Source: a virus. Taken from it: a stretch of DNA of 64,000 nucleotides. The translations under genes and the position numbers were made by a program. The stretch is taken from positions 64,001-128,000 of the IMG/VR virus record IMGVR_UViG_3300046003_007336. One strand, written 5' to 3'. Within the stretch, counting starts at the first letter, position 1; every line of letters begins with the position of its first letter. The notes under the pieces are model-generated. The model saw only the letters and a program-made list of their open reading frames with translations. It searched no databases and had not been told where the DNA came from. Below, piece after piece: positions 1-64,000 of this stretch.

Positions 1-1
1 C

Positions 2-640
2 GTGCGGGACATGTTCGCCGACTCCCTGAAATATCCCAAGATCGAGCCCAAGCTCGATGCGGTGATGCGCGAGGCGCCGATGTGGGACATGGCACCGGCC
101 AGTCAGCGCGACAAGCCGCCTGTGTTGGCCATCATCGGGCCGCAGCACGAGGCCCTGGTAGAGTTCCAGCAACTCTCGTTCGAGACCACGGACGGTGTCC
201 GGCGCATGAAGGCCCAGCCAGCCATCGCCAAACGGGGCTCCTTCGGAGGTCAAGAACATGGCCCATTCCGCAAGCCGCTTCGTCTACCGAAGGTTCCCGA
301 GCACGTTACCTTCAACGTCAGTGATCTCTCGGCTTTCGAGCGGGAGTTCTCGGCATGGTGGGCGAAAAACCGCACCAAGGCCCGCGAGGCACTCTGGGGA
401 CTCCCGGTCGAGGAAGTCTATTTCGCCATCGGCTTCGGTGGCAAATACGAGATGCGGGGGCCGAGTTTCACGGTCGGCCTCCACGGCACCGACAAGCTTT
501 CGGCCTTGAAAGAAGCGAAGGCCTACATCGACCGCCACTGCACGGGCAAGCACGTCATCATCTTCGACGGCCCGCAGCGGCCGGAGACGCTGGTGCAGTT
601 CTTCACACCCGTCGCGAAGTCCAGCGTTCGATTTACTTGA
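2..640 (+). CDS. hypothetical protein, 5'-truncated by window edge
   Basis: Open from window start, phage-like codon usage, no motif recognised. Confidence 0.7.
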   Translation: MRDMFADSLKYPKIEPKLDAVMREAPMWDMAPASQRDKPPVLAIIGPQHEALVEFQQLSFETTDGVRRMKAQPAIAKRGSFGGQEHGPFRKPLRLPKVPEHVTFNVSDLSAFEREFSAWWAKNRTKAREALWGLPVEEVYFAIGFGGKYEMRGPSFTVGLHGTDKLSALKEAKAYIDRHCTGKHVIIFDGPQRPETLVQFFTPVAKSSVRFT

Positions 641-687
641 CAAGTCTCTCCGTTGGTGGCACAAGAGATCATCAACGGAGAGCAGTC

Positions 688-885
688 ATGCCCAACACGG
701 AACTCGACAACGCCCGCACCGAATGCCGCAAGCACGCGTTCGGCACGCCGGAATACGACGCCGCGTTCGCCGCTGTGCAGGCCATCACCCGCCGCCTCAC
801 CGACGCCGAAGTCGGCAAGCACGTCTACAACTCCATTGAGGGTGACGTGTTCGCCCCGCCGCAGACCGGCCGCCGTAGCTGGTAA
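688..885 (+). CDS. hypothetical protein (65 aa, MPNTELDNAR...)
   Basis: GGAG SD before ATG 688, TTGACA upstream at about 638, stop overlaps next ATG. Confidence 0.75.
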   Translation: MPNTELDNARTECRKHAFGTPEYDAAFAAVQAITRRLTDAEVGKHVYNSIEGDVFAPPQTGRRSW

Positions 886-1130
886 TGCGCCAGCTTCATC
901 CCACCTATCATACTGACAACGGCTACCCGTTCACCATCCGCGCGAAATGCGTGGATACGCTGTGGCTGGAACTCTTTCTCGATCACGAGCAACAAGTCCA
1001 CCGTTTCGGAAAATGGGTGGTCCTGCTTGAAACCGATGAGCGTCAGTTTCCAAGCGGGAACGTCATCATCTCGTTCGCCCGGCAGGAAGACGCCATCGCG
1101 GCAGCCCTGCTCCTGGACGGTCCCGTCTGA
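885..1130 (+). CDS. small protein of the dispersed F-x4-D-A-x2-(F/A)-x-L family
   Basis: Tandem paralogue of 1130..1396 (YPFTI, D.EQ.VH.FG.WV, DER..GN, EDA..AALLLD). Confidence 0.8.
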   Translation: MRQLHPTYHTDNGYPFTIRAKCVDTLWLELFLDHEQQVHRFGKWVVLLETDERQFPSGNVIISFARQEDAIAAALLLDGPV

Positions 1131-1396
1131 TGGCTCGCAGGTTGGACTGGGAGTTCGCCACTAGGGAAGAACAGTATCCGTTCACGATCATAGTCCGCTG
1201 CGTTTCCCACAGCCGTCTCGGAGACCTGGGATTCGCGGAGTATCGGCTCGACTACGAGCAAGACGTGCACGTCTTCGGGGACTGGGTGACATGGTATGAA
1301 ATCAACGACGAGCGTCCTACCGGTAATGCGTTCATGGGCTTCAAGACCGCAGAGGATGCCACGATGGCGGCCCTGCTCCTGGATGAGACGGCCTAG
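1130..1396 (+). CDS. small protein, paralogue of 885..1130
   Basis: Shared motifs with the upstream ORF; coupled stop/start. Confidence 0.8.
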   Translation: MARRLDWEFATREEQYPFTIIVRCVSHSRLGDLGFAEYRLDYEQDVHVFGDWVTWYEINDERPTGNAFMGFKTAEDATMAALLLDETA

Positions 1397-1560
1397 GCGG
1401 TTTCTTCTTCTACCGTCTGCGATACCACAATGGTGAATTTCTTGTTCCGAATGACCTCCGACATGGCTTGGCTTTCGGCGAGGAGATCGGCAACAGCCTG
1501 CTCCAGTGCTTCCTTTGCTGCCAATGCTTTTGCTGCCCTGTTGCTTCGGGGTGCGCTCAT
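1393..1560 (-). CDS. 55-aa late protein (MSAPRSNRAAKALAAKEALEQAVADLLAESQAMSEVIRNKKFTIVVSQTVEEETA), absent from ORF track
   Basis: Hand translation; GGAG SD and TAAATA on minus strand at 1583-1588. Confidence 0.65.
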   Translation of the reverse strand: MSAPRSNRAAKALAAKEALEQAVADLLAESQAMSEVIRNKKFTIVVSQTVEEETA

Positions 1561-1644
1561 TGCGGTCTCCGGTGGTTGGATTTATTTATCCAATTGTACG
1601 GAAGCGTTCACAAACCAAAAAATGCCGAAAATGCTAAATAAGAT

Positions 1645-1673
1645 TTGACAGCAGGAACCCTCCTCTGTATATT
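1645..1673 (+). promoter_or_regulatory. sigma70-type promoter upstream of Gly/Glu tRNA cluster
   Basis: TTGACA-N17-TATATT. Confidence 0.7.
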
Positions 1674-1867
1674 CGAGAAACTATGACAAACCTGTTCAAC
1701 ACGTCTGGCCTGAACGCCGCCCTCCTGGGCGGTCGCGGTGGCGTGCGCGGTGCTGGGGAACGAGAACGTTCCGCCGGGCTGCGAGGTTGTCTCTAAACAC
1801 CTCTTCCTTCCTATAGGAACAGTCCGGCGAAGATCACATAGGTTGGCCCCTGTGTGACATTGCTGAT

Positions 1868-1941
1868 GCGGGTGTAGCTCAATGGTAGAGCCGCTGCCTT
1901 CCAAGCAGAAGACGAGAGTTCGATTCTCTCTATCCGCTCCA
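1868..1941 (+). tRNA. tRNA-Gly(TCC)
   Basis: Cloverleaf, anticodon loop CT-TCC-AA, TTCGATT T-loop, encoded CCA. Confidence 0.95.
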
Positions 1942-1956
1942 GCAAATCTCCAGTCT

Positions 1957-2028
1957 GTTCCAGTAGCTTAAAGGCAGAGCAACTGATTTTCAATCAGTCA
2001 GGTGGCGGTTCGACTCCGCTCTGGAATA
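1957..2028 (+). tRNA. tRNA with Glu(TTC) anticodon, atypical Lys-like body, no encoded CCA
   Basis: GTTCCAG/CTGGAAT acceptor, ACTGA-TTTTCAA-TCAGT anticodon arm, TTCGACT loop. Confidence 0.8.
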
Positions 2029-2029
2029 C

Positions 2030-2104
2030 GCGGCTATAGCTCAGTGGTAGAGCGTCTGCTTGCCAAGCAGAAGGTCGGGGGTTCGAGCCCCCCTAGCCGC
2101 TCCA
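2030..2104 (+). tRNA. tRNA-Gly(GCC)
   Basis: Cloverleaf, TT-GCC-AA loop, CCA. Confidence 0.95.
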
Positions 2105-2138
2105 TTCCTCCAACGCATACCCCATTACTCATCTTCGC

Positions 2139-2213
2139 GGTCCCTTCGTCTATCGGTTAGGACGCTAGACTTTCAATCTGGAAAGACGGGTTCGATTCCC
2201 GTAGGGACTACCA
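2139..2213 (+). tRNA. tRNA-Glu(TTC), canonical
   Basis: Glu-type D arm (GTCTATCGGTTAGGAC), CT-TTC-AA loop, CCA. Confidence 0.95.
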
Positions 2214-2227
2214 AGAATATTGGCTCT

Positions 2228-2302
2228 GTCGCCGTAGCTTAACGGTGGAGCGTCCGCTTCTCAGGCGGTTGGTTGCGAGTTCGATTCTCGTCGGCGACAC
2301 CA
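2228..2302 (+). tRNA. tRNA with Glu(CTC) anticodon, atypical body
   Basis: GTCGCCG/CGGCGAC acceptor, CCGC-TTCTCAG-GCGG arm, TTCGATT loop, CCA. Confidence 0.8.
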
Positions 2303-2373
2303 ATTTTCTTGTAATATAATAGTCCGAAGTCGGAACATAAATACCTCGAAGCCCCAACAGAGGAGGCCAAGAG

Positions 2374-2568
2374 ATGAAGACGTATACACGCCCAGAGTGG
2401 CAGATTGTTTCGCGGACAGGTTTCCGCCAAGACCTCTCGAAAGAGATCAAGACCGTGCTGAGCGAGTGTCATGTCCGCGCGAGCGTGATCTGGGACCGCA
2501 ACGGACCCTGCGTGGCCTTCGAGACCGAGGCCGACCGCAAAGCGTTCGACGACCACTTCCACCACTAG
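2374..2568 (+). CDS. small protein of dispersed C-terminal-motif family
   Basis: GGAGG SD; ends CVAFETEADRKAFDDHF. Confidence 0.75.
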   Translation: MKTYTRPEWQIVSRTGFRQDLSKEIKTVLSECHVRASVIWDRNGPCVAFETEADRKAFDDHFHH

Positions 2569-2978
2569 AGGGTCGTCAACATCCGATATTTGGTAGCGTC
2601 GGCCACGGAATAGAAACCGAACGTCATGTCAATGTGACGGGTGTAGTGGATGGTGGGCCCAGGACGAATGTATGCGACGGTCACGTCAATGATAGTCCAC
2701 GGGTCCACTGAACTTTCTTCTATAAGTTCGGCCTCGACTTCAACGGCGTTTTCGAAGTCCCTGTACGGCCTTTCCTCTGACCACTTGACGGTGATTTGAT
2801 GATCGAAGTCGGCGTCGAACGCCATCTTGGGAAAGAATAGTCCGAGACCCAGGCGGGTCCCCTTTATGATCACCATGGGGCCACCACCGGACAACCCGCT
2901 GAATTTGGGGTTAACGCACAGGCCGGGGGTGGGTTTGAAGGTGTTGGGGTCTACGAAATCGGAGAAGAACGGTCTCAT
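2565..2978 (-). CDS. hypothetical protein of dispersed motif family
   Basis: TGATG coupling to upstream gene; ends FGFYSVADATKYRML. Confidence 0.7.
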   Translation of the reverse strand: MRPFFSDFVDPNTFKPTPGLCVNPKFSGLSGGGPMVIIKGTRLGLGLFFPKMAFDADFDHQITVKWSEERPYRDFENAVEVEAELIEESSVDPWTIIDVTVAYIRPGPTIHYTRHIDMTFGFYSVADATKYRMLTTL

Positions 2979-3352
2979 CAGAACGCCAGTTGAAATTGGA
3001 CAGCTTCTCGGGGGTCGTCGAAACCCCACACGCCTCGCCCCTGATAACCCCACCGTCCAGGAAACATGTGGTCAAGCCAGTCTGCCGCCGCCTGCCAATC
3101 CGGGGGCCAGTTGGTGATGCGGTGGGCCCTGGTACATGGCGCCACCAATGACGCCGGAACCAAGATGTCTCGTTCAATCCATCCACGCACGACGGCGACC
3201 ACGTTACCTTCGCGCACCTCTGTGACGATTCCGAACTGTTCATCACCGATAAGGCCAATGACGGGGACCTTGAGTATCGAGAGCCTGGGGCCGGAGAAAA
3301 GTTTCTCAAAAGCCAGCCAAGGCATCCCCGAGTAGAAGTTATTATCGCTCAT
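2978..3352 (-). CDS. hypothetical protein of dispersed motif family
   Basis: Start taken at MSDNNF; ends WGFDDPREAVQFQLAF. Confidence 0.7.
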   Translation of the reverse strand: MSDNNFYSGMPWLAFEKLFSGPRLSILKVPVIGLIGDEQFGIVTEVREGNVVAVVRGWIERDILVPASLVAPCTRAHRITNWPPDWQAAADWLDHMFPGRWGYQGRGVWGFDDPREAVQFQLAF

Positions 3353-3415
3353 GGCCGACCTTAACTCGCCCGCGCCCAAAGATAAATATTTCCATGAAGG
3401 CTTTCCGGTAAGCTC

Positions 3416-3754
3416 ATGGACGACCGTCTCGCCTATTGGTTCGACGGTGGACATCAACCAGATCGGCACGTGCCGGTCAGGGTGCTGGTCGAGTCTGAGG
3501 TCTTCGGGGACATCAACGCCTACGACCGCGTTCTCAATCATCTGGCCTACATGGGCTTCTCCCACATCGTCGAAGTAGCCTACGACCCAGAGATCAAGGT
3601 CGAGACCTGTCTGGCCATCCACGACACCTGCCATGAGTTCGCCTACGCGTGCAGCGGCGAGTGGACGTCTTTCTATTCCCACGGCCACAAGGCCGTCATG
3701 ATGGTCTTCGTCGAAGAGCGTGACGCCTTCACCCTCCGTCTATTTTTTGGTTGA
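3416..3754 (+). CDS. hypothetical protein of dispersed motif family
   Basis: TAAATA at 3383-3388; ends MVFVEERDAFTLRLFFG. Confidence 0.75.
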   Translation: MDDRLAYWFDGGHQPDRHVPVRVLVESEVFGDINAYDRVLNHLAYMGFSHIVEVAYDPEIKVETCLAIHDTCHEFAYACSGEWTSFYSHGHKAVMMVFVEERDAFTLRLFFG

Positions 3755-3784
3755 TCGAACTGAGGTCTCCTCTATAGCGGAGAC

Positions 3785-4237
3785 ATGCACCATCCGGCCT
3801 TCAAACCTACGCCGCCGCCAGAGCGATTCGAAGACGTCTTCGATGACTATTCGTTCCTCATCGACCCAAGCTCGTTCCGGTGGGTGCGTTCCTTCAGCGG
3901 GTCTGGTGAGGAAACATCTTCGAGGGTCGAGTATGACCGCTCGGCCATCAGCCGCGAGGGAATGTTCTACGCTGGCGTAGTCCTTCAGCGACGAACGCCT
4001 CTCGACCAGTTCAAACGTGCGACTTACGAAATCACGATGGGGACGCAGCGGTCTGGGCGCGGCGCCGTCGAGATCGCCCTGGCGAAAATGTTCGCTCACC
4101 TGAACGACATTCGTCCCTGCACCCTTCGCCCTCGCTATTCGAGCGATAAGGTGCTGGGCTCTGTTGTCGATCTCGACGAACAACACCTGATGATTTTGCG
4201 AATGATCTTCAAGGACTACCTGCCCAAACTTCCTTGA
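3785..4237 (+). CDS. hypothetical protein
   Basis: GGAG SD, 150 aa ORF in gene-dense run. Confidence 0.7.
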   Translation: MHHPAFKPTPPPERFEDVFDDYSFLIDPSSFRWVRSFSGSGEETSSRVEYDRSAISREGMFYAGVVLQRRTPLDQFKRATYEITMGTQRSGRGAVEIALAKMFAHLNDIRPCTLRPRYSSDKVLGSVVDLDEQHLMILRMIFKDYLPKLP

Positions 4238-4267
4238 CAAGTAAACGATCACCGCTATGCTTCCAGA

Positions 4268-4882
4268 ATGGCATCCATCCGCGACAGACTGATAAGGAAC
4301 TCACGCCCCGCCGTGAAATCCGAATGGGTTGACGTCGCGCGCAGCATTGATCTCGATGGGCTGGGTGAAACCATCGTGGCTCTGCGGTTTTGCCGCCAGA
4401 TCGAATGGTTCCGCGATAGCGAGAGCCGCGTTGATATCGTGATCGAAGGAAACCGCCACGCTATATCTGGCACCTACAACGATTTCTACGGTCTGATGAC
4501 CTCCAAGGACGACCCGTTGGAGATGGCCCCCAAGCTGGCCTCGGGCCGGGGCATCGGTCGCACATCCGCAGAAGCCGTAGAGGTGATCATCAACATCATT
4601 GACCACGCGGGCGTTGTTCCGCCTCGTGGCGTCATGGACGGGCCCTACTACGGCAATTTCCCCTACGTGTTGGTCCCCGACGATTGGGCTCTTGACGACG
4701 CCCAGTTTGAGCGATGGCTCAAGCTCACAGAAGGCGACGGACACGCTGATCGTTTCCTCGAAATCAACCGTCGAAACTTCGTTAAAGACATGATAAAGCC
4801 GGTCGATCTCATCATCTGGTCGTCCCGGAACACCGCCGCCGAAAACGCCGCCGCCCTGACCCAACTGGATGCTTTCCGATGA
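4268..4882 (+). CDS. hypothetical protein
   Basis: TTGACA promoter at about 4234; coupled to coaD. Confidence 0.75.
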   Translation: MASIRDRLIRNSRPAVKSEWVDVARSIDLDGLGETIVALRFCRQIEWFRDSESRVDIVIEGNRHAISGTYNDFYGLMTSKDDPLEMAPKLASGRGIGRTSAEAVEVIINIIDHAGVVPPRGVMDGPYYGNFPYVLVPDDWALDDAQFERWLKLTEGDGHADRFLEINRRNFVKDMIKPVDLIIWSSRNTAAENAAALTQLDAFR

Positions 4883-5379
4883 AAACTTTCGCCCTCTACG
4901 CCGGTTCGTTCGACCCCATCACCAAGGGGCATCTGAACATCGTTGAGCAAGCCCTGACGATGTTCGACCGCGTTCACATCGGCGTCGGCCGCAATCCGGG
5001 AAAGACGGGTCGCTTCTGGCCGAGCATCCGCTCCGATCTCATCAAGGGAGCCATCGACCAAGCCCTACCGGAATCGCTGGATAGAATTTCTGTGGGTCAG
5101 TTCGACGGCGGCCTCGCCCCCTATGCACGTGAGCTTGGCTGCACCCACATCGTGCGCGGCCTGCGCCAGATCAGCGACTTCAACGATGAGTTCACCCTGC
5201 ACGGCGTCCTCCAGCGAATCTCGCCCGACATCCCGATGGTGCACCTGATCTGCCAGCAGCAGTTCCTGCACGTGTCGTCGTCCACGGCCCGCGCGCTCGC
5301 TGATCTGAAAGAAGACCTCTCCTGGTTGGTGACCGATAATGTCGCCATGGCACTGAGGAATTACAAATGTCCCAAGTAG
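4879..5379 (+). CDS. coaD: phosphopantetheine adenylyltransferase
   Basis: YAGSFDPITKGH (TxGH), IVRGLR..SDF..E and VSSS motifs; 166 aa. Confidence 0.92.
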   Translation: MKTFALYAGSFDPITKGHLNIVEQALTMFDRVHIGVGRNPGKTGRFWPSIRSDLIKGAIDQALPESLDRISVGQFDGGLAPYARELGCTHIVRGLRQISDFNDEFTLHGVLQRISPDIPMVHLICQQQFLHVSSSTARALADLKEDLSWLVTDNVAMALRNYKCPK

Positions 5380-5588
5380 TCAATGGTCTCCTGGAAGTCA
5401 TCGACGGTGATGAAAAGCTCCGCAAGCAGATGCTGCGTAACCTCGGCTTCATGAACGCCGAACTCCTCGCCGAAATGCCCGACGAGGAACGGGTCGCCAC
5501 CATCCAGAAGTGCATCATCGAAATGATCGATCAGATCGGCTCTCAGGCAGAGCGTGCCGCTATAATTCTCGACCGTCTCCGAGAGTAA
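5367..5588 (+). CDS. hypothetical protein (73 aa)
   Basis: Overlaps coaD end; GAGG SD; helical acidic sequence. Confidence 0.65.
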   Translation: MSQVVNGLLEVIDGDEKLRKQMLRNLGFMNAELLAEMPDEERVATIQKCIIEMIDQIGSQAERAAIILDRLRE

Positions 5589-6036
5589 CCTTCTCCTGGT
5601 CGGGCTCGAAGGTGAGAACCCGGCGCCCTTCGCCTTCCAGTTCCGTGATGACGGCGTAGCGGAGCGCATCCCTGGCCTGCTTGGCGTTTCTCTCTGCCAT
5701 CCAGATAGCATCTTTCTTGGCTTTGAAATCCGCGAATCGCCAGCCTTCGGCGCGTTGGAATTTCTGCACCGCCAAAATGGCCGCATCAAGCGTTGTGAAC
5801 ACCGAGACGAACAGGTTCTTGAGGAGCTTCTCCTCATGTGGCCCCATGTCTCGCAACGTCGCCTCCACGAAGGTCGGGTCATTCGCCCTAGTGGTGTCGT
5901 AGACGGGTAGGCAGATAGCCCAGAGGACGTCCTTGTGGTTGAGGAACTTGTAGACCTTCAATCCCTCGTCTGATGGGACGATGGCGAACTTGTGGGTCTC
6001 AAACAGGCCGTCGAGAACGTCGAAGGGTCTGGTCAT
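5560..6036 (-). CDS. hypothetical protein
   Basis: 158 aa, coupled to upstream gene. Confidence 0.7.
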   Translation of the reverse strand: MTRPFDVLDGLFETHKFAIVPSDEGLKVYKFLNHKDVLWAICLPVYDTTRANDPTFVEATLRDMGPHEEKLLKNLFVSVFTTLDAAILAVQKFQRAEGWRFADFKAKKDAIWMAERNAKQARDALRYAVITELEGEGRRVLTFEPDQEKVTLGDGREL

Positions 6037-6809
6037 GACAGGGGGTCCTTACCCAGCATCTGGGCCTGTGTGAGCGGTGACATCTTGAGAGCGAACTCGG
6101 CCGTCAAGCTGGTATGGCGCGTCTCATAGTACGGCGTGTCGAGCCACTTCATCAACTCGGTCGAGGTATGGAGACCTTGCGGCAGTCTGCGGAAGTGCTC
6201 CGCGATGGCGGCTTCGCGGGCGATGCGGCTGGCGCGTTTTCCGATGTCGGGCTGATTGGCTTCGATCATCTGTGATGTTGGTCCGAGGCGGGCATCGTTG
6301 TTGATGATCTTGGCGATCAGGCCCAGGTCGGCCGGTACATACGAACTCGAAAAGATTTGATTCCAGACATCGCGCCGGGCGGCCCATTCGGTCTTGGTGA
6401 TCGATTCGGGTCGGTCTGTGCTGTCCTGATAATGCCAATCATGAACACCCGGTTGTGCGAGCATGTCTTTCCGCCAGTCACCGTAGAGGATGCCGTAGAC
6501 GCGTCCCGCCAACGGGATGAAGCAAATCTGGCATGAGATGTCGATCTCGGGGTCGGCGTGCCCGCCCTCCGTCTTGTTGATGCGGCCCTGCAAATCCTGG
6601 TAGGATTTCGACATGTAGTTGATGTGGCCGGTCGGGGATGGGATGGTGACGAAACGGTCGAGGTCCATCCGATAGGCGATGTCCGTGGCCAGAAATACCG
6701 CGAGGCGGTCCATTGCCAGCGGGATGAAGGCCTTGCGGATTTGCTGCGACAGAGCAACCATGTCGTTCATGTCGCCGTCGAACGCGAAACCGTTTATATT
6801 CTTGCTCAT
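6033..6809 (-). CDS. hypothetical protein
   Basis: 258 aa with phage-like codon usage. Confidence 0.75.
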   Translation of the reverse strand: MSKNINGFAFDGDMNDMVALSQQIRKAFIPLAMDRLAVFLATDIAYRMDLDRFVTIPSPTGHINYMSKSYQDLQGRINKTEGGHADPEIDISCQICFIPLAGRVYGILYGDWRKDMLAQPGVHDWHYQDSTDRPESITKTEWAARRDVWNQIFSSSYVPADLGLIAKIINNDARLGPTSQMIEANQPDIGKRASRIAREAAIAEHFRRLPQGLHTSTELMKWLDTPYYETRHTSLTAEFALKMSPLTQAQMLGKDPLS

Positions 6810-6836
6810 CTGTTTCTTGTATATTATTGATCAGAT

Positions 6837-7331
6837 ATGGCAACCCAAAATATCCCTCCCCTCGTCCTTCTCCCGGACAGCCACCCGATGCTCCATCAGG
6901 CCTTGCCTGAGTTTGAGTTCGGCATTCCGGGCATCGACCCAGTCGCCCTAACGGATGCGATGTGGGAGTTCCAGCACAGTCAGAACGCCATCGGACTGGC
7001 GGCCAATCAGGTCGGCCTCAACTATCGGGTCTTCGTCATGGGCGACGAGGAGAAAATCGTCTGCTTCAATCCCAGCGTGGTCGAAGAGACGGTGTCGGTC
7101 GTCGGGCCCGAGGGATGTCTGTCCTTCCCCGGTCTAGCCCTCAACGTCGTGCGGCCAGACCGCGTTCTGGCTCACTTCCAAACCGCAGACGGGACCCGCA
7201 TCGAGCGCGAGTTCACCGGCATGCTGGCGAGGTGTTTCTGCCACGAGACCGACCACCTCAACGGGGTGACCTTCACTGAGCGGGTCTCGAAGCTCAAGCT
7301 CGAAATGGCCCGCAAGCGGATGCGAAAATAA
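6837..7331 (+). CDS. def: peptide deformylase
   Basis: GLAANQVG, EGCLSFP and HETDHLNG motifs. Confidence 0.95.
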   Translation: MATQNIPPLVLLPDSHPMLHQALPEFEFGIPGIDPVALTDAMWEFQHSQNAIGLAANQVGLNYRVFVMGDEEKIVCFNPSVVEETVSVVGPEGCLSFPGLALNVVRPDRVLAHFQTADGTRIEREFTGMLARCFCHETDHLNGVTFTERVSKLKLEMARKRMRK

Positions 7332-7372
7332 ACTCGTTGACGAAAAGTGCCCACCGGAGGTAAAAGGTCCGG

Positions 7373-7795
7373 TCATCCAATAGATGGTCACGGTGGTGGT
7401 GGGCTTAAGGGCAGCCATCCATAAAGAGTTGCGAGAGGAAGAAAGTAGGCGCGAGCCAAAATCAAGAGTCCCGTCTGCTATGATGGGGGTGTAATGACCT
7501 CCTAGCTTGGATACCTGAACGGACGGGCTTAGAACCTCAGGGAGTGTGACAGACTACAAAACGCCCGGAAGGCGTGGGAAGCCCAAGGCCAGCGATGGTT
7601 CTGAGTTCCGCCCTGCTTCACTGGAGTCGAAAACGTCGGGTAGCACAGTTGCAGTTTTGCCCGCGTATTACAAGCGGAACTGCGGGTTTGACTTGGGAGC
7701 CGATGGTGTAGGTAGCCGGAGCTTCTGGGGACGACTGCAACGGCCCTTAGAGCATTTAGCGTAGCAGCAAGCCACTGTGGCCTTCTATTGGATGA
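7373..7795 (+). ncRNA. large structured ncRNA candidate (about 420 nt), family unassigned
   Basis: No credible ORF; TTGACG-N18-TAAAAG promoter puts the start at about 7373; perfect 12-bp terminal helix 7373-7384/7784-7795 extended by 7386-7397/7771-7782; inner helix 7406-7412/7743-7749. Confidence 0.75.
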
Positions 7796-7811
7796 TGAGT
7801 TGGAGGAATAA

Positions 7812-8738
7812 ATGAGCGGCCATATCGAACGCCTGCACGACCTCGCCGACGCCCTGGCAGCGCACGCCCTGCTCGATACCGATCTTCAGGTGATGGCCCA
7901 CGACGCCGCTCTGCACGCGGTCGATCTCCGTGCCCTGCTGGCCGGGCAGTCCAAGTCGGTCACCTGGGTCCTTGAGAGCAACGTCTTCGCCGAAACCTGC
8001 TTCGACCGCATGATGGAACATTTCCGTCAGCGCGGCGTCGAGCACCACGTCGTGCGCATCATCCCCTTCGTCCATGAGATCGAGGGACGGGTTCCCGACG
8101 TCAATGGACCGTGCGTGGTCTATGGAAGCATCGGCATCCAGAAACTGGCCGACCGCCACGGCTGGTCGCCCGGCGTTTTCCCGGTCCCGACCGAGGACGA
8201 GGCCGCCATCGCGCTCGGCGACCTGTATTTGAATTCCGACGCCATGATGATGAAGATGTCCGAGGTCGAAGCCTATCTGGCTAAGACGATCACGGGCGAA
8301 GAAGTTTTCATCAAGCCCGATACCGACACCAAGGAGTTCGCCGGTCAGGTGATCGACGCCGCCCAGTTCTCGTCCTGGTATGCCGGGATGATCGATTCGG
8401 GCTACCTCGACGGTAACGATTTTTACGTCGTCGTGTCCTCGCCGAAGAAACTCGGCTGCGAGTGGCGTGTGGTGGTCGTGGACGGCAAGATCGTCACGTC
8501 GTCCCTCTACCGGCAGTGGGGCATGGTGAAGGCCGAGGAGCATATCCTTCCCGAGGTGGTCGAGGTCGTCATGGCTGCGCACGCCAAACTGGTCCCTGGC
8601 CCCGTCTATGTGATCGACATCGCCCAGCACGGTGATGAGTTCAAAGTCATCGAATACAACACCTTCAACTCGGCGGGCCTCTATGAGTGCAACGTCGAGG
8701 CCATCATCGACGCCGTCTCGGAGTATGTCGGGCGTTGA
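7812..8738 (+). CDS. ATP-grasp protein (DUF4343/R2K-like)
   Basis: VFIKP, EWRVVVVDGKIV.SS.Y, YVIDIA, KVIEYNTFNSAGLY motifs; GGAGG SD. Confidence 0.75.
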   Translation: MSGHIERLHDLADALAAHALLDTDLQVMAHDAALHAVDLRALLAGQSKSVTWVLESNVFAETCFDRMMEHFRQRGVEHHVVRIIPFVHEIEGRVPDVNGPCVVYGSIGIQKLADRHGWSPGVFPVPTEDEAAIALGDLYLNSDAMMMKMSEVEAYLAKTITGEEVFIKPDTDTKEFAGQVIDAAQFSSWYAGMIDSGYLDGNDFYVVVSSPKKLGCEWRVVVVDGKIVTSSLYRQWGMVKAEEHILPEVVEVVMAAHAKLVPGPVYVIDIAQHGDEFKVIEYNTFNSAGLYECNVEAIIDAVSEYVGR

Positions 8739-8752
8739 AGGGTCACCTCACC

Positions 8753-9016
8753 ATGTCGGTGGACGAGGTTCGTGATGCCATTCGCGACGACAGGGCCAGA
8801 CTAGAAATCGAACTCGTCCTCCGCGTCGGATATGATGCGAAGATCGATTACATCCCGCACACCAAGGGGTACAAGATCGGCGGCGGATGGTCGCGTATGC
8901 GTGCCAACGTTCGCCGGTCCAAGAGACCCTTCGTGATTATCATGCCGGGCGGTACGTCTCGCTGGCGCCGGTTCGAAACCTGGGAAGCCCTGTCCGAAGC
9001 CGTGCAGGCAATGTGA
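8753..9016 (+). CDS. hypothetical protein
   Basis: 87 aa, coupled to next ORF. Confidence 0.6.
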   Translation: MSVDEVRDAIRDDRARLEIELVLRVGYDAKIDYIPHTKGYKIGGGWSRMRANVRRSKRPFVIIMPGGTSRWRRFETWEALSEAVQAM

Positions 9017-9591
9017 TGGAAGTCCTCTTCAATACATTGCGGGCAGTGGGCGCCGTCTTGCTCTTCGTCGGCATCCTCTATGGAGGCGGCAAGCTTATCC
9101 AGAAAGCCACCATGGCCCCGATGGGCTGGTTGTTGCGCGGGTGCATGAAAGATTTCTGGTTCCATCTTCAGTCCGCCATGCCGGGAAACTACGAGGTCAA
9201 CAAGATCATCTATAGCAGGGCCCCGACTTTTCTCAGTCGGTTCTCTCCGTATCGGCATTTCCTTATCCTAACCCCCATCGTCGGATGTTTGGCACTAGAT
9301 GCCATCACGCGAGATATGCGACGTGAGAGCAAATGGATTGCGCGCGGCCTCGGCGTATGGGGGCTGGACAGCTTTCGAAAGCATTTCTATCAGAACGATA
9401 TCGAAATCATCGAATGGTTGAGCGACAACTGCGAAGGCAAGTTCGAGTTCATCTTTACTGAGATGGGCCGCCGCATACCGAGTCGTTTCTCTGTGTCCCA
9501 GCGGGACGTGATGATTTCGTTCTCGTCCCCGGCCGATTTCCTCAAGGTCAGATTGGTGTTCGACGCCAAGCTGCCATCGGAACATAATTGA
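9016..9591 (+). CDS. hypothetical protein with N-terminal hydrophobic helix, dispersed motif family
   Basis: TGATG coupling; ends ISFSSPADFLKVRLVFD. Confidence 0.7.
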   Translation: MEVLFNTLRAVGAVLLFVGILYGGGKLIQKATMAPMGWLLRGCMKDFWFHLQSAMPGNYEVNKIIYSRAPTFLSRFSPYRHFLILTPIVGCLALDAITRDMRRESKWIARGLGVWGLDSFRKHFYQNDIEIIEWLSDNCEGKFEFIFTEMGRRIPSRFSVSQRDVMISFSSPADFLKVRLVFDAKLPSEHN

Positions 9592-10064
9592 TGATCTGGC
9601 TCTGTCAGCGGTTTAGGCACCAGACTGGCTGGGAGGGTGCCGACGAATGGGAGTCGCCGAGAAGACGCGCCACAAGACTTAACTGCAAGACCTTTGTGTT
9701 CGAGTTTTCTACCGGAGTCGCGCACCTGTTCCGCCGCTATCGCCAGCCTCTGCGTTTCCCCCTGTCAGGCTTTCCGTTCAGCCCGGCAGACTGGCAGGCC
9801 ACGATCTCTCTGCGGACCCATCTGAAACGCTCGGTCGATACGACCGACGACCATTTGCCCATCTTCCCCATTGGTGAAAACGACGCCCTCGACTGGCTGA
9901 TCAAGAACCTCAAAGGGAAGGTGAAGTTCACCGCTGTCCTCGACCGAAATGACGTAGCTGGTCTCGTCAACGATGCCGCGTATGCCGTCCTGGCATTCAC
10001 CGACACCCGCGATGAAGCCGCCTTCCAACTTTTTTTCGATGGCGGCGAAGTTTTTATTGACTAA
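9588..10064 (+). CDS. hypothetical protein of dispersed motif family
   Basis: Ends LAFTDTRDEAAFQLFFD. Confidence 0.7.
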   Translation: MMIWLCQRFRHQTGWEGADEWESPRRRATRLNCKTFVFEFSTGVAHLFRRYRQPLRFPLSGFPFSPADWQATISLRTHLKRSVDTTDDHLPIFPIGENDALDWLIKNLKGKVKFTAVLDRNDVAGLVNDAAYAVLAFTDTRDEAAFQLFFDGGEVFID

Positions 10065-10092
10065 AGGTCACCCGTGATACTAAATAGGGGCT

Positions 10093-10169
10093 CGCGGGGT
10101 AGAGCAGTCCAGTAGCTCGTTTGGCTCATAACCAAAAGGTCGGCGGTGCGAATCCGTCTCCCGCACCCA
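10093..10169 (+). tRNA. tRNA-Met(CAT), initiator-like
   Basis: C1:A72 mismatch, CT-CAT-AA loop, CCA; only two G-C pairs at the base of the anticodon stem; TAAATA at 10081. Confidence 0.88.
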
Positions 10170-10176
10170 TTTCGAA

Positions 10177-10204
10177 AAGCCCTCGGTCTCACCGGGGGCT
10201 TTTT
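10177..10204 (+). terminator. intrinsic terminator after tRNA-Met
   Basis: AAGCCCTCGGT-CTC-ACCGGGGGCTT plus T run. Confidence 0.8.
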
Positions 10205-10255
10205 CAATTCTATTTTTTGGTTGACATAAAATCCGACTTCGGCGATAACGGCGTC

Positions 10256-10920
10256 GAGGTTAACTCGCAACGATAGAGCAACGGCCCGGAGGGACCGGGA
10301 CAGGCAGCGGTGTCTGTTCTAGGCTGACGGCGGCACTCTAGAGGGGCTTGCAGACGGGGATAGGGCCCACCAGCCCGATTCCCCGTCGCCTCAATGTGGT
10401 CAGATGGGTCTCCGTCTGGCATCACCATCCTAACCTTCATGGACGTTGGTGCGTTCGCCGGAGGGACAAGTATGTGAACGCGGCCCTCAAAAGCCGAAAT
10501 GTTGCTGGGTCAGGCGCAGTGCGCGCTGAGACCAAATACTGGAGTTGGGCGGTGGTCCTTCTGACCACATTAGGTCTTTGACATTCGTCGCCTGTCTTTG
10601 ATAGGGCGTAGGTCGATGGTCGGGCCCGTGGTCGCCCGCACTCAAGCGAGTGGTGGGGTTCGATTCCCCGAGGCCCGGTGTAGTTCTCGAATGGATAAGC
10701 GGTTCGTCCCTCATCCGAGATCGTTTGCGCCTACAGGCGACGTCTACTAAAACTAAGGGGCTAGTCCTGGCCCGCTGAGAAGTGTCGCCCGACCAGCCAA
10801 GAGTGCTCCGGGATAGTCGCTCAGCATAAGCCTACAGGACACACCGTGGGGCGCGACACCCCGCGATGAACACGCGTTGCTATTGCGCGTCCGGGAAACA
10901 ACTGTTGGTCCGGTTAACTG
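10256..10920 (+). ncRNA. large ornate ncRNA candidate (about 665 nt), possibly ROOL-class
   Basis: TTGACA-N17-GATAAC promoter; nested long-range helices 10277-83/10875-81, 10308-13/10841-46, 10320-25/10829-34, 10333-39/10800-06, 10393-404/10560-71, 10587-95/10733-41. Confidence 0.78.
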
Positions 10921-10977
10921 GCAAACACTTAGATTAGTCGGGATTTTTTTCCGACTTATACCCTCCCTCTATACCTG

Positions 10978-11392
10978 TCGGCCCCGATGTGCTGTTTAGA
11001 GCAAAGCATATCCCCGACTGACTGCACCAGATGCGGCTGAAATGCCAAATCGTCTACCCAGTATACAGGCGTATGCTGGGGGTCTTGAGCGCAAGGTCTG
11101 AACGCTTCGGCGTTCCGGTGGGGGAAGGGGGCTCTGTTGGTGGCGCAGATGCGCCTAGGCTGTGGGTCCACGTCAACTGAACGGCCCCATTAGATTTCGG
11201 TGCCAGGGGTGGAAGGCCTTCCTGAACCTGTGGCTGGAGTCTCGAAATGCAGTCGAGGCGGGTAGAAAGCGAAACCGGACTGGGACTGACCCTAGCACCG
11301 GGCCGCGTTGACAAGCACCGCCCCGCAAGCGCGGGTAAGTCGTGTGCGCTTCCTACAGACGAAGGGGCGGGGGAAACCCTGCCCCTTTTTTT
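10978..11392 (+). ncRNA. structured ncRNA candidate (about 400 nt), or 3' extension of the preceding RNA
   Basis: Non-coding, multiple hairpins and long-range complements, ends in a strong terminator. Confidence 0.55.
11362..11392 (+). terminator. intrinsic terminator
   Basis: AAGGGGCGGGG-GAAA-CCCTGCCCCTT plus T run. Confidence 0.85.
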
Positions 11393-11441
11393 CTTGACAA
11401 GATTTCCGTCCGTGGTAGCAGTACGGAAACAGGAGAGTCTT

Positions 11442-12107
11442 ATGAACCGTCGTACTTTCTTCGCCAGCATTCTCGGCGCCTCAGTTGCGGGCACGCTCGG
11501 CAGTCTCGCAGTTCCCGCATGGGCGCGCGCCGACGAGAGCCTGAACATCTATGTTCGCCTGATCGACCTCCAGAAGGCGATGCTGGCCAACCACGAAACC
11601 TGGAAGAGCGGCCCGGCGTTCGCCCACGTGCCCGAACTCGACGACCCCTTGGATACGCGCCCCGATGTCGAAAAGCGTCGCCGCCACCTCGTCGAACAGC
11701 GAATCGCTGACCGCCACGCGGCCCGCAAGAACTACGATCTGACCCCGGCTGACGCCGTCCTCGCGCACCTGAACGCCCATTTCGCCCCCGACGCCAGCGA
11801 CGTCAGCGAGGCCCTCGTGCGCCAAGCCCGCGCCGAGGCCAACGCGGTTGGCGGCGTGAAAATGTCCAGAACGGATTTCCGTCGCGAGGTCGCCATTGAG
11901 CAGGCTCGGCGAGAAGTCCGGGCCGTGTTCAACCGAGAAATCGAGATCGACACCATGTCGGAGGCCAGCATGCGCCGCGTGCTGAAATCGACGGTCGCCG
12001 TCGCGGTCGTCAAGGGCATGCTGTCGGTGCACAAGATGCCCCTCGACCCCAAGAAGATGGGCGCCTTCAACGAGTTCGCGACGAAGTTCAGGCACATCAT
12101 CCTTTAA
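11442..12107 (+). CDS. predicted Tat-exported protein
   Basis: MNRRTFF twin-arginine motif, hydrophobic core, AWA-RA cleavage-like site; TTGACA at 11394; AGGAG SD. Confidence 0.75.
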   Translation: MNRRTFFASILGASVAGTLGSLAVPAWARADESLNIYVRLIDLQKAMLANHETWKSGPAFAHVPELDDPLDTRPDVEKRRRHLVEQRIADRHAARKNYDLTPADAVLAHLNAHFAPDASDVSEALVRQARAEANAVGGVKMSRTDFRREVAIEQARREVRAVFNREIEIDTMSEASMRRVLKSTVAVAVVKGMLSVHKMPLDPKKMGAFNEFATKFRHIIL

Positions 12108-12144
12108 CTTGACAGTTTCCGGCCAAGGTGATTAAATAACTGCG

Positions 12145-12540
12145 TGTTGGTGACCAAATCAACCGCTTAGGCAGGACCGGGGTGCGAATCCCCGCGCCTC
12201 CACCAAAAACACATAGCCCGCTGAGATACGCGGGGAGCCGACTGTCATGTAAGCCGGGTTGGGGTTTCTAGAGCCCTGGCTATCAACGGTAGATCGGGGA
12301 CAGTCACAAGGCGGCTAGAGTTCCTTAGCGGGGGCAACAGTCTAGGCTCGCTACGACCGATATGGTCTGTGTGTTTTTGATGGGGGCGAATAGCTATCGA
12401 CTGATAGGCGTAGAGGCGAGAGACACCGGTAAGAAACGACCGAAAATCAGTTCAAATTTCTACCTGCCAACGACAACGTTGACATGGGTTCCTACGCCCT
12501 CGCGGCGTAAGGAACTCGGGGCCCACTGGGGGCCTAGCAA
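12145..12540 (+). ncRNA. ssrA: two-piece circularly permuted tmRNA; tag (A)ANDNVDMGSYALAA
   Basis: T arm and CGCCTCCACCA end at 12205; GGGGGCG 5' strand at 12382 giving G3:U70; tag frame 12466-12510; TAAATA at 12133. Confidence 0.93.
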
Positions 12541-12541
12541 C

Positions 12542-12570
12542 AGAAGGGGAGACTTCGGTCTCCCCACCTT
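12542..12570 (+). terminator. terminator after tmRNA
   Basis: GGGGAGAC-TTCG-GTCTCCCC followed by T-rich run. Confidence 0.75.
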
Positions 12571-12635
12571 TGTTTCGGTTGACCGTTTCGAAATCTCCGA
12601 CTAAACCGGTCTACGAAATAATCCGAGAAAAGCCC

Positions 12636-13073
12636 ATGACCATCGAAGCCCGTATCGCCCTCGTAGAAGACGTCCGTCCGCACGGTGATCACATGTCCAT
12701 CGTGACCATCTCCGGTCATGAGGTCGTGGCCAATCGTGACGAGAACGGCGAGTTCCGTTTCCGGGTCGGCGAAGCCGCCATCTACGTGCCCGAGAATGCC
12801 ATCATCCCCGAGGAGTTCCTCAAAGACCGTGGCTACTGGGACGAGACCAAAGGCAAGGGTCTGCTCGGCGGCTCCAAGGGGAACCGGGTCAAGATGCAAC
12901 GCTTCATGGGCTTCGAGAGCCGTGGGTTGGTCTGGAAGGTCCGCGAGTCCACCGAGCCGGGCACCTACATCGTGGACCGTCACTGCGGCAACCCTGGTTT
13001 CGAGTCCGGTGAAGCCAGCGTCGGCGACGACTGTGCTGCATTCTTCAATCTGTCCGAATACGTCGCGGCCTGA
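12636..13073 (+). CDS. stand-alone OB-fold protein resembling the N-terminal domain of DRB0094-family RNA ligases
   Basis: F.VGE.AIY.P....IP, RVK..RF.G..SRGL and GDD.....L..Y pattern; no ligase KxDG domain. Confidence 0.6.
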   Translation: MTIEARIALVEDVRPHGDHMSIVTISGHEVVANRDENGEFRFRVGEAAIYVPENAIIPEEFLKDRGYWDETKGKGLLGGSKGNRVKMQRFMGFESRGLVWKVRESTEPGTYIVDRHCGNPGFESGEASVGDDCAAFFNLSEYVAA

Positions 13074-13141
13074 TTTTGATCTGAAGTCGAAGGCGCGAAA
13101 CGTAAATAGCGTATCGCCGACGTCGGGAGTAGAATGTCATC

Positions 13142-13363
13142 ATGAGTTTTCTGAGCAAACTTAAAGAGGCCAAAGAAAAGCTGGGAGGCGTCGTCCTCGA
13201 TAGCAGCAAAGAGGAAGAGCGAGCCCGCATAGACGCCAGAATGGCGGTCTGTAATGCTTGCCCGGAACTCCGCAAACCGCTCGACCAGTGTGCCAAATGC
13301 GGCTGCTTCATGAGAGTCAAAACGAAGCTCCGAGATACATCTTGCCCCCTTGGCAAATGGTGA
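13142..13363 (+). CDS. small Cys-rich protein (DUF6171-like)
   Basis: R..VC..C...QC.KCGCF...K......CPLGKW; TAAATA at 13103. Confidence 0.75.
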   Translation: MSFLSKLKEAKEKLGGVVLDSSKEEERARIDARMAVCNACPELRKPLDQCAKCGCFMRVKTKLRDTSCPLGKW

Positions 13364-14205
13364 AATTCATTTCGGACTGGGCTCCTTACGGTGCTGACGT
13401 TCGTCCCGGCACGTTCTGCATAGATTGGCGAAATGCGGCGCCGCATCCTAAGCTCTCTAGACCCATAGATATTGCGATCTCTGTGTATCGGAAACTGCCG
13501 GGTCCAGTCGTCGTGATGGTCAGCGGTGGAGTTGATAGTCAGGCATCGGCCTACGCGGCAAAGCTGTCGGGTATTGACTGTCGGTTCGTATGCTTTCGAT
13601 ACAATGGCGGCCTCAACGACTATGACCTCGCCTCCGAGTTTTATGATCGGCACGGCATCGTTGTGGAAGAAATCGACATAGACATTCTTGCCTTCCACGA
13701 GACCGATCTTCTCTCCTGGGGAGAGAAGTATAATACGGCGTCTCCTCATCTTCTATGTCATATGAAGATCGCATCCATGATCGAGGACGCGACGGTGGTG
13801 TTCTCTGGAAATCCTGAGTTCCCGAACTCGACCGGAGGGCTAACTCACGAGACCATCTCTCTAGAACGATATGCCTCGATATCCGGGCAACCAGTTGTCG
13901 GGTATTTTTTCAACTGCGACCCTCATCTCTTTTACTCATTTCGAACATGCCCGTCTTACGACGAGGTCGGTGGATACGATCAGAAAGTTCGGGTGTACCA
14001 GGAAGGAGGATTTCCGGTTGAGCCACAAGAGAAAAAGCTGCATGGCTTTGAGGCCATAAAAGAACTCTACGACGACCATGCTGTGCCCTTCGTGTCGCGT
14101 CTCAAGTTTGCCCGTCGAGCATCAAAGAGACCATATGATCTACTCTTCAGATACCCCCTGTCTGAACATAAAATCTACCACACGAACAGGAAGATAATTT
14201 ACTGA
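13357..14205 (+). CDS. PP-loop (adenine nucleotide alpha hydrolase-like) protein
   Basis: VVVMVSGGVDS PP-loop signature; coupled to upstream ORF. Confidence 0.7.
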   Translation: MVKFISDWAPYGADVRPGTFCIDWRNAAPHPKLSRPIDIAISVYRKLPGPVVVMVSGGVDSQASAYAAKLSGIDCRFVCFRYNGGLNDYDLASEFYDRHGIVVEEIDIDILAFHETDLLSWGEKYNTASPHLLCHMKIASMIEDATVVFSGNPEFPNSTGGLTHETISLERYASISGQPVVGYFFNCDPHLFYSFRTCPSYDEVGGYDQKVRVYQEGGFPVEPQEKKLHGFEAIKELYDDHAVPFVSRLKFARRASKRPYDLLFRYPLSEHKIYHTNRKIIY

Positions 14206-14236
14206 ATAAATAGACGATATAATCGGAGATTACTCT

Positions 14237-15814
14237 ATGCGCTACATCATTGACTTCATCAACTCCATCTCGGACGAGGACATTGCCGCCTACATGGTGC
14301 GCAACGACTGCACCGTCGTGATCAACTATGACAATTTTTCCAAAACCTATTTGGTGGAAGCTGCCACGGCTCCCGAGGTCGATGCATTTGTCGAGACTGT
14401 GTTGGAGGATTCCTCGGCGCCGCTGAAACTTCTCAGTATCCCGTCCAAAACATTCCCAGTCGATGAAGACGACAACTGGTGGAAACTCGTGGCCATCGAC
14501 GGTATCGACACCACCCAACCCACGGCAACAATTGCTCGTTCGGGTGGTGGGGTACGTGTTTACGTCATGGACAGTGGCATTGCCGCAGACCATCCTGAGT
14601 TTGTCGGCAAAAACATCACCCTGCTGCATTCGATAACTCCGGGTGATTTCTCGGACACCACCGGCCACGGAACCTCTCTGGCGTCCGTTATCGTTGGCGA
14701 AACCTGCGGAATTACCGAGTCGGCGTTGCGGGTCGTGAAAATTTTCCACTCTGGTCAGGACACGTTCTTGTCCGACATCATCTCGGCCTTCGATGCGGTC
14801 GCTACCGATTATCTTCTGGCTGACGACTTCCTCGCTGTCCTGAACCTGTCATGGTCCATTGAGAAAAACGCCTACATTGAACAGAAAATTCTCGACCTGA
14901 TTACCATGGGGGTCGTAGTTGTCGCTTCTGCCGGTAACGAAGGCCGCCCGCTGTCCGAAGTTACCCCAGCCAGCCTCGCTGAGGTCATCACGGTCGGCTC
15001 GTTCGGCAAAGACCTCATGCCAAGCGATTTCTCCAACTATACTTCTAGCGATTCCGACACGTCGTTCACCTCGGGGCAAAATAACTACGGCGCGCTGGAT
15101 TGCTTCGCTCCTGGTGAATTCATCCGAGTAGCACTTCCTGCTGGCGGCTACGGCGTTTCGATGGGAACATCGCTTTCGGCTGCGATTATTTCCGCCATCA
15201 TGGCTCTCCGCATCACGTCCAGTGGAACCAACTGGACCCGGACTGGTATCAACGAAATCTCCATTCAGGCATTCCTTCAGACTATCGCCACGAAGGACCT
15301 TCTGACTCTCTCTGGAAATTACGCCAACTCCATAAATCTTGTCCCCTATGTTGAACTGGCGGACATGACCACTATTCGCGTTCGCGCCATGCGCACGTTC
15401 CCGGTTCGGCCTGGAATTGTTATAGAACTCTGGTTGTTCAATCCCGAGTTCTTCACGAATGCGGCACTCATAGACGCGCCGTCATGGGTTCAACTGAAAG
15501 GAAACTATTTGGAGATTTCGGCTCCAGATATTGAAACCACCGTTTTTGAGTTTCAGCTTACCGGAGAGCAAGATGGAGAGACGCAATCCCTCCCCGTGTT
15601 TGTCATTACGAGAAGCTCTTCTGAAACCGACGAAGAGTCGTATGAGAAGGTGAAAATCTTGTTTGCAAGTAATGGCGCATCCGCCAAGTGTATTGCAGAT
15701 TGCTCTCCCCAAACATGGTGCTGCCAGTGTTGCACTGGTGACGTCAAGACGGAGACCGATGACGCGTGCGGGATTTGCAACAACACTGAATGCGCATTGC
15801 TGGCTTGCTCGTAA
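14237..15814 (+). CDS. S8 subtilisin-like serine protease with prodomain and Cys-rich C-terminal tail
   Basis: VYVMDSG (Asp), GHGT (His), ASAGN oxyanion, GTS (Ser); TAAATA at 14207. Confidence 0.9.
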   Translation: MRYIIDFINSISDEDIAAYMVRNDCTVVINYDNFSKTYLVEAATAPEVDAFVETVLEDSSAPLKLLSIPSKTFPVDEDDNWWKLVAIDGIDTTQPTATIARSGGGVRVYVMDSGIAADHPEFVGKNITLLHSITPGDFSDTTGHGTSLASVIVGETCGITESALRVVKIFHSGQDTFLSDIISAFDAVATDYLLADDFLAVLNLSWSIEKNAYIEQKILDLITMGVVVVASAGNEGRPLSEVTPASLAEVITVGSFGKDLMPSDFSNYTSSDSDTSFTSGQNNYGALDCFAPGEFIRVALPAGGYGVSMGTSLSAAIISAIMALRITSSGTNWTRTGINEISIQAFLQTIATKDLLTLSGNYANSINLVPYVELADMTTIRVRAMRTFPVRPGIVIELWLFNPEFFTNAALIDAPSWVQLKGNYLEISAPDIETTVFEFQLTGEQDGETQSLPVFVITRSSSETDEESYEKVKILFASNGASAKCIADCSPQTWCCQCCTGDVKTETDDACGICNNTECALLACS

Positions 15815-15826
15815 GGACGCAGACGT

Positions 15827-16102
15827 ATGCGGATAGGCACCAAGGTTGAGCCCGAAGAGCTATCTTCCAAAATTCGTCCGATCATCATCCGTCGAAATAC
15901 ATGTGCCGACGAATGGGATGTTCGCCACAGATTCGTGGTAGAACATCTCTGTCGTGGGGACTGGGCGGGCACACTGGAGTTCTGCTACTTCAAGCATGAA
16001 GAAAACTTCGCCGTTGATTTTCTCAGCGGGGCCTACGATGCCTACCTGTACTATTTCTCCGACGAGGCCGACCGTGTCGAGTTCCAACTCCGTTTTTGCT
16101 GA
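15827..16102 (+). CDS. hypothetical protein of dispersed motif family
   Basis: AAGGA SD; ends YYFSDEADRVEFQLRF. Confidence 0.75.
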   Translation: MRIGTKVEPEELSSKIRPIIIRRNTCADEWDVRHRFVVEHLCRGDWAGTLEFCYFKHEENFAVDFLSGAYDAYLYYFSDEADRVEFQLRFC

Positions 16103-16115
16103 CTGTCCTCCTGGG

Positions 16116-16421
16116 CTGGGCCGACCTGGGCTAGAACGGTACATCCTCCGTGGTGAATTCACCACCATCTATATCCGAATCAGAGACGTATGGCTGCCGC
16201 ACGGATGGGTACGAAATAAACTCTGTCGAGCCGACTGGATGATGCGGATGTGGGGTGACCGTCATCGCGACGAGAAACAATGCACCTGTCCAGTGGGAAC
16301 CACGGCCTTTATGTTCGAAAGCCCTTCGGATGCCATGGAGTTCTTCATCCGCTTCGGCGCATATACGGTTTCTCCAAATTCGACGAAAAAACATATTGAC
16401 CAAACGTCGGAAGATAAATAA
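16116..16421 (+). CDS. paralogue of 15827..16102 (start uncertain)
   Basis: Shares LCR.DW and FMFESPSDAMEFFIRF. Confidence 0.6.
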   Translation: MGRPGLERYILRGEFTTIYIRIRDVWLPHGWVRNKLCRADWMMRMWGDRHRDEKQCTCPVGTTAFMFESPSDAMEFFIRFGAYTVSPNSTKKHIDQTSEDK

Positions 16422-16618
16422 GATCAGGAAATCGGTCGCACTGACGCGGCCCAAGGATTCGAATGATGCGTTCGCTGCTGTTGCTTAGTTTGGGTGTTCG
16501 ACTGTCGGCCTAAGGGCTTCCGGTTTCGAGCACCCGTGAAACTAGGCACGGACTGCGATCTTCCATTCGGGACAAGCTCCCAAATCTGAAATCCAGTGAC
16601 TGTGCACCAGCAGTGTAT

Positions 16619-16703
16619 GTCGGTGTGGCGGAATTGGCAGACGCACCAGATTTAGGTTCTGGCGCCGCAAGGCGTGAAGGTTCGACCCCTTTCACCGATA
16701 CCA
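16619..16703 (+). tRNA. tRNA-Leu(TAG)
   Basis: Cloverleaf with long variable arm, CCA. Confidence 0.95.
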
Positions 16704-16724
16704 CTGCTCCTACTCATCGTTATT

Positions 16725-16812
16725 GGCCGTCTGCATGGAATTGGTAGACAGCACCGGCTCAGAACCGGTGGTCCGAAAGGGCGTCAGAGTTCGAGTCTCT
16801 GGGCGGCCACCA
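16725..16812 (+). tRNA. tRNA-Leu(CAG)
   Basis: CT-CAG-AA loop, long variable arm, CCA. Confidence 0.93.
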
Positions 16813-16826
16813 ACGGCGATATCTCA

Positions 16827-16912
16827 GCCTCCTTGGTGAAATGTAGACACGCAGTCCTCAGAAGGCTGTGCTCGTAAAGGGCGTGCCAGTTCGTTCCTGG
16901 CAGGAGGCACCA
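16827..16912 (+). tRNA. tRNA-Leu(CAG), second copy
   Basis: CT-CAG-AA loop, long variable arm, CCA. Confidence 0.9.
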
Positions 16913-16924
16913 AGATTCCTTCAT

Positions 16925-17010
16925 CCCCTCGTGGTGAAATGTAGACACGCAGTCTTGAGAGGGCTGTGCCTGTAATGGGTGTGCGGACTCGTTATCCGCC
17001 GAGGGGACCA
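16925..17010 (+). tRNA. tRNA-Leu(GAG), atypical T-loop CTCGTTA
   Basis: CCCCTCG/CGAGGGG acceptor, TT-GAG-AG loop, long variable arm, CCA. Confidence 0.85.
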
Positions 17011-17012
17011 AT

Positions 17013-17090
17013 GCCGGGGTGATGGGAAATGGTATACCTCCAGTCCTCAAAATTCTGGGTTTGCGGGTTCGAGTCCCGCCTCCGGCACCA
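17013..17090 (+). tRNA. tRNA with Leu(CAA) anticodon, no long variable arm
   Basis: GCCGGGG/CTCCGGC acceptor, CT-CAA-AA loop with mismatched lower anticodon stem, TTCGAGT loop, CCA. Confidence 0.8.
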
Positions 17091-17092
17091 AT

Positions 17093-17169
17093 CCCCGCGT
17101 AGCGCAAATGGTAGAGGCATCCGGTTTAAGCCCGGTTCAGTGTGGGTTCGAATCCCTCCGTGGGGACCA
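17093..17169 (+). tRNA. tRNA with Leu(TAA) anticodon, no long variable arm
   Basis: CCCCGCG/CGTGGGG acceptor, TT-TAA-GC loop, TTCGAAT loop, CCA. Confidence 0.85.
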
Positions 17170-17212
17170 TTTCATGGTTGACCCAAAAAAACCTCCCCGC
17201 TAGGGTCGAAGG

Positions 17213-17578
17213 ATGAACGCTGAACGCACCATCTACATGGCCTGTGACGCTACTGACGAGGTAAGCGATTGCCGCTATTGCCAGTGGCGCGGTCGTGTCG
17301 CAGAGTATCTCGAAGAAAGAAAGAGCCCCGACAGGAATCCAAATTTCAGAATGGGCCGCGACCTCGCGATCATCGAGTTCAAAACATCTGCCGCGATGGG
17401 GGAGTTCATCCTCCAGTTTGGCGAGGCCTGTCTTACCCGCGAGACCTGTTCTGGGCTCCTGGACCACTTGCGAGTCCGAAGAAAGGCCTTCAACGACGCC
17501 GAAGAGGCGGAGCAGGAGAAGGAACTACTCGAACAGGAACAACGAATCCGAGACGAGGAAAACCAACGCGCGGCCTGA
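17213..17578 (+). CDS. hypothetical protein (motif family plus acidic coiled tail)
   Basis: AAGGA SD; internal IEFKTSAAMGEFILQF. Confidence 0.75.
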   Translation: MNAERTIYMACDATDEVSDCRYCQWRGRVAEYLEERKSPDRNPNFRMGRDLAIIEFKTSAAMGEFILQFGEACLTRETCSGLLDHLRVRRKAFNDAEEAEQEKELLEQEQRIRDEENQRAA

Positions 17579-17647
17579 CCCCTTTACATCCGATCACGTT
17601 TTTGTTAGAAACCGGGTGAGGGGTTCCTCAAGCCGGAGCAAAAGCTT

Positions 17648-18223
17648 TTGTTGAATTGGATTGGTCGGCTGGTCGGCCGCGAGAAACGCGATGCCGTCCC
17701 GATCACTGCGTCTTTCCCGGAACTGAGATCGTTCCTGCCTTCGACTGATGAAAGCGGACGCGTAGAAGCCCCCGCTGTTCCAGCGGAGATCATCGTCCTC
17801 GCCGACCGTTCGGTCGCGCCAGTGAAGCCAGCAGCGGAGAAAGCCGCGTTGCGGGTGAGACCTCTCAAGAAACCCGACTACGCTGCCGCCCTTGAGCTTC
17901 TGGGGGGCATGGAGCATTCCCAGCGGTGTCTTCTGCTCAACATCAGGTCCCTCGGCCAAACCATCTACCATATTCGCCCCGATGGTTGGCTTGAGACGTC
18001 GCCGATCAACATCACGCGGGTGATAATCAAGGACTGGAAAGAGCCCCTGGAGGCCCTACAGAGCCTTGGAGCCATCGAGGCGACCGTGGGCCCGGAAATG
18101 GTCTGTGTGCGCTCCACGGAGCACTCAGAGGCCATCAAGGCGGCATGGGTCGCCCTACCTCCGCAGATCGAGCCCAAGCCGTATGTGAAACCCGGCCGGA
18201 CGGGGCGGCGCGGCCCACCCTGA
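17648..18223 (+). CDS. hypothetical protein
   Basis: TTG start after GGAG; 191 aa. Confidence 0.7.
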   Translation: MLNWIGRLVGREKRDAVPITASFPELRSFLPSTDESGRVEAPAVPAEIIVLADRSVAPVKPAAEKAALRVRPLKKPDYAAALELLGGMEHSQRCLLLNIRSLGQTIYHIRPDGWLETSPINITRVIIKDWKEPLEALQSLGAIEATVGPEMVCVRSTEHSEAIKAAWVALPPQIEPKPYVKPGRTGRRGPP

Positions 18224-18245
18224 GGCTAAATACGACCAGTCCCAT

Positions 18246-18848
18246 TTGGAGTTCTGGTTCGTGTTCAATAAATCTTCGCCGATGTTCCGAGGTGCCTTCA
18301 CGACCGTCCTGGTCGCGTTGATCATCTTCTCGGCAGCCTACTTCGCCTCGGTGGAGTTCGCCCAGACCAAGCTGTCTCTGTTCAAATGGTATGAACGCCC
18401 CTATGTGACCAACGCCGAGGGTGTGCAGACGACGCAGTTCCGCGCCGGAGACGCGTTCGTGGTCAACTATTTCGTCGAGCGCGAACCGCTGAAGTGCTGG
18501 GCTGTCTTCACCAACGTTCTCACCGGCCCGGTCTCCTACCAGCTTCCTGCGACTCGCAGCCAAGTCATCACCAAGACGCGCATCCGTGTGCCGCTGAAGA
18601 TGTATGAGGAACTTCCGGCCCAGCTTCCTGCTGGACAATATCGTCTTTCACAAATCGTTTATCCGACGTGCGGGAACGTCCACATGCTACCGTTCAAGCT
18701 CGAAACAGGCATCGTCCTCGACGTGCTGAAGAAGGATGCTCCGAAACCCGTCGTGGTCACCATCCAGCGCGAGCGCGATCTCTACGAGCCCGACTTCGTG
18801 GTCGCGCCTGATCAGTCTGGCGACATCACGGTCCCGCCGTCGCTCTGA
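18246..18848 (+). CDS. late membrane-anchored protein
   Basis: Single N-terminal TM helix; TAAATA at 18227. Confidence 0.7.
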   Translation: MEFWFVFNKSSPMFRGAFTTVLVALIIFSAAYFASVEFAQTKLSLFKWYERPYVTNAEGVQTTQFRAGDAFVVNYFVEREPLKCWAVFTNVLTGPVSYQLPATRSQVITKTRIRVPLKMYEELPAQLPAGQYRLSQIVYPTCGNVHMLPFKLETGIVLDVLKKDAPKPVVVTIQRERDLYEPDFVVAPDQSGDITVPPSL

Positions 18849-19129
18849 TCTCGGGTCCAGTGCTGAAGTGCAAGGTCTTCCAGGAAGACCAGCGCAGCGT
18901 CACGAGACGTAAAAGATTTCACGATTTTGACGGGGTGACGAAGGCACATGTGGACGGTCTCGCCCCATAGGCGGATTACGCCAAAGCCCTCATAGCGACC
19001 GTTCCCCAAGGAACGAGTCCATCGACGCATCGTGCGTCGGTTCGGATTATAGGTGTGTTGGTCCTCGCAACCGAGCAACTCAGCACACCGCAGGTAGAAC
19101 CCTTCTACCCCAGCTTCATTCATTTTCAT
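18812..19129 (-). CDS. hypothetical late protein
   Basis: TAAATA on minus strand at 19136-19141. Confidence 0.7.
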   Translation of the reverse strand: MKMNEAGVEGFYLRCAELLGCEDQHTYNPNRRTMRRWTRSLGNGRYEGFGVIRLWGETVHMCLRHPVKIVKSFTSRDAALVFLEDLALQHWTRDQSDGGTVMSPD

Positions 19130-19167
19130 CGCGAGTATTTATGGCACCCTACTCGCGGATTGTCAAG

Positions 19168-19326
19168 TTAAGACCTGGATGGGCGTTTTCTTCTCCGCAA
19201 CGAAGAAAGCCGCTCGGACTTCTCCGAACGGCCTTTGCGGGTGTAGAGCTTCTTGCTCGGGATGACCTGTTGTTTCAGGTGTGGTGATCGCAACGCTTGT
19301 GCAATCGGGTCTCGTTTCTTCTTCAC
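19168..19326 (-). CDS. ArfA-like alternative ribosome-rescue factor candidate (52 aa), absent from ORF track
   Basis: GTG start, AAGGA SD, TAAATA at 19356-19361; MKKKRDPIAQALRSPHLKQQVIPSKKLYTRKGR resembles the ArfA core. Confidence 0.7.
   Translation of the reverse strand: MKKKRDPIAQALRSPHLKQQVIPSKKLYTRKGRSEKSERLSSLRRRKRPSRS
19201..19236 (-). terminator. terminator-like hairpin inside the ArfA-like ORF
   Basis: Minus strand GCCGTTCGGA-GAAG-TCCGAGCGGC followed by TTTCTT, upstream of the stop codon. Confidence 0.7.
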
Positions 19327-19392
19327 TGTTCTGTTCCTTTACGGGGTGGAATGAATATTTACTTACCCTGATCAGTATGTCAGGATTCCGGT

Positions 19393-19734
19393 ATGGATAT
19401 CCTTGAAAAAGCCGAACATCATGGATATCAAGCAGTCAGTGATATCGTTCCGCGTGGCTATTCAGAGGCAGATACGTTCATCAACGACATGATAGTCCTG
19501 CATCAGGCCGGATACGTTTACCGCATTTCGTATGCGTTCGACAATATGGACGATTGGGAATCGGCTAATCGACCGTACATCGAGGCCATTCAGCAACTTA
19601 TCGAAGAACAAGTCGTTCTCAAACCATGGACGGTTTGCCACTATCCTACCGGAATTTACGGAAGGACGACCGTGACGGTTCTGCTCTTCACCTCATACAA
19701 GGATTTCGTTTACTTCAAAATGATGATCGTCTGA
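19393..19734 (+). CDS. hypothetical protein of dispersed motif family
   Basis: Ends LLFTSYKDFVYFKMM. Confidence 0.7.
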   Translation: MDILEKAEHHGYQAVSDIVPRGYSEADTFINDMIVLHQAGYVYRISYAFDNMDDWESANRPYIEAIQQLIEEQVVLKPWTVCHYPTGIYGRTTVTVLLFTSYKDFVYFKMMIV

Positions 19735-19750
19735 CTTTCTTTTTTGAGTA

Positions 19751-21034
19751 ATGGACCCGGACTCGCTATGTTGGGTTCATATGAGCAACCTCGCAGAACT
19801 GGTCAAAGCCCGAGACGTAGACGCCATTCGGTCCTACATGGCGGAGCACAATCTGAAGCTCGACGGGCTCCAGATCGTCCCCGCCGATGCTGCAACCAAG
19901 AAGAGCCTGAAGGCTCAGGAGGACTTCTGGAACCAGCGTCAGCAGGCCAGGAAGATTCTACTCAACTCCCTCTACGGCGCGCTCCTCAATGAAGGCCTGC
20001 GCTTCTATGACGAACGCCTCGGCCAGTCCGTAACCCTGACCGGTCGATCTATCGTTCGGCACATGAACGCCAAGTCCAACGAAGTCATCACCGGAGAGTA
20101 TGACTACATGGGCCGCGCTATCGTCTACGCGGATACCGACTCCTGCTATTTCTCCGCCTACGAAATCCTGAAAGAAGACCCCGCCTACGCGGACTTCGAA
20201 TGGACGCGGGAGAACATCATCTCCCTCTACGACAACATCTCCGACGTCGTGAACGAATCCTTCCCCGAGTTCATGCAACGGTCGTTCAACACCACGCTTG
20301 AGCGCGGCGCCATCATTGCGGCCGGTCGCGAACTCGTGGCTTCAAGCGGTCTCTTCATCAAGAAGAAGAAATACGCCGTGCTCATGTATGACAAGGACGG
20401 CACCCGGCTGGACAAGGGCAATAGCCCCGGCAAGCTGAAGGCCATGGGTCTGGACCTCAAGCGGGCCGACACCCCGAAGTACATGCAGAAATTCCTCGAA
20501 GGCCTCCTGATGGATGTCCTCCAGGATGGCTCGAAGGCGGTCGCGTTCGATCAGATCAGAGAGTTCCGCGTCGGCTTCAAAGCACGCCCCTCGTGGGAGA
20601 AGGGCGCCCCGAAGGCCGTGAAGGGCCTGTCCGTCTATGGGGACAAGCTCAGCAAGTCGCACAAGGTCGGGGTGATGTCCAAGGAGGGCAAGTCCAAGGT
20701 CAACATGCCCGGCCACGTTCGGGCCTCGCTGAACTGGAACACCCTCTGCGAACTCAACGACGACCGCTACACGCCTCGCATCACGGACGGGACCCGTATC
20801 GTCGTCTGCCCCTTGAAGTCCAACGCGCTCCGCATGGATTCCATCTCCTACCCGATTGACGTTGACGCCAACCATCTCCCCCGCTGGTTCAAAGAACTCC
20901 CGTTCGATGAAGCCGCGATGGAAGACAAGATTATTGATTTCAAGCTCAAGAACCTTCTAGGTGTATTGGATTGGAACCTGCAAGACACCAAAGACATACC
21001 GGGTGAAGAGTTCTTCACCTTTGAGGAATACTAA
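19751..21034 (+). CDS. family B DNA polymerase, C-terminal subunit of a split gene (alternative start 19781)
   Basis: KILLNSLYG (motif B), YADTDS (motif C), KKKYA, GLD.KR.DTP; no exonuclease or motif A. Confidence 0.92.
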   Translation: MDPDSLCWVHMSNLAELVKARDVDAIRSYMAEHNLKLDGLQIVPADAATKKSLKAQEDFWNQRQQARKILLNSLYGALLNEGLRFYDERLGQSVTLTGRSIVRHMNAKSNEVITGEYDYMGRAIVYADTDSCYFSAYEILKEDPAYADFEWTRENIISLYDNISDVVNESFPEFMQRSFNTTLERGAIIAAGRELVASSGLFIKKKKYAVLMYDKDGTRLDKGNSPGKLKAMGLDLKRADTPKYMQKFLEGLLMDVLQDGSKAVAFDQIREFRVGFKARPSWEKGAPKAVKGLSVYGDKLSKSHKVGVMSKEGKSKVNMPGHVRASLNWNTLCELNDDRYTPRITDGTRIVVCPLKSNALRMDSISYPIDVDANHLPRWFKELPFDEAAMEDKIIDFKLKNLLGVLDWNLQDTKDIPGEEFFTFEEY

Positions 21035-21765
21035 TGCGCAATACTCTAACTGATGTTATTCGTCAGGCCGGGTCACTCTTTGAGGTGGTCAAGGTCACTG
21101 GCACCGAGAACTCGACTGTGTTTGAAGCCGCAGACGAGAACAAGACCCTGTTCTTCAAATCCACGGTGGCTGTCGCCATTCCTGAGTTCGAAGGTGAATT
21201 CGGTCTGACCAACCTGGGTCTCCTCTTGGGTCTCCTCAACTTCCCGTCCTACAACACCGACAAGGCCACCTTCGAGGTCCAGCGGCGCAAGCTCAAGGAT
21301 GTCGAGTTCGTCGAGGCGTTCATCTTCCGTGATGCCAAGAACAAGGGGACGGAGTTCCGCACCATGAACTCCGAACTCGTCAAGGGTCAGGCCAAGATCG
21401 CCAACATCCCATGGGACGTCACCTTCGAGCCCAACTCGGGCAACCTCGAAGAGTTCGCCAAGCTGTCCAGTCTCCTGTCCGGCGTGGACAAGAACTTCGG
21501 CGTCCGCACCGTCGAGGGCAATCTCGAATTCTCGGTCGGCGGCTCCAATTCCGCGACCCACCGGGGCAACATGATCTTCCAAGAGAATGTCTCGGGCGAG
21601 ATCAAGGGCGAGGTTCAATTCAACACACAGCAGTTCATCGCTATCATGAAGCTGGCGGGCAAGAACCCAACCCGGCTTTCCATCACCGGAAAGGGCGTCC
21701 TCGGCGTCCAGGTAAACACCCAACATGGCATCTATGACTACTACCTCCGCGCCAACCGGGCCTGA
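21034..21765 (+). CDS. putative sliding clamp (gp45-like processivity factor)
   Basis: 243 aa, coupled to polB, beta-rich two-repeat pattern; clamp loader present in window. Confidence 0.6.
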   Translation: MRNTLTDVIRQAGSLFEVVKVTGTENSTVFEAADENKTLFFKSTVAVAIPEFEGEFGLTNLGLLLGLLNFPSYNTDKATFEVQRRKLKDVEFVEAFIFRDAKNKGTEFRTMNSELVKGQAKIANIPWDVTFEPNSGNLEEFAKLSSLLSGVDKNFGVRTVEGNLEFSVGGSNSATHRGNMIFQENVSGEIKGEVQFNTQQFIAIMKLAGKNPTRLSITGKGVLGVQVNTQHGIYDYYLRANRA

Positions 21766-22054
21766 GCCGGAACTCCTTCGACTGGAAGAAGCCCGCAAAC
21801 GTCGTGATCGTCTCCGCTTGGACGAGATCGACCGCTGGACGCCGAAGCAGGCGTTGGAAGCTGCCCTGCTCGACATCGAGCTTGGTGAACTCAACGCCGA
21901 GGCCGTGGTGATTTTCTACGGTGAGCCCGACCAAACCATCGAAGACGAGAGCGTCGTCGGTCGCTACGTGGGTTCCAACGGCTGCAAGGGCCGCAAAGAT
22001 GGCCTGTGGGTCCGTGGCATGGCATCTCGGGCCCTGGCCCTGATGATGCGCTAA
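21725..22054 (+). CDS. hypothetical protein (start uncertain)
   Basis: ORF following the clamp gene. Confidence 0.55.
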   Translation: MASMTTTSAPTGPEPELLRLEEARKRRDRLRLDEIDRWTPKQALEAALLDIELGELNAEAVVIFYGEPDQTIEDESVVGRYVGSNGCKGRKDGLWVRGMASRALALMMR

Positions 22055-22365
22055 ATTTTGCGGAGGTCGATGACCGCCTTCCCCTGATGGCGCCACAGGC
22101 GCCCATACTTGTTTACGAGGACGACGTGATTATCCATCGCGTCGTCCTCTGTCTCGTATCTGAACTGCTCTTCCTCGAAGTCGTCGCCGCCGTCGCAAAA
22201 CACCATCGTCTCGAACAGGCCCCCGCAATGGTCGAGCCCGAGGAAGATCGTGGAGATCACAAAGGGGCCAACCTGGGCCTTTGCGAGCATGGTCGTGCCC
22301 CGATAGTCCTGAAGAGGAATCGGTGTGATCGCTCCGGTCTTGGGGTCACGGCTATAGGCGGACAT
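22051..22365 (-). CDS. hypothetical protein
   Basis: AAGG SD; ISTIFLGLDH...LFETMVF pattern typical of small phage proteins. Confidence 0.7.
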   Translation of the reverse strand: MSAYSRDPKTGAITPIPLQDYRGTTMLAKAQVGPFVISTIFLGLDHCGGLFETMVFCDGGDDFEEEQFRYETEDDAMDNHVVLVNKYGRLWRHQGKAVIDLRKI

Positions 22366-22492
22366 CCCGCCTTATACCGCCCATGCGGGTATCCGTCCAT
22401 CTCGACCCTGTGGATAACTCAGTGGACGAAAAAAGTTCACTGCACTGTACGATTTTTGTTGACCCAAATCGGGCCCCTCCCTATAGTTCATT

Positions 22493-23300
22493 TGTCGCTT
22501 GGGACTGACAGCCGCCCGCAAGGGTGGTCAAAGGTCGGGGTTGTCGCCCCGGTCGCCATCGCAAGGTGGTCAAGCCAAGCAAGCGTCACATCTCACTGAG
22601 AAATCGGTGTCTGGCATTTCGGTGCTGGGTATCGTTATTCCGGTGTCCTGTTGAGCCTGTCCAACCAGAGATGGCGGATAGGCGAACACAGGCGGGGGAC
22701 CGTCTGTGGAGGGCAATCCGACCGGGAGAAGCGAGAAGGTGAAGGCGTGGGACGGTCAGTCCGAGGAGCAGGATAGGCTTCTAGGGCGACGTCCAGTTGA
22801 CGGGTGAAGTCTTGCCGCCAGTACCCTTTCGAGGGTCTGGAGCCACGGAAGGCGGAGTCCGGTAGACGGTTCCCTGAGTCCGGGGAGCATGAGGGCGTGT
22901 GGTATTTTGTGGGCCAAAAGCTCACGGAGCCACGGTAAGCACGACCTCTGACAAAAACCCGCTGGGTTCCGACCCAGCACCATCATGCAAGGTGTTAAAA
23001 CCAAGAGAAAGCCTTACCGGTTTCGTGTGAAAGATGGTTCCTATCCTGGGACGCAAGTCGCCAGGATGCCCGGAGGTCTCAAGCCGAAGGGTCCAGTCTC
23101 GGGAAAGTATTCTGCAAGGGTTCGCAAGCCTTTGTAGACGACGGACGGGACAGTAGCACGAGATGACAGTCTACCGCCTGACTTAAAACGGCACCATCGA
23201 TTGGCGAGGGCGTGGTGACATGTCTGGAGCCGGGAGGGAACCAATACTCCTCCTACGGCCGATCACGGAACCCGTGGCTCTCAGGGTTTCAAAACCTCAA
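22493..23300 (+). ncRNA. about 800-nt large ncRNA, GOLLD-like
   Basis: TTGACC-N17-TATAGT promoter, no credible ORF, many GNRA/UUCG hairpins, long-range helices (22694-705/22864-75; 22769-77/23040-48; 22927-35 or 22840-48/23272-80), terminator; size and 3' motifs fit GOLLD as recalled. Confidence 0.65.
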
Positions 23301-23335
23301 AGGGGTGTTTGGTGAAAACCAGACGCCCCTTTGTT
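23299..23335 (+). terminator. terminator after GOLLD-like RNA
   Basis: AAAGGGGTGTTTGGT-GAAA-ACCAGACGCCCCTTTGTT. Confidence 0.75.
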
Positions 23336-23386
23336 GCGTCTGGAATATACTTGACAAAATCCTATCCGGGGTTGTATTCAGATCAG

Positions 23387-23728
23387 ATGTTCCGAGAGTT
23401 CAACAGGACCGAATACGAAGCCGTCGATGCGTGGACGGAGGCGGCGATTGTTGACATGCTGATCGGACGGATGCGGGTCCCGGACAAGTTCCTCTACGAC
23501 ATCAACGATGGCTTCAACACCGTGATGGTGGAACGGCTCGGCCGCGACAAGGCTGGCTCCGAGTCCTATTTCAAACTGAATGGCGAGGGCTGGGCCCTGT
23601 CCTTCACTGAGCGGGGCGGCGGCACCCAAGAAGACCCGCTCACCTTTCACGACATCGTCCTGCATGGCGACGACGCTTTCGGCCGCGCCGTTCTCATGAG
23701 GCAGTTGGCCACCGACGTTGCCGCCTAA
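23387..23728 (+). CDS. hypothetical protein, probably leaderless
   Basis: TTGACA at 23351 with ATG near the predicted start site. Confidence 0.7.
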   Translation: MFREFNRTEYEAVDAWTEAAIVDMLIGRMRVPDKFLYDINDGFNTVMVERLGRDKAGSESYFKLNGEGWALSFTERGGGTQEDPLTFHDIVLHGDDAFGRAVLMRQLATDVAA

Positions 23729-24213
23729 CGGCGCGGATATTTTTCCAAGAAGCGTTTCTTCACGTTGGCACTGAGATGCTGACTGAAGACGTCGCCCTCG
23801 TTGACCCATTGGAGAATCATATCGCCCTGCTTGTACTCGTCGGAGGCGCGAGCGATCTCTTTCTGTTCGGGCGTTGCTGCTCCCGCTGAGCACATCACAA
23901 CGGCGGGCCGGGTGTGGTCAATCACCGCCCTGGCCTCCGTGAGTTCCTCAGCCATCGCCTTCAGGAGAGCCAACTGGGTCTCGTTGGAGGGCAGAACGAT
24001 AGTCCCGCGCAGGATGTTGAGGTAGACGGCGTGAGGGTCCTGGAGGACTTCCTGCACGCGGGTTAACTCCTCGTCCATCTCCTTGAAGGTCTTGACGAGA
24101 TGTTGGACGTCATCGGGGTGATGAATTTTCTCGGGTTCGTTCGCCGTGATGGTCCGCGCCAGAGCACGGTTGTTCGAGACGAAGGCGGTCACGAATTTCG
24201 CTCTTTCGGTCAC
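23725..24213 (-). CDS. hypothetical protein
   Basis: GTG start coupled to upstream gene stop. Confidence 0.65.
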   Translation of the reverse strand: MTERAKFVTAFVSNNRALARTITANEPEKIHHPDDVQHLVKTFKEMDEELTRVQEVLQDPHAVYLNILRGTIVLPSNETQLALLKAMAEELTEARAVIDHTRPAVVMCSAGAATPEQKEIARASDEYKQGDMILQWVNEGDVFSQHLSANVKKRFLEKYPRR

Positions 24214-24410
24214 CCGAGGCCTCCGATGGCCGCGAATATTTTTTGACGAATCTCGGTCAGGGACTCGGCGACATGGATGTCTTCCGGCATGTAGTGACCC
24301 ATGCAAAGGGGGCGCAGAATGGTGTTCTGCCCATGCTCAACCCGATACAATATTTGGTCCATGTTGACGTCGATCTTGCGACCGTCCATCCGGGTAAGAA
24401 GAACATTCAT
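24210..24410 (-). CDS. FlbD-like small protein (66 aa)
   Basis: M.VLLTR.DG.KI.VN.DQI..VE...NT.......VAESL.EI.QKI pattern. Confidence 0.55.
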   Translation of the reverse strand: MNVLLTRMDGRKIDVNMDQILYRVEHGQNTILRPLCMGHYMPEDIHVAESLTEIRQKIFAAIGGLG

Positions 24411-27151
24411 GCCATGATCTCGTGCTGGGTTTTCCATTCCCGAACCGCGTCTGCATCGCGGAGGCTCAGGTCGGGGTACTCGGGGTCTTCGCCGACCTCG
24501 GTGAGGATTCGCCAGGACCGAGCGCATTTCTTGCCCGGCGCCTTGGATACGCAGATGCCCAACCGGGCCCCGTTCGAGAGGTGGCCGACATAGGCGGATG
24601 GCGGAGGGGCTTCGGCCAGCACCACGACCTTGCTGACGCGGAACACGTCGGCGGCCTGCACGCCGTTGAAGAGCGCAGCAGTCGTGGGGTCCAGATAGAG
24701 GACCAACTCGGCCTCCAGGTTGGACTTGATCTCGTCGCGCTCATCTTCCAGCGCGGCGTGCGAGATCGTCAGGACTTCCTTGATGAAGCCCCAGCGAACG
24801 ATTTCTTCGGGATGGTCGCCCCACGCCTTCGGGTCATTCAGGAGATGGAGATCGACCGGATGCCCGACGCTGTTGATGGCCTCGTGCGTGGTGAACGGCA
24901 CGATGGGGGTCAGCCACGTCAGAAGATGACGGAAGACCTCGTTGAGGACGTAGCGGTAGCCACGACGACGAACCGCCTTGGGGGAATCGCAGTAGAGGCA
25001 GTCCTTGCGGATGTCGAAATAGAACGCCGAGAGTTCGACCGAGCAGAACTCGATCACGGTTCTGGCAACCTCCGAGAAGTTGTAGGTCCGATAGGCCTCG
25101 GTGACGTCGTGGTTGATCGCGTTGAGGCGGCCGAGAACGAATTTCTCCAGCGGCTCCAGTTCCATGAAGGTCGGAGCTTCATCGTCCGTGTAGCCTTCGA
25201 GGGCGCCGATCAGATACCGCAGGGTGTTGCGGAGCTTCCGATAGGTCTCCTCGGTGGACTTGAAGATCGTCTTGCTGGCCTTGACGTCTTGGGTGAAGTC
25301 ACAGGTAGCGGCCCACAGGCGCAGAACGTCGGTGCCGTGCTCGTTGACGACATCACTGGGCGGGATGACGTTGCCTTCGGACTTCGCCATCTTGCGTCCA
25401 TTGGCGTCGAGGATGAAGCCATGGGTCAAGAACGCCGTGGAGGGGAGGTCTGGGCCCGTGTCAGTCATCGCCGCCACCAGCAGACTGGTCTGGAACCAGC
25501 CCCGGTGTTGATCACTGCCTTCGAGGACGAGATCAGCGGCGCGGTCGAGGATGCGGTGCGTGCAACCGCTGTCGAACCAGACGTCGAGGACGTCCATGAC
25601 CTTCTCGTATTCATTCGGGTCGAGATCAGTGCCGGTGAAGAACGTCTCGCTGGATTCCGACCACCATGCGTCACCGCCTCCAGCGAGGAAGGCCTGATAG
25701 GTGTTGTCGAGCACGGTCGGGTGCAGGCAGGGCAGGCCGGTTGCCGTGTGGACGAACAGCCCCATGGGGGTGCCCCAGACACGCTGGCGACTGATCAGCC
25801 AGTCAGGCCGGGTGGTCAGCATGGATTGCAGACGGGTGCGCCCGGCTTCCGGGTAGAAGGCCACGTCCTTGAGACTGTCGGCGACATCCTTCTTGGCCGC
25901 ATCCACGGCGATGAACCACTGGTCGGTCGCGCGTTCGATGACGAGCGCGCCGGAACGCCACGAGTGATTGAAGGGCCAGGGCTGAACGAGCTTGTCATTC
26001 AGGCATCCGGCCTCGCCGAGTTTCTCGATGATGGCGTCATTGGCCGGGCCGAAGTTCTTGCCGCGCGTGACCGCCAGTCCGCCAAAGACCGGCACCTCGT
26101 CGTAGTAGACGCCCTTGTCGTTGATGGTCTCGGGCAGTTCGGTGAGACCGTTCGCCTGACAGACCTTGTAGTCGTCCCCGCCATGGCCGGGCGCAAGGTG
26201 GACGAAGCCGGTGCCGACTTCGTTCTTCACGTAGGCGGCGTTGAACAGCGGAACGTCGAAGTCATAACCGTGGCCACGCAGCGGGTGCGCGCAGACGAGT
26301 TCGCTCGGGTCCACAGACCTGATCTTGCGGAAGCGGTCCTGCCGCGACCACTCGTTGTCGGCCATGATGACTTTCTGCCCGACCCAGTTGCGGTCAGTGT
26401 AGAGCCCGTACTGGAATTGGGAGTTGAACGCGATGGCGCGGTTGCCCGGAAGGCTCCACGGCGTCGTGGTCCAGATCAGAACCTGGGCGCCGACGAGATC
26501 GGTCTCGCCGCTGATAACCGGGAAGCCCACCCAGATAGTCGGGCACTGGACATCGACGGAGACGACCTCGGCCTCGGCGAGCGCGGTGTGTTCGACCGGC
26601 GACCACATGACGGGCTTCTTGCCCCGATAGACGAACCCATCTTCGGCGAGTTCGGAGAAGGCCTTGAAGATGTTGGCCTCCATCTCGTGACTCATCGTCA
26701 CGTAGGGGTTCGACCAATCGGCCAGGACGCCGAGCTTCTCGAACTGCTCGGCCTGTTCCTCAACCCAATGCTGGGCGAATGCGCGGCAGCGGGCGCGGAA
26801 CTCGACGACCGGGATGTCATCCTTGCTCAGCTTTTCTTTCTCACGCATCTCGCGCTCGACCGCCCATTCGATGGGGAGGCCGTGGCAATCCCAGCCGGGT
26901 CGGAACTGAACCGTCTTGCCCAACGCGGTTTGCGAGCGGCAAACGACGTCCTTGAGGATTTTGTTCAGGGCGTGCCCGAGGTGGAGATCGCCGTTCGCAT
27001 ACGGGGGGCCATCGTGGAGGATGAAATCCGCGTCGCGGTCGTCGCGGCGTTCGTCGTCAATCACCGCTAGGAGATCAGACTCGTTGGGACGGCCCCGCAT
27101 CTGGAACGCAGCTTTGGGGAGGAAAACGGTTTGGCGATAATCTGTCGTCAT
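24407..27151 (-). CDS. ileS: isoleucyl-tRNA synthetase (type 1)
   Basis: HDGPPYANGDLHLGH, GWDCHGLP, WTTTPW editing motif, EGSDQHRGWF, KMAKS, CARSW C-terminus; 914 aa. Confidence 0.95.
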   Translation of the reverse strand: MTTDYRQTVFLPKAAFQMRGRPNESDLLAVIDDERRDDRDADFILHDGPPYANGDLHLGHALNKILKDVVCRSQTALGKTVQFRPGWDCHGLPIEWAVEREMREKEKLSKDDIPVVEFRARCRAFAQHWVEEQAEQFEKLGVLADWSNPYVTMSHEMEANIFKAFSELAEDGFVYRGKKPVMWSPVEHTALAEAEVVSVDVQCPTIWVGFPVISGETDLVGAQVLIWTTTPWSLPGNRAIAFNSQFQYGLYTDRNWVGQKVIMADNEWSRQDRFRKIRSVDPSELVCAHPLRGHGYDFDVPLFNAAYVKNEVGTGFVHLAPGHGGDDYKVCQANGLTELPETINDKGVYYDEVPVFGGLAVTRGKNFGPANDAIIEKLGEAGCLNDKLVQPWPFNHSWRSGALVIERATDQWFIAVDAAKKDVADSLKDVAFYPEAGRTRLQSMLTTRPDWLISRQRVWGTPMGLFVHTATGLPCLHPTVLDNTYQAFLAGGGDAWWSESSETFFTGTDLDPNEYEKVMDVLDVWFDSGCTHRILDRAADLVLEGSDQHRGWFQTSLLVAAMTDTGPDLPSTAFLTHGFILDANGRKMAKSEGNVIPPSDVVNEHGTDVLRLWAATCDFTQDVKASKTIFKSTEETYRKLRNTLRYLIGALEGYTDDEAPTFMELEPLEKFVLGRLNAINHDVTEAYRTYNFSEVARTVIEFCSVELSAFYFDIRKDCLYCDSPKAVRRRGYRYVLNEVFRHLLTWLTPIVPFTTHEAINSVGHPVDLHLLNDPKAWGDHPEEIVRWGFIKEVLTISHAALEDERDEIKSNLEAELVLYLDPTTAALFNGVQAADVFRVSKVVVLAEAPPPSAYVGHLSNGARLGICVSKAPGKKCARSWRILTEVGEDPEYPDLSLRDADAVREWKTQHEIMA

Positions 27152-27391
27152 GGTCCCGAATTATCGCCAAACGAGTTTTCTCGCAAGCGAAATATTTTGA
27201 CCCCCACCTACGTAAAGCCGTATTCTGTTTAAGTATTCAGCAACTCGGATTGGCCGAACCGCTCTATACGGCATGACCCTGCCGGACATCGCGAATCAGG
27301 AGGTGAGTTTCATTGCCACGGTAGTGGCTGCGGGTCAAGCATCGGGGCGGGGGCAATCAGGTCTCCGCCCCTCCCATATTTGGAGAATACT

Positions 27392-27556
27392 ATGAAGCTA
27401 GTCCTGGATGCCGAAGAAGTTTCGGCCATCGTCGTTGCCGCCCTCGCCGAAAAGCTTGGCGTCAAACCCACTGAAGTCAAAATCGTCCCCATGGGTGACG
27501 ATGATGCCTTCGCCCTGCGAGACATCGCCAAGCACTTCGTCGTCGAACTCGGCTAA
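27392..27556 (+). CDS. 54-aa hypothetical protein (MKLVLDAEEVSAIVVAALAEKLG...), absent from ORF track
   Basis: GGAG SD, hand translation. Confidence 0.7.
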   Translation: MKLVLDAEEVSAIVVAALAEKLGVKPTEVKIVPMGDDDAFALRDIAKHFVVELG

Positions 27557-27584
27557 ATAACCACACACTTAAGTAAGGCGACAC

Positions 27585-28283
27585 ATGAATAATCCCGATT
27601 TCCCCCGGAAGAGCCGCGCGATTCCTTTTGACATCCAGCCAGGAAGCTGGGGACTCAAAGGCAAGAGCCGGGCAAAAGCCGAAGCCGAATATTACTATGA
27701 GGGTGAAGCTCTTGAACTCCGCATGGCGGATATCGATTATCCCGACGAGACTGATCGCAAGATCGCCAAGTTGGAAGTCGCAAAGAAATACGAGCGTATC
27801 TCCGACGAGAACTATGATCGTCAGATGGCCGAACTCACCCTCACGGGTGACGACCTCAAGCTTGCCCTGATCGACGTTGATGTTCGTTACGGCCGCCTGA
27901 CGGAATACGAGGCTTCGAAGATGGCCATCGTGATCGACAACCCCGAGGATACCCCGGAACGTCAGATCAAGCTGCTCACACTCGACCTGGAGCACAAACG
28001 CATCAGTGAGCATTCGTATGGCAAGACCGTGGCGAACATCAAGGAAGAACCCTGGATTGGCATCGTCGATCAAGGGCTTGATCTCGATCAGGGCATCAAC
28101 GGCGTCTATTTCGAGTTCGATTGGAACGAGCACTGGATTACGTTCCTGCACCTGAACGGCTACACGGGCGAAGATGACGCCGAGATGGTAGATCGGTGGT
28201 TCGCCGACGTCTGCCGCGCGCAGGGTATGGCCGCCCAGATCGACACCGGCCCGGTGCCTTTCGGAGCAGGCTTGAAAAGCTAG
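27585..28283 (+). CDS. hypothetical acidic late protein
   Basis: TAAATA at 27554; 232 aa. Confidence 0.8.
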   Translation: MNNPDFPRKSRAIPFDIQPGSWGLKGKSRAKAEAEYYYEGEALELRMADIDYPDETDRKIAKLEVAKKYERISDENYDRQMAELTLTGDDLKLALIDVDVRYGRLTEYEASKMAIVIDNPEDTPERQIKLLTLDLEHKRISEHSYGKTVANIKEEPWIGIVDQGLDLDQGINGVYFEFDWNEHWITFLHLNGYTGEDDAEMVDRWFADVCRAQGMAAQIDTGPVPFGAGLKS

Positions 28284-28309
28284 TCGGGGCAATATACTGG
28301 GGTGACCAA

Positions 28310-29068
28310 ATGAGACACCTTTCGGCATTCGCCAGCCCAGCGCAGGAACCCTCTCGGCTCGAAGTCTGGGCGAAGCGTCACGGTATCCGTGCACAGCACC
28401 GCACGCTGGCCTTCGGGAGGTGGATGTCGGTGACGAATGATTTCGGCTTCTCTCTGCGGACGAACGCCTACGAGGAATACGTCAGCGTGACCGTCGCGCT
28501 GGGCTGGCCTCGAATCAATTTCTCCGTCAATCCCCGATGGTTCCCCAAGTCGTTTTTGGTTAAACGCCACCGGGGCATCTCGATCAATGTCATGAGGGAT
28601 GGGTTCTCGATTGAGGTTGGCGACGAATATTACGGACGTCGGTATTTCTGGTCACGCTTCTATGATCAGGGCAGCTATCTCGCGCTCGACGAGACCTGGA
28701 AACCCAACCCGAGAATTTACGACAAATCCGATCATGCGTGGTTCGAGCACCCTTACGTCTATGTCCTCCCCGGTGGCGACATCCAACAGGTGACGGCGAC
28801 CGTGCGGCGGTCGTCCTGTCGTTCTCGTTGGCATTGGTTCGGAGGGGCACCGGGCTCCAAGAAGGAAAAGCTCTCCGAATGGTTTCGGAACCGCATGCCG
28901 TTCGGAACCAAAGAGGTCCACTACATCGAAGTCACCTTCAGCGACGAGATCGGCCCCCAAGCGGGCTCCTACAAGGGCGGCGTCATCCAGACCACGTTCC
29001 TGATGAAGGACGACGAATACGCCGAGAAGGCCCTCTATCGGATGATGCGCGAGAAAGTTTTCAGATAA
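28310..29068 (+). CDS. hypothetical protein
   Basis: Start taken at MRHLSAF. Confidence 0.7.
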   Translation: MRHLSAFASPAQEPSRLEVWAKRHGIRAQHRTLAFGRWMSVTNDFGFSLRTNAYEEYVSVTVALGWPRINFSVNPRWFPKSFLVKRHRGISINVMRDGFSIEVGDEYYGRRYFWSRFYDQGSYLALDETWKPNPRIYDKSDHAWFEHPYVYVLPGGDIQQVTATVRRSSCRSRWHWFGGAPGSKKEKLSEWFRNRMPFGTKEVHYIEVTFSDEIGPQAGSYKGGVIQTTFLMKDDEYAEKALYRMMREKVFR

Positions 29069-29126
29069 GAAATTCGCGTTCGGGATACGAAAAAATGTAG
29101 GATGACTCCATATTGGAGTTCTACAT

Positions 29127-30257
29127 TTGACCAAATACGCAATCGTCGATAGCGCGAACCTCTTCTACCGCGCCCGCCACGTCGTTCAAGGCGACGCCTA
29201 CACCAAAGGGGGCATGGCCCTCCACATCGTGTTCCGTTCGCTGCGGAAGATGATGCGCGATCACAACTGCGATCATGTTGTCCTCTGTCTTGAGGGCAAG
29301 TCCTGGCGGTTCGACGTCTACCCTGACTACAAGGGAAAGCGGAGAGCGGAGCGGGCAGTAGCGGCCCTGAATCCGTCCGAGCGCGAAGAAGAAGAAGTCT
29401 TCCTCCACATCATGGACGAGTTCGCTGCGTTCATGTCTGAGAAGACCCGCGTCACTGTCCTGCAATCTCCGGGCGTCGAGGGCGACGACTTCGTTGCCCG
29501 GTGGGTTCAGCTTCACCCCAACGACGAGCACGTCATTCTGTCCGGCGACAGCGACTTCGTCCAACTCCTGGCCCCCAACGTCTCTATCTACAACGGCGTC
29601 GATGAAGTCCTTCTGACCTCCAAAGGTCTCTTCAACTCTTTCGGTGACCCGCTGGTCTTCAATGTCGATGTCGGCAAAGGCAAGATCAAGGTGCTGGGCA
29701 CTCCGGCCGAGGCCAAGAAGAAACACGACGAGGCCGAGAAGAAGAAAGCCAAGCTGAAGCCCAGCTATGAGATTCAGCCGTGGTCGTGGACCATGGAAGA
29801 GGAATGGTGGCGCAAGGCCCTGTTCATCAAGATCATCCGGGGCGACACCTCCGACACCATCCCGTCCGCGTTCCCCGGCGTCCGCTACGAGGGCAGCGCA
29901 AAGAAGGGCGGCATCCGCGAGGCGTGGGAGAACCGCAACACCCAGGATTATCACTGGAACAACTTCATGCTCCAGAAATGGGACCGCACAATCTCGATTG
30001 ACGAGGATGGGAACAAGAAAATCGAACAGGTCCGCGTTCTCGACGCGTTCAACTTCAACGAAATGCTGATCGATCTCACGCAGCAACCCCAGAACGTCAA
30101 AGACCTCATGGACTCCGTGATCGTTCAGGCCGTGCAGAAAGAGCCTGTCGGCAACGTCGGCATCGCGTTCATGAAGTTCTGCGGCGCCAACGGTCTTCCC
30201 AACCTCGCCAAAGAGGCCAGCGACCACGCGCAGTATCTGAACAAGGGTTATGCGTGA
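29127..30257 (+). CDS. T4 RNase H-like 5'-3' exonuclease / flap nuclease
   Basis: IVDSANL..R, EGDD, ILSGDSDFVQL, IIRGD.SD motifs. Confidence 0.88.
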   Translation: MTKYAIVDSANLFYRARHVVQGDAYTKGGMALHIVFRSLRKMMRDHNCDHVVLCLEGKSWRFDVYPDYKGKRRAERAVAALNPSEREEEEVFLHIMDEFAAFMSEKTRVTVLQSPGVEGDDFVARWVQLHPNDEHVILSGDSDFVQLLAPNVSIYNGVDEVLLTSKGLFNSFGDPLVFNVDVGKGKIKVLGTPAEAKKKHDEAEKKKAKLKPSYEIQPWSWTMEEEWWRKALFIKIIRGDTSDTIPSAFPGVRYEGSAKKGGIREAWENRNTQDYHWNNFMLQKWDRTISIDEDGNKKIEQVRVLDAFNFNEMLIDLTQQPQNVKDLMDSVIVQAVQKEPVGNVGIAFMKFCGANGLPNLAKEASDHAQYLNKGYA

Positions 30258-30586
30258 TGGCGAAAGAACGTCCACGTCAGATCATTCGAGAACACGTCGC
30301 GTATCTTTGCATGCCGGACAATACGCTTGACGGATACATCGCAGAACTGGTTGCTCTCAAAGATAAGTATCCAGATTACCTAAATATGCTTGTAGTCACC
30401 GAAAGAGATTACTCAGATACTGAGGTCATCTTGTATGGGGAACGCGAAGAAAACGATCACGAGTATGATCGTCGCATCTCTATCGAAGATCGAGTCAAGG
30501 CTGATGCCCGCAAAGCCAAGAAAGACAGAGACGAGAGAGAACGAAAAGAGTTCGAAAGACTGAAAAAGAAGTTCGAGGGAAAATGA
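30254..30586 (+). CDS. hypothetical protein with charged coiled C-terminus
   Basis: Coupled in operon. Confidence 0.7.
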   Translation: MMAKERPRQIIREHVAYLCMPDNTLDGYIAELVALKDKYPDYLNMLVVTERDYSDTEVILYGEREENDHEYDRRISIEDRVKADARKAKKDRDERERKEFERLKKKFEGK

Positions 30587-30783
30587 AAACTGAAACCATC
30601 ACCAAACTGCTCACCCGAGTTCACTCCGCCACCATCGGTAGGTCCAAAGACGTTCGCCTCTCCATCGAAGAGGCCAACGCCCTCGTGGCCGAGATCGCCG
30701 TCTTGCTGGCCGAGCGCGAAGCTGTTCGCGAACTCCCCAAAGCCGCACCCGCCCCTACGGTCATGGACGGTGGAACGCTGTGA
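30583..30783 (+). CDS. hypothetical protein (66 aa)
   Basis: Coupled on both sides. Confidence 0.7.
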   Translation: MKTETITKLLTRVHSATIGRSKDVRLSIEEANALVAEIAVLLAEREAVRELPKAAPAPTVMDGGTL

Positions 30784-31355
30784 AGGTCTGGTTCATACAC
30801 GGGGCCCAGTGCTCGTCACGCTCGTTCGTGTGGCTCAAAGAGCAGCTTCCTCAGTATGAAGCCGTCGATATCGACTACTCTACTGAAGTATCGGTATCGA
30901 CGACAGTTCGAGAACTTGTCGAGCAGGCCAATGCGGAGACCGAACCTTTCGACATCATTGGTCACAGCCTCGGCGGATTGATCGCGGTCGCCATCGCTCA
31001 GAAGTCCCCCATGGTCCGACGCGTCGTCACCATGGGGTCTCCCTTCGGTGGTTCCCAGGTTGCGGTCTTCCTGCGGTTCTTCAAGCCCAACAGCCTGATG
31101 GATGACATCCAGCCTTTCAGCCCGTTCCTCCTCCGTCTCCGCAACAGGGCCATCAAGGTGCCGGTCCTGAGTCTGGTCACCACTGGTGGTCAATCTTCCC
31201 TGATCGGTGGACGCAATGACGGCATCGTCAGCGTCGCATCCCAGACGGCTATCTCTGGTCCCGAGTTTATAGAAACATCGGCAAATCATTCTGAAGTATT
31301 GTTGTCTTATGAGACAGTTGATGCTATAACGGAGTTCTTCTCTCGTCCCGAATAG
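30780..31355 (+). CDS. alpha/beta hydrolase (lipase/esterase-like)
   Basis: FIHG, GHSLGG nucleophile elbow, GSPFGG, NDGIV, NHSEV. Confidence 0.85.
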   Translation: MKVWFIHGAQCSSRSFVWLKEQLPQYEAVDIDYSTEVSVSTTVRELVEQANAETEPFDIIGHSLGGLIAVAIAQKSPMVRRVVTMGSPFGGSQVAVFLRFFKPNSLMDDIQPFSPFLLRLRNRAIKVPVLSLVTTGGQSSLIGGRNDGIVSVASQTAISGPEFIETSANHSEVLLSYETVDAITEFFSRPE

Positions 31356-31359
31356 GCCA

Positions 31360-31863
31360 ATGGCTTACCACCAGCCCGTCTGCTATGTTTTGATCGGCCC
31401 TCCGGGCAGCGGAAAGTCCACGTGGCTTGCCGCGCATCTCGCTGCCGCGACGGTGCCGACCGAGATCATCGGGACTGACTACATCATCGACACCATCGCG
31501 AAGAAGCTCAAGGCCACCTACACGGACGTATTCCGGGCCTGGGACGGCCCCGCGATCAAGCTCGAAATGCAGAACCGTTTCGAAGCCGCAGTGAAGAACA
31601 AGCACGACATCGTCATCGACCGCACCAACACGACCGCCAAGGTGCGCCGGGGTTTCTTGAGCCGCCTGCCCAAGAAGTCCCACTACCGGAAAGTCGCCGT
31701 CGTGTTCGACACGCCGGTTGACGTCTTGTATGCTCGACTGGAAGCTCGTGAGATCGAGACCGGCAAACATATTCCGCGCAGTGTGGTAGACCAGTTTATT
31801 GCTGGACTCGAACTCCCGCAGCCGCAGGAGTTCGACCAAGTCATCACCGTGACGGCTCGCTAA
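31360..31863 (+). CDS. AAA_33/PNK-like P-loop kinase
   Basis: GPPGSGKST, VIDRTN, R..R......IP lid. Confidence 0.8.
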   Translation: MAYHQPVCYVLIGPPGSGKSTWLAAHLAAATVPTEIIGTDYIIDTIAKKLKATYTDVFRAWDGPAIKLEMQNRFEAAVKNKHDIVIDRTNTTAKVRRGFLSRLPKKSHYRKVAVVFDTPVDVLYARLEAREIETGKHIPRSVVDQFIAGLELPQPQEFDQVITVTAR

Positions 31864-31871
31864 ATATCTCC

Positions 31872-32252
31872 ATGTATCCGATCACCATCATGGAACCGCC
31901 CGAGGATGACACAATGGTCAACTCCGGCAGTCTAGTCGCTATCCCTTTCTCGGTAGAAGAGGGAACGCAACTCCGCTGTATTATCGTCCACACCGCACCC
32001 ACACAGGACCACAGTCTTCGTTGCTGGATTAGCAAGGTGGCCGGAGATGCTCAGGTCAACTCGCAATCCCATCGATCTTACTGGCATCCGAACCGGACCA
32101 ACACTGAGTTCGTTGTCATCCACGACGAAGAGACTATCCCGGACCCGGTGCCCGATATGCCCCGTCCGTTGCCGCAGGGGGATTATTTCGTAAACATTCT
32201 CAACCTCGGAAATACGCCAAACCGGTTCTCCTTTTTGTTGACGGAAAACTGA
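31872..32252 (+). CDS. hypothetical late protein
   Basis: TAAATA at 31861. Confidence 0.7.
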   Translation: MYPITIMEPPEDDTMVNSGSLVAIPFSVEEGTQLRCIIVHTAPTQDHSLRCWISKVAGDAQVNSQSHRSYWHPNRTNTEFVVIHDEETIPDPVPDMPRPLPQGDYFVNILNLGNTPNRFSFLLTEN

Positions 32253-32292
32253 TTCCGATTTAGGATGCTGGCAACTTTGAGGAGATGCCTTC

Positions 32293-34389
32293 ATGCTTTA
32301 TGGGTTCCAGGACGGCAACGACGTGTTCGTCGTAGCGGCAGCCGAGTCGGTCCAGTTCGAGGTCTTCAAGACCGGCGTGGCCGAAGACCTGGGCGCCACG
32401 CTCGTGTCTGGCTTCGACATCATGATGAACCCCGACCGCTACAAGGGCTTCTCGTCGGCCCTCGTTTTCGAGTTCTCCAGCCCTGAAGCCGCGCAGGCCT
32501 TGATCGACAAGATCGGCCTCAATGTGGTCTCGCGACCGCAGGCCGTCGATTTTCAGGCCAAGATGATCGCGCAGGAAGCGGTGGACCCGTTCGACCCGTC
32601 GAACAAGCGCACCATCGAAGAAATCTACAACATCGAAGGCGAAGACGACACCTGGGATACCCGCACCGAGGACGAGAAAGCGCGCGCCGCGCTGCTGATC
32701 AATCTCGACGCCATCCGGGCCAAACAGGACGCCGGGGAACTCACCACTGAATCCTTCGCCATGCGCGAGGGCAAGAACGGTCTGGCCAACGTCACCGCCA
32801 TCGACGCCCACTTCGACGACGACGGCAATCTCGTCATCGACGGCGTCACGGCCGAGAAGGGTCTCATCCAGCACGCCGAAGACGAGTTCAGCCTCGACGG
32901 CGCCGAGGGTGCCGACACCGCGAACGCGCCGCGTCCGTGGCTGCCCGACTATGACGCCTCGCGGTTCATCAATGACGTCTCGAACCCCGACGCCTTCAAG
33001 GGCATCGAAGCCACCGAAATGGTGTTCGCGGTTTCGGGCGGCGACCCCTACGGGACGGGCGTGCAGACCGCCTACGTGCGAATGGCGCCGAAGGCGTTCT
33101 TCGACGCCAACTCGACCCTCTACGAAAACTCCCTGTGGCCGATGGTCCGCCACCTGATCGCCCGCGATTCGGTCGAGCACGACGAGAACACGTTCGGTCA
33201 CCCCAACATGACCATCGAAGAGGCGCGCGCCATCTATACGGCGCGTGGCTTCGTCGAAGATCAGGCTTTCACCGATCACCTCAACGCGGAGATCGACAAG
33301 CGCGCCGAGAAGGCCAAGGGCAAGGGCAAGACGCCCAAGAACGAAGGCCGCTTCGCCGACGTCTCGACCCCGGCTGACGCGTCGCTGGCGCGTGACGTCA
33401 AGTTCGGCCAGGGCCCGGAGTTCACCGACGAGGCCGAAGCCGCAGCCGCCGCCTCGGCCGCCGAGGAAGAGGACGCCTACTCGGGCCCCGTCGAGTTCAC
33501 CCTCGAAGACGATGCCGACGTCACCTTCCTGTCCCGCTATCTCAAGGCCATCAACGAAGACTCCGACGCCATCATCGCCAAGCTGGCGGCCGGGAACGGC
33601 AAGGTGTTCGAGATCGACGACCACCGCGTGGCCGCCCTGCTGGCGATCTCGTTCCGTCGTCGCGGCATCGGCTTCAAGGCGCAGTGCGACGGCGAGGATT
33701 ACGAGGTCGATGATCATTCGACCCAGTATATCCAGAAGGGCCCCATCGCGATCTTCTACAAGGTCGAACTTCCGTGGGCCCGCCTCGACGAGGTCTACGA
33801 CGCCATCACGGCGGCTGGTCTGGAATACCAGAAGGTCGTCATGGCGTCCGGCGAGAGCATGGACGGCGCGTGGGTGGCCTGTCCGGTCCAACGCGTGGCC
33901 GAACGGGTCGAGGCCGCCATCGTGGCCGCGTGTCCGACGCAGGACACCGACATCTACACGATCAACCCGTCTGGCGAACGCCTCGTTCCCAAGGGCGCGA
34001 ACGCCGTCGTGACCACGGGTGCCAACGAGCGCGAGATCGGACCCCGTCCGTGGAACGCCGATGCTCACAAACTTCCCGGCCTGACCGAGGAGGAGATCGT
34101 CGAGAACGACCGGAACCTGAAGGGCGATGAGTTCCTCTTCACCGGGCACGACGAGACCCGTGGCTGCACCATCTATGTGACGCCCCGGACCTTCTTCGAC
34201 GACAACGGCGAAATGTGGGACGGCGAACTCCCGGACGCCGCCAAGCGTCACCTCCCCCGCGACTTCAAGGAGGTCGAGGGCCAGCCCGGCGCCTATACGT
34301 CCAGCATGCGCAAATATCAGCAAGTCGTCGCCGAACTGAGCAAGCGTGGCATGGTGGAATCGATGAAGCTGCGGATGCACCTCAACTAA
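32293..34389 (+). CDS. large acidic hypothetical protein (698 aa)
   Basis: GGAG SD, strongly biased codons, internal repeat (P..FFD). Confidence 0.85.
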   Translation: MLYGFQDGNDVFVVAAAESVQFEVFKTGVAEDLGATLVSGFDIMMNPDRYKGFSSALVFEFSSPEAAQALIDKIGLNVVSRPQAVDFQAKMIAQEAVDPFDPSNKRTIEEIYNIEGEDDTWDTRTEDEKARAALLINLDAIRAKQDAGELTTESFAMREGKNGLANVTAIDAHFDDDGNLVIDGVTAEKGLIQHAEDEFSLDGAEGADTANAPRPWLPDYDASRFINDVSNPDAFKGIEATEMVFAVSGGDPYGTGVQTAYVRMAPKAFFDANSTLYENSLWPMVRHLIARDSVEHDENTFGHPNMTIEEARAIYTARGFVEDQAFTDHLNAEIDKRAEKAKGKGKTPKNEGRFADVSTPADASLARDVKFGQGPEFTDEAEAAAAASAAEEEDAYSGPVEFTLEDDADVTFLSRYLKAINEDSDAIIAKLAAGNGKVFEIDDHRVAALLAISFRRRGIGFKAQCDGEDYEVDDHSTQYIQKGPIAIFYKVELPWARLDEVYDAITAAGLEYQKVVMASGESMDGAWVACPVQRVAERVEAAIVAACPTQDTDIYTINPSGERLVPKGANAVVTTGANEREIGPRPWNADAHKLPGLTEEEIVENDRNLKGDEFLFTGHDETRGCTIYVTPRTFFDDNGEMWDGELPDAAKRHLPRDFKEVEGQPGAYTSSMRKYQQVVAELSKRGMVESMKLRMHLN

Positions 34390-34390
34390 C

Positions 34391-35005
34391 GTGGCCGCAG
34401 CCCCCTCCGTCGATCTCGCGATCAAATCGAAGATCATCCGGCTCCCCGATGGCGGCCGAGACACGTCCACGACCATCCTCCGCGTGGTGGGCGGCGACGT
34501 CATGTATCTGCAAGGCGTCTACCATCCCGATCAGCTATGGCTGAACGGTCTGGGTCCGATTATTCACCACGTCGAAGATCAACCGGTGAAGGTCGGGCCC
34601 ATGCCCTCCGACGAAACCGCCCGGCGTCTGAAGAACCGTCTGGAATCCAAATGGGCCAGCTTGGAACCCGAGGCCAGACACCTCTACATTCCAGAGAAGG
34701 GCGTCGAACAAATTGTTCTGCCCTTCCCTGACCGCCGCGCCATCACGGTCAAGGTCTGGGAGCGTCTGGCGCGGGCCAACTGGCCCTGCTTCGACAAGGA
34801 CCCAACGACTCGTCAGCCCTATCGGGTGACCTGGATTCGCGAAGAAACCATGGGGAACGCCGAGAAGGAACTCATGGACCATCTCGTCGAGCGATGCACG
34901 GCGCGCTACTATGTGAAGCGGCACGGCTCCAGGAATACCCCCGCCAAGTTCGTCATCCATTTCGAAAACTATCGGGACTTCGTTGAGATCAAGCTCCTGG
35001 CTTAG
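34391..35005 (+). CDS. hypothetical protein of dispersed motif family
   Basis: Ends VIHFENYRDFVEIKLL. Confidence 0.7.
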   Translation: MAAAPSVDLAIKSKIIRLPDGGRDTSTTILRVVGGDVMYLQGVYHPDQLWLNGLGPIIHHVEDQPVKVGPMPSDETARRLKNRLESKWASLEPEARHLYIPEKGVEQIVLPFPDRRAITVKVWERLARANWPCFDKDPTTRQPYRVTWIREETMGNAEKELMDHLVERCTARYYVKRHGSRNTPAKFVIHFENYRDFVEIKLLA

Positions 35006-35063
35006 TCACCCGAAACGTCAATTCAATTGGACGTCATTATGTCGGGTAGCGTATCGTGATCTC

Positions 35064-35564
35064 ATGACAATCATCCTTCCCGTCGTCGTCTTTCTCCTCA
35101 TCGCCATGGTGGCGGTGAACATCCGCCTTCACATGCGGAACCGCGAACTCCGGCATAAGCTGGTCGCGTCCAAATCCCTCCTGACAGGATGCTTGGAAAA
35201 AGTGGCGAGCCGCGAGCTAGTCGCTGATGGCCTCATGGTCGCCATCCGGGACGCTAACCCCGACCGGGAGTTCAACACTCTGGCGCGGCGGATGATCAAG
35301 CTCATGGAAGAAATGGGCGAGGCCAGCGAAGCCTACTTGAACATGACCAACGGGACGAACTCGAAGAAGAAAACCTGGGACGATCTCCGGGAAGAACTCG
35401 TCGATGTCGTCATCGTCGCCGTCGATATGCTCCTGACGCCGTTCCCCGGCCAGCAGGAGATGACCAACGCCGAACTCGAAGACGAGATCATGGAAATCCT
35501 TGGACGCAAGCTCCGCAAATGGCTTGCCTACATGCCCGCCCTCGTCGTCGGAGATGACGCCTAG
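35064..35564 (+). CDS. MazG-like nucleotide pyrophosphohydrolase with N-terminal TM helix
   Basis: KLMEEMGEASEA and EELVDVVIVA acidic motifs. Confidence 0.75.
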   Translation: MTIILPVVVFLLIAMVAVNIRLHMRNRELRHKLVASKSLLTGCLEKVASRELVADGLMVAIRDANPDREFNTLARRMIKLMEEMGEASEAYLNMTNGTNSKKKTWDDLREELVDVVIVAVDMLLTPFPGQQEMTNAELEDEIMEILGRKLRKWLAYMPALVVGDDA

Positions 35565-36049
35565 GGAGTAGCCGCTATCCTGATCTGATCATAGACGGGA
35601 TGGTGGCGGCCCCGCATGGACATCTGGCCGACTTCCGGCCCACCGATCACGAAGCCACGCGTCGTGGGACGTAGGCGGGGTTCTGAGACCTTGTCGGGAT
35701 AGTGCTGGAGGGTAACAGGCGTCTCGAAGAAGACCGACGTGGCGTAGAAGTGTTTGGAGCCGGTCTCGACCGATATCAGCGTCTGGTAGGCCTCCAGGCC
35801 GTCTGTGAGCCATTTCCAGCCTGTTGATTTGCGGATGAGGTTCACGCGGACGATACGGCCAACCCTCCCTGGCTCCACGACCGTCGTACAAACGCGAAAG
35901 ATTGCCCGAGCGGGCAGGATGCCGAGTTCGGCACTGACGAAGGTCTGGCCGGTCACGTTGACCCCGCCCATGACATATCGACCACCCAGAATGCGCTCAT
36001 CCTCTGGGAGGCGGGCCATGGGGATTACGGCGACGGATTGGTATTCCAT
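35561..36049 (-). CDS. hypothetical protein
   Basis: 162 aa ORF. Confidence 0.6.
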   Translation of the reverse strand: MEYQSVAVIPMARLPEDERILGGRYVMGGVNVTGQTFVSAELGILPARAIFRVCTTVVEPGRVGRIVRVNLIRKSTGWKWLTDGLEAYQTLISVETGSKHFYATSVFFETPVTLQHYPDKVSEPRLRPTTRGFVIGGPEVGQMSMRGRHHPVYDQIRIAATP

Positions 36050-36081
36050 ACCTGAGCCTAGAGGGCTCGGGGTCTGAAAGT

Positions 36082-36558
36082 CTATTTTTTCGTAGACGGC
36101 TTTTTCGATTCTTCGAACCGGGCTCGCTTGATCGCCCCGGTGTTGACGAAGTGGCGAATCTGGTCATCGCCCTTCAGGGAGTTCCAGGTGATCGCGGTGA
36201 GGTCTTCGTCGATGAGGTCCATGCGGATGCGATTGATGCCATGGAAATCCTCGTAGGCGATGCGGACGGCCCGGCGCATCATCGTGGGGTCCTGGCAGGA
36301 TAGATACATGGTGGTTTTCTGGTCCTCAAAGCCACCACGGACGTAGCCTTGGTCGAAGGCGAGCTTGTAGTTCCGCTCGTAGTCATACCCGCGAACGATC
36401 TTGTCTTGCGGGATGTTCATCATGTCCGCGTTGTCTTCCAGGAAATCGCAGTGATCTTCGTGGAAGAGGTAGAACTGATTGTTGTTGGTATCGAACCAGA
36501 ATTTGTTTCCGCTGCCGTGCACGGCTTCCATGAGGAAGGTAATGTAGGGGCTGTCCAT
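36082..36558 (-). CDS. hypothetical late protein
   Basis: TAAATA on minus strand at 36563-36568; start MDSPY. Confidence 0.7.
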   Translation of the reverse strand: MDSPYITFLMEAVHGSGNKFWFDTNNNQFYLFHEDHCDFLEDNADMMNIPQDKIVRGYDYERNYKLAFDQGYVRGGFEDQKTTMYLSCQDPTMMRRAVRIAYEDFHGINRIRMDLIDEDLTAITWNSLKGDDQIRHFVNTGAIKRARFEESKKPSTKK

Positions 36559-36604
36559 CCGATATTTATGTTGAATGCAGATTGGAGTTGCGGTATCGCA
36601 AGAC

Positions 36605-36958
36605 ATGTTGATGCTTTCAGAACTCGGCCATCACACCCCGTCCTCTTTTGAACCCGTTCGAGAGGGCAAGCGCAACGGCACCATCAAGGGCGTCCGCGCC
36701 CCCGGCACACCATTTGTGATCAGTTGGTCCGATGGTGAGATCGAAGCCCTCGCAGCCGACGACCCCCGTACCGCACAAATCGCTTACTGCCCGGATATGA
36801 ACTCCGGCCAGGAATGGGTCATCCGCACCTACGCTGAGCACAAATCGTCCGGCGAGCGGCTCATGATGTTGGCGATGAAGATTGCCAGCTTGGGGCAAGA
36901 CTCAGAGATCGCCAAAGTGTTTGAGGAATCGATTTCGTACCAGAAAAGAATGAAATGA
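36605..36958 (+). CDS. hypothetical protein
   Basis: Start taken at MLMLSEL. Confidence 0.65.
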   Translation: MLMLSELGHHTPSSFEPVREGKRNGTIKGVRAPGTPFVISWSDGEIEALAADDPRTAQIAYCPDMNSGQEWVIRTYAEHKSSGERLMMLAMKIASLGQDSEIAKVFEESISYQKRMK

Positions 36959-36987
36959 TCGATTTCGTACCAGAAAAGAATGAAATG
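36928..36987. repeat. perfect 30-bp tandem duplication
   Basis: ATCGATTTCGTACCAGAAAAGAATGAAATG x2. Confidence 0.95.
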
Positions 36988-37046
36988 ATTGCTTGACAAC
37001 GGTGGGTTTTCGCCTATTATTTGACAAGTGATCTGGAGGACGACCC

Positions 37047-38210
37047 ATGCAAATCAGTGATTTCCCGATTCTGACCGCCGCCTGCGCCACCGGGCGTTCG
37101 CGTTCGGGCGGCCCGGCCCGCGTCCTGACCAATCTGGAAACCGCCATCGCCTTCCTCAACGCTGGCGTCGCCGCTGGCGAGATCGCCAACCAGAACTTCA
37201 TCTCCGCCAAGGATTCGGTGAACCGCGCTCTCGAAAGTGCGTGGGAATCGATTCGCGACTTCGACGTCATGTCGTCGCATCGCCGCCGTCAGGCCGGAAC
37301 CCGTATGCCGGAGAAGACCGAAGCTTTCTTCGACGCCTTCATGTACCCGCAGGCCCACACCGCCGCTGGCGCGCTGAAGCGTCTGGACAAGGTGCCCGCC
37401 GACCCGGCCGTCGATTCGCTCCGCCCCCTGCTGGTCGAAATCCAGCCCCTGTGCGCCGCCATCCAGTCCCTGAAGAACAAGGTCGTCAAGCGTCAGCCCC
37501 GCACCGAGGAAGAGCGTCAGGCCGCCATCTACGTGCCGCCCGTCGCCACCACGAAGGCCGCCGCTCTGGCGCAGTCCATTCTCGAAGAGATCGCTCAGGA
37601 CGCCTTCGAACGTCTCGTGGCTCAGTTCACCGACTACAATCTGAAGACCCTGGCCGACTACCGTCTGGGCCAGGAAGCCGCTCTGGCTGACCCGAGCCTG
37701 ATGCGTGTCGAAAAATACGACCGCACGCCCAGCTACAGCATCGCATGGCACTTCACCGACAAGTCGGAATACAAGCGCGGCGTCAACATGGCTCGCGTCC
37801 AAGTCCTGAACCGCTACGTCACCGACCGCAACCCGATCACCTTCGTCGCCGACATCGAAACCAAGCTGCGCGAAGACGCCGTCAAGGACGCCGACCATAT
37901 CCGCAAGGTCTTCGTGGTCAAGAACCTGAAGAAGATCGTCGCCATTCTGGACGCCAAGGGCGATGACAACTTCCTCGGCGCCGAGAAGATCAGCTACGAG
38001 ATCAGCCTCGCCGGTCTGGAAGGCAACATCCGCTTCACCTTCAAGGACGGCTCGCGCTTCGACGTGAAGAACTCGGTCGTGTTCGTTCAGAACTCCTACG
38101 GGACGCAGTTCAACCGCTTCCCGCTGACCTTCCACAACGTCGTGATGCCGAACGGCCAGCCGATGAAGTCGCCCTCCGAGAAGCGCATGAACGAGGTGTT
38201 CGCCGCGTGA
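37047..38210 (+). CDS. hypothetical early protein (387 aa)
   Basis: TTGACA at 36993, GGAGG SD, strong codon bias. Confidence 0.85.
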   Translation: MQISDFPILTAACATGRSRSGGPARVLTNLETAIAFLNAGVAAGEIANQNFISAKDSVNRALESAWESIRDFDVMSSHRRRQAGTRMPEKTEAFFDAFMYPQAHTAAGALKRLDKVPADPAVDSLRPLLVEIQPLCAAIQSLKNKVVKRQPRTEEERQAAIYVPPVATTKAAALAQSILEEIAQDAFERLVAQFTDYNLKTLADYRLGQEAALADPSLMRVEKYDRTPSYSIAWHFTDKSEYKRGVNMARVQVLNRYVTDRNPITFVADIETKLREDAVKDADHIRKVFVVKNLKKIVAILDAKGDDNFLGAEKISYEISLAGLEGNIRFTFKDGSRFDVKNSVVFVQNSYGTQFNRFPLTFHNVVMPNGQPMKSPSEKRMNEVFAA

Positions 38211-38506
38211 CAGACCTCCACCCCTGTTATGACCCCGATAATGGAGAGCCAGAGGTCTTCGATTCTCTGGTTTTCCAGTTCGAGGACGATGGCGGCAACC
38301 TGTGGGAACTCGCCGACCTGATAAAACAGGGCTGGCATCAATACTATGTGAGCGACTATACGGAAGAGATGATGGAATATCTCCGCGACATCAAATCCGA
38401 AGGAGCCCGCTGCTATGTCACTGGTGGGCTCGATGATCGCCGTGCCTTTGTGTTGGTTCGGGACAGCTTGCATGCGGCCACCATCGCGTTGAGGTGGGCG
38501 TCATGA
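38207..38506 (+). CDS. hypothetical protein (degenerate motif family)
   Basis: Ends AFVLVRDSLHAATIALRW. Confidence 0.65.
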   Translation: MTDLHPCYDPDNGEPEVFDSLVFQFEDDGGNLWELADLIKQGWHQYYVSDYTEEMMEYLRDIKSEGARCYVTGGLDDRRAFVLVRDSLHAATIALRWAS

Positions 38507-38898
38507 TCTCGTCTGGCGGCATGCCACCAGGATTCGGCAAGAAATCCGCGATGGAATGGAGATCGTCTTACGATTCCAACGAAGACGTTGCGGAATGGCT
38601 CACCGCCATGAAGGATAAGCTGAAAAACGCCCACGACGCACTCAAGCAGACCCGCGACGACCTTGAAACGGAGCGCGCGCTGACGATTCGTATGCTTTCG
38701 ATCATGCGCAAGGTCGAAGAGGAAGGCTGGTTCCTGGTGACCGCCAAAGGCAAGGCCGCCAGCGAACTGAGCGTTTTCCTTGGAGGGCTCGTTAACGGAA
38801 CCTTCAAGACGGCACAGATGGACGGCTACGACGCTTGCACGATGGGAGCATTCAAGCATCAGAAAGACGCGGCGGCTTTCGCCCTGCTGTTCAAGTAG
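38503..38898 (+). CDS. hypothetical protein of dispersed motif family
   Basis: Ends GAFKHQKDAAAFALLF. Confidence 0.7.
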   Translation: MISSGGMPPGFGKKSAMEWRSSYDSNEDVAEWLTAMKDKLKNAHDALKQTRDDLETERALTIRMLSIMRKVEEEGWFLVTAKGKAASELSVFLGGLVNGTFKTAQMDGYDACTMGAFKHQKDAAAFALLFK

Positions 38899-39325
38899 CC
38901 GGGAAGATCGCGTCGAGCTTTTGCTCCCACGCGCCGGGGAAGCCACGCACCATCGTCTTGCCGTTCGCCCCCATGGTGGCGAGAAGTTTCAAGCACTCCA
39001 TGCCCTGGTCGAGACGCAGAACGTCGTCGGGCATGATGGGCGGCGCGAAGTGGATGATGCCGTTGCGATAGCTGCCGCCCCAACCCAGCCATCCTCTGAT
39101 GTGGCTGTCGAAGGCATGGTTGGAGCCAGTGGCGGCGTAATATTCCGCAGCATGAGAGCCCGCACCGCTGCCGCCGTCCACGCTGCCGATGACGAATTTC
39201 TTCGTCCGGGGAGAGAACATGAAGCGACGGTTCGATACTTCAGGCAGGGAGAACCGGCGTTGAACGCTGGCCTCGTCTGGCAAGCTGGTCTCAACCAGGG
39301 GCTTGCAGAATTCGAGAACGATCAT
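38891..39325 (-). CDS. hypothetical protein
   Basis: Start MIVLEF coupled to upstream stop. Confidence 0.65.
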   Translation of the reverse strand: MIVLEFCKPLVETSLPDEASVQRRFSLPEVSNRRFMFSPRTKKFVIGSVDGGSGAGSHAAEYYAATGSNHAFDSHIRGWLGWGGSYRNGIIHFAPPIMPDDVLRLDQGMECLKLLATMGANGKTMVRGFPGAWEQKLDAIFPAT

Positions 39326-39867
39326 ACAAATGAATCCTCTCGGGCTTTCTTGATCTCGGCAGCGATTTTGCCGGACTGGAAGGGGAGGACTTTCATCACG
39401 CGCCGGAGATGCTTGCAGCAGACGCCTTGCAGGTTGGGATTTCGAATGGTCGGGAAGCGGTCCTCGGGGATGATGGCGGCCTCCTTCTGAGTCAGGAGAT
39501 ATTGATAGCCCCAGAACTTGTAGGACGGGCACGGGCAGTGGAGGCGCAGGTTGCCTGACCAGATCAGAAGACGAGCAGAATCCACGGGGTTGTAGGTGAT
39601 GTCGCCGACGACATCGTCCCATTCCGAGAACTGCACGTAGGTCTCCCAGCCGTTGTATTTGTTCGGCACGAAAAACTTGAAAATGTTTTGCTCTCGCTCG
39701 ACGTACTTGACGTGCTTGATTAGCGGGGCCCAGTCGCGGTGCGGGAGATTGTGGACGATCTCACCCGGCACGTTGTTGTTCGTGATATCGCGGATGAGGG
39801 ACTTGTAGGTCTCCTCGTCGAGCTTGATCGGAACGTCATCGTGGAAATAAGGGTGAAGGCGATGCAT
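39322..39867 (-). CDS. SWIM-like zinc-binding late protein
   Basis: CPC....WG...IRNP..QG.CCKHL; TAAATA at 39872-39877. Confidence 0.7.
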   Translation of the reverse strand: MHRLHPYFHDDVPIKLDEETYKSLIRDITNNNVPGEIVHNLPHRDWAPLIKHVKYVEREQNIFKFFVPNKYNGWETYVQFSEWDDVVGDITYNPVDSARLLIWSGNLRLHCPCPSYKFWGYQYLLTQKEAAIIPEDRFPTIRNPNLQGVCCKHLRRVMKVLPFQSGKIAAEIKKAREDSFV

Positions 39868-39874
39868 GACGTAT

Positions 39875-40363
39875 TTAGCGGCCGACGACGCGCCAGGACC
39901 CACCAGAGAACATGATTTCGATCAGGGCGTATTCGCCATCAATAATGTATTCGGCGACCCCGTCGATGAGATCGGCACTGACAAGATGGATGGGGGTCAA
40001 GGCCGCATTGCTGCTTTCGTCCTTGATCACGATAACCTTGCCATCTTCGCCTTCGGGAAGATTCAGGACCGTCTGTTCGTCGAGTCCGTTCGGCGCCGTG
40101 ATGAAAACGACGTGGGCCCCACCCGCAATCGTGCTCTCTGAGCCGCCTGGAAGGCTCTGGGAGACCCTTCTCTTGTTTATGGGGTGCCAGTCCCCATTCG
40201 ATTTCAAGAACAGTGACGGGGGCTCTGCGCGGCAAACATAGAGGTCTCCTTCTCCCCATTGCCCCGACGTCGGAATCGTGTCGCCATGGCGAATGGACGG
40301 TCCCTTCTTCCCAATGGAGAAGTAGTCCTTGACCGTCCCTGTGATGCCGTAGTGAACCGTCAC
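39875..40363 (-). CDS. tail-associated structural protein
   Basis: Paralogue of upstream gene (F.IGK.GP.IR.G; LP.G...I.IKDE). Confidence 0.7.
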   Translation of the reverse strand: MTVHYGITGTVKDYFSIGKKGPSIRHGDTIPTSGQWGEGDLYVCRAEPPSLFLKSNGDWHPINKRRVSQSLPGGSESTIAGGAHVVFITAPNGLDEQTVLNLPEGEDGKVIVIKDESSNAALTPIHLVSADLIDGVAEYIIDGEYALIEIMFSGGSWRVVGR

Positions 40364-41091
40364 TTCGTAATCCTGACCCTATAGGCGTATCCGTCCGGGA
40401 TGGGGTCGTCGGCGGAGAGGACGATAGACGTCGCGTTCGGACGCGAGACCGCGATCTCGACGTCGCGGAAATCACCAAAGTTCTCTCGAACCTCGACCAT
40501 GACGTCGCGGGTATCGAACGGATGGTTGACGGTGAACTGGGTGGCGACGTCATTCCCCGTGATGGTAGCCCAGAAAGGAACAGGCATGAGGTCTCCTTCG
40601 GTCCTTCTGGTGACATACCAGTTGCCATCACGGAAGGAGAGCGTGACGGAACCGTAGTTGGAGGCGAGGCTGAGGCCGATTTCGTTCTCGATCAGGTCGC
40701 CGGATGCGGAGAGGATTTCGACCGGGTAGGTGGCCGCGCTGCCGAGTTCATCCTTGATCGTGATCTCCATGGCGTTCACGCCTGTGGGGAGCGTAATGGT
40801 GCTGGGCGACCCGGAGCCGGAAATTATGGCCACGTAGGTGGTCTCTGGCTCTATGGCGTCATCTACCCCTCTCGCGATCTCTTGTCGCGCGTAGGGCCCG
40901 TCGCTGAGAAGGGATATCCAGGAACCGTCTTTGAAAAAGATATCCGAGGTCGCCGCCTTGACCAGGAAGAGATCGCCGTCGCCGCCTATGAGGTTTGATG
41001 GGGCCTCGTCGCCCTGCCGGATGGTGGGACCGCCCTTTCCGATTTTGAAACGGTCGGCCAAAGTCCCGGAGATGTTGCTCTTAATATCCAT
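40360..41091 (-). CDS. tail-associated structural protein
   Basis: TAAATA at 41097-41102; shares domains with 39875..40363. Confidence 0.7.
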   Translation of the reverse strand: MDIKSNISGTLADRFKIGKGGPTIRQGDEAPSNLIGGDGDLFLVKAATSDIFFKDGSWISLLSDGPYARQEIARGVDDAIEPETTYVAIISGSGSPSTITLPTGVNAMEITIKDELGSAATYPVEILSASGDLIENEIGLSLASNYGSVTLSFRDGNWYVTRRTEGDLMPVPFWATITGNDVATQFTVNHPFDTRDVMVEVRENFGDFRDVEIAVSRPNATSIVLSADDPIPDGYAYRVRITK

Positions 41092-41159
41092 GATCGTATT
41101 TACCCAAGCCACATACGACTAAATACTAAAAACCATCTTTTCGAAGTGAGATCACATTC

Positions 41160-41708
41160 ATGCAACGTTATGCAATACTAGATTCTACGAACAATGTCAT
41201 GTCAGTGACTGTTTGGGACGGTAACTCTGTGTGGCAAACGCCCGTGGGAACGTCTGCGTTGATGATTCCAGAAAACTCACCCGTTAATGTGGGATGGAGA
41301 TACATCCCCACCTCGAACTCTTTTCTTCGGCCAGGACCCACCGACCCTTCCATGAGCATCCGCCGCATGGAAAAAATCGACTTCATGCGTCTGTTCACCA
41401 CCATGGAGATGGTCCGATACAAGATGCTCCGTATGGCCATCGACAACCTCACCCCGGCCGATTACACCGCTGCCATGCAGGGTGATCAGCAGAAAATGAT
41501 GCTCGTGCAGGCCGACGTCATGTTTGACCGCTTCGATCTCGCGTCCAGTCTGGAAATGGACCACGCGGAAACCATCATGGGCGTTCAGATGATGGCCATG
41601 GCTGGTATTTTTGGAAACGTTGCGTCTGGAGAAGTCACACAAGAGTACGTCGATCAACGCGTCGAACGCATCCTGGCCGGATTGGGCTCGGAAGAAATTC
41701 CGGCTTAA
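41160..41708 (+). CDS. late protein, possibly tail-fibre assembly related
   Basis: TAAATA at 41120; YAILD..N.V...VWDG...GW.Y pattern. Confidence 0.6.
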   Translation: MQRYAILDSTNNVMSVTVWDGNSVWQTPVGTSALMIPENSPVNVGWRYIPTSNSFLRPGPTDPSMSIRRMEKIDFMRLFTTMEMVRYKMLRMAIDNLTPADYTAAMQGDQQKMMLVQADVMFDRFDLASSLEMDHAETIMGVQMMAMAGIFGNVASGEVTQEYVDQRVERILAGLGSEEIPA

Positions 41709-42328
41709 GGTGCCTCGTCGGGCCAATCCACGGCAGCCAGTATGGTCAGGGTGTCCAAAACCGTATTTGAACTAGAGGCATTCTTTATAGATATAGTTGC
41801 TCCACCGCCACCCGACCCGGCCGAAATTCCAGACCCCGCTACGTCCGCACTGATTGTGAGAGTATCGTTATTGGACACTGAAATGCTCATAGAACGAGAA
41901 ATTGCGGTCGAACTTCCGTTAGTGCTTCTCGTCCAAGTAATAGACCCCGCTTCGACCGCGTTTACTAAAGCGTAAACCGTCAAGGTTGTTGCCCCGTTTG
42001 TCGTGTTGACGTTGGCGTCGGTAGTGTCGATGGTGAGACTGATCGCGGTAGTGATACCAGTTATGGTCACAGTATTGCTGTCTTGAACCGCATACGTCGT
42101 TCCCGATACACTAACGTTGTTGATATTAAATGCCGTGGGGATGTAATCGGCCGCAGTTGTGCTATAGAACTGGCTCAACGAAATAGCCCCCGTGGTCGGA
42201 ACTCCGGTGTTGTTGGAAGTCGTATAAGACCCACCACGATAGTATTCAGAAAGCGAAATTGGGTTCGAGCCCCCAAACTCAGTTTGTAGGTTACTGAAAC
42301 TGATCGGCCCGGAACCCGTGATGGCCAT
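41705..42328 (-). CDS. putative fibre-tip adhesin
   Basis: SG.IS...Q.EFGGSNPISLSEYYRGG N-terminus, Gly/Ser/Thr-rich, downstream of chaperoned fibre. Confidence 0.6.
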   Translation of the reverse strand: MAITGSGPISFSNLQTEFGGSNPISLSEYYRGGSYTTSNNTGVPTTGAISLSQFYSTTAADYIPTAFNINNVSVSGTTYAVQDSNTVTITGITTAISLTIDTTDANVNTTNGATTLTVYALVNAVEAGSITWTRSTNGSSTAISRSMSISVSNNDTLTISADVAGSGISAGSGGGGATISIKNASSSNTVLDTLTILAAVDWPDEAP

Positions 42329-42669
42329 TAGAGACCAAACGCCTTGTTGAGGTTAACGGGTTTCTGCTGCATCTGGTATGCGGCTTCCATGCGGCTTTTT
42401 ACGCCGAGGGCTTGCTGCTCCAAGATGAGGTTGAAGGCTTCTTTATCGACCTTGCCGTTTTTGACCGGGACGTTGACGTTCTTGACGGCGTGTGGGTTCG
42501 GGTCATTATCGACCTCGCGCGTTTTCTTTACAGGCTCTTCGCCATCTTCGACGGTCTCCTCGTACTCCTCGGTGGTGATGAACTCGCCTGTGTAGTAGGG
42601 GTTCAAGAACTGCACCTGTACGGTGAGGCTTGCAGAATCTGCGCTGAGAATTTTGTGTTCAAGTTCCAT
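42328..42669 (-). CDS. small tail-fibre accessory protein
   Basis: TAAATA at 42675-42680. Confidence 0.7.
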   Translation of the reverse strand: MELEHKILSADSASLTVQVQFLNPYYTGEFITTEEYEETVEDGEEPVKKTREVDNDPNPHAVKNVNVPVKNGKVDKEAFNLILEQQALGVKSRMEAAYQMQQKPVNLNKAFGL

Positions 42670-42677
42670 GTAGTTAT

Positions 42678-45600
42678 TTAGACTTTCTGTTCTAGCATCC
42701 CCAGGATGCGGTCGAGTTTGCTTTCCAGGTCAGCGATTTTGGCTTCCAGAGCAGCGTTCTTGGTCGTTAGTTCTTTGATGCCCGCTACCGCGAGGGGGAC
42801 GAGACGTTCGTATTTGACCGTCAGATACTTATCGTTGAACGGCGCGGGGCGAACCGCGTCGGGCATGATTTTCTGAATTTCCTGAGCGAGGAAACCGTGT
42901 TCATCTTCGTACTGGTAGGGGGTGAACCCGAGTTCATCGACTAGCTCTTTTCTCCAATCGAACACGTAACCACCGATCTGAGAAATCTTGCCCAGCGGGT
43001 CTTCGATCTCTCGGACGTTTTCTTTCAGGCGAGCATCCGAGGAATACGCCGTGATGTCGCCAGCCGCCGCCAGCGTGCCGCCCGAGGTCATGGTCAGAAT
43101 TGAAACGTCTAGATAGTTCCGCCACGCATAGTTGTCGGGGGAAGAGAAGAACGTGGTCGAGCCGGAAGAGAAATTGAAACGGTTGTAGCCATCGGTGGAT
43201 TTTTGCCACGCGCCGACCGGAATTCCGCCATTGAACCATAGAGGTTGCTGCGTTGTTCCATCGTACCACGTGAGATTGGTCGCGTTGACGTACAGGCCGA
43301 TGTTGGACGACCCACCACCATAAATCCTGGTAGCGGAACCGGTGCCACCCGCGTTTCCGTAGCCGATATACATGCCATCAGTAACAGCACCGGACGAGTT
43401 GCGGACGACACGTTGGTTCATGAAACCACTGCCATCGCGAACCGGGACAGTGCTTGCGGTATCGCTAGTGGTGCTGGAACTGTAGCCATCCAGGAGATCG
43501 GCGTCCAGACCTGAGCCCGCGCCGTCGTTTGTTGAATTCCAGATGGTCGCAACACCCCACATAAGAACGCCAGAGGCATTCATATGCAGGCGATTTACGT
43601 CTCGGCCAGACCAGTGGAACGCAATAGACGGGTCGTATGAACCAGAAGATTGGGCCACGCCAACCAGACCGACTTCTCGGATTTGCAAGCCAAAGTTGGT
43701 CCAGTCGTTGCCCGGAACGTCACTGCTAATGATCTGTGGTTTCGTGAACGTCGAGGCGGTGCCGAGCAGAGCAAACGATGTGGCGTGGTAACCATCCAGG
43801 AGGTCAGCGTCGAGGGTTGAACCCGAGCCGTCGTTACCGGCATGCCACGCCGTGTTGGCGTTGATGCGGACGGTGCCAGTGCCAGTAGTGGTGAGGTTGA
43901 TGTTTGAGTTTGTAACTTCGTTTGCTAGCGTTATGGTGCTACCGCTGTGTTGGATATATCCATTACGGCTGCTGTTTGCAGTATTATACCAGCTATAGTA
44001 AGCTGCATCGTTTGCGATACGGACACCTTCGCCACCGCCCAGCGCAACGGTCACACGAGACGAGAACGTCTTGCCCGCCATCGTTGTCGGCAGATAAGAA
44101 TCGCTCAGCGTACCGGCGTTGATATTCGTTGCGGAACGGTAGTAGGTTCCTTCCTGACCATCCAGGAGGTCGGCATCCAAGCCCGTGCCCGTGCCGTCAT
44201 TGCTGGAGTTCCAGTGATAGGCGGCAGCCCGAGTGACGTTGACCGTATCGAACGCAGTGGCGAAGGAAATTGCCCAGCCGCCATCCCATCCGCTAGTATA
44301 CCCGCTGTACCCCATGTTGAATTCGGTGATGAAGACTTGCGGATAGGCCCAGACTTGACCAACTTCGCCAATCCAGATACAGTTCTTCGTACCGTCATTG
44401 CCGAACCGGACGCTCTTCTTGACGGTCCCAGAATCCGTATATTGCTCAGCGGAGACGTTCGCCCAGGTTGCGCTGTAGGGATAGCCGGAGATGACGAACG
44501 TCTCGGCGGTTCCGGTTGAATAGTTGTAGACTTCAACCCGCATCCGCAACATTGCGTTCGAGTGCAAGTTGGGAAGCCTGATCTTGATCGCGCCGGTGAC
44601 AGAAGAAGTACCAGTTGTATATGCACCCCCACCTGGGCTAACGTATCGGCTTGAGTAGGTCGCCCCGGCCGGAATGCCATAATCAGCCAATCCGTTTGTG
44701 GATTTGATGATGTTGCTAGCGACAATCTCCCCGTTACCACGAACGGTGAGAAGAGCCGCCGATGACGAGTTTCTCAAAAGCATCGAGTAGTCGGATGAGT
44801 TTGTTCCGGCGTCAACCAAAACACCATAGCTCTGGCTTGATGTGGTTCCGCCTTTCACTACGGCAGCCCAATCAGCCGTTCCGGCAGTCTGAACCACTGT
44901 GAGTTTTGCAGAAGTAACGCCAGCCATTTGTGAAGCCGTATTGATAAGCACGGCGCCAGCAGCATCAACTCGCATTCGTTCCGTCATCGTAATGGCGGTG
45001 TCAACCGTCACTGCTTGAGCACTAGCGGTGAAGAAACGAATATCCCCAGCGACGTCGATGATCGACCTACCAAGCGTTCCGCTATACGAGGATACAAATC
45101 CTGTGGATGATGTAGATGTCTTAACGCCATATCCTAGTTGCAGACCGATGGACGAATACCCGACACCAACCAGAGCAACGCTTTCTGTGGCAGACTGCCT
45201 CTGCCCCATCATTACATAGCCGTTGCCACTACCCGCCAGGATTTGGGTGCCCGAAGTATTGACATACTGTTGGCCGGTGAACGTGTTGCCCCCCGTGGTG
45301 GCGTAGTAGGAACCCTGCTGACCGTCCAGGAGATCGGCGTCGAGCCCGGAGCCCGAACCATCGTTACCGGCATGCCAGATCGTGGACGAGTTGATGCGCA
45401 ATGCCCCACCGCCAGTCGTGTATAGCTCGATGTTTCCGGCCGACCGCTCATTGTAGATGTGGAAATGCGGAGAAGACGAGCCGCCATATCCGACGTATCC
45501 GCTTCTCGTAGATTGAGCGGCAGCATCGGAATAGTATGCCAGCCACGTCCCCGTAGCTGACCCGCTCTTCAACAACAAACCTTGAGCGGAGTTGGCCGCC

Positions 45601-48600
45601 GCCATGGTGGTGGTGCCGATGGTATCGCCGGATTTCAGAGCGAACGCCGACGCGTGGTTACCGTCCAGGAGATCGGCGTCGAGGCCGGAGCCCGAGCCAT
45701 CGTTGCCATTGTCCCATACAATTCTCCACGCCTGCCAAGAGTTCGAGTTTTTTCCTCGAAGGGCGATTTGACCAGTGCGGTAGTCGCCGAATATTTGGTG
45801 CTGCCATGTGCTGTCGTAAACCTGACTGTAGAGCGCACCATCGGTTTGGCCGAGAAGCGACATGCTACCGACATAGCTGATACCGTTCTTTGCCAGAGTG
45901 TCGGCAGCGACGCCGCCACCGGAGTTGGTATTGGAGAAATCACCGGCATGGACGACCTTGTTACCATTGACCTGGAGGGCAGTAGAGAGGTCGAAGTTGG
46001 CCGTCGTGGCTTGAACACCCGACCGAGAAATTATCAATGCGCTCTGGGACGAAGCCCAGGCATCATTGATGAGTAGAAGATGAAGTTGATCTCCGTTTTG
46101 GGCAAGGGCGGAATATCTATTGTTGGCCGTCCCATCAGAATCATACATCGAGTAATACGGGTAGGCTGAGTTTGACGCCACTCCACCCGTAAACGTGACG
46201 TTTCCTGAAATCGTGCCGCCCGCTGTCGGAGAGAAAGCGTCCGTGATTCCGTAACCGGCCAGCGTCGTCGGGTTGGTTCCCGCAGTCACAATACCCTGTG
46301 CGTTGACGGTCACGCTCCGATAGGTCGAGGCAGTGACGCCAGACGTCGGGAGGTCACCGTTCGCAATAGCAGAAGCCGACCACGTGTCCGTGCCGGTGCG
46401 ACGGACGAAGCCGGTCGTGGCGAGACCTTCGACCGCAGCGAGATCATTCGCGAGAACGAGAGTCGGGTTGCCCGACACACCATCGCCGTTCGAGACGGTG
46501 ATGCCCGCAGCGGGCGCGGTCAGCGTCCGTGAAGCATAGGTGCTCGCACCCGTGCGATGAATGGCCCCATTGGTCGCAAGGTTGTGCAGTGCCAGAGCCT
46601 GACCGGTGAGTTGGAAATCGATTCCCGACTTCGTGATGCCGGTCGAGGCCGTGAATGTGGCCGAGCCACTGAACTGCACCCAGGTGACTGCGGTGGTTTC
46701 GAGCGTTCCTCCGGCATTGACCGTACAGGTCCAGCCCGTGTCTCCTTGGGTCGTTCCTTCTTCGACAAACACATATGCGGATACGAGTTCAGCCCAGGTG
46801 CTCGCGTCAACAGCACGAGCCCAAGCTCCAGCGGCGCAAACATAGATGCCGTTCTGAAGAGTAGATGTTTGGTTCTTGACCAGAACACGATCATTCGCGA
46901 TGACGGCGACGCCATCGATTGTTTGCGTGCCCGACAGAGTGATGTTTGCCGTCGTGGCGACGTGGACGGCGGCCTTCGCGGATAGTCCTTGAATGGAGTT
47001 ATCGACGTATTGCTTGGTCGCGGCCTGGAGGGCACTGGACGGGTCGGACGCCAGGGTGACGCTTCCAGTAAAGGTTACAGCACCAGCGGAAGAAATCGTC
47101 ATCCGACGAGTGAGATTTGTATCAAATCCCAATGCAGCGGAAACGGCGGTTCGAACGACAAATTCCGAGTTTGTGTTGTCGTAGTAAATCGTTGATCTGG
47201 ATGAGTTGTTATTGTAGAAATCAAGGGAGGTATACTGCTCACCTCCGTTATCGACACGAATCGAGTTTGCGTTGCTTCCCTTCACATGGAACTTAGCACC
47301 AGGGGTCGCAATATTAACGCCAACATCACCAGCGTAAGTGATGCTCATTCGGGCATCGGCCAGCGTCGCGGCGGTGTTGTCAGCACCACCGTTGTTGAGG
47401 ATGTGAATCGTACCACGAGCCGCACCATCGCCGATTTGAGCTTGAACGATGGCACTCTTCTGGAATGCGCGGCTGGCCTCGGTGTAGCCGAGGCCGATAC
47501 CGGCAAAGTTCCCCGCCGTGATGTTGAGACCCTGGCTGCCGAACACGGCGAATTGCCCCGTCGTCAAATGGGTGTGCAGTTTAGCCACGGGGGCCGTCGT
47601 GCCAATGCCAACGCTGCCATCGGTCTTGACCCGGACCTTTTCTGACCCGTTAGCCCACAGAGCCAGATCGCTTGATGCTTGGCCGCCAATGAGAGCTAGG
47701 TTGGTATCCCAGGATATGATGCCGTTATTCGCCGATGCACCCCAACGCTGAACGCCGTCTCCAGTGATGGTGATACGGCTGTTCAGGTTTACAGTTGTGT
47801 CACTGCCGGTGCCGCCGTCCACGATGTGGAGCTTGGCTGACGGAGAGACGCCTATGCCGACGTTACCTCCAAAGAAGTTCCTTGCCGCCGTGTCCTCTTG
47901 ATAGAGCCCATACGCTAGGTTGGTCTGCGTACCACCCGTGACATCACCGATGTAAACGCCATAGGTATTCGTGATGATACCAGAGTTGAAAAGCAGGTCT
48001 ACTTTCGCTCCGTAAGCGTTGGTTATTACGCCCGCCGCGTTCAAGTTTTGTATCTCGAACTTCCCAGCGATAGCATTTGTGTTGGTCCCAGCCGTCGTAT
48101 GATAGACAAGGAACCGACCGCCATGCATATTGCTGACCGTCTTAGTGGTCGTTGCGCCGCCCTGGGCCGCGAAATACCCTCCTGTAAAGGTTCCGGTGTA
48201 GTTGAACGCACTGCCGTTCGGGGCAGCTACGAACGAGCCGCCGATAGCTGACTGCGAATTATTTGCCGTGAGTACGACGTTTCGCTGGAAATTCCCTCCG
48301 ACTACCGTGGCGGTAGGGTCAGTAGCGTTGGCGTTTGCCGTGAGAAGAATGTTCGCGTCTACCGCTGTTCCGCCGATGGCGACGTTCCCTGCGAGTTGGG
48401 TAGTCCCGGCGTTCCAAAGCCCGTACCGGTTGGTTATGGTCGTGTTGGTTCCGGCGGTTGCGGAACCTGCGATGTAAACGGTAGCTGCGTTTGTGACCGT
48501 TATGGCGTTTGTTGACGCGAGCGTCGTAGTCCCGAAAGAGTGCCCGGCGCGAGTCGCCACCGTTCCTGCCGCCGCTGTTGTGGTGTCGGTGTAGGTGCTG

Positions 48601-49763
48601 GCGTCTACCGCGAGGCCTAGTCCGGTAGTTGTCCAAGCGGCTGCGGACCTCGCTCCCGAGATGTTGAGCAAGGCTAGAGGCGTGGCTGTACCGATGCCGA
48701 CGTTACCGGTGTCCGTGAACCTAGCGACTTCGACGTTGTTCTTGACGGAGACGATTACATCAGCAGTGCGAGAAATATCGCCATCACCGGCTCGAAGATT
48801 GAGGTCTGAGCCGCCGATTGAATTGAAGTAGATCGAATAGCCCACACTTGACGAGTCGCCGATCTGAAGGGCAGCATACGGGAGGTTGACCGTTGACGCC
48901 GTGCTGGTCGGCAAGCTAAAGAGCGTGGTGGTATTGCTCATGAAGCGGAGACCACGGCCAGATGCAGCTTTCAGGACGCTAAAGCCCGAGCCGTCCGCGT
49001 GGGGCATTGTCACATAACCAAGCGTGTCAACGCCGAAGACTTGTTCTCGACCTACGTTTACCGCAAATTTCTGAGCGGGAGTTCCCCCGATACCGACGTC
49101 TCCGGTTGCGGTGATGCGCATGCGCTCCGCGCCGGTTCCGCTCGAAGAGGTTCGGAACGACAGCGCAGTGGAGCCACCGTTGGACCGCGCCGACATCGTG
49201 AAATCGCCACCAGAGGAGTCCATGGACAGAACGCCAGCGATGGTGGCTGGCTCGGCATAGGTTCCGCCAGTCGTGAATAGCACGTTGCCAGTGAAGGTCG
49301 GCGCCGCAGATGCTGATTTTGCGTCCAGTGCAGTCTGAAGTCCGGTAACGGTAGAGATGGCCTGAACGCCAGTGTGGTTGACCCGAGCCAGCAGAGTGGC
49401 GTCGGAGGAGTTGGCGGTCGCGCCGGTTGCGATGCCATTGAGCTTGGTCTTGTCAGCAGCCGAGAGGAAACCATCAACCGACGTGGTTGCCGCAGCGTGG
49501 ACGTGTGACGAGACCGAATACGACCCCGCCGCCTGTTTGCCGTCCAGCGCGGCCTGAAGACCAGTGACCGTTGATATCGCTTGCTCGCCAGTGTGGTTGG
49601 CGCGAGCCAGAAGAGTGGCGTTAGACGAGTTGGCGGTCGCGCCAGCCGCAATACCGTCGAGCTTCGTTTTGTCGGCCGCCGAAAGGAAACCGTCAGTCGA
49701 AGTGGTGGCGACGACCAGGGTGCTGGTTAGGCCAGTGACGTCGGTAATATTGATCTTCTGCAT
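42678..49763 (-). CDS. long tail fibre (2361 aa) with C-terminal S74 intramolecular chaperone
   Basis: GNVGIGT repeats, repeated DG.GSGLDADLLDG, SDARLKEN...YERLVP..V.GIKEL; TAAATA at 49769-49774. Confidence 0.9.
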   Translation of the reverse strand: MQKINITDVTGLTSTLVVATTSTDGFLSAADKTKLDGIAAGATANSSNATLLARANHTGEQAISTVTGLQAALDGKQAAGSYSVSSHVHAAATTSVDGFLSAADKTKLNGIATGATANSSDATLLARVNHTGVQAISTVTGLQTALDAKSASAAPTFTGNVLFTTGGTYAEPATIAGVLSMDSSGGDFTMSARSNGGSTALSFRTSSSGTGAERMRITATGDVGIGGTPAQKFAVNVGREQVFGVDTLGYVTMPHADGSGFSVLKAASGRGLRFMSNTTTLFSLPTSTASTVNLPYAALQIGDSSSVGYSIYFNSIGGSDLNLRAGDGDISRTADVIVSVKNNVEVARFTDTGNVGIGTATPLALLNISGARSAAAWTTTGLGLAVDASTYTDTTTAAAGTVATRAGHSFGTTTLASTNAITVTNAATVYIAGSATAGTNTTITNRYGLWNAGTTQLAGNVAIGGTAVDANILLTANANATDPTATVVGGNFQRNVVLTANNSQSAIGGSFVAAPNGSAFNYTGTFTGGYFAAQGGATTTKTVSNMHGGRFLVYHTTAGTNTNAIAGKFEIQNLNAAGVITNAYGAKVDLLFNSGIITNTYGVYIGDVTGGTQTNLAYGLYQEDTAARNFFGGNVGIGVSPSAKLHIVDGGTGSDTTVNLNSRITITGDGVQRWGASANNGIISWDTNLALIGGQASSDLALWANGSEKVRVKTDGSVGIGTTAPVAKLHTHLTTGQFAVFGSQGLNITAGNFAGIGLGYTEASRAFQKSAIVQAQIGDGAARGTIHILNNGGADNTAATLADARMSITYAGDVGVNIATPGAKFHVKGSNANSIRVDNGGEQYTSLDFYNNNSSRSTIYYDNTNSEFVVRTAVSAALGFDTNLTRRMTISSAGAVTFTGSVTLASDPSSALQAATKQYVDNSIQGLSAKAAVHVATTANITLSGTQTIDGVAVIANDRVLVKNQTSTLQNGIYVCAAGAWARAVDASTWAELVSAYVFVEEGTTQGDTGWTCTVNAGGTLETTAVTWVQFSGSATFTASTGITKSGIDFQLTGQALALHNLATNGAIHRTGASTYASRTLTAPAAGITVSNGDGVSGNPTLVLANDLAAVEGLATTGFVRRTGTDTWSASAIANGDLPTSGVTASTYRSVTVNAQGIVTAGTNPTTLAGYGITDAFSPTAGGTISGNVTFTGGVASNSAYPYYSMYDSDGTANNRYSALAQNGDQLHLLLINDAWASSQSALIISRSGVQATTANFDLSTALQVNGNKVVHAGDFSNTNSGGGVAADTLAKNGISYVGSMSLLGQTDGALYSQVYDSTWQHQIFGDYRTGQIALRGKNSNSWQAWRIVWDNGNDGSGSGLDADLLDGNHASAFALKSGDTIGTTTMAAANSAQGLLLKSGSATGTWLAYYSDAAAQSTRSGYVGYGGSSSPHFHIYNERSAGNIELYTTGGGALRINSSTIWHAGNDGSGSGLDADLLDGQQGSYYATTGGNTFTGQQYVNTSGTQILAGSGNGYVMMGQRQSATESVALVGVGYSSIGLQLGYGVKTSTSSTGFVSSYSGTLGRSIIDVAGDIRFFTASAQAVTVDTAITMTERMRVDAAGAVLINTASQMAGVTSAKLTVVQTAGTADWAAVVKGGTTSSQSYGVLVDAGTNSSDYSMLLRNSSSAALLTVRGNGEIVASNIIKSTNGLADYGIPAGATYSSRYVSPGGGAYTTGTSSVTGAIKIRLPNLHSNAMLRMRVEVYNYSTGTAETFVISGYPYSATWANVSAEQYTDSGTVKKSVRFGNDGTKNCIWIGEVGQVWAYPQVFITEFNMGYSGYTSGWDGGWAISFATAFDTVNVTRAAAYHWNSSNDGTGTGLDADLLDGQEGTYYRSATNINAGTLSDSYLPTTMAGKTFSSRVTVALGGGEGVRIANDAAYYSWYNTANSSRNGYIQHSGSTITLANEVTNSNINLTTTGTGTVRINANTAWHAGNDGSGSTLDADLLDGYHATSFALLGTASTFTKPQIISSDVPGNDWTNFGLQIREVGLVGVAQSSGSYDPSIAFHWSGRDVNRLHMNASGVLMWGVATIWNSTNDGAGSGLDADLLDGYSSSTTSDTASTVPVRDGSGFMNQRVVRNSSGAVTDGMYIGYGNAGGTGSATRIYGGGSSNIGLYVNATNLTWYDGTTQQPLWFNGGIPVGAWQKSTDGYNRFNFSSGSTTFFSSPDNYAWRNYLDVSILTMTSGGTLAAAGDITAYSSDARLKENVREIEDPLGKISQIGGYVFDWRKELVDELGFTPYQYEDEHGFLAQEIQKIMPDAVRPAPFNDKYLTVKYERLVPLAVAGIKELTTKNAALEAKIADLESKLDRILGMLEQKV

Positions 49764-49792
49764 AGGACTATTTATGGCGCGAGGCCAAGGAG

Positions 49793-52700
49793 TTAGTCGC
49801 GGAGCAAGAAGGCAATATCAGCGAGCGTCGAATCTACGCTGACTGGTGCATGGATGGTGATTAGGTCACCGGCAGCAACGCTCGTGCTGGAATACGCCAC
49901 GGTCCCCGTCGTTCCTGCTGCTGAGAACGTGATAGTTCCGACCTGTGAATTGTTTTTCTTGATCACAAACACGGTAGAGGCAGTTGCCGCAACCAGAGAG
50001 CGGGCCGACGAGTTGGCCGCCGAGAACGTGAACGTGTAGGGGGCGATTTGACCATCCACGACCTGGGACGTGGTCGGCTTGCCGGAATGGAACGACGACA
50101 GCAGGACGTCTTCGATCAAGGCGTAGTTGCCCAGAAGACGAGCCGAGACGACGTCTCCGTTGAGCGGCGTGGTCACCATGGTGAGGTTTTCGCCCGACAC
50201 CGTGTAGTCAGTCGTGGGTCGCTGAACGATGCCGTTCACGGTTACGATGATGAGGTCGGCTGTGGTTCCGGTGGCATCGAGATCGAAGACGCTTACGATG
50301 CCATCTGCGGTGAATGTTTTGGTGAATGGGGTCCCGAGACCAACATCGACGTTACCAGCACCATCGGGTGCCAGCCCGTTGATGGTCTGGATACGGAGAC
50401 CGAGTTCGGTCGTGAGGCTTGAGACATCCGAGATGCCAATCGATAGAGCGGTCTTGAGCGAACCAGCCGAGATGGCGCCCTGGAGACCAGCGACGCTAAC
50501 GACCTGATCGGTGTTGTCGATTTTTTCCCAGACCGTGCCATTGCTGACAATCCAGTCGCCGATCTTCCAATCCGTGATGCCATCCTTGGCAGTCGAACCA
50601 GCGGTACTGACGACGTAATAGTTGCCTTTGTTTCCTGTCGCCGCTGCGGGGATTGTCGGAGAATCGGTGGTGGCATTCCACGTGCCCTGATAGCGCATTG
50701 CACCCAGAACCGTATCGGGCAGATAGGCGGTCGAAATTTTTGCATCGCCACCGAGCGGCGCGTAGCCGTTGGCCTGACCTTTTTCTGACGAAAGCTGTGC
50801 ATCCGAGATGTTGTATCCGGCCAGCGTTGTGGGCTTGCCGGTGATGGAAGCGAAGGACGGCGTGATCGTGACTGTACCAGCGGCGGTAATCTGCCCCTTG
50901 GCGTTGACGGTGAAGGTCGGAGCAGCGGTAGCGGACCCGAAAGAACCCACGTTCGAGTTGACAGTGGCCAGGGTCGTGGCGCCGCTGCCAGCAGACGTCG
51001 TGATGTCACCAGACAGCGCGGGCAGTCGAGCGGTCGAAAGCGTTCCGGTGGCGTTGGTGAGATCGAGGTAGTAGGCACCATGCTGGCCATCCAGGAGATC
51101 GGCATCGAGCGTTGAGCCCGTTCCGTCGTTGCCTGCGTGCCACATCGTGTTCACGCCTACGAACGGAACTACCGCAAACGTGACCTGTCCGGTCGCCCGC
51201 GAAATCGACATCGTGTTGAATGTTTGAGTCCCGGCGTCATTGTAGGCGAGTAGGTTGAAGGTGGAACCGGCCGACGAGCCACTTTCTGCTCCGGCATCAA
51301 CTGTCATGTTCCATCGGCGAGTTCCGCTGGTCTGCCATTCGATGGCGCGATGCTGACCAGCAGGCGCGGTCAGATTGAGGACGGCTCGACCCGAGGTAGA
51401 GATCGTCAGCGCATCCGTGAGGGTGCCGCCAGACAGCGGAAGGGCATCAGTGATGCCGTATCCCGTCAGCGTGGTGGGCTTGCTCGTGATCGAAGACCAC
51501 GCAGGCGTGATGGTCGTCGCCGAGGCAGCAGTGATGAGACCCTTGGCGTTGACGGTGAAGGTGGCGGTCTGAGTGGCAGAGCCAAACGAGCCCACATTGG
51601 AGTTCACGGTCGCGAGGGTGATGGCCGTCGCGCCAGCGACAGTAGACGCATCACCGCTGAAGGCGGGCATGCGAGCAGCCGCAACGGTGCCGGTCAGGTT
51701 TGCGGCAGCGAGATAATAGGGCCCATCCTGGCCATCTAGGAGGTCAGCATCGAGACCGGAGGTCGCGCCGTCCACGGTGATGAGTTTGGCGAGCACGTCG
51801 GCAGCCGTGTAGGTCGATACCGAGACCGCGTCTGTGATGCCGTATCCCGATAGAGTGGTGGGCTTGCTCGTGATGGAAGACCACGCCGGGGTGATCGTGA
51901 CCGAGCCCGCTGCGGTGATGAGACCCTTGGCATTGACGGTGAAGGTCGAAGCAGCGGTAGCGGAGCCGAACGAACCAGTGTTGGCGTTCACTGTCGCGAG
52001 AGTGGTTGCGACTGTTCCGACCGTAGTCGTGATGTCGCCAGTCAGGGCGGGTAGACGGGCCGCCGCCAGGGTTCCGGTGACGTTGGTTAGATCGAGATAG
52101 TAGGTCCCGTTTTGGTTATCGAGAAGATCGGCATTTAGGCCAGAGCCGGGACCATCATTATTGGCGTGCCAAAGGCCCGCACCACCCACCGTTGGCGTAT
52201 TGGCGAAGTTTACGATCTCCGCGTTGCTGATATCCATCACGATGCTCTGCGTCGCGAATGTCACCGGGTTAGCGGTGTTGTGGCGGATATAGAACGAGCC
52301 ACTGTTGAGGTTTATCGTCCAACCACCAATGGGAGCAGTTTGGTCATTCTCGATAAACTTGATTCCAGGAACCACACCAGTGATGGTCTGAATTTCAGTG
52401 AAAATGTTGGCTACGCCCAAACCCGCCGAGTCGGTTATGCCGTATCCAGACAGCGTGGTGGGTTTGCTCGTGATCGATGACCACGCCGGAGTGATCGTGA
52501 CTGTGCCAGCGGCAGTGATGAGTCCTTTGGCATTGACCGTGAAAGTAGGCGCGGCAGTAGCGGAGCCGAAGGAACCCACATTGGAGTTGACGGTCGCGAG
52601 AGTGGTGGCCGCGCTTCCTGCGGACGTCGTGATGTCGCCAGTCAGGGCAGGCAGGCGGGCAGCCGCAAGGTTCCCGGTCAAGTTCCCGGCGTCGTTGAAG

Positions 52701-54469
52701 GCCGGGTTGTCCAACTGAGTGGCCCGGATGATCGACGCAGTTTCGGCCGAGTAGAAAATCACCGTCACGGCGTTCGGTGCCGTGTTGATCACCGGGGCAA
52801 CGGTGAAGACCCAGTTGGCTCCGAAGGTCAGAGCGCGACCACCAGTGACATCCTGCTTGTAGATCACGACACCCGAACGTCCGGTGATGACGTTGGTCGG
52901 GTTGGCGAGAAGACGGGTGTTGCCGATTCCCGAGGTAGCGGTCAGAATCCAGTTGACGCCAGACTGCATGTCGATGGTGACGGTGGCGCCATCGGTGAGG
53001 GTGACTGGCTGATCTTGGGCCGCCAGACCAGAGGGCGAAACCACCGTGGTGGTGCTGGAGCCAGCGCGGACGACAGAGTTGGCAGCCACCGGGAGTTGGG
53101 CGATTGGAACGAGACCAGACGCCAGAGAGGCGTAGCCGTTGGTCGCTCCCTTGTTTGCTGCGTTCTCGGGCGTGAACCCCAGCGCGGCTGTGATATCACC
53201 GTTGACGAAGTTGAGCGCGGTCTTGAGGCCCGAATCCGTGATGACGCCGGTCAGTCCAGCGACGCTGATCACGGCGTCGGTGTTGTCAATCTTGTTCCAG
53301 GTTGTGCCGTTGCTGATCAGCCAATCACCGCTCAGCCAATCGGTGATTCCACTGATCGAGGTGGAGCCGCCCGTGGCGACGATGTAGTATTCGCCCTTGT
53401 TGGTCGAGGACGCAGCCGGAATGGTCGGAGTATTGGTATTCGCGTTCCAGGTCCCCATGTATCGCAGGGCACCGAGGACGACGTCCGGGAGATAGGTGGT
53501 GGCGATCTTGGAGTCGGCGCCGAGTGGGGCGTAGCCGTTGGCTTGACCCTTCTCGGAGATGGGTTGGGCATCGGTAATTCCGTAGCCGACCAGCGTCGTG
53601 GGCTTTGATGTAATCGAGTTCCACGCGGGGGTGATGGTTGCCGACCCAGCCGAGGTGATCAATCCCTTGGCGTTGACGGTGAAGATCGGAGCGGCAGTGG
53701 CGGAGCCAAAGGAACCCACGTTGGTGTTCACCGTCGTGAGCGTGAGAGTGGCGGAACCAGTTGAAGAAGAGATGTCGCCAGTCAGGGCAGGCAGGCGAGC
53801 AGCCGCCAGCGTTCCGGTCAGGTTTGCGGCACTGAGATAGTAGGCTGCACTCTGCCCATCCAGGAGATCAGCATCGAGACCAGAGCCCGTACCGTCTACG
53901 GTGAGGAGCTTGGACAGAACATCCGCCGCAGTATAGGACGAGGCCGTGACTGCATCCGTGATGCCATAGCCGGAAAGCGTCGTGGGCGTGCTCGTAATAG
54001 AAGACCACGCGGGGGTGATGGTTACCGAACCAGCGGCGGTGATCAACCCTTTGGCGTTAACGGTGAAGGTCGGCGCGGCAGTGGCGGAACCAAACGAACC
54101 CACATTGGAGTTCACCGTCGCGAGCGTGGTTGACGCTGAACCAACGGTAGTCGTGATGTCTCCGATCAAGGCCGGAAGACGTCCTGCCGCCAGGGTTCCG
54201 ACTAGGTTACCGGCATTGAGGAAGTAGGTGCTGTCCAGTCCATCCAAGAGTGTAGCATCAGCAGCCGTCCCCGTTTCACCGAGGCCGCCGCCGTAGGGCG
54301 CACCCCACCCGGTATCGACGTGCTTGGGTCCGTAGAACTCACCGTTAGTTTTGTTGACGTATATTTCGCCGGGGAAACCCAGGCCGGAAGAGGGCGCCCC
54401 AGTGCCGACACGTATGCCATACGACACGCCGTTCTTGGTAAGTCCTGAAAGATGTGGAATCGCGCTCAT
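49793..54469 (-). CDS. modular tail fibre protein (about 1558 aa)
   Basis: Repeated TVNAKG.IT.A...PTTL.GYGI.DA modules and two Y.GTWNA modules; TAAATA at 54489-54494 argues for start MSAIPH. Confidence 0.88.
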   Translation of the reverse strand: MSAIPHLSGLTKNGVSYGIRVGTGAPSSGLGFPGEIYVNKTNGEFYGPKHVDTGWGAPYGGGLGETGTAADATLLDGLDSTYFLNAGNLVGTLAAGRLPALIGDITTTVGSASTTLATVNSNVGSFGSATAAPTFTVNAKGLITAAGSVTITPAWSSITSTPTTLSGYGITDAVTASSYTAADVLSKLLTVDGTGSGLDADLLDGQSAAYYLSAANLTGTLAAARLPALTGDISSSTGSATLTLTTVNTNVGSFGSATAAPIFTVNAKGLITSAGSATITPAWNSITSKPTTLVGYGITDAQPISEKGQANGYAPLGADSKIATTYLPDVVLGALRYMGTWNANTNTPTIPAASSTNKGEYYIVATGGSTSISGITDWLSGDWLISNGTTWNKIDNTDAVISVAGLTGVITDSGLKTALNFVNGDITAALGFTPENAANKGATNGYASLASGLVPIAQLPVAANSVVRAGSSTTTVVSPSGLAAQDQPVTLTDGATVTIDMQSGVNWILTATSGIGNTRLLANPTNVITGRSGVVIYKQDVTGGRALTFGANWVFTVAPVINTAPNAVTVIFYSAETASIIRATQLDNPAFNDAGNLTGNLAAARLPALTGDITTSAGSAATTLATVNSNVGSFGSATAAPTFTVNAKGLITAAGTVTITPAWSSITSKPTTLSGYGITDSAGLGVANIFTEIQTITGVVPGIKFIENDQTAPIGGWTINLNSGSFYIRHNTANPVTFATQSIVMDISNAEIVNFANTPTVGGAGLWHANNDGPGSGLNADLLDNQNGTYYLDLTNVTGTLAAARLPALTGDITTTVGTVATTLATVNANTGSFGSATAASTFTVNAKGLITAAGSVTITPAWSSITSKPTTLSGYGITDAVSVSTYTAADVLAKLITVDGATSGLDADLLDGQDGPYYLAAANLTGTVAAARMPAFSGDASTVAGATAITLATVNSNVGSFGSATQTATFTVNAKGLITAASATTITPAWSSITSKPTTLTGYGITDALPLSGGTLTDALTISTSGRAVLNLTAPAGQHRAIEWQTSGTRRWNMTVDAGAESGSSAGSTFNLLAYNDAGTQTFNTMSISRATGQVTFAVVPFVGVNTMWHAGNDGTGSTLDADLLDGQHGAYYLDLTNATGTLSTARLPALSGDITTSAGSGATTLATVNSNVGSFGSATAAPTFTVNAKGQITAAGTVTITPSFASITGKPTTLAGYNISDAQLSSEKGQANGYAPLGGDAKISTAYLPDTVLGAMRYQGTWNATTDSPTIPAAATGNKGNYYVVSTAGSTAKDGITDWKIGDWIVSNGTVWEKIDNTDQVVSVAGLQGAISAGSLKTALSIGISDVSSLTTELGLRIQTINGLAPDGAGNVDVGLGTPFTKTFTADGIVSVFDLDATGTTADLIIVTVNGIVQRPTTDYTVSGENLTMVTTPLNGDVVSARLLGNYALIEDVLLSSFHSGKPTTSQVVDGQIAPYTFTFSAANSSARSLVAATASTVFVIKKNNSQVGTITFSAAGTTGTVAYSSTSVAAGDLITIHAPVSVDSTLADIAFLLRD

Positions 54470-54572
54470 GGGGCCCCTTGCTATGGGGTATTTATTCAAA
54501 GCCCGGATATGCTTTTTTACTTGACAAGATTTCCAGAAGAGCTACTTTGCAGTTCAGGAACAGGAGACGACG

Positions 54573-55994
54573 ATGCTTTCGCAGATGACCACCCCGACCA
54601 TCGAAAACGAAATCGCCACGGGCGACCGCACGATCTTCAACATCCCGGAAGCCAACCTGCCCCGCTTCGAGAAGGAAATCGCCTCGCTGAGCAAGCGGTC
54701 GGTTCGCCTGACCGGCTCGCCGATCAAGCCCCACGTTTTCGGTTTCAACATGGTCGAGCGCGCCGATGGCACCGCCACCAAGGTCTATGAAGTCTACCTG
54801 ATGGCCGATGCGCCGAAGGTCTCGGGCTTCACCTTCGTGGCCCGCATCGACCACACCAATGAGACCGGCAACATCATCCGTTCGGTTCCCAACACGGGCG
54901 CCATGGTCCCGGACTACTACCGCACCGCCCAGCCGAACTGCGATCATTGCGGCCACAAGCGGATGCGCCGCGACACCTTCCTGGTTCGCGAAGACGCGAC
55001 CGGTGAGTTCAAGCAAATCGGCTCCACCTGCCTGACCGATTTCTTCGAAGGCCAGGACCCGGCCAAGATCGCCCGTCTGGCCGAGTACCTCGGCTATGCC
55101 CGCGAAATCGGCGACGCCCTCGAAGGCAACGGCGAAGCCTCGCTGAACGACCGCCGCTGGATTTCCCTTGAGGCGTTCCTCCAGAATGCTGCCGCCATGG
55201 TTCGCGTCCTCGGCTGGGTGTCGGGCAAGGCCGCCTATAACGACCCGAGCCTGACTGCGACCAAGATCAGCACCATGCAGAACATGTTCACCACCGGCTA
55301 CCGCGAGCCCATCACGGCGGCCGATGAAGCCACCGCCGAGGCCGCTCTGGCTTGGGCCCGTTCGCTGGGCGAGAAGGCCGACCCGAGCGAGTTCGAACAC
55401 AACGTCGCCGTCGTCGCCAACGCGACCTATATGGAAGCCCGGTCGGAAGGCATCGCCGCCGCCATCGTGGGCTGCTACCTGCGTGAGCAGCAGAAGTCCC
55501 GCACGGCCAAGGGCCCGATTCAGGTCGGCAGCCTCGAAGGTCTGGTCGCCCTGTTCGACCGTGCCGCCGCCTCGAAGGTGAAGGGCCCCGGCATCACCCA
55601 ACGGAAGGTGAAGATTCGCCTGCAACTGCCGGACAAGAAGCGCATCGTGCTCGACATGGCTGGCCCGACCGCCAAGGCCCCCGGCACCCTGAACGTCACG
55701 GACGGTCGCCCCTTCGGCGAAAACATCTGGTATGGCCGCGTGACCCGCGACGGCGCCTTCTCGGCCTCCCCCCGTGCGGCCGACGCCGATGTGGTTTCGA
55801 TCACCGTCCTGCTGGCCGCGATGGCTGCTGACCCGGCCGCCACCGCCGCCGCCTACGGTCACGCCACGGGCAACTGCTGCTTCTGCTCCATCGCCCTGAC
55901 CGACAAGCGGTCGGTGGACGTCGGCTACGGCCCCCACTGCGCCGACCGCATGGGTCTGCCGTGGGGAAACAAGCGCATCGCGGAGAGCGTCTGA
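54573..55994 (+). CDS. 473-aa protein with N-terminal Zn-binding region and C-terminal DUF6011-like domain
   Basis: CDHC...GSTC; C..C...LTD..S...GYGP.CA; TTGACA promoter at 54521, AGGAG SD. Confidence 0.8.
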   Translation: MLSQMTTPTIENEIATGDRTIFNIPEANLPRFEKEIASLSKRSVRLTGSPIKPHVFGFNMVERADGTATKVYEVYLMADAPKVSGFTFVARIDHTNETGNIIRSVPNTGAMVPDYYRTAQPNCDHCGHKRMRRDTFLVREDATGEFKQIGSTCLTDFFEGQDPAKIARLAEYLGYAREIGDALEGNGEASLNDRRWISLEAFLQNAAAMVRVLGWVSGKAAYNDPSLTATKISTMQNMFTTGYREPITAADEATAEAALAWARSLGEKADPSEFEHNVAVVANATYMEARSEGIAAAIVGCYLREQQKSRTAKGPIQVGSLEGLVALFDRAAASKVKGPGITQRKVKIRLQLPDKKRIVLDMAGPTAKAPGTLNVTDGRPFGENIWYGRVTRDGAFSASPRAADADVVSITVLLAAMAADPAATAAAYGHATGNCCFCSIALTDKRSVDVGYGPHCADRMGLPWGNKRIAESV

Positions 55995-56353
55995 TGGATT
56001 CGGTTTACTTCAACACGGACGGCGTCGTCCTGACCCGCAAGCCGGTGGACACACTCGACTTCCGCCAGGGCTCGTGGGGGCACGTTCTGCATTCCTCGAC
56101 CTTCCGTGAAGTCGAAGGCCCCAAGAACCTGATCGGCCGTCTGAGCGACCGGGTCCGCAAGGTGCGTCGGTACAGCTTCATCGTCCACAGCGGCCATCAT
56201 CCCCGAGCGGGCCAGCGCGTAATCTGGAAGAGCGCGGCGGGCGACATCGAAGGCGTTCTGTATGATTTCGAATGCTTCGCCAATCCGCGCGACCAGTTCA
56301 AACTGTTCGTCGAGGTGACTGGGCCTCTGCCGACCCTCGCCGTCGTCTCCTGA
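55994..56353 (+). CDS. hypothetical protein
   Basis: TGATG coupling. Confidence 0.7.
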   Translation: MDSVYFNTDGVVLTRKPVDTLDFRQGSWGHVLHSSTFREVEGPKNLIGRLSDRVRKVRRYSFIVHSGHHPRAGQRVIWKSAAGDIEGVLYDFECFANPRDQFKLFVEVTGPLPTLAVVS

Positions 56354-56396
56354 TTTTTTCGTAGACGATTTCGTCCAATTACTCTAGGGTCATCTG

Positions 56397-57170
56397 ATGC
56401 GTATCATCACCCCCGCTCCGCATTTCCGTGACTACTACGACGGCGGCATGGCCTACGGCCAGGACACGTCGGCCACGTATGTCCGTGCTCAGCGGTTCGA
56501 GATCGCCGATTTCCGCGTGCAGGGTGAGCACGAAGCTCTCGTGAAGCACGTCCATCACGACGCCGCCGCCTACGTGAAGCAAGAGCATCGACGTGATCGC
56601 GCCACCACGTCGTGGTGGCAAAGCGGCGGCAGCGAGCGGGCCCAGCAGGGCATGCTGTTCTTCTGTGGACGCGCGTACCCGTTCTTGCAGGCGACCCGCT
56701 GGGTGTCGAAGAAAACCGCGACCGGATACGTGTCGCAAGACCCGGTCTACATGACTTCCTTCGACCAGAAGGGGTTCGACCCCTACTGCGACAACGAGAA
56801 CTCCATGCGGGCCCCGCCTTTCCGTCAGTGGCTGGATGAGAACCAGTCCAAAGCTGACGCGACGATCAACCTGCATTTCAATTCCCCCATCGTCGCCTAC
56901 TGCCTGCACGACGTCGGCTCCTCCAGCATCTCGCCGGACAGGAAGTCCTGCTTCGTCGTGAACCCCAGCTTGCAAGGGCTGGGCTTCCAGCACGTCATCG
57001 ACCCCTTCACGGCGTTCCAGGATATCTCGATGTTCGTCACGGGCGTCTTGGGCCAGAACCTCGACCCGCCCGCCGCCATGTCGGACAAGGAGAAGATCGG
57101 TTCGCACGGCCTGCACCCCACGCACGCCTTCCGCACGGTCTCGCCGGGCAAGAAGAAGAAAAAGAACTGA
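56397..57170 (+). CDS. hypothetical phage protein
   Basis: F.DYYD N-terminus and DPFTAFQ.IS...HG C-terminus. Confidence 0.75.
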   Translation: MRIITPAPHFRDYYDGGMAYGQDTSATYVRAQRFEIADFRVQGEHEALVKHVHHDAAAYVKQEHRRDRATTSWWQSGGSERAQQGMLFFCGRAYPFLQATRWVSKKTATGYVSQDPVYMTSFDQKGFDPYCDNENSMRAPPFRQWLDENQSKADATINLHFNSPIVAYCLHDVGSSSISPDRKSCFVVNPSLQGLGFQHVIDPFTAFQDISMFVTGVLGQNLDPPAAMSDKEKIGSHGLHPTHAFRTVSPGKKKKKN

Positions 57171-57655
57171 TGGCCTTCGAATCCTTTACCGTGGGCATCG
57201 ATCACCGCATGAACGACGAACAGAAAAAAAAGAGCCAGCCATACAAGAACGGCTTTGCTTCCGGGAAGCGGTTGAGCGTGCACACCGTGGGTGCTCCGAT
57301 AGAGTTCGACGTTGGCTTCAACGACGGACGCCATGAGGCTGTACGGGACTGCGGCTATTCCATCGAATGTCTCAACCATCCGGCGCCGAGGTTCTCCACG
57401 CTGCTCCTGTGTGCGTTCAACGGCACCCGCATCGAATCCGTGCCCCCGGCGTGGTTCTTTCATCCCAACCCCTCGGTGGGTCTGGCGTGGTTGCGGGTCA
57501 AAGGCGCCATCGACGCCGCCTATCCGGCAATCGCGTCGTGGCAGGATGTCTACATGGCCTACGTGCCCCGCCATGGTCGCCCCGAGGGCGCGCAGGAGAG
57601 CACCATCAAGGCGTGGACACGGGTGGCCGAAGCCGGTCACGCGCTTCTGTCGTGA
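57170..57655 (+). CDS. hypothetical protein
   Basis: Coupled stop/start. Confidence 0.7.
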   Translation: MAFESFTVGIDHRMNDEQKKKSQPYKNGFASGKRLSVHTVGAPIEFDVGFNDGRHEAVRDCGYSIECLNHPAPRFSTLLLCAFNGTRIESVPPAWFFHPNPSVGLAWLRVKGAIDAAYPAIASWQDVYMAYVPRHGRPEGAQESTIKAWTRVAEAGHALLS

Positions 57656-58023
57656 CCAAGCATCTCGGCGAACGGGCCTCGTTCTTCACCAACCTGGAAG
57701 GTATCGGTTTCGTTGGGTTCGAGAGAATCAGCACCGTTGAACTCATGGAAACGGACGCCGCCGACATAGAGACCATCCTGAGGGATTACGGTCTCGTCCA
57801 CATCTCGTCATGGCCTCGCGTCAATTGGGAGCAGTTCCGGGATGTCTTGGATGCCATGATCGACGAGGGCTGGCATGTCGGCAAGTTCACCTATGCGTTC
57901 GTCTGGGACACCCGCGTGGACCCCAGCCATGGCGGCGTCCCCACGACCCTATGGGCGTTCGAGAACCTATCGACTGCCACGAGAATGTCTTTGAATTTTG
58001 ACTCCAGGACGGTAGCTCAGTAG
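57652..58023 (+). CDS. hypothetical protein of dispersed motif family
   Basis: GTG coupling; ends WAFENLSTATRMSLNF. Confidence 0.65.
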   Translation: MTKHLGERASFFTNLEGIGFVGFERISTVELMETDAADIETILRDYGLVHISSWPRVNWEQFRDVLDAMIDEGWHVGKFTYAFVWDTRVDPSHGGVPTTLWAFENLSTATRMSLNFDSRTVAQ

Positions 58024-58052
58024 TATCGGGTTTCCCTTTACTCAGTGAGTTC

Positions 58053-58400
58053 ATGTCAATCAAGATCACAGAGGCCTTCGTGCCTCACCCGGACAAAGTC
58101 TTCGTCACCGATATTGAATCCGGTCCTCTGAAAACCCAGAGCGGCCTCATCATCCCCGACGACAACATGCAGAACCGTGGCATCCGCCCGCGTTGGGCCC
58201 AGGTCTACGCCATCGGCGCAAACATCACCGACGTCGCGGTCGGGGAATGGATTTTCCTCGAACACGGGCGATGGGGGTTCGGTATCGACCTCGAACTCCC
58301 GACCGGAGACGTCGTCCGCGTCTGGCACGCAGACTTCCCCAACGGTTCCATGATGGCTTCGACCGAGGACCCGCGCGCGAACCAAAAAACCGTTCTGTGA
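58053..58400 (+). CDS. GroES-like co-chaperonin
   Basis: P..DKVFV, KTQSGLII mobile loop, V.AIG....V.VGE. Confidence 0.8.
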   Translation: MSIKITEAFVPHPDKVFVTDIESGPLKTQSGLIIPDDNMQNRGIRPRWAQVYAIGANITDVAVGEWIFLEHGRWGFGIDLELPTGDVVRVWHADFPNGSMMASTEDPRANQKTVL

Positions 58401-58459
58401 TTTCGACAGACGGATTTGGTTTTGCTATACGGGATGGATACTTTGAGGATATTGGGTAG

Positions 58460-59392
58460 ATGAGCTTGAAACTATGGGTGGACGAATACCGCCCACAGAC
58501 GCTGGACCAGTATGTCTGGCGCGACCCCGAGCAGCGGGCTCAGGTCGAGAAGTGGCTTTCGGATGGGGCTCTTCCCCACCTCCTCCTTTCGGGCGTGCAG
58601 GGGACAGGGAAGACCTCCCTCATCCTTCTGATGCTCCGGCTGCTCGGAATCCCAGACGCCGATATTCTGATGATCAACGCCAGCCGTGACCGGCTCGTGG
58701 ACGACATTCAGGAGAAGATCGTCAATTTCGTCTCGACGTGGGCCTTCAACGACAGCGGCATCAAGTACGTCATCCTCGACGAGGCCGACAAGCTCTCGCC
58801 GATGGCGCAGGGCCTGCTCCGGGGTGAGATCGAACGCTTCTCGGACGTGTGTCGATTCGCCCTCACCTGCAATGCGGTCAACAAGATCACCGACCCGATC
58901 AAGTCTCGCTGCCAGGGCTTCCACTTTCTCACGCTGGACCGCGATGATTTCACGGCCCGCGCCGGAGAAATTCTCGTCAAGGAAGGCATCGAGTTTGATG
59001 TCGAGACTCTGGTCTCGCATGTCGATGCCACCTACCCGGATATGCGGAAGTGCATCGGGATGCTGCAACAGCACAGCACGACCGGCACCCTCATCGCGTT
59101 CGCGGTCGCGGACATGGAGGGGGCGCAGGATTACCTCATCGACGTCATCGCCATGATTATGGGCGGCGATCTTCTTGGCGCCCGCAAACGTCTGGTCGCG
59201 GAGGCTCCACCGGAGGACTACCCAGACATCTACCGCTATTTCTATCGCAACCTCGAAATCTGGTCCGATACTCGTCAGGGTCAGGATGAAGCCATCCTGA
59301 TCATCCGCCGCGCTCTGGTCAACCACCCGAACGTTGCCGACATCGAGATCAATCTTGCGGCCTGCATGGTCGAGCTTTCGAGGCTGCGTTGA
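58460..59392 (+). CDS. clamp loader AAA+ subunit (gp44/RFC-like)
   Basis: W..EYRPQ RFC box, G..GTGKT, INAS, ILDEAD, SRC, PDMR. Confidence 0.92.
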   Translation: MSLKLWVDEYRPQTLDQYVWRDPEQRAQVEKWLSDGALPHLLLSGVQGTGKTSLILLMLRLLGIPDADILMINASRDRLVDDIQEKIVNFVSTWAFNDSGIKYVILDEADKLSPMAQGLLRGEIERFSDVCRFALTCNAVNKITDPIKSRCQGFHFLTLDRDDFTARAGEILVKEGIEFDVETLVSHVDATYPDMRKCIGMLQQHSTTGTLIAFAVADMEGAQDYLIDVIAMIMGGDLLGARKRLVAEAPPEDYPDIYRYFYRNLEIWSDTRQGQDEAILIIRRALVNHPNVADIEINLAACMVELSRLR

Positions 59393-59604
59393 AATCAGTA
59401 GTCGAAAACACCAACCACATCACTGCCGTGCGGAAGGCCACTCGGGTGTTCTATATCAACACCGGAAACATGCCTTCGGCTAAAGCCCGCGCTCATCTTG
59501 AGCAAGTCAAACAAGACATCATGGCTACTGCTGATACTGTATTCCACGAAAACTTCTTTATAGCAACGGGCGACGAATCCAGTGTAGAAGTATTCTACCC
59601 CTGA
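59389..59604 (+). CDS. 71-aa mini-protein resembling the T4 portal (gp20) clip segment
   Basis: RVFYINTGNMPSAKARAHLEQV. Confidence 0.7.
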   Translation: MKSVVENTNHITAVRKATRVFYINTGNMPSAKARAHLEQVKQDIMATADTVFHENFFIATGDESSVEVFYP

Positions 59605-59612
59605 GGAACAAC

Positions 59613-59828
59613 ATGCTTAGCGACTACTCCCCAAATGGAATGTTCGTCCAGCCGCCGAAGAGAACTCGCATCTTCTACGTCGGCATCGGCGAAAACAACT
59701 CAACCACGTCGGCAAGAGCGAAGAAGCTCGTTGAGGAGTTCAAGCGGGAAACAAATCCCGACAGCACTCACTACGAGAACATCTTCCTCGCGTCGCCGAA
59801 CAACCACCACCACGTCCATATTTTTTAA
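59613..59828 (+). CDS. 71-aa paralogue of 59389..59604
   Basis: RIFYVGIG....A.AKK.V..F...YENIFL. Confidence 0.65.
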   Translation: MLSDYSPNGMFVQPPKRTRIFYVGIGENNSTTSARAKKLVEEFKRETNPDSTHYENIFLASPNNHHHVHIF

Positions 59829-59836
59829 GGATATTC

Positions 59837-60253
59837 ATGACTGCCGAAACGAAGAAGACTTTCGGGGACCGCTACCTGCGCAACCGTCCCTTCCTGGTCA
59901 TCTCGACCATCGCCCGCCCCGCCAAGGGCATCCGCACCTACAAGCAGGGCTGGGCTGACACCTCATCCAACTGGGCCACGTTCGAACAGCCGCAGATCGT
60001 TGATCGGGTCTCGAACAAACACCTCACCGAAGCCAGCGTCATCATCGACATCCTGAATCGCGCAGTGGTCAAGAACCGCCACAGCGACGGGAACGACGAC
60101 AAGCTGGCCGTCGAGCACTTCCTGACCAAATACACCGAACTCGTCACCGAGGGTCTGGTCCAGTTCGCGCGCAACTCCGGCCTCGTCAACGAAGCCACCG
60201 TGGCCGCCGCCGCTGCTGAAGCGGATGCGGAGGAAGCTGCGGCTGCCGAGTGA
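59837..60253 (+). CDS. hypothetical protein
   Basis: AAGGA SD, strong codon bias. Confidence 0.8.
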   Translation: MTAETKKTFGDRYLRNRPFLVISTIARPAKGIRTYKQGWADTSSNWATFEQPQIVDRVSNKHLTEASVIIDILNRAVVKNRHSDGNDDKLAVEHFLTKYTELVTEGLVQFARNSGLVNEATVAAAAAEADAEEAAAAE

Positions 60254-60825
60254 CCAACAAGATCATCCTCACGGACGTCGATGAGACCATTCTGAATTTC
60301 ACCGGCCCCTTCGAGGCATGGCTTGCAGAGCAGGGCTACACCGTCAACGGAACCCTGCGGGACACCTACGGCATCCACCACCTGATCGGCATCCACGACC
60401 TCGACGAGATCACCAGGATTGTGGGCGAGTTCCACGATGCAGGAGAGACCTTCGCAGCCTTGGAGCCGGAACCACACGCTCTTGAAGCCATGACGGAACT
60501 CTATCTGGACGGCTTCAGGTTCGTCGCCATCACGGCGGTTGACGATACGCCCAACATCAAGGCGAGGCGTATCGAAAACCTCAACCGGGCGTTCGGGTTC
60601 GACTTCGAAGATTGTATCTGTGTCGGTCAGATGCAGCCCAAGACGGAGGCGTTGAAGAAATTCTCGCCGACCGTCTGGGTCGAGGACAACCCCCACCACG
60701 CCTACGAGGGCAGCCGGTTGGGTCACCGCACATTCCTGATCAACCACGCCTTCAACGAATATTTCAAAGATGATCTCGTCACGCGGGTCCAGGACTGGCG
60801 CGAGATCAGAAAGGCTATCCTGTGA
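60250..60825 (+). CDS. HAD-family 5'(3')-deoxyribonucleotidase
   Basis: DVDET motif I, T motif II, VEDN motif IV. Confidence 0.8.
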   Translation: MTNKIILTDVDETILNFTGPFEAWLAEQGYTVNGTLRDTYGIHHLIGIHDLDEITRIVGEFHDAGETFAALEPEPHALEAMTELYLDGFRFVAITAVDDTPNIKARRIENLNRAFGFDFEDCICVGQMQPKTEALKKFSPTVWVEDNPHHAYEGSRLGHRTFLINHAFNEYFKDDLVTRVQDWREIRKAIL

Positions 60826-60941
60826 ACTTCATCGCTGAACATGGCGACATACTGATTGGCATCGGCGTCGGTGCCGCCGCCGCTCTGGTGGGCGGAGTCG
60901 TCTTCCTCCTGTGGCTTTTCAAGGACTTTCGAATCAGATGA
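60822..60941 (+). CDS. 39-aa single-TM protein, absent from ORF track
   Basis: GTG coupled start; ILIGIGVGAAAALVGGVVFLLWLF. Confidence 0.6.
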   Translation: MNFIAEHGDILIGIGVGAAAALVGGVVFLLWLFKDFRIR

Positions 60942-61489
60942 TCTCTGGTTCCTTGCCGCCGCTAGCCGGACACGCAACCGCGACCTCGCGGCTTGGGCCA
61001 TACACATACTCCGTTCGCGGGCGTGACGCCCACGGTCACGAGGTCACACTTGGTTCGTTCACTGACAACGAAAAAGCGATTAGTTTCAAAGTCAAACAAA
61101 TCCTCAACCGTGGCACCTTGGGTTCCTACATAACGCCAAACAAAGCCCTTGCTTTCAACAAAGCGCACGTGGTCATTCAAACGGTCCATCGTTTTCAGAG
61201 ATTCCTGAAGGATGACGAGTTGAAAACTATCGGCTCTATTGTTCTCCCGAATATCGATGCTCGATATCCGACTGCGAAAGGATATGCGGACGCTGAGCTT
61301 ATCGGCCAGTTGGAGTGGGAGTATGTCGATTACAATCTAGTTGCCATAAAGCGTCCAAATAAATGGTATTGCACCATGGAAGTTGTGGCCGAACTGAATA
61401 AACTTACCCCACACAATGGTCACATTATTTGGGAGACCAACTTCGGCGATTTGGAAGCCGACGTATCAAAGGAGATGCTTGCTTGCTGA
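60938..61489 (+). CDS. hypothetical protein
   Basis: Coupled start; AT-richer codons. Confidence 0.6.
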   Translation: MISGSLPPLAGHATATSRLGPYTYSVRGRDAHGHEVTLGSFTDNEKAISFKVKQILNRGTLGSYITPNKALAFNKAHVVIQTVHRFQRFLKDDELKTIGSIVLPNIDARYPTAKGYADAELIGQLEWEYVDYNLVAIKRPNKWYCTMEVVAELNKLTPHNGHIIWETNFGDLEADVSKEMLAC

Positions 61490-62019
61490 TAAACCTTTAT
61501 GGCCCGCCCGGCTGCGGGAAATCTACGACCAGAGCGGGGGTGTTCTATCACCTCAAGCAGGCCGGAGTGAACTGCGAAGAGGTCACTGAATTTGCCAAGA
61601 AATTAGTCTGGGAGCATCGGGGCAAGACCCTCGAATGCCAGCCGTATGTCTTCGGCAAGCAGCTTCGTGACATCGAAGTCCTGAAGGGTCAGGTCGCGGC
61701 AATCATCACGGACTCGCCATTGCTGCTCAGCAAGTTCTACGGTGAGAAATACTGCGGTGATCGCTACCCGGCGTCGTTCTACGACTACGTGGTCGATCAA
61801 GCTCGCCTTCACGGTGGGATGAACATCCTGCTCCGTCGAGTGAAGCCCTACAATCCCAAGGGCCGCAACCAGACCGCTGATGAATCCGACGCCTTTGGTG
61901 CCGATCTGAAAGCGATGCTGGATGGTCTTGGCGTCGATTACATCGAACTCGACGGCGACAAGGAAGCGGCCGAGAAAATCGCTACGATGGCCCTGGCCCA
62001 GATGTCTGAGCAACGTTGA
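61483..62019 (+). CDS. AAA_28/NadR-like P-loop nucleotide kinase
   Basis: INLYGPPGCGKST, E.AK, ITDSPLL, GRNQT; AAGGAG SD before TTG. Confidence 0.8.
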   Translation: MLINLYGPPGCGKSTTRAGVFYHLKQAGVNCEEVTEFAKKLVWEHRGKTLECQPYVFGKQLRDIEVLKGQVAAIITDSPLLLSKFYGEKYCGDRYPASFYDYVVDQARLHGGMNILLRRVKPYNPKGRNQTADESDAFGADLKAMLDGLGVDYIELDGDKEAAEKIATMALAQMSEQR

Positions 62020-62518
62020 CGCAGAGTTCGATGAACTCATCAACGCCGAGAGATTGTTTGGCGTAGTTGACGTGGTAATGGACCCACCAAACATTGTCGA
62101 TTTCGTAAGGCAAGGTTGGGTCTTTCCTATCCAACGATGCCGTCGCTCGGTTGGCACTCTGGAATGCAATCTCCACTCCACTTAGAGCGCATTTTCTCTC
62201 TTGTTTGAGGTATAGGTCCCAAAGGTCTTCGATAGTCACGTGGAAAGCAATGTTCCTGACACGAGCCCCGTTTCGAAAACCGTTGAATCGGGTCAAAGAA
62301 AGCTCGCCGCAACCACGCCAACCACAGTGTTCCGCCATCTTCCTTCCTCGGTAAGCGGGCGCGAGGCGAGGAAGTCCGTAATGATCTAGGTAGTTGCTTA
62401 CGGTCTTGTTGTTGCATCCAATCTCCTTCGAGATGTCAAGGGGAGACCTTTGCTTCTCGATGTGCTCTCTGATCAAGTATTCCTTCGTCAGTATGCTATC
62501 AAATTTTGCGATTCTCAT
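61982..62518 (-). mobile_element. free-standing HNH-type homing endonuclease gene
   Basis: N-terminal HTH; C.LSG, SLDR.D...Y..DNV.WV...VN.AK; opposite orientation to neighbours; own TAAATA at 62545-62550. Confidence 0.75.
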
Positions 62519-62563
62519 GATTCCCAAGTATATTTCGTTTGAACTATTTATCCTGGAAATAAT

Positions 62564-63112
62564 ATGCCAATAGGACACCTCACCGTAATCTGCGGCCCCA
62601 TGTACGGCGGCAAGACCACCGAACTCCTCAAGCGAGTCCTGTGGTCCCGCAATGGGCTCGGGCGCCACGTCCTCGTGGTCAAGCCAGCCTTCGATAATCG
62701 CTACTCGATGACGAAGATTGTCTCCCATGACGGTCTGTCGGTGGATGCGATGTCGATCAAGACTTGGCGAGACCACGTTGATGGCGGCCGACCCGAACTC
62801 GTATGCTTCGATGAGGTTCAGTTCTTCACCGACCCGCATTTCGACTGCGACATCATTGACGTAGTCAGAGGTCTTCTCGGAGAAGGCGTGGACGTTGTCG
62901 CGAACGGTCTGGACATGACCGCAGACGGTGACCCGTTCCCGATCACTGCTACCTTGATGGCCCTGGCCGACGAGGTCGTGAAGGTGAAATCGAACTGTTC
63001 GATCTGCGGAACGGCTGCCACGAAGACGTTGAAGATCGCGGGCTCTGGTGCCCAAATCGAACTCGGAAGCGTCGGCATGTATGAGCCTCGGTGCAATTCC
63101 CACTGGGAGTAA
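62564..63112 (+). CDS. tdk: thymidine kinase
   Basis: GPMYGGKTTEL, FDEVQFF, C..CG...YEPRC. Confidence 0.92.
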   Translation: MPIGHLTVICGPMYGGKTTELLKRVLWSRNGLGRHVLVVKPAFDNRYSMTKIVSHDGLSVDAMSIKTWRDHVDGGRPELVCFDEVQFFTDPHFDCDIIDVVRGLLGEGVDVVANGLDMTADGDPFPITATLMALADEVVKVKSNCSICGTAATKTLKIAGSGAQIELGSVGMYEPRCNSHWE

Positions 63113-63478
63113 TTGGTTGCCAAAATATCCCTTCCGCTATATTGGTCAGGGATGAAGAAGAAGCCATATCGGGCCAAGAAAGCGAAGGCACTCGGTCTTC
63201 ACTGCGTCACCATCTATTGCGGTGACAACCCGGCTCGTGGTCGAATCCAAAATGATGTCGCCATGCTTCTCAAGCACGATGCCAGCGACGCCGAGTACAT
63301 GTTCTCCTACAAGGTCAACCATGGTCTCCTACAGGTGGCCGTTCCGACCATGGGGCAGGCCCTTGCGGTCAGGATGCTGGGCGGCGAGTTCGTCGTCGAG
63401 ACCCCCTTCTTCTATCAAAGCCACCCGAGCACGAACGGGCGCGGGCGGAACGTCACCTTTACCCTGGTGGCCGATTGA
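63113..63478 (+). CDS. hypothetical protein (start may be 63152)
   Basis: ORF in operon. Confidence 0.6.
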   Translation: MVAKISLPLYWSGMKKKPYRAKKAKALGLHCVTIYCGDNPARGRIQNDVAMLLKHDASDAEYMFSYKVNHGLLQVAVPTMGQALAVRMLGGEFVVETPFFYQSHPSTNGRGRNVTFTLVAD

Positions 63479-63807
63479 TGATCATCTACACGACCAACAC
63501 GGCCTACTATCGGGAAATTCCAGCCGGATATGGCTTCCTCCTGTGCAGTCAGGGGGTTTTTTCCATTCTGCCTTACGGGCACTCCCGCAACGCCGTTTAC
63601 AATCTCAGAGAGGCCTTCATCGACCGGCCAGACTTTCGAGGATGGGGGGCGTTCGCCCGAGGCGTTAAAAGAACGTCTCGGCGATGGATTGCTCTGATGT
63701 CCACAAGAGAGGAAGCCGAGAGCATCGCCGATGCCCTCAAGGGTGTTCGCCACGGCTCGAAGAAATTCCACACCATCCTGCATCTGATGGCGGACGAGGT
63801 CCGATGA
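63475..63807 (+). CDS. hypothetical protein
   Basis: Coupled stop/start. Confidence 0.65.
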   Translation: MMIIYTTNTAYYREIPAGYGFLLCSQGVFSILPYGHSRNAVYNLREAFIDRPDFRGWGAFARGVKRTSRRWIALMSTREEAESIADALKGVRHGSKKFHTILHLMADEVR

Positions 63808-64000
63808 TTCGCGCCGTCCACGACCACTCATCGAACCGGAAGCTTCCCGGCAGCAATACGTTCATCATTCATGGCATGCAGATCATGCAGGTGAACAGCT
63901 ACGTCTTCAATGGAACACCACACGCCTCGATGCCCTTCGATCTTTCTAACGGGCGACTTCGAGTTGTTGATATCGGCGACGATGGGGAACCGGTGACGGT
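63804..64000 (+). CDS. hypothetical protein, 3'-truncated by window edge
   Basis: ATGA coupling; frame open to end. Confidence 0.55.
   Translation, partial: MIRAVHDHSSNRKLPGSNTFIIHGMQIMQVNSYVFNGTPHASMPFDLSNGRLRVVDIGDDGEPVT

Follow-up and report, generated by a model that had tools for sequence, protein, structure and literature searches.

Non-ribosomal RNAs that imitate the H42-H44 region of 23S rRNA in order to bind a ribosomal protein are known, namely the L10 (rplJ) leader and other leaders of ribosomal protein mRNAs. It is also known that phages can carry tRNAs, tmRNA and some ribosomal proteins. The phage RNA described here resembles the L10 leader (RF00557) in that it imitates the H42-H44 region off the ribosome. 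However, L10 leaders are cis-acting elements of bacterial ribosomal protein operons, whereas our RNA is phage-borne, has no fixed downstream gene and copies the sequence of H43 and H44 directly. That it is not itself an L10 leader follows from the missing match to RF00557, the straight closing helix, and a next gene that encodes an R2K-clade ATP-grasp protein rather than rplJ. GOLLD and ROOL are likewise large, ornate phage RNAs near tRNA genes (PMC12286853, PMC5737381), and GOLLD has been reported to pull down ribosomes (PMC12286853). Ribosomal RNA mimicry is not mentioned in these two papers, and neither the window nor 20 related loci matched the GOLLD or ROOL models of Rfam; OLE was rejected for the same lack of a match. 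Molecular mimicry against a host defence is represented by the pseudo-ToxI RNA of phage PhiTE, which imitates an antitoxin repeat RNA (PMC3475682); our RNA copies a ribosomal site instead, and the two are unrelated in sequence and fold. As far as we have searched, the searchable literature contains no description of our RNA and no phage gene that copies a functional rRNA centre.

The window is a stretch of 64,000 nucleotides from a phage record of 198 kb that is 44% complete, and all of its features discussed here lie on the + strand. A gap of 480 bp separates the peptide deformylase gene def (6837-7331; PF01327) from the R2K-clade ATP-grasp gene (7812-8738; PF14243/PF18299), as the original prediction had it. 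The predicted RNA, a mimic of the 23S GTPase-associated centre (GAC) with an insert of sarcin-ricin loop (SRL) type, spans 423 nt of this gap (7373-7795); the downstream gene is a neighbour and not part of the RNA's function. A predicted sigma-70-type promoter (7337-7366, with the -35 element at 7337-7342 and the -10 element at 7361-7366) would place the start near 7373. The claim that the RNA has its own promoter holds up, although a strict sigma-70 scan did not pick it up: the motif TTGAC-N17/18-TA lies 37 nt upstream of the RNA and is kept, with a different spacer, at the same position in the orthologues at loci L197 and L201. The motif also precedes all 5 other stable-RNA loci tested in the genome and has 33 sites genome-wide. 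Unlike those five loci, the RNA lacks the late TAAATA box, and its expression may therefore be early-only. At the 3' end, the closing helix stops 6 nt before the Shine-Dalgarno (SD) sequence of the R2K gene (7802-7806) with no terminator in between, both as predicted. The same RNA sequence was assembled in four other samples. In strains L204 and L205, one 3-nt unit of a short repeat at the end of the helix (7791-7798) is missing, which brings the SD 3 nt nearer and leaves the closing helix unharmed.

The genome contains def, a tmRNA and altogether 19 tRNA/tmRNA genes. Three tRNA clusters in the window (1868-2302, 10093-10169 and 16619-17169) are sorted by amino acid (Gly/Glu, Met, and five called Leu, respectively), and each is preceded by TTGAC-N17/18-TA and a TAAATA box. 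The tmRNA (12105-12554) is of the two-piece (permuted), alphaproteobacterial type, with an intervening segment about 150 nt longer than the Rfam consensus; the two-piece form points to an alphaproteobacterial host.

The original prediction had left the RNA unassigned, missing both that its ends copy the 23S GAC (H43 and the tip of H44), the site where uL11 binds and factors dock, and that its insert carries an SRL-type hairpin. The two GAC halves (7397-7428 and 7759-7771) were first recognised by eye, ahead of any look-up. The first copies H43 and the segment 1082-1089 (7400 = U1060, 7407 = A1067, 7427 = A1088). The second belongs to a stretch (7744-7771) that consists of the 3' strand of a kink-turn-like joint, a U-rich link and the copy of the H44 tip (7759-7768 = 1091-1100, 7763 = A1095). 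A family profile built without the window copy matches the Salmonella 23S GAC with an E-value of 1.5e-12, and leave-out GAC profiles match the window with E-values of 9e-7 for the 5' block and 0.0026 for the 3' block. The likeness to the 23S GAC (H42-H44, E. coli 1051-1108) comprises the H43 stem-loop 1057-1081 with the A1067 loop (7397-7421, with 7/7 pairs Watson-Crick and deviations from 23S at loop positions 1068-1070), the pair U1060-A1088, the triples G1071/G1091-C1100 and C1072/C1092-G1099, G1093-A1098, and A1095. All of these tertiary-contact bases are present in the window and in 99-100% of the family, a figure that is partly fixed by the search patterns, since invariance at 1060-1077, 1087-1089 and 1090-1104 is partly built into them. 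Outside the pattern-fixed positions, 1058-1080 is paired in 97% of members versus 42% in shuffles, and 1057-1081 in 97% versus 80%. The 1082-1086 pair covaries across the family as it does in rRNA (U-A 57, C-G 29, A-U 19); in the window it is a U-A pair that closes a loop of 2 nt, not 3 nt.

The phage RNA differs from the 23S GAC in being free-standing and self-closed, in carrying an insert between 1089 and 1090, and in the 1090-1101 pair, which the family swaps for G-A (A-A in the window). The G-A at 1090-1101, together with the helix inserted at 1089/1090, may alter the affinity for uL11. About 15 members (L027, L054, L059, L197, L201 and others) have a second, extra hairpin between 1077 and 1079 of H43. 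In two others, L194 (5260-5640) and phage ME3 (L207:1500-1815), the stems are kept but the loops of both H43 and H44 are changed, possibly reflecting a shift in target.

The ends of the RNA are joined by a closing helix (5' arm 7373-7396, 3' arm 7772-7795) that acts as a straight stand-in for H42. Because it is straight, the H42 kink-turn is absent, which is the element used by uL10. A terminal helix of 25 bp had been predicted; the perfect 12-bp inverted repeat (7373-7384/7784-7795) and the extension with G-U pairs stand, but the extension amounts to 11 pairs (7386-7396/7772-7782), three of them G-U, beyond one U-U mismatch, so that the total is 23 bp. A non-overlapping perfect 12-bp repeat arose by chance in 13 of 3000 dinucleotide shuffles. 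Across the family, the closing-helix pairs 1047-1054/1105-1112 are 70-98% paired, versus 39-75% in shuffles. The global folding energy of the RNA is ordinary (z = -1.06).

The insert of about 325 nt hangs between rRNA positions 1089 and 1090 by the kink-turn-like joint, whose 5' strand (7429-7435) forms 3 bp and tandem G-A pairs with 7745-7754. Among close members, the 3-bp helix is 100% paired with compensatory change; the kink-turn geometry we infer from the consensus. The joint is followed by a GNRA-capped hairpin whose internal loop is of the loop-E (S-turn) type (7441-7463), with a GAA strand that is altered in the window, and by a helix (7470-7477/7520-7527, within 7470-7527) that encloses a smaller hairpin (7485-7502). 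This helix was correctly foreseen and covaries, with two-sided change in 6/8 pairs. The strain variants G7487A and A7497G, both of the substitutions seen, each preserve a pair in the enclosed hairpin. The next element (7530-7609) combines a conserved single-stranded motif (7530-7540) with a helix (7541-7545/7605-7609), and a candidate long-range pairing of 2 bp (7539-7540/7746-7747) covaries (AG/CU 17, AC/GU 3, GG/CU 3, GG/CC 1, CG/GU 1). Finally, a three-way junction (7648-7741) is closed by a 9-bp stem (7648-7656/7733-7741) that is 90% paired with two-sided change in 7/9 pairs, and bears a side helix (7692-7699/7722-7729) that is 68% paired with two-sided change in 8/8. Three other nested helices of the original prediction are not the conserved ones. 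The pairing of 7406-7412 with 7743-7749 occurs in the window copy only, where it would hide the H43 loop; the strand with GCAG (7648-7656) has its conserved partner in 7733-7741, not in 7678-7683; and 7532-7540 is a motif conserved in sequence, the conserved pairing there being the adjacent 7541-7545/7605-7609.

When an insert profile was made from 16 relatives, leaving out the window and its orthologues, it aligned with the full length of 7429-7753 (E 4e-15) and gave no match to 23S. Among ten close members, 93 cells show two-sided change, versus 44 when shuffled (0/500 reaching the observed count) and at most 61 when slid, although kinship among members can inflate such shuffle-based counts. 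The window RNA belongs to a long-insert class of about 20 members, the SRL class of phage GAC mimics: it has the H43 block, the insert after 1089, the U-rich link, the H44 tip and the closing helix, and within the insert the kink-turn-like joint, the conserved motif and the SRL-position hairpin. The insert also bears an apparent likeness to 23S domain I (388-499), which was dropped because shuffled sequences reached similar scores.

The SRL-position hairpin occupies 7659-7687, with 7667-7678 corresponding to 23S 2654-2665; the stretch at 7428-7439, although SRL-like, is not its homologue. Like the SRL itself (H95, 23S 2646-2674), it is an S-turn hairpin with a C-G closing pair and with A2660 and G2661 kept. 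It differs from the SRL in lying about 1550 nt closer to the GAC, in sitting on a three-way junction not found in rRNA, and in 3/12 bases. Measured against a complete SRL (12 conserved bases, bulged G, GAGA tetraloop), the window is 9/12 identical, with G2655U, G2659A and A2662C, and therefore without the bulged G2655; member L176 shares the G2655U change. The exact SRL 12-mer occurs at the same place in L012, L026, L172, L173, L184, L194 and L206, of which 5/7 had been found via the GAC motifs only, and in 0/2440 shuffled cores; 12/122 members are within one mismatch of it. Still, the S-turn's GAA side never changes, whereas the tetraloop does in about half of the SRL class, so that the hairpin could instead be a generic S-turn and tetraloop module for packing, with the GAC alone being mimicked. 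The second S-turn hairpin at 7441-7463 and the failure of a model of the SRL half to match 23S fit this reading, which would be compatible with the decoy function proposed below. On the other side, about 19 members include 9 with a GAGA tetraloop, and seven divergent ones have the exact 12-mer, which is more than an unconstrained choice of GNRA loop would lead one to expect. We regard the generic module as unlikely, but keep it as a rival.

Pattern scans returned 118 distinct members with cores of 102-424 nt, and in all about 120 distinct homologues are found, nearly all in large phages. They share one plan, namely closing helix, H43, segment 1082-1089, variable insert, U-rich link and H44 tip; the insert always occupies one site, but its size runs from that of a short hairpin up to 380 nt. 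A search with only the 3' motif found 113 loci, 102 of them preceded by an H43 copy, and the two-block design is thus not a product of the search pattern. A tRNA lies within 500 nt of 60/117 members; wherever one occurs within 2 kb (72 members), RNA and tRNA share a strand. No family locus has a def homologue. One match among 185,579 species genomes marks the family as a phage trait. Cultured carriers are phages GAP32, CBB, BF, fHe-Yen9-04, ME3 and XacN1, in none of which the locus is annotated as RNA; a BLASTN search of cultured phages with the window RNA yielded short, weak matches only, one of them to XacN1, which was later shown to carry a member. Plasmid pVL1_2 (128 kb) of the cultured alphaproteobacterium Methylobacterium indicum VL1 carries an unannotated member of the long class with an exact SRL (L206:2765-3125), which is followed by a terminator-like hairpin. 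On a contig of 2103 nt (L181), two members with cores of 328 and 264 nt stand in tandem.

The window RNA has no match in Rfam 15, either at the gathering threshold or at E<=10, and the novelty expected by the original prediction thus stands, as do its new class of large non-coding RNA and its expectation of covariation among homologues, which is seen in both the ends and the insert. It is also borne out in finding no signature of RNase P P4 or group II D5. We rejected a 23S rRNA gene (about 2900 nt, with other domains) for want of a Rfam LSU match and of any match of the insert profile to 23S, and an RNase P RNA or group II intron for lack of the P4 motif and domain 5. A group I intron, including the initial idea of one in the H44 loop, was ruled out because its R-like hexamer is missing from the orthologues, an S element is lacking, and Rfam gives no match. 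The family is a real and apparently undescribed kind of phage RNA, although an unnamed earlier listing may exist among the more than 10,000 unnamed viral candidates of PMC10690425.

Together, these comparisons suggest a model that we consider on balance probable, in which the RNA is a free-standing, trans-acting decoy of the ribosomal factor-binding site. The smallest members amount to roughly the uL11 domain, and what is kept is the surface of the A1067 and A1095 loops, suggesting that the core job is to present this surface off the ribosome. Domains of uL11, uL10, bL12, EF-Tu/G or RelA were not found in the 44%-complete record, which favours a decoy for a host factor. Judging by the motif and its position in the orthologues, the RNA would be transcribed from its own host-type promoter. 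The long closing helix would then join and protect the ends, with the 3' end presumably trimmed from a read-through transcript; processing of this kind had been part of the original prediction and is plausible. The predicted fold of the ends is that of the 58-nt uL11 domain, in which the loops of A1067 and A1095 would be exposed, and the insert, whose helices are defined by covariation, would be a scaffold that presents the SRL-type hairpin beside the uL11 domain in a putative geometry. In this form, the RNA could soak up, in trans, a host factor that reads the GAC surface. The first candidate would be uL11, the loss of which from ribosomes blunts (p)ppGpp synthesis by RelA/Rel (relC); other candidates would be translational GTPases, or defence nucleases or thiopeptides aimed at the GAC or the SRL.

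It is conceivable that the family works as a decoy while the window copy is decaying, having been acquired from another phage clade together with the R2K gene and having lost target binding. The window copy lacks the four-way junction contacts G1087-C1102 and G1056-A1103, which are present in 99% of the family and in L197 and L201; G1087-C1102 is lost because the junction at 7769-7772 departs from the family. It also lacks one base of the 1083-1085 loop, G1090 and the bulged G of the SRL. Its H43 loop can pair over 7 bp with 7743-7749, which is impossible in most relatives, and this alternative fold is about 17 kcal/mol lower in a nearest-neighbour model that ignores tertiary contacts. Several of the changes thus affect positions that are 95-99% conserved, the SRL is down to 9/12, L197 and L201 keep the GAC positions in question, and nothing but the RNA and R2K is common to the window and these two loci. 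However, the L197 and L201 orthologues are 73% identical to the window RNA and have the same terminal repeat, and at this distance from L197 the helices have been preserved by compensatory change (U1057-A1081; the 9-bp stem). The promoter and the terminal repeat are intact, both strain variants preserve pairing, and the G2655U change recurs in L176. We therefore think decay rather improbable, and regard the window copy as a worn or retuned, divergent member of the family's most elaborate class.

Alternatively, the RNA could be an active platform that holds GAC and SRL together and so recruits or activates translational GTPases away from the ribosome, or that inserts itself into damaged 50S subunits, in either case supporting translation with the phage tRNAs. 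The presence of both halves of the factor-binding centre in one RNA, the conserved ornate scaffold and the co-location of the family with tRNA operons are in line with such a role. Most members, however, have no SRL, the smallest cores measure about 100 nt, and the tetraloop variability within the SRL class also speaks against it. We consider the platform improbable, more so than decay of the window copy.

The original prediction had also suggested that the RNA is partnered with, or regulates, the R2K ligase, and had asked whether homologues always precede R2K genes. They do not: an R2K profile matched 1/118 family loci (968 kb searched), and of 7 checked loci with close R2K homologues, 5 lack the RNA (L195, L199, L200, L019, and P0007, which was judged by its 30-bp upstream gap only). 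The R2K gene at L194 is a distant one and lies 1.9 kb downstream of the RNA, and in L197 and L201 the RNA lies about 1 kb and 3-4 ORFs upstream of R2K. Most likely, the adjacency in the window goes back to RNA and gene travelling as one block, from which the intervening genes were lost. Most homologues of the R2K protein do without its N-terminal extension of about 48 residues (7812-7955; 84% coverage), and a sequence search yielded no solved relative of the protein. The first small ORF after the RNA in L197 and L201 was considered as fused to the R2K N-terminus and rejected, as the two have no similarity. In these same loci (L197:5000-5015, L201:5240-5255), 5 nt separate the closing helix from the start of the next ORF, whose ribosome-binding site would therefore fall within the helix. 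This arrangement, the missing terminator, the SD 6 nt past the helix, the alternative fold specific to the window and the R2K gene of L194 would suit a cis-acting leader that senses uL11 or uL10 for the next gene, here R2K, or an RNA that is the ligase's substrate or partner. But in addition to the distribution of R2K genes, the downstream neighbours vary and are often tRNAs, the window SD is outside the helix, and the L206 member ends in its own terminator-like hairpin, all of which makes a function in cis or with R2K very unlikely. Least credible of all is an origin as a host rRNA relic or as a captured piece of rRNA that a self-splicing intron interrupts: a single insert does split the rRNA-like domain and a P7-like hexamer pair was seen by eye, but members differ in insert size, from a short hairpin up to 380 nt, while the insertion site stays fixed, the P7-like strand is missing from the orthologues, there is no S element or D5, and the closing helix covaries and is not rRNA sequence.

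The decoy thus remains the reading that we prefer. Beyond it, we tentatively propose that large phages encode a miniature, free-standing version of the whole factor-binding centre, with GAC and SRL on one scaffold, that may engage uL11 and translational GTPases or intercept defence enzymes targeting the ribosome, with the loop variants tracking an arms race between host and phage. A decoy function, if confirmed, would indicate that hosts have defences directed against the GAC or the SRL. The natural series of members (GAC only in 100 nt, scaffolded, and GAC plus SRL) makes an old question testable, namely whether GAC and SRL suffice, outside the ribosome, to bind and activate EF-G or EF-Tu, and cultured carriers exist in phages GAP32, CBB, BF, ME3 and XacN1 and in Methylobacterium indicum VL1. 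If the RNA binds uL11 or translational GTPases, it would let phages act on the stringent response and translation by means of an RNA.

What the first reader, a model, noticed from the sequence alone, without database searches (positions are those of the whole stretch)
10221..10920. About 665-nt ornate RNA next to tRNA-Met (ROOL-like or new cage-forming RNA)
Seen: a dedicated promoter right after the tRNA-Met terminator, no credible ORF, and at least six long-range helices nesting the 5' and 3' ends, plus potential crossing pairs (GCTGA/TCAGC, TCGGGC/GCCCGA). The self-complementary octamer GGTTAACT occurs at both ends (10258-65 and 10912-19) and could pair within or between molecules. Known: ROOL and GOLLD are tRNA-adjacent phage RNAs that form RNA-only multimeric cages. 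Inference: this is ROOL-class or a new member of that functional group, in a probable alphaproteobacterial phage.
Basis: partly seen in the sequence, partly recalled or inferred. Interest (0 to 1): 0.8.

Follow-up and report, generated by a model that had tools for sequence, protein, structure and literature searches.

The report
New multi-domain structured RNA in megaphage
The gene-free stretch behind the giant phage's initiator-type tRNA-Met encodes a real, uncatalogued folded RNA: its ~220-base centre is kept by compensatory mutations in a second giant phage, but it is not ROOL or GOLLD, and the phage carries a true GOLLD RNA 12 kb away.

Summary
The observation largely holds. Window 10205-11395 is ORF-free. 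It begins with a TTGACA-N17-GATAAC promoter just after the tRNA-Met terminator. The only strong terminator is at 11361-11395, so the unit is probably ~1.1 kb, not 665 nt.

No Rfam family matches it, even at E<=10. The same library finds a divergent GOLLD at 22890-23287 in this window, which serves as an internal positive control. ROOL, GOLLD and OLE membership is therefore not met.

One homologue exists, in a related 415-kb phage (G002). It aligns only to 10370-10577. All 53 predicted pairs are kept, 15 through changes on both sides, against 0-1 in slid controls. The core sits behind a tRNA-like minihelix in both phages, inside long tRNA-flanked ORF-free islands whose other parts differ.

A strain variant has six differences, all non-coding. 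Four of them form two compensatory pairs in hairpin 11100-11115.

The long-range 5'/3' nest is only a thermodynamic prediction (about p 0.05). The GGTTAACT repeat is within chance. Cage formation is untested.

This scan has noted similar orphan megaphage RNAs on other DNA, but not this family.

The parts
10174..10204 (+). Intrinsic terminator of the upstream tRNA-Met (10093-10169). It marks the 5' boundary of the unit.
   Evidence: Terminator scan: 14 pairs plus a T-run. tRNA called by ARAGORN and Rfam.
10221..10249 (+). Promoter-like site: TTGACA, 17 nt, GATAAC. The inferred start is near 10256.
   Evidence: Read from the sequence. TTGACA is enriched in ORF-free DNA, 16 of 60 copies in 7% of the genome. 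Not flagged by the strict scan. The start site is inferred, not shown.
10267..10348 (+). 5' strands of six nested long-range helices. They pair with 10769-10880 and close 'domain I'.
   Evidence: MFE and partition function, pair probabilities 0.7-0.99. At the top of 20 shuffles but not beyond them. No comparative support.
10353..10387 (+). Minihelix-like hairpin (P0) just 5' of the core: GACGGGGA/UCCCCGUC enclosing a degenerate T-arm-like hairpin.
   Evidence: Pair probability 0.99. It aligns with the T arm and 3' acceptor strand of a tRNA-like element in G002. G002 has GCGGGGA/UCCCCGC, one compensatory pair.
10393..10571 (+). Conserved core domain. A closing stem of ~22-26 bp leads to a three-way junction, and one branch forks again.
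   Evidence: nhmmer hit in G002, E 2.8e-8. All 53 pairs are kept; 15 have changes on both sides, against 0-1 in slid controls and 0 of 500 shuffles. CM R1 scores 212 bits in both phages.
10501..10533 (+). Most conserved block of the core: a hairpin with a 1x2 internal loop and a 5-nt loop (AGUGC in ours, AAUGC in G002).
   Evidence: 26 of 30 bases are identical to G002, and two pairs covary.
10586..10742 (+). Domain closed by helices of 10, 9 and 4 bp. It contains the tRNA-like module.
   Evidence: Pair probabilities 0.88-0.99. Prediction only. The strain variant 10723 G>A breaks its innermost C-G pair.
10620..10678 (+). tRNA-like minihelix: a 7-bp acceptor-like stem, a canonical T arm (UGGGG-UUCGAUU-CCCCG) and a 5-bp mini-hairpin. 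It has no D arm, no anticodon loop and no encoded CCA.
   Evidence: cmscan mascRNA-menRNA 26.2 bits, E 0.016 in 2.2 kb, and E 3.5e-4 over the genome. ARAGORN calls no tRNA.
10828..11351 (+). Second predicted closed domain ('domain II'). It probably lies on the same transcript.
   Evidence: MFE of 10256-11392: eight nested helices join 10828-10969 to 11255-11351. No terminator separates it from domain I.
11100..11115 (+). UUCG-capped hairpin GAACGC/GCGUUC with two compensatory pairs in a strain variant.
   Evidence: L022 carries 11101 A>G with 11114 T>C, and 11103 C>T with 11112 G>A. Pair probability 0.97.
11361..11395 (+). Strong intrinsic terminator (12-bp GC-rich stem, GAAA loop, U7). This is the likely 3' end of the unit.
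   Evidence: Terminator scan. Pair probability 0.99. It is followed at 11394 by the next TTGACA and the Tat-signal ORF at 11442-12107.

Best explanation
Window 10221-11395 is a self-standing non-coding RNA gene, or a small RNA operon, of a giant phage. The record is 198.5 kb and estimated 44% complete. The locus lies in the phage's translation-RNA neighbourhood: initiator-type tRNA-Met, tmRNA and peptide deformylase.

A host-type promoter probably makes a primary transcript of ~1.1 kb that folds into several independently closed domains. The centre, a minihelix-like hairpin at 10353-10387 plus a ~180-nt junction domain at 10393-10571, belongs to a new RNA family shared with one other giant phage and kept by selection on base pairing.

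The flanks are lineage-specific modules, including a tRNA-like acceptor/T-arm minihelix at 10620-10678.

My working mechanism is inferred, not shown. The tRNA-like minihelices act as RNase P/RNase Z handles, and the ~25-bp closing stems act as RNase III-type processing sites. Together they would cut the long precursor into a few stable structured RNAs, which then act in trans on the translation or tRNA machinery during infection.

It is not ROOL, GOLLD or OLE.
For: **Shown**
- The region is ORF-free and shows no sign of coding.
- It has its own promoter-like site and a single strong terminator.
- The + strand folds better than the - strand: -298.6 against -269.2 kcal/mol, z -2.6 against -1.8.
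- The homologue in G002 has 100% of 53 pairs kept and 15 double changes, against 0-1 in slid controls.
- Two compensatory pairs occur in hairpin 11100-11115. All six strain differences fall in the non-coding 1.1 kb of a 2.1-kb contig.
- The module at 10620-10678 has a canonical T arm and an acceptor stem.
- In G002 the core again follows a tRNA-like 3' end, inside a ~1.9-kb ORF-free stretch downstream of tRNA-Lys and tRNA-Trp. That stretch holds a second tRNA-like element without an anticodon arm, scoring 37 bits on the tRNA model.
- Another G002 module is shared with G001 instead of with this phage, E 4.6e-19. The islands are therefore mosaics of separable modules.

**Inferred**
- Processing at the minihelices and long stems.
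- Action in trans on translation.
Against:
- The family has only two members, so covariation rests on one pair of sequences and on a structure derived from them.
- The core is absent from two near-complete relatives, G001 (97% complete) and G004 (100% complete). It is therefore dispensable.
- The outer helices and domain II are single-sequence predictions, only marginally better than shuffles.
- One strain variant (10723 G>A) breaks a predicted pair.
- The tRNA-like module is not part of the MFE fold, which uses part of its T stem differently.
- No processing enzyme site has been demonstrated.
Confidence: 0.6

Rival explanations
1. Only the conserved centre (10353-10571) is a functional RNA. 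The rest of the island would be decaying tRNA genes and spacer DNA, and its predicted helices would have no biological meaning.
For: - Sequence homology with G002 stops at 10370-10577, even with filters off.
- The tRNA-like pieces lack D and anticodon arms, as pseudogenes might.
- The long-range nest is within reach of shuffled sequences.
- Short repeated 8-10-mers link the T-arm-like pieces, for example CGATTCCCCG at 10376 and 10661.
Against: - Two compensatory pairs in hairpin 11100-11115 show structural selection outside the centre.
- The T arm at 10654-10670 is perfectly canonical rather than decayed.
- Stable tetraloop hairpins are dense throughout, and a dedicated strong terminator follows only at 11361.
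Confidence: 0.2
2. One reading: one integrated ornate RNA of about 665 nt that self-assembles into an RNA-only multimer or cage, as ROOL and GOLLD do.
For: - The setting matches. It is a large, highly structured phage RNA just downstream of tRNA-Met, as GOLLD env-38 is, with a tRNA-like insert (GOLLD linkers sometimes hold tRNAs; PMC12286853).
- The predicted 5'/3' nest closes a ~550-nt body.
Against: - No ROOL, GOLLD or OLE match appears, while a GOLLD is detected elsewhere in the same window.
- The phage already has its GOLLD.
- The flanks are not conserved with the core.
- No palindromic kissing-type loop is conserved.
- The GGTTAACT repeat is within chance, and in the full-length fold its second copy pairs elsewhere.
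Confidence: 0.07
3. The core is a mobile or self-processing RNA module, such as an intron-like element or a ribozyme, that inserted next to tRNA-like sequences. That would explain its patchy occurrence and differing flanks.
For: - It is present in 2 of 4 large related genomes, in non-syntenic places, each time directly 3' of a tRNA-like acceptor strand.
- Short direct repeats lie on both sides of the core: CGTCGCCT at 10384 and 10586, and GATAGGGC at 10359 and 10600.
Against: - No group I or II intron, ribozyme or other mobile-RNA family matches at E<=10.
- No transposase, homing endonuclease or reverse transcriptase lies nearby.
- Pairwise alignment of the two flanks is unconvincing.
Confidence: 0.08
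4. It is a cis-acting leader or riboswitch that controls the downstream Tat-signal protein gene (11442-12107).
For: It lies upstream on the same strand.
Against: - A strong terminator and a new TTGACA box separate it from the ORF.
- The core lies ~870 nt before the start codon.
- In G002 the neighbouring genes are unrelated.
- No riboswitch family matches.
Confidence: 0.05

Closest known systems
GOLLD RNA (Rfam RF02032; cryo-EM 14-mer cage, PMC12286853)
   Same: - It is a large structured phage RNA near tRNA genes. GOLLD env-38 also lies downstream of a tRNA-Met.
- It is modular, with a conserved part and variable parts.
- GOLLD sometimes carries tRNA sequences inside its linker.
   Different: - The finding gives no match to the GOLLD model, whereas window 22890-23287 scores 116.6 bits, E 5e-30.
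- The conserved part here is a central ~220 nt, not a 3' half of ~400 nt.
- Oligomerisation is untested.
ROOL RNA (Rfam RF03087; octameric cage)
   Same: - The size class is similar (~600 nt).
- The setting is similar: phage or prophage, next to tRNAs.
- No protein partner is known.
   Different: - No model match.
[quoted passage not shown] Here the flanks are exchanged between phages.
Phage T4 stable RNAs C and D (species 1 and 2) of the tRNA gene cluster (from my own knowledge)
   Same: They are phage-encoded stable structured RNAs of unknown function, sitting among tRNA genes and released by tRNA-type processing. This is the closest analogue for the proposed mechanism.
   Different: - The T4 RNAs are ~120-140 nt and are co-transcribed with true tRNAs.
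- This unit has its own promoter and terminator, is about ten times longer, and uses tRNA-like mimics rather than tRNAs.
- No sequence relation was tested; no model was available.
mascRNA/MALAT1-type tRNA-like processing modules and bacterial YrlA (Y RNA-like) tRNA mimics
   Same: The module is an acceptor/T-arm mimic without a decoding arm, embedded in a longer RNA. The best Rfam resemblance of 10620-10678 is to mascRNA (26 bits).
   Different: - The score is below the gathering threshold (42.5).
- mascRNA belongs to eukaryotic RNAs.
- There is no YrlA match, and no Ro/TROVE gene in G000 or G002.

Membership tests
ROOL (RF03087) | Match to the family covariance model | tested here: not met
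   There is no hit at E<=10 in 10000-12200, none in the whole window at E<=0.05, and none in G000-G002. That last search had no positive control anywhere.
ROOL (RF03087) | Homo-octameric RNA-only cage | not testable with these tools
   This needs SEC-MALS or cryo-EM.
GOLLD (RF02032) | Match to the conserved 3' domain model | tested here: not met
   There is no hit on 10000-12200 at E<=10. The same model finds window 22890-23287 at 116.6 bits and G001 at 98 bits, so the search was sensitive enough in this very phage.
GOLLD (RF02032) | Phage or prophage location beside tRNA genes | tested here: met
   The locus lies directly downstream of tRNA-Met in a giant phage record. This shows context only, not membership.
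OLE (RF01071) and all other Rfam 15 families | Match to any covariance model | tested here: not met
   In one search the only hits between 10205 and 11395 are sub-threshold: mascRNA (26 bits), tRNA-Sec (21 bits), and chance-level sRNA hits.
tRNA (RF00005), for the module 10620-10678 | Cloverleaf with D arm, anticodon arm, T arm and acceptor stem | tested here: not met
   ARAGORN gives no call and the tRNA model gives no hit. Only the acceptor stem and T arm are present.
YrlA / Y RNA-like tRNA mimics | Family model match and a Ro (TROVE) partner gene | tested here: not met
   There is no Rfam hit. PF05731 is absent from G000 and G002, with positive controls ringing. A host-encoded Ro cannot be excluded.
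New family defined here (model R1, core 10388-10576) | Conserved secondary structure kept by compensatory changes in independent genomes | tested here: met
   There are two members, this phage and G002 at 157430-157620 (-). All 53 pairs are kept, with 15 double changes against 0-1 in slid controls. Two sequences are too few for R-scape-type statistics.

The most novel reading that the evidence does not exclude
Giant phages carry 'RNA islands': long transcripts in which tRNA-like minihelices punctuate several unrelated, exchangeable structured RNA modules. This would be a bacterial-virus counterpart of mitochondrial tRNA punctuation. The conserved core would then be a new functional RNA, such as a ribozyme or a scaffold that binds the translation or tRNA machinery, or even a second self-assembling RNA working beside the phage's GOLLD.
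Probability: 0.25. Interest if true: 0.8.

Novelty: new variant of a known kind. Interest (0 to 1): 0.6.

Why it matters
GOLLD and ROOL showed that phage RNAs next to tRNA islands can be large, protein-free machines, and their purpose is still unknown. This phage has a GOLLD and also a second, unrelated large structured RNA locus. That locus has a covariation-supported core, tRNA-mimicking modules, and module exchange between phages.

If the processing model holds, there would be a tractable ~220-nt conserved RNA to probe, solve and knock out. It would also suggest that giant phages carry whole sets of structured RNAs alongside their own tRNAs, tmRNA and synthetases. This bears on how these phages take over translation.

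The finding also illustrates a practical point. Divergent GOLLDs fall below Rfam's gathering score (116.6 against 150 bits here) and are missed by default annotation.

Tried and rejected
**Searches for homologues that found nothing**
- blastn of the island against 50,697 phage records: no match.
- No paralogue in the phage's own 198.5 kb.
- The neighbouring ORFs at 9591-10061 and 11442-12104 have no relatives in IMG/VR or among 5.8 billion proteins, so synteny could not be used.
- The other contigs that carry these ORFs are 100% identical, except L022.
- The tmRNA neighbourhood in G002 is not syntenic.

**Pattern scans for the conserved block**
- IMG/VR returned only G002.
- One scan used a miscounted spacer and was wasted.
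None of those fits model R1, but real members may be among the unseen rows.
- The two GTDB genome hits are chance.

**Model R1 searches**
- Nothing in G001 (561 kb), in G004 (608 kb), or in ten smaller relatives.

**Other checks**
- Module B, shared by G001 and G002 (model R2), is absent from the window.
- A mascRNA-model sweep for further minihelices in G001 and G002 found mostly true tRNAs.
- The 'TCCGACT' promoter-motif idea showed no positional pattern.
- A duplication of the core's flanks gave an unconvincing alignment.
- I first used the wrong accession for GOLLD (RF01998 is a group II intron piece). This was corrected.

Full report
**Context**

The window is bases 64001-128000 of a 198.5-kb IMG/VR virus record that CheckV rates 44% complete. 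Relatives with 58-67% identical family-B DNA polymerase include records of 415, 561 and 608 kb, so this is a giant phage.

The window carries 11 tRNA genes, a permuted alpha-type tmRNA, a class I aminoacyl-tRNA synthetase and a peptide deformylase.

**Anatomy**

The layout, 5' to 3':
- An ORF ends at 10064.
- tRNA-Met at 10093-10169.
- Its terminator at 10174-10204.
- TTGACA at 10221, then 17 nt, then GATAAC at 10244-10249.
- About 1.14 kb without a credible ORF.
- A strong terminator at 11361-11388 followed by U7.
- Another TTGACA at 11394.
- A Shine-Dalgarno sequence and a 221-codon ORF with a twin-arginine signal, 11442-12107.
- TTGACA at 12109.
- The tmRNA.

TTGACA is enriched about 3.8-fold in ORF-free DNA of this genome. 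That fits host-type promoters, although the strict scan did not call this site.

The hairpin at 10936-10956 has its U-run in the loop and no U-tail.

Recoding TAG or TGA opens no believable frame. None of the short ORFs hits Pfam or PHROGs.

**Known families**

cmscan of 10000-12200 against all 4227 Rfam 15 families at E<=10 gives nothing for ROOL, GOLLD, OLE, introns, ribozymes or riboswitches. The only notable hit is a sub-threshold tRNA-like match at 10620-10678: mascRNA model, 26.2 bits, against a gathering score of 42.5.

The GOLLD model does find a divergent GOLLD at window 22890-23287 (116.6 bits, E 5e-30). It also finds one in relative G001. The score is below the gathering threshold of 150, so the default search missed it. 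This is an internal positive control: the finding is not a GOLLD, and the phage already has one.

**Homologues**

DNA searches of phage records and of the phage's own genome found nothing. The neighbouring ORFs are orphans.

I fetched the complete relatives G001 and G002 and ran nhmmer. It found one homologue, G002 157636-157436 (- strand), E 2.8e-8. It aligns only to window 10370-10577 at 63% identity.

RNAalifold on the pair predicts:
- a closing stem of 22-26 bp (10393-10420 with 10544-10571);
- a three-way junction;
- a second fork bearing the most conserved hairpin (10507-10533).

On the trimmed alignment all 53 pairs are standard in both sequences. Fifteen pairs changed on both sides. 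Sliding the partner by 1-3 columns gives 0-1 such pairs and 35-45% pairing, and 0 of 500 column shuffles reach the observed values.

Mismatches show no codon periodicity (28, 21 and 19 in the three phases). Internal indels are 1, 6, 1 and 3 nt. This is strong evidence for a structured RNA. The caveats are that there are only two sequences and that the structure was derived from them.

Just 5' of the core, both phages have a hairpin built like the acceptor/T-arm half of a tRNA:
- Ours is GACGGGGA ... UCCCCGUC around a degenerate T-arm.
- G002 has GCGGGGA ... UCCCCGC with a canonical CUAGG-UUCGAGC-CCUAG T arm.

**Distribution**

Covariance model R1 scores 212 bits on both members. It finds nothing in any of the following:
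- G001 (97% complete) and G004 (100% complete);
- ten smaller relatives;
- the IMG/VR, metagenome or GTDB stretches fetched with conserved-block patterns.

The metagenome scan was truncated. The family is therefore rare and accessory as far as I could see.

**Mosaic islands**

In G002 the core lies ~1.1 kb into a ~1.9-kb ORF-free stretch downstream of tRNA-Lys and tRNA-Trp. That stretch has its own TTGACC-N17-TAGATT site. It also contains a tRNA-like element with acceptor, D and T arms but no anticodon arm, scoring 37 bits on the tRNA model.

A different 180-nt piece of that stretch is homologous to a ~2-kb ORF-poor stretch of G001 (E 4.6e-19) and shows some covariation. Its model R2 finds nothing in our window.

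So these phages have long non-coding islands beside tRNA genes, made of structured modules shared in different combinations.

**The rest of our RNA**

Thermodynamic folding of 10256-10955 and of 10256-11392 gives the same 'domain I'. Six nested helices join 10267-10348 to 10769-10880 around four parts:
- the minihelix hairpin;
- the core;
- a domain at 10586-10742 that holds the tRNA-like module;
- a small hairpin.

In the long fold a 'domain II' follows at 10828-11351, closed by eight nested helices.

| Measure | Native | 20 dinucleotide shuffles |
|---|---|---|
| Long-range pairs with P >= 0.7 | 36 | 13 +/- 11 (max 35) |
| MFE (kcal/mol) | -294.4 | -275.3 +/- 6.9 |

This is suggestive, at about p 0.05, but not decisive. 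The + strand folds 29 kcal/mol better than the - strand.

Independent support for structure outside the core comes from microdiversity. Contig L022 (JGI 3300042889) covers 10303-12381 and differs at six positions. All six lie in the non-coding part. Four of them form two compensatory pairs (A-U to G-C, and C-G to U-A) in the UUCG hairpin 11100-11115. One (10723 G>A) breaks a predicted pair. The other contigs are identical.

- GGTTAACT is at both stated places, but 97% of shuffles contain a repeated octamer. In the full-length fold the second copy pairs elsewhere.
- The sequence does have more repeated 8-mers than shuffles: 14 against 4.8, p 0.007. They include CGATTCCCCG, shared by the two T-arm-like pieces. 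I leave this excess unexplained.
- No conserved palindromic loop of the kind that bridges GOLLD, ROOL or OLE protomers was seen in the core.

**Interpretation**

The shown facts are:
- a non-coding, promoter-to-terminator unit;
- a conserved and covarying ~220-nt centre;
- tRNA-mimicking minihelices;
- exchangeable modules.

I infer that the long precursor is cut at the minihelices by RNase P and RNase Z, and at the ~25-bp closing stems by an RNase III-type activity. This would yield stable structured RNAs that act in trans, as phage T4 does for its tRNA-cluster RNAs C and D (from my own knowledge). The target is unknown. The setting, with initiator-type tRNA, tmRNA, deformylase and synthetase, points to translation or tRNA biology.

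Alternatives are set out in the rival explanations:
- only the centre is functional and the rest is decaying tRNA DNA;
- a self-assembling ornate RNA;
- a mobile or self-processing module;
- a cis-regulatory leader.

**Earlier notes of this scan**

These are unchecked leads. They describe the same stretch, its tRNA mimic and the tandem 3' RNA, and they report similar orphan large RNAs in other giant phages. No look-alike of this sequence exists in other scanned genomes.

**Verdict**

This is a real, new structured-RNA locus with modest comparative depth. ROOL and GOLLD membership is rejected, and the cage reading remains unsupported but open. Novelty: a new variant of the known kind 'large tRNA-adjacent phage RNAs'. 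Interest 0.6.

Noticed in passing
window 22600-23308 (model match 22890-23287, + strand): A divergent GOLLD RNA: RF02032 at 116.6 bits, E 5e-30, below the gathering score of 150 and therefore invisible in default Rfam annotation. It fills a 709-nt ORF-free gap. G001 has one too (G001:C1:251967-252447, 98 bits). None was found in G002.
   Followed up: partly
window 10093-10169: The tRNA-Met(CAT) has a C1xA72 mismatch and an A11:U24 pair, which are hallmarks of bacterial initiator tRNA. It has only two of the three G-C pairs usual in the anticodon stem. It carries an encoded CCA and lies ~3 kb from a peptide deformylase gene.
   Followed up: no
L084 5195-5420 (-) in G002 and L082 3130-3380 (-) in G001: A second uncatalogued structured module of ~180 nt is shared by G001 and G002 (E 4.6e-19; 52 predicted pairs, 7 with double changes; model R2). 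It sits inside ~2-kb ORF-poor islands and is absent from this window.
   Followed up: partly
L084 4878-4934 (-) and 4561-4651 (-), G002: Two tRNA-like elements lie inside the G002 island. One has acceptor, D and T arms but no anticodon arm (37.3 bits on the tRNA model). The other has an elongated 'anticodon' arm capped by a palindromic GGCC loop. The D-arm sequence of the first can instead form a 14-bp helix with an upstream segment.
   Followed up: partly
window 10303-12381 compared with L022: All six differences between two natural variants fall in the non-coding 1.1 kb. None falls in the 666-nt Tat-signal ORF or in the part of the tmRNA covered. The non-coding RNA is the fastest-changing part of the locus.
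   Followed up: yes
window 11442-12107: An orphan 221-aa protein with a twin-arginine (Tat) signal, MNRRTFFASIL... It has no relative among 5.8 billion proteins, only weak C-terminal paralogue-like matches in G002.
   Followed up: partly
window 10578-10606: A second TTGACA lies immediately after the conserved core, with a GATAGG box 16 nt downstream that resembles the GATAAC of the first promoter. It may be an internal promoter for the tRNA-like domain. It is not conserved in G002.
   Followed up: no
window 10286/10458, 10376/10661, 10359/10600, 10384/10586: There is an excess of short direct repeats inside the RNA: 14 repeated 8-mers against 4.8 in shuffles, p 0.007. They include 10-mers CCGGAGGGAC and CGATTCCCCG. 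They could reflect alternative pairings or ancient duplication of tRNA-like pieces.
   Followed up: partly
L031 1565-1652 (G002:C1:~373385-373472): G002 encodes a tRNA with anticodon CTA, an amber suppressor that ARAGORN calls tRNA-Pyl. This hints at TAG recoding in that relative. No such tRNA is present in the 198.5 kb held for this phage.
   Followed up: no
window 12206-12381: The permuted tmRNA carries an unusually long insert of ~176 nt between its acceptor and coding pieces. Rfam's model skips it as an insertion.
   Followed up: no

Follow-up and report, generated by a model that had tools for sequence, protein, structure and literature searches.

An ArfA-like peptide gene with a predicted stop-less message in a tmRNA-carrying phage

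The stretch of viral DNA analyzed here (the window: 64,000 nt, bases 64001-128000 of a 198.5-kb IMG/VR record that CheckV rates as ~44% complete) contains a short minus-strand ORF that appears to encode a divergent, phage-borne member of the ArfA superfamily, a small basic peptide without a GGQ motif of its own. In the mechanism that we propose, the S-K-K-x-Y-x-R-K-G tail of the peptide would, by analogy with ArfA, occupy the vacant mRNA channel of a ribosome that has run to the 3' end of a broken message and stalled, and the N-terminal part would recruit a class-I release factor of the host (RF2 in the ArfA and BrfA precedents), freeing the nascent peptide. The peptide's own transcript would end at a hairpin and U-rich tract that lie within the reading frame, leaving ribosomes stalled on a stop-less end. 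When trans-translation by host or phage tmRNA has spare capacity, the resulting 39-42-residue product would be tagged and degraded; when tmRNA is saturated, the product would escape and act. Expression would probably be timed by a sigma-70-type promoter, together with the tmRNA. We put the probability of this whole mechanism, that is, an ArfA-type peptide, a stop-less message and gating by tmRNA, at roughly 0.7; the RNA 3' end, the tagging, the ribosome binding, the release-factor partner and the timing are the steps that we infer. For ArfA homology together with the stop-less design our confidence is somewhat higher.

The features of the locus are collected in Table 1. The ORF starts with a GTG codon (19326-19324), and its conserved core consists of an N-terminal N-P-x-A..L..P.F segment followed by the basic S-K-K-x-Y-x-R-K-G tail. 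Many spurious frames of similar length overlap this region of 58% GC DNA, and length alone is uninformative. A family HMM was built from 145 of the family's clustered proteins, with the window sequence left out. When applied to all 4,390 six-frame ORFs of the 198.5-kb record, this HMM matched exactly one, the ORF in question. Because a model free of the window sequence picks it alone in the record, and because relatives occur in phages and in IMG/VR, the ORF is by sequence a real gene and no chance frame. Its N-terminus and Shine-Dalgarno sequence agree with those of the relatives. The 52-codon frame with its ribosome-binding site had been pointed out in a preliminary description of this DNA, and both are confirmed here.

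Table 1. Features of the ArfA-like gene, its surroundings and the phage tmRNA (positions in the window)
Feature	Position	Strand	Details
Permuted alpha-type tmRNA	12105..12601	+	ARAGORN and Rfam; tag ANDNVDMGSYALAA
Next gene's separate promoter	19136..19166	-	TTGACA 19166-19161, ATAAATA 19142-19136
ArfA-like (DUF7230-type) peptide, formal ORF including stop	19168..19326	-	52 codons; family HMM E 4.6e-16; PHROG 20887 E 4.7e-4
Tail of formal ORF, non-conserved	19168..19198	-	TAA stop 19170-19168
U-rich tract UUUCUUCGUU, predicted transcript 3' end	19199..19208	-	3' end inferred from sequence
In-frame hairpin, 10-bp stem and GAAG loop	19209..19232	-	19232-19223 paired with 19218-19209
Conserved core, codons 1-33	19228..19326	-	aligns with E. 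coli ArfA residues 12-44
Shine-Dalgarno AAAGGA	19335..19340	-	8 nt 5' of GTG start
Sigma-70-like promoter candidate	19354..19383	-	CTGACA 19383-19378, N16, TAAATA 19361-19356

Simple similarity searches with the locus were unproductive: blastn with this region found nothing in the phage collection, and a word-index protein search with the 52-residue query returned no candidates. An AlphaFold2 model of the window protein had a mean pLDDT of 76.5, rising to 90-94 over the first 20 residues, with a helix at residues 7-12. The only entry listed by a Foldseek search of the PDB with this model was ArfA (5mdw_6); its E of 7.4 is not significant, and we do not count it as evidence. The window protein has no GGQ motif; thus, any rescue activity would need a release factor as partner.

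Other searches place the peptide in a large family. A tblastn search with the first 31 residues found relatives in 84 phage records, including T4-like phages of Acinetobacter, Pootjesviridae of Agrobacterium and Rhizobium, Caulobacter phage Cr30 and Agrobacterium phage Atu_ph07, and searches of IMG/VR yielded 7 and then 80 related loci. With a profile made from the window protein and 38 IMG/VR members, at least 1,110 clusters were recovered at E <= 1e-3 among 1.84 billion representatives. The cluster members are all small and have in common the motif N-P-x-A-K-x-L-R-x-P-x-F-x-x-x-V-V-K-S-K-K-x-Y-x-R-K. Most of the clusters belong to Pfam DUF7230 (PF23876) or are unassigned; among 146 family members collected by profile, 83 match DUF7230 and 12 match ArfA. 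The window protein itself lies below the reporting threshold for DUF7230 and matches a single PHROG, 20887, of unknown function, while the homologue from phage Ac42 (Ac42p003) matches DUF7230 with E 1e-13. DUF7230 and PHROGs 20887, 2701, 6310 and 18092 (function unknown) form the immediate sequence family, and they carry no functional annotation and no link to ArfA; our literature search found no paper that mentions DUF7230.

The family is not confined to phages. In genome contigs, a search for related loci with the window protein alone found nothing, but a bacterial family member led to one metagenome-assembled genome, around which the class-wide search was centered. This profile search of 301 alphaproteobacterial species genomes found the family in 28 (~9%); several of these copies have terminators within the ORF, some have the K-G-K-G-S motif, and either tail type is found among the alphaproteobacterial copies. 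(Among the numbered family loci, L101-L124 are from alphaproteobacterial genomes and L097 and L100 are from the metagenome-assembled genome CAJQQZ010000105.1; some copies lie among housekeeping genes.) For comparison, arfA was found in 0 of 2,376 Alphaproteobacteria in a survey of 15,259 genomes (PMC11633108, Table 1), and a review gives its range as part of the beta- and gammaproteobacteria only, a functional analogue being present in the Bacillus subtilis group (PMC8012679).

How the family relates to ArfA depends on whether one sequence or the whole family is compared. The window protein alone matched no Pfam or NCBIfam model; it missed the gathering score of the ArfA model PF03889, with no match at E <= 10, and six-frame searches of the record with PF03889 and PF23876 returned nothing. 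Against the PDB, phmmer found no ArfA chain for it, just a chance match to a GRAM domain (E 1.9), and single-sequence hhalign against ArfA gave a probability of 12.6%. A direct pairwise alignment with E. coli ArfA showed 36% identity over 33 residues, with an E of 0.003 that applies to this single comparison. When the 146-member family alignment was used instead, hhalign against 31 ArfA sequences returned a probability of 95.7% and E 8.6e-9 over 45 columns, the ArfA side being a narrow alignment of close enterobacterial sequences from a homologue search with E. coli ArfA. The aligned span, residues 8-55 of ArfA, is interrupted by a 3-residue gap opposite the G-K-G of ArfA. PDB searches with family profiles agree with this result: a 10-member profile retrieved ArfA chains only (six on top, E 1.1e-3), and for the 146-member profile the top six hits were ArfA chains (E 3.5e-5), with nothing else significant.

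In solved ArfA complexes, the basic C-terminal segment K-G-K-G-S-Y-x-R-K-x-K acts as the probe in the mRNA channel. The corresponding window motif, S-K-K-L-Y-T-R-K-G-R, keeps the K-K, the Y and the R-K-G and lacks the G-K-G insertion of K-G-K-G-S, and residue A18 of E. coli ArfA aligns with a variable position of the family. The alignment also spans conserved positions that are not basic (N, P, F/L, V and Y), within the N-terminal half of ArfA that contacts RF2. Furthermore, the copy in Caulobacter phage Cr30 has K-G-K-G-S-F-T-R-K-G-K at its end and, with 27.3 bits, scores above the Pfam ArfA threshold of 25.5 bits. This Cr30 ORF (L003:1456-1602; KF301602.1, ~11144-11290, minus strand) is unannotated and has 48 codons; its motif is followed at once by an ordinary stop, and ~50 nt of the ORF are shared with the 3' end of the annotated gene upstream.

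On these profiles, the family is a remote relative of ArfA, homologous at the family level, and the link is one drawn by family profiles of a short, basic and partly low-complexity peptide. The resemblance to the ArfA core that the preliminary description had remarked upon, with a profile check against ArfA and BrfA in mind, is thus borne out for ArfA by hhalign and the PDB profile searches, but the PDB profile searches brought up no BrfA chain, and the window protein on its own gave no match to PF03889. The same properties lend themselves to another explanation, in which a real small basic protein of the DUF7230 type binds the ribosome or RNA for some other purpose (translation modulation, hibernation or packaging) and resembles ArfA just as one basic RNA-binding tail resembles another. 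Such a protein could well pass no ArfA model, as is the case here, it would fit a domain family that has neither an assigned function nor a literature, and the similarity is indeed short and rich in Lys and Arg, with the G-K-G loop missing. We regard this explanation as unlikely, since the non-basic conserved positions align over the RF2-contacting half as well, a continuum of intermediates reaches up to the Pfam ArfA threshold, and the family has kept a stop-less gene layout that, among the factors reviewed, is known only for arfA and brfA (PMC8012679).

The layout can be seen in the window itself. The hairpin opens at the Gly codon directly after the Y-T-R-K codons, with the stop ~10 codons further on, and its stem can be extended to 13 bp through AAG/UUU pairs (19206-19235). 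The 66-nt fold has a predicted energy of -29.2 kcal/mol (z = -3.9; 1 of 200 shuffles was equally good); the best hairpin scores -24.3 kcal/mol, compared to -7.0 for a control window upstream within the ORF. The U-rich tract that follows is interrupted. The site was absent from the output of a simple terminator scanner, which extends stems greedily and apparently consumed the first three U in this way. Both the sequence and the fold bear out the earlier observation of a 10-bp hairpin and U-rich tract inside the frame, after Y-T-R-K-G and before the stop. Most likely, judging from these elements, the transcript ends within the frame at 19232-19199. If transcription terminates in the U-rich tract, the peptide would be ~39-42 residues long and extend 8-11 residues past K31. 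Just 1 nt separates the formal TAA stop from the -35 TTGACA in the promoter of the next gene; given this position and the lack of conservation past the hairpin, the ‘tail’ of the ORF would be intergenic DNA.

The layout recurs among relatives. For 54 distinct phage loci of the family, we searched the 60 nt surrounding the end of the R-K codons and kept the best-scoring hairpin. Twenty loci, among them the window and Atu_ph07, have one of -17 to -24 kcal/mol that starts between -6 and +2 nt from this point. In 19 of the 20, the first stop comes after both the hairpin and the T-run, at a distance of 45-201 nt from the R-K codons; in the remaining one (L089), it is 30 nt past them, within the T-run. 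The other 34 loci mostly have the opposite arrangement, with a stop 6-30 nt after R-K and no such hairpin (29 loci); five have long tails with weak or no hairpins. The distribution is thus bimodal, and the members with an ordinary stop end 2-10 residues after the R-K Lys, approximately where the truncated product would be expected to end. Applied to E. coli arfA as a positive control, the script recovered the known hairpin at codons 51-67, located 25 nt past R-K.

A GGGGCGG/CCGCCCC stem is common to many of the 20 hairpin loci, which are to that extent not independent; clearly different stems are found in the window, L010, L078, L083/L085, Atu_ph07, L094 and L096. Three further lineages, L094, L096 and L097, were retrieved by exact protein look-up. 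The relative L094 is syntenic, lying beside a DNA_pol_B gene, and has the same layout with a 15-bp stem of different sequence; it encodes G-R-P-E-K-G-G-P where the window encodes G-R-S-E-K-S-E-R. The layout also occurs in a metagenome contig (L096), among the housekeeping genes of an alphaproteobacterial metagenome-assembled genome (L097) and in the bacterial members L103, L106, L107, L114 and L124. Past the hairpin the sequence is not conserved, even between the window and L094, and the open frames run on by up to 201 nt in phage relatives and up to 480 nt in a bacterial copy, into unrelated DNA. As far as sequences can tell, independent lineages have a hairpin ahead of the stop at one and the same codon, with stems of different sequence, and the non-stop message architecture claimed in the preliminary description stands in silico.

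In the closest sequenced relative, phage Atu_ph07, an unannotated family member (L079:1501-1656; MF403008.1, ~368590-368742, minus strand) has a 12-bp in-frame hairpin directly after Y-D-R-K-K and no T-run; by analogy, its processing may be nearer to the nuclease cut of E. coli arfA than to termination. Some hairpin-bearing relatives from IMG/VR (L034, L038, L083 and L085) are predicted to have another strong hairpin (-17 to -18 kcal/mol) in the 60 nt of coding sequence that precede the terminator; it might form an alternative, anti-terminator-like structure.

A hairpin in a coding sequence does not have to end the message, and the full 52-residue protein could be made in the normal way, with the hairpin serving as a partial attenuator or insulator between the ArfA-like gene and the next one, or as a stability element, and tmRNA gating playing no part. 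The imperfect U-rich tract, the negative scanner result and the hairpin without a T-run in the Atu_ph07 copy would all suit this explanation, and a closely coupled ribosome can suppress hairpin formation. It fits poorly with a next gene that has a promoter of its own directly past the formal stop, with post-hairpin tails that diverge even in the syntenic relative, with frames that continue into unrelated DNA for 201 or 480 nt, and with hairpin-free members that stop 2-10 codons after R-K, the length expected of a truncated product; we give it a slim chance. That the ORF is a chance frame in GC-rich DNA, as the many spurious ORFs of this length might suggest, with the hairpin terminating some other transcript (e.g., on the plus strand), is as good as refuted as far as sequence analysis goes, by the unique family HMM match, by the agreement of N-terminus and Shine-Dalgarno sequence with relatives, and by the plus strand, where the hairpin is followed by CTTTGCGG with no T-run and no gene was found to end nearby.

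Both proposed components of the rescue system, the ArfA-like peptide and a tmRNA, are encoded in the window. As the preliminary description had it, the phage carries its own tmRNA, which was detected by ARAGORN and Rfam (RF04321, 95.3 bits; RF01849, 71.6 bits), along with eleven tRNAs from the same two sources. The tmRNA promoter consists of TTGACA (12109-12114), an 18-nt spacer and TAAATA (12133-12138), all on the plus strand; it has the TAAATA previously described, and it is of the same type as that of the ArfA-like gene, (T/C)TGACA-N16-18-TAAATA. The co-occurrence is not general: in an RF01849 search, alpha-type tmRNA was absent from 10 other phage records with the gene, some of which are incomplete, making the window phage the only one of these 11 records with both. 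The suggested two-tier circuit with a phage tmRNA therefore retains its tmRNA and its common promoter type but does not extend to the other records, where gating would normally rely on the tmRNA of the host. No SmpB gene and no release-factor gene (RF-1 domain) was found in the record, which is ~44% complete. A DNA-polymerase fragment in the record shares 55% identity with its counterpart in Agrobacterium phage Atu_ph07 (490 kb) and 52% with the one in Sinorhizobium phage Phosso; by this kinship the source is a jumbo phage, probably with an alphaproteobacterial host.

The promoter of the ArfA-like gene had been described as a late one on account of its TAAATA. The TAAATA is present, but ‘late’ does not hold up: the motif enriched in this DNA is ATAAATA (10 in the window vs 1.0 expected; 25 in the record, mostly 8-35 nt before an ATG), which is probably the phage's T4-type late promoter core, whereas the ArfA-like gene has GTAAATA, which is not enriched (3 vs 1.2 expected), with CTGACA 16 nt upstream. 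The ATAAATA sites in the window are at 1583, 2337, 3382, 14206, 16414, 19136, 36563, 49769, 54489 and 62545. A promoter scanner also lists the site of the ArfA-like gene as sigma-70-like, reading it somewhat differently, as CTGACA-N18-AATATT. Judged by their sequences, the promoters of the ArfA-like gene and the tmRNA look sigma-70-like and not demonstrably late. The combination TGAC-N16-20-TAAATA occurs six times in the record, as opposed to 0.58 in shuffles: before tRNA-Met, the tmRNA, the ArfA-like gene and the next ORF, and at two sites elsewhere in the record. (Those in the window are at 10058 and 12110 on the plus strand and at 19165 and 19382 on the minus strand.) This second promoter class suggests a co-expressed set of translation-related genes.

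Among known systems, the phage design as predicted is that of arfA and brfA, closest to brfA in mechanism and to ArfA in sequence. ArfA (YhdL, PF03889) of E. coli and other gamma- and betaproteobacteria (PDB 5MDV, 5MGP, 5U4I, 5H5U and 7OJ0) is likewise a small basic peptide without GGQ, its residues 12-44 align with the phage core, and from the hairpin that precedes the stop in both genes, a stop-less mRNA is predicted. For arfA, the message is shortened at its stem either through premature termination or through cleavage by RNase III (PMC8012679). The product end predicted for the window is ~8-11 residues after R-K, compared to ~11-13 in E. coli ArfA. In contrast to the long RNase III stem of E. 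coli arfA, however, the window hairpin stands directly after R-K-G and resembles an intrinsic terminator; moreover, the tail of the window protein is not hydrophobic, the G-K-G insertion is missing and the Pfam ArfA threshold is not reached. A further difference is the carrier of the gene, a jumbo phage; its closest known relatives have hosts among the Alphaproteobacteria, a class without reported arfA (PMC11633108).

BrfA (YqkK) of Bacillus subtilis is a likeness in regulatory design only. The brfA mRNA has a rho-independent terminator before its stop codon, trans-translation gates its product, and BrfA requires RF2 (PMC8012679); a terminator inside the ORF would give a stop-less mRNA in the phage as well. 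The hosts differ, and the PDB profile searches returned no BrfA chain at E <= 10. Two further ArfA-type peptides are known from phages of Alphaproteobacteria: gp30 of pelagiphage HTVC027P (PMC12753301) and g10 of Citromicrobium phage RXM (PMC8953757) are labeled ArfA in papers that name the Pfam domain only, with no discussion of a stop-less architecture or a link to tmRNA. More broadly, our literature search found no paper on stop-less architecture in phage copies of ArfA. The Cr30 copy aligns with the window protein, the difference being its ordinary stop.

In sum, a family of at least 1,110 clusters, common in phages, is tied to ArfA both by profiles and by the same unusual stop-less gene design. 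A broader proposal, which we offer tentatively and with less than even confidence, is that DUF7230-type peptides are a large unrecognized branch of the ArfA-type, release-factor-dependent factors, and that the phage factor and tmRNA form a co-expressed, self-contained two-tier module. On this proposal, tmRNA-gated back-up rescue would extend to phages and to the Alphaproteobacteria, which are thought to rely on ArfB alone, and the phage module would keep ribosomes free during destruction of host mRNA or in the face of defenses that cleave mRNA or tRNA. If these peptides are active, it would be routine for phages to supply a ribosome-rescue back-up of their own, the known taxonomic distribution of rescue pathways would have to be redrawn, and the in-ORF terminator could serve as a convenient computational signature for finding further rescue factors. 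Since factor and phage tmRNA are found in one genome, with the same promoter type, the gating idea is directly testable within a single phage.

Some neighboring features of the locus may also be mentioned. The next gene on the minus strand is an ORF at 18812-19129 (105 aa, no family match), with ATAAATA 6 nt before its ATG; this ATAAATA lies in the loop of an 8-bp inverted repeat, CGCGAGTA (19157-19150) and TACTCGCG (19137-19130). The gene could have a dual early/late promoter with a regulatory hairpin, or a near-leaderless mRNA. On the other side, the match to family-B DNA polymerase is limited to a 427-aa ORF (19751-21034, plus strand) that covers the C-terminal part. This looks like a split polymerase, comparable to that of L094, which has a solitary DNA_pol_B ORF of 439 aa. 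Adjoining the polymerase ORF of the window is a 243-aa ORF (21034-21765), a putative sliding clamp.

Follow-up and report, generated by a model that had tools for sequence, protein, structure and literature searches.

Free-standing mini-proteins very probably derived from the T4-type portal clip in a phage replication operon

The clip, an exposed knob of the phage head portal, is the hub at which the packaging motor and later the neck are docked. Bacterial pattern-recognition immunity reads several phage proteins, the portal being one of them. In the T4 portal protein gp20, the clip domain comprises residues 279-358, and the clip-tip residues N291, M292, R295 and K296 contact gp17; mutating them abolishes packaging (PMC4493910). 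A peptide covering gp20 residues 288-311 binds gp17 and inhibits DNA packaging in vitro, according to the work as it is cited in PMC4493910. The C-terminal arm of gp13 inserts between the alpha-6 helices of adjacent clips (PMC12929587). On the side of the host, Avs4 and Avs11 sense portal monomers (bioRxiv 10.64898/2026.01.04.697583; bioRxiv 10.1101/2025.11.14.688446).

Two 71-aa open reading frames of an uncultured giant T4-like phage, referred to here as mini1 and mini2, are located on the + strand directly 3' of a gp44-type clamp loader gene in the window (the whole stretch of 64,000 nt of viral DNA that was analysed). Their positions and those of the neighboring features are listed in Table 1. 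The mini1 gene starts with TTG, which overlaps the TGA stop codon of gp44 as TTGA and is preceded by GAGG 5 nt upstream, and the mini2 gene starts with ATG preceded by GAGGAA. The two proteins share 32% identity (BLASTP, E 2e-7) and are thus paralogues. A tandem of 71-aa paralogues right after the clamp loader had been described in a first-pass annotation; the reading frames are found as described there, and the clamp loader is identified by its match to phrog_168. The gene string runs in the order gp31-like, gp44, mini1, mini2, 138-aa ORF and HAD-like gene. It is devoted to replication and nucleotide metabolism and lies apart from the head genes, so that the annotated location in a replication operon is supported by the Pfam and PHROG matches of the neighboring genes.

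Table 1 Features of the mini-bearing locus and the portal gene of the same phage
Feature	Position	Strand	Remarks
sigma-70-like promoter	57998..58026	+	TTGACT-17-TAGTAT, consensus match only; upstream of the string from the gp31-like to the HAD-like gene
gp31/GroES-like co-chaperonin	58053..58400	+	first gene of the mini-bearing string; phrog_931 E 7e-12; Cpn10 E 4e-4
gp44-type clamp loader large subunit, 310 aa	58460..59392	+	phrog_168 E 4e-68; Pfam AAA, Gp44_lid
mini1	59389..59604	+	71-aa free-standing portal clip domain (very probable assignment)
mini2	59613..59828	+	71-aa diverged mini1 paralogue
138-aa ORF	59837..60253	+	candidate small clamp-loader subunit; follows the minis
portal of the same phage, 602 aa, separate gene	G000:C1:142393-144201		19 kb beyond the window

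A homologue of the 138-aa ORF is found directly after the AAA-ATPase gene in the Sinorhizobium jumbo phage Phosso, a phage from which the mini genes are absent. Because the ORF lies directly 3' of gp44 in relatives without minis, it is a candidate for the small clamp-loader subunit. Judged by gene order, the minis are an insertion between two conserved neighbors, gp44 and the 138-aa ORF. The idea that the minis themselves represent the missing small clamp-loader subunit gp62 was rejected, since the gene after gp44 in Phosso is the 138-aa ORF. Terminator-like sites were not found on the + strand from 57.6 to 61.1 kb, nor was the late-type hexamer TAAATA on the + strand from 41.1 to 64 kb. This hexamer is present ahead of the portal gene and the head genes. 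The mini operon being without it, the minis are probably made before terminase and portal.

The first-pass annotation had also pointed out a likeness of the minis to the portal clip. This likeness is upheld at several levels. mini1 matches the Pfam family Portal_T4 (PF07230) with 28.1 bits (cut-off 22.9; E 1.1e-6), the match being limited to profile positions 190-232 of 433, and the portal family phrog_213 with an E value of 2.7e-6; phrog_213 is matched by 9 of 11 family members. It aligns with T4 gp20 residues 282-306, by which the gp20 alignment given in the annotation is reproduced, and the family profile matches gp20 residues 279-310 (E 1.6e-5). "Clip" is the right name for the matching part because the clip domain of T4 gp20 spans residues 279-358. 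The portal encoded by the same phage shares 53% identity with mini1 over 45 residues (E 7e-13), and comparison of the family profile with this portal is likewise significant (hhalign probability 96.8%, E 2.3e-10). The latter alignment has 65 columns corresponding to portal residues 294-377 and takes in the C-terminal ENFF...VEVF part; it covers the whole clip minus a 17-residue loop. For mini2 alone, no direct match to the portal was found; its tie to the portal runs only via mini1 and the family profile, which it matches with 83 bits (mini1: 105 bits). As a matter of sequence, the resemblance between mini1 and the portal is far above chance. The length of 71 aa, the match to profile positions 190-232 only and the presence of a separate, real portal together indicate that the minis are an offshoot of the clip and not portals. 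That they form a clip-derived gene family under selection is very probable.

The elements of mini1 are a variable N-terminal lead (residues 1-16), a strand (17-24, TRVFYI), the tip GNMP, a helix (30-45) and two C-terminal strands (53-60, ENFFIA; 65-69, VEVF). The AlphaFold2 model obtained with an alignment of minis only contains E17-24, H30-45, E53-60 and E65-69 at a pLDDT of 82.5, and the predicted element order strand-helix-strand-strand is that of the clip. In this model, a single chain closes the three-strand sheet by itself, with a pLDDT above 90. A single-sequence AlphaFold2 prediction of mini1 (pLDDT 56, all helix) was discarded, and an ESM Atlas look-up of the homologue P0015 gave scores of <=0.80 with a poor stored model. 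In BFVD, a collection of predicted viral structures, the best Foldseek match is the portal of Bp7 (E 2e-3, probability 1.00, TMq 0.64), and portal, portal vertex or capsid assembly proteins make up 8 of the 13 top matches. gp20 was not returned among solved structures, either by Foldseek against the PDB or by VIA-align wide; the matches there are generic small alpha/beta folds of thioredoxin/KaiB/DinI-like type (Foldseek best E 0.12; VIA Z <=3.7). The structural check proposed with the annotation thus puts T4-type portals on top among predicted structures and yields no gp20 match among solved ones. A likeness to DinI-RecA (Z 3.6) was dropped as a lead, as it ties with dozens of unrelated small folds.

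mini2 shares the core of mini1 (TRIFYV, YENIFL). Its tip is GENNSTTSAR, with a 3-residue insertion, in place of the terminase-contact tip, and its last strand is exchanged for the His-rich end NNHHHVHIF. The loop that links alpha-6 to the second strand (about residues 309-330 in T4) is deleted, by 12 + 5 residues, in 25 of 25 minis and retained in both portals of the same alignment.

The tip of mini1 carries N27, M28 and K32, and the portal of the same phage likewise has N, M and K. Over tip and helix, mini1 and this portal are identical at 14 of 21 positions, compared with 13 of 21 for the two portals against each other. Only 7 of the 19 residues identical between mini1 and its portal share the same codon, which indicates that the likeness is held at the protein level; a recent gene conversion between the two genes was rejected on the same count. 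M or L stands at the M292 position in 20 of the 25 minis, and K or R at the K296 position in 21. The mini of a complete 578-kb relative (G001) is identical to its own portal at 3 of 21 tip and helix positions, which shows that the family as a whole does not track the portal docking surface. That every mini co-evolves with its own portal was thus dropped as a rule for the family, given 3/21 in G001 versus 14/21 in the window. Helix surface positions are far more variable among minis than among portals.

About 25 stand-alone relatives of 55-120 aa were found, as well as a tandem fusion and a C-terminal fusion; all are from metagenomic T4-like or jumbo phages. The tandem fusion (P0014) has two clip units in one chain of 193 aa and lends support to two clip units lying side by side. 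The alignment of the family (A4) comprises 25 minis; a repetitive protein of 2033 aa (P0011) and a broken true portal (P0030) were left out. The family core is TRVFY...G-x-M/L...K/R-A...YENFF...R/K-V/I-E-V-F with the loop deleted and the gene apart from the portal. Residues R19, Y22, E54 and N55 are invariant and F21, F57, V66, E67 and V68 nearly so; the best-conserved residues fall exactly on the three strands, and the tails are variable. A tblastn search with four family members found no minis in 50,697 GenBank phage records, which returned true portals, at one place per record, or nothing. A search for related loci in IMG/VR with gp44 or the family alignment gave no matches, and word-indexed protein searches with mini1 or mini2 alone returned self-matches only. 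A degenerate DNA pattern built for minis and not for portals identified 88 stretches, of which one, in G001, was upheld by hmmsearch. Neither PHROG nor Pfam has a separate family for the free-standing clip, and no paper describing a natural free-standing portal clip was found in the literature searched.

The mini pair is syntenic in a diverged relative (L003), with saturated synonymous sites. The mini1 orthologue of this relative (P0004) starts at an equivalent ATGA overlap, and in the mini2 orthologue (L003:815-1039; 62% identity) both the altered tip and the His-rich end are kept. Compared with these orthologues, mini2 has a dN/dS of 0.15, which equals the value of gp44, and mini1 has a pN of 0.36 versus a pS of 0.81. 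The minis are intact genes under purifying selection. Orthologues of the 138-aa ORF are encoded 3' of the minis in L003 and L013-15, and the order Cpn10-gp44-mini recurs in L013. The mini start overlaps the upstream gene, which is gp44 in the window, L003 and L013-15, uvsX in L012 and a dNMP kinase gene in L004; in L019-21, a dCMP deaminase gene is followed by one small ORF and then the mini. The large terminase was not found on the 198-kb record, which is about 44% complete, with PF17289, PF03237, phrog_2 and phrog_9 or by PHROG scans around the portal. G001 encodes a T4-type TerL 105 kb from its portal.

The minis are probably soluble mimics of the portal docking site. This reading fits the tip and helix that mini1 shares with its own portal under selection on the protein, and the missing late-type hexamer. 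Such indirect evidence does not distinguish between a packaging regulator, a decoy for portal-sensing immunity and an inhibitor of rival phages, the roles put forward in the first-pass annotation. Two neighboring subunits build the clip sheet of the portal ring, one contributing a single strand and the other two strands. With the shorter loop, all three strands can probably pair in one chain, by which a soluble single-chain replica would arise of the surface that is turned to the outside of the head by the portal. Produced from a non-late operon, this replica could bind whatever docks at the portal tip and thereby compete with the assembled portal. We assign a probability of about 35% to the reading that the minis compete with the portal for a docking partner, terminase or neck. 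The large terminase would be the most likely partner, followed by a gp13-type neck adaptor, since in T4 the corresponding segment binds gp17 and packaging is blocked. As a result, terminase might be kept off the phage's own portals until heads are ready, or off the portals of co-infecting T4-like phages. mini2 with its altered tip may be a partner that sits beside mini1, in the manner of adjacent clips in the portal, or may have been redirected to a different ligand. Several observations stand against such a competitor. If the tip is copied faithfully, packaging by the phage itself should be inhibited too, and with the minis probably made before terminase and portal, a target in the host or in a rival phage is more plausible than regulation of the phage's own motor. 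The minis occur patchily and at changing places in the genome, as is typical of accessory genes in an arms race. The low tip likeness in G001 and the variable helix surfaces of the minis also count against it.

A possible, if doubtful, alternative is that the minis serve immune evasion as early decoys or antagonists of portal-monomer receptors, such as STAND NTPases of the Avs4 and Avs11 type or other sensors. They might fill the portal site of the sensor without triggering its oligomerisation, or cap the exposed clip edge of new portal monomers and so hide these from the sensor. Sensors of this kind exist, and since the late-type hexamer precedes the portal gene and is lacking in the mini operon, a mimic would already be there when the portal is made. 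The absence of minis from Phosso and the GenBank phage records, the different insertion sites (after gp44, UvsX, dNMP kinase or dCMP deaminase), and the duplicated gene with its diverged tips, the fast evolution of the helix surfaces and the variable tails are all typical counter-defence traits. A precedent is given by T4 vs.8 and Ksap1/2, which engage Avs2 (bioRxiv 10.64898/2026.04.30.721860). These look-alikes, however, activate the sensor and do not block it, and a survey of anti-defence proteins contains no comparable anti-Avs protein (bioRxiv 10.1101/2025.06.06.658234). Evidence of a portal sensor that reads the clip specifically was not found in the sources covered, outside which lies the Avs4-portal structure paper. 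In its wider form, this reading tentatively holds that early clip replicas of giant T4-like phages blind portal-monomer receptors of the host, or shield the recognition surface of portal or terminase from them, with two tips for two targets.

Modulation of portal assembly is improbable. A mini would complete the inter-subunit clip sheet in place of the neighboring subunit, and this cap would delay or poison the formation of portal rings, be it those of the phage itself or those of a rival T4-like phage. It would account for the strongest conservation of the family lying exactly on the three strands, but the conserved strand residues are also the plain core of a small domain, the closed single-chain sheet predicted at pLDDT above 90 speaks against free edges, and capping would be costly if the phage's own portal was affected. 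Just as improbable is an exapted strand-helix-strand-strand fold that has lost its portal function and acts as an adaptor for neighboring enzymes such as the clamp loader or UvsX. Mini starts do repeatedly overlap genes of replication and nucleotide metabolism, and the predicted structure weakly resembles RecA-bound DinI in a generic way (Z 3.6). The upstream gene changes between lineages, however, so that no single neighbor is conserved, and the DinI score is equalled by dozens of unrelated small folds. Moreover, mini1 retains the portal tip and helix under selection, which an unrelated new function would not need. Non-functional remnants of a partial portal duplication, to which the short genes and the one TTG start could point, are hardly credible: both reading frames are intact and have SD-like sites, the pair is kept in a relative with saturated synonymous sites at a dN/dS of about 0.15, and the same loop deletion is common to about 25 family members.

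If the minis bind terminase, as competition with the portal would have it, they would be the natural counterpart of the inhibitory gp20 peptide and could help to explain how portals are kept free of motors or how co-infecting phages fight each other. If they bind a host sensor instead, they would be anti-defence proteins of a new type, which would reveal the part of the portal that is read by sensors. Should they act as decoys, a new class of counter-defence would be represented, in which a domain of a structural protein is used as a decoy against pattern-recognition immunity. Among the about 25 natural variants is the pair of mini1 with its portal-like and mini2 with its altered tip, which provides a built-in control.

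Compared with the T4 gp20 clip (PF07230; PDB 3JA7, 6UZC), the minis share homologous sequence and the order of strand, tip, alpha-6 and two strands. The gp17-contacting residues N, M and K are kept in mini1, whereas mini2 is without such a tip. T4-type portals have 520-620 aa, in contrast to 55-120 aa in the minis, which lack wing, stem and crown and therefore cannot form a channel. The portals keep the 17-residue loop after alpha-6 that the minis are missing. The signatures differ as well, with TRVFY and YENFF in minis and RRVFY and xEDFY in portals, and unlike the portal gene, the mini genes belong to a non-late operon away from the head genes. A stretch equivalent to the tip and alpha-6 part of the gp20 peptide 288-311, as that peptide is described in the citing work, is found in every mini and is identical to the own portal at 14 of 21 positions in mini1. 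The competitor reading draws on this peptide as its functional analogue. According to the same description, the peptide is a synthetic reagent of 24 residues, while the minis are natural, selected genes with a predicted fold. Like the minis, T4 vs.8 and Ksap1/2 are accessory proteins that imitate a core packaging protein in one of its parts or in its shape (bioRxiv 10.64898/2026.04.30.721860). They resemble the terminase ATPase and activate Avs2; the minis, in contrast, resemble the portal.

The likeness of the first of the two tandem mini-proteins (mini1) to the clip, the exposed docking knob of T4-type portals, was proposed in the first-pass annotation and is beyond chance. Mini1 passes the threshold of Pfam Portal_T4 (28.1 bits against 22.9, covering profile positions 190-232 of 433), and its residues 2-44 align with residues 283-327 of the phage's own portal (53% identity, E 7e-13). 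It also matches the portal PHROG. Among solved structures, T4-type portals are the sole sequence matches, at residues 282-306 of the T4 portal gp20, which recovers the alignment given in the annotation. The second protein, mini2, yields no match to the own portal by itself and is clearly paralogous to mini1 (E 2e-7).

An exhaustive HMMER search with mini1 against 1.84 billion representative proteins (E cut-off 1e-3 or better) gave 12 further matches, nine of them stand-alone proteins of 55-120 aa. P0014 (193 aa) holds two clip units in tandem, P0007 carries one at its C-terminus, and a repetitive 2033-aa match was left out of the family. A profile search of a 5.8-billion-protein set extended the family to about 25 different small proteins; contigs of 425-578 kb encode several of them. 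The family core is TRVFYI-x-G-x-M/L-x-x-K/R-A ... YENFF ... R/K-V/I-E-V-F, with R19, Y22, E54 and N55 invariant in all 25. The minis themselves are not represented by any PHROG or Pfam family, and tblastn with four members against 50,697 GenBank phage records found true portals only (one place per genome) or nothing.

Two subfamilies have additional tails. Proteins P0012, P0017-P0020 and P0022-P0024 (about 106-114 aa) share the N-terminal lead MIE-x-REPI-x-EK-x-LRDAKTGA, a proline-rich linker and a basic and aromatic C-terminal tail (…RRWWKLRWPRAR); P0009 and P0016 (120 aa) end in …ILRILRRMMFKPKKRP. These tails could bind membranes or nucleic acids or serve as address tags. In P0007, the clip unit lies at the extreme C-terminus directly behind an N4 gp49 / Sf6 gp66 domain (PF13876, E 3e-19); an adjoining GcrA-like gene hints at an alphaproteobacterial host.

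The family profile aligns over 65 columns with own-portal residues 294-377, the entire clip (hhalign probability 96.8%, E 2.3e-10), and with gp20 279-310 at E 1.6e-5. Two gaps in the own-portal alignment together delete 17 residues after the helix. This loop deletion is common to all 25 minis and the loop is present in both portals aligned, which points to one old origin. The minis are homologous to the clip, yet they lack portal architecture and are thus not portals.

AlphaFold2 gave a poor model of mini1 from the single sequence. From a minis-only alignment with zero portal sequences, a model with pLDDT 82.5 was obtained (strand 17-24, helix 30-45, strands 53-60 and 65-69), in which the predicted order of elements is that of the clip. 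In Foldseek comparisons, as suggested in the first-pass annotation, T4-type portals rank on top among predicted viral structures (Bp7 portal, E 2e-3, probability 1.00, TMq 0.64); eight of the 13 leading matches bear the names portal, portal vertex or capsid assembly protein. Searches of solved structures returned generic small alpha/beta folds only and not gp20, which speaks neither for nor against the clip fold in a domain of 55 residues whose sheet, in the portal, spans subunits.

The window spans bases 64001-128000 of an IMG/VR virus record that comprises 198.5 kb (57.9% G+C, estimated completeness 44%). The mini genes lie among replication and nucleotide-metabolism genes, in agreement with the replication operon described earlier. 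Upstream are a gp31/GroES-like gene and a gp44-type clamp loader (phrog_168, E 4e-68), whose TGA stop overlaps the TTG start of mini1 as TTGA, with GAGG 5 bases upstream; mini2 starts with ATG behind GAGGAA. Downstream follow a 138-aa ORF, genes for a HAD-like and a thymidylate-kinase-like protein, an HNH endonuclease gene on the opposite strand and a thymidine kinase gene. The string has a single sigma-70-like promoter match, and no terminator-like site was found on its strand.

Positions of the features discussed (window coordinates unless another sequence is named)
Feature	Position	Strand	Length
Large ORF	42678-49763	-	2361 aa
Large ORF	49793-54499	-	1568 aa
Sigma-70-like promoter match	57998-58026		
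mini1	59389-59604	+	71 codons
mini2	59613-59828	+	71 codons
138-aa ORF	59837-60253	+	138 aa
HNH/endonuclease VII-like gene	61985-62545	-	
TAAATA	62545-62550		
Own portal gene	142.4-144.2 kb of record		602 aa
P0007	L005:301-2547	+	748 aa
Gp23-like fragment	L004:3984-4478	+	165 aa
Gp23-like fragment	L006:7532-7852	-	107 aa
Portal fragment of relative G001	L111:1279-1857 (G001:C1, about 532.4-533.0 kb)	+	192 aa

The HNH/endonuclease VII-like gene (phrog_3322, E 9e-16), which lies between the two kinase genes and is immediately preceded by a TAAATA, probably represents an inserted homing endonuclease. The 138-aa ORF has no Pfam or PHROG family; it always follows gp44, directly in the Sinorhizobium phage Phosso and behind the minis in the window, and is a candidate small clamp-loader subunit analogous to gp62.

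The same order (gp44, mini1 with an ATGA overlap, mini2, a 125-aa orthologue of the 138-aa ORF) is found in a diverged relative on a short Logan contig (L003). The two phages have diverged to saturation at synonymous sites; dN/dS is 0.15 for mini2, the same as for gp44 (0.145), and mini1 has pN 0.36 against pS 0.81. Both peculiarities of mini2, the GE(N/D)N... tip carrying an insertion of 3 residues and the terminal H-x-H-V-H-I-F, are conserved in its orthologue. In other lineages, several mini starts overlap the preceding stop and the location varies: a single mini between gp44 (behind Cpn10) and a 142-aa ORF, with TK further on (L013-15), behind UvsX and ahead of the gp41 helicase (L012), behind a dNMP kinase (L004), behind a dCMP deaminase and a small ORF (two jumbo contigs, L019-21), amid NUDIX/NADAR genes (L011), or adjoining sheath and prohead-protease genes (L006). 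The cultured jumbo phage Phosso has no mini: the 127-aa homologue comes immediately after gp44. Given these varied sites and the mini-free Phosso, the minis represent a mobile accessory insertion that has undergone duplication in the lineage of the window.

Within a few genes of the minis, the unrelated contigs L004 and L006 encode small proteins whose match to the Pfam Gp23 major-capsid profile is confined to its first 44-61 positions (E 2e-9 and 2e-13). These phages may more widely encode free-standing fragments of other head proteins.

TAAATA occurs 23 times in the window against 4.5 expected (about five-fold) and 7 times in the head region (L017) against 0.8 (about eight-fold). One copy precedes the portal start by about 40 nt, and the hexamer also stands upstream of a gene pair including the major capsid protein (L017; L016:1-60, - strand), an arrangement that fits a shortened T4-type late promoter core; the full TATAAATA has zero occurrences in the window. 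The + strand of 41.1-64 kb contains no TAAATA, from which we infer that the mini operon is not late and that the minis are made before the portal. Two very large ORFs, arranged head to tail on the - strand, each have a TAAATA just upstream.

In T4, N291, M292, R295 and K296 of the clip tip contact the large terminase gp17, mutation abolishes packaging, and packaging is inhibited by a 24-residue gp20 peptide (288-311) that binds gp17 (PMC4493910). After packaging, the C-terminal arm of the neck adaptor gp13 lodges between the alpha-6 helices of a pair of neighbouring clips, in contact with R295, K296 and R339 (PMC12929587). Mini1 has a counterpart of this peptide with N, M and K retained. Over the tip and helix, it is identical to the own portal at 14 of 21 positions, compared with 13 of 21 between the portals of this phage and of the complete 578-kb relative G001, and 5 of 19 between mini2 and the own portal. 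By sequence, the mini1 tip is a faithful copy of the docking tip and that of mini2 is altered. Across a 28-codon stretch, mini1 and the portal gene use the same codon at 7 of 19 identical residues and share 54 of 84 nucleotides, which rules out recent gene conversion; mini1 maintains its portal-like surface at the protein level. Such likeness is not a general rule: G001 has a portal, a T4-type large terminase and a mini, whose tip and helix match its portal at only 3 of 21 positions, and the helix surface is far more variable across the minis than among portals. G001 also encodes a third portal-like piece, an acidic protein (PF07230, E 2e-9) with the stem end, first strand, tip and helix only (…IIERIQDSPERKVFSVDVGSLAPEE…) followed by a low-complexity acidic tail, a fragment of a different kind from the minis.

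The minis form a clip-derived, loop-deleted, selected, stand-alone domain family in a non-structural, apparently non-late operon. In the portal ring, the three clip strands are drawn from two subunits (PMC4493910). Loop deletion would let three strands pair inside one chain, yielding a soluble copy of the composite surface of the clip, which would compete with portals for a clip-binding partner. The phage's own docking proteins, the large terminase before the neck adaptor, are tentatively ranked first as this partner (probability roughly 0.35), in view of the direct precedent in T4 and the conservation of the tip. The tandem fusion P0014 and the need of gp13 for two adjacent helices suggest that two clip units may work side by side.

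A host portal sensor as the target is a close second, itself doubtful; in its favour are the early timing, the patchy occurrence, the changing insertion sites, the duplication with divergence of the tips and the fast-evolving helix. It is unlikely that the minis cap portal protomers, and equally so that they have taken an unrelated new role with replication proteins. That they are junk is highly improbable, the minis being, as their substitution patterns indicate, real and selected genes.

No description of free clip proteins was found in Pfam, PHROGs or the literature searched. The minis present a known domain in a new form, as stand-alone accessory proteins; new here are the diverged tandem pair and the 25-member family of T4-type clip minis. 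Functionally, the nearest analogue is the gp20 peptide that inhibits packaging.
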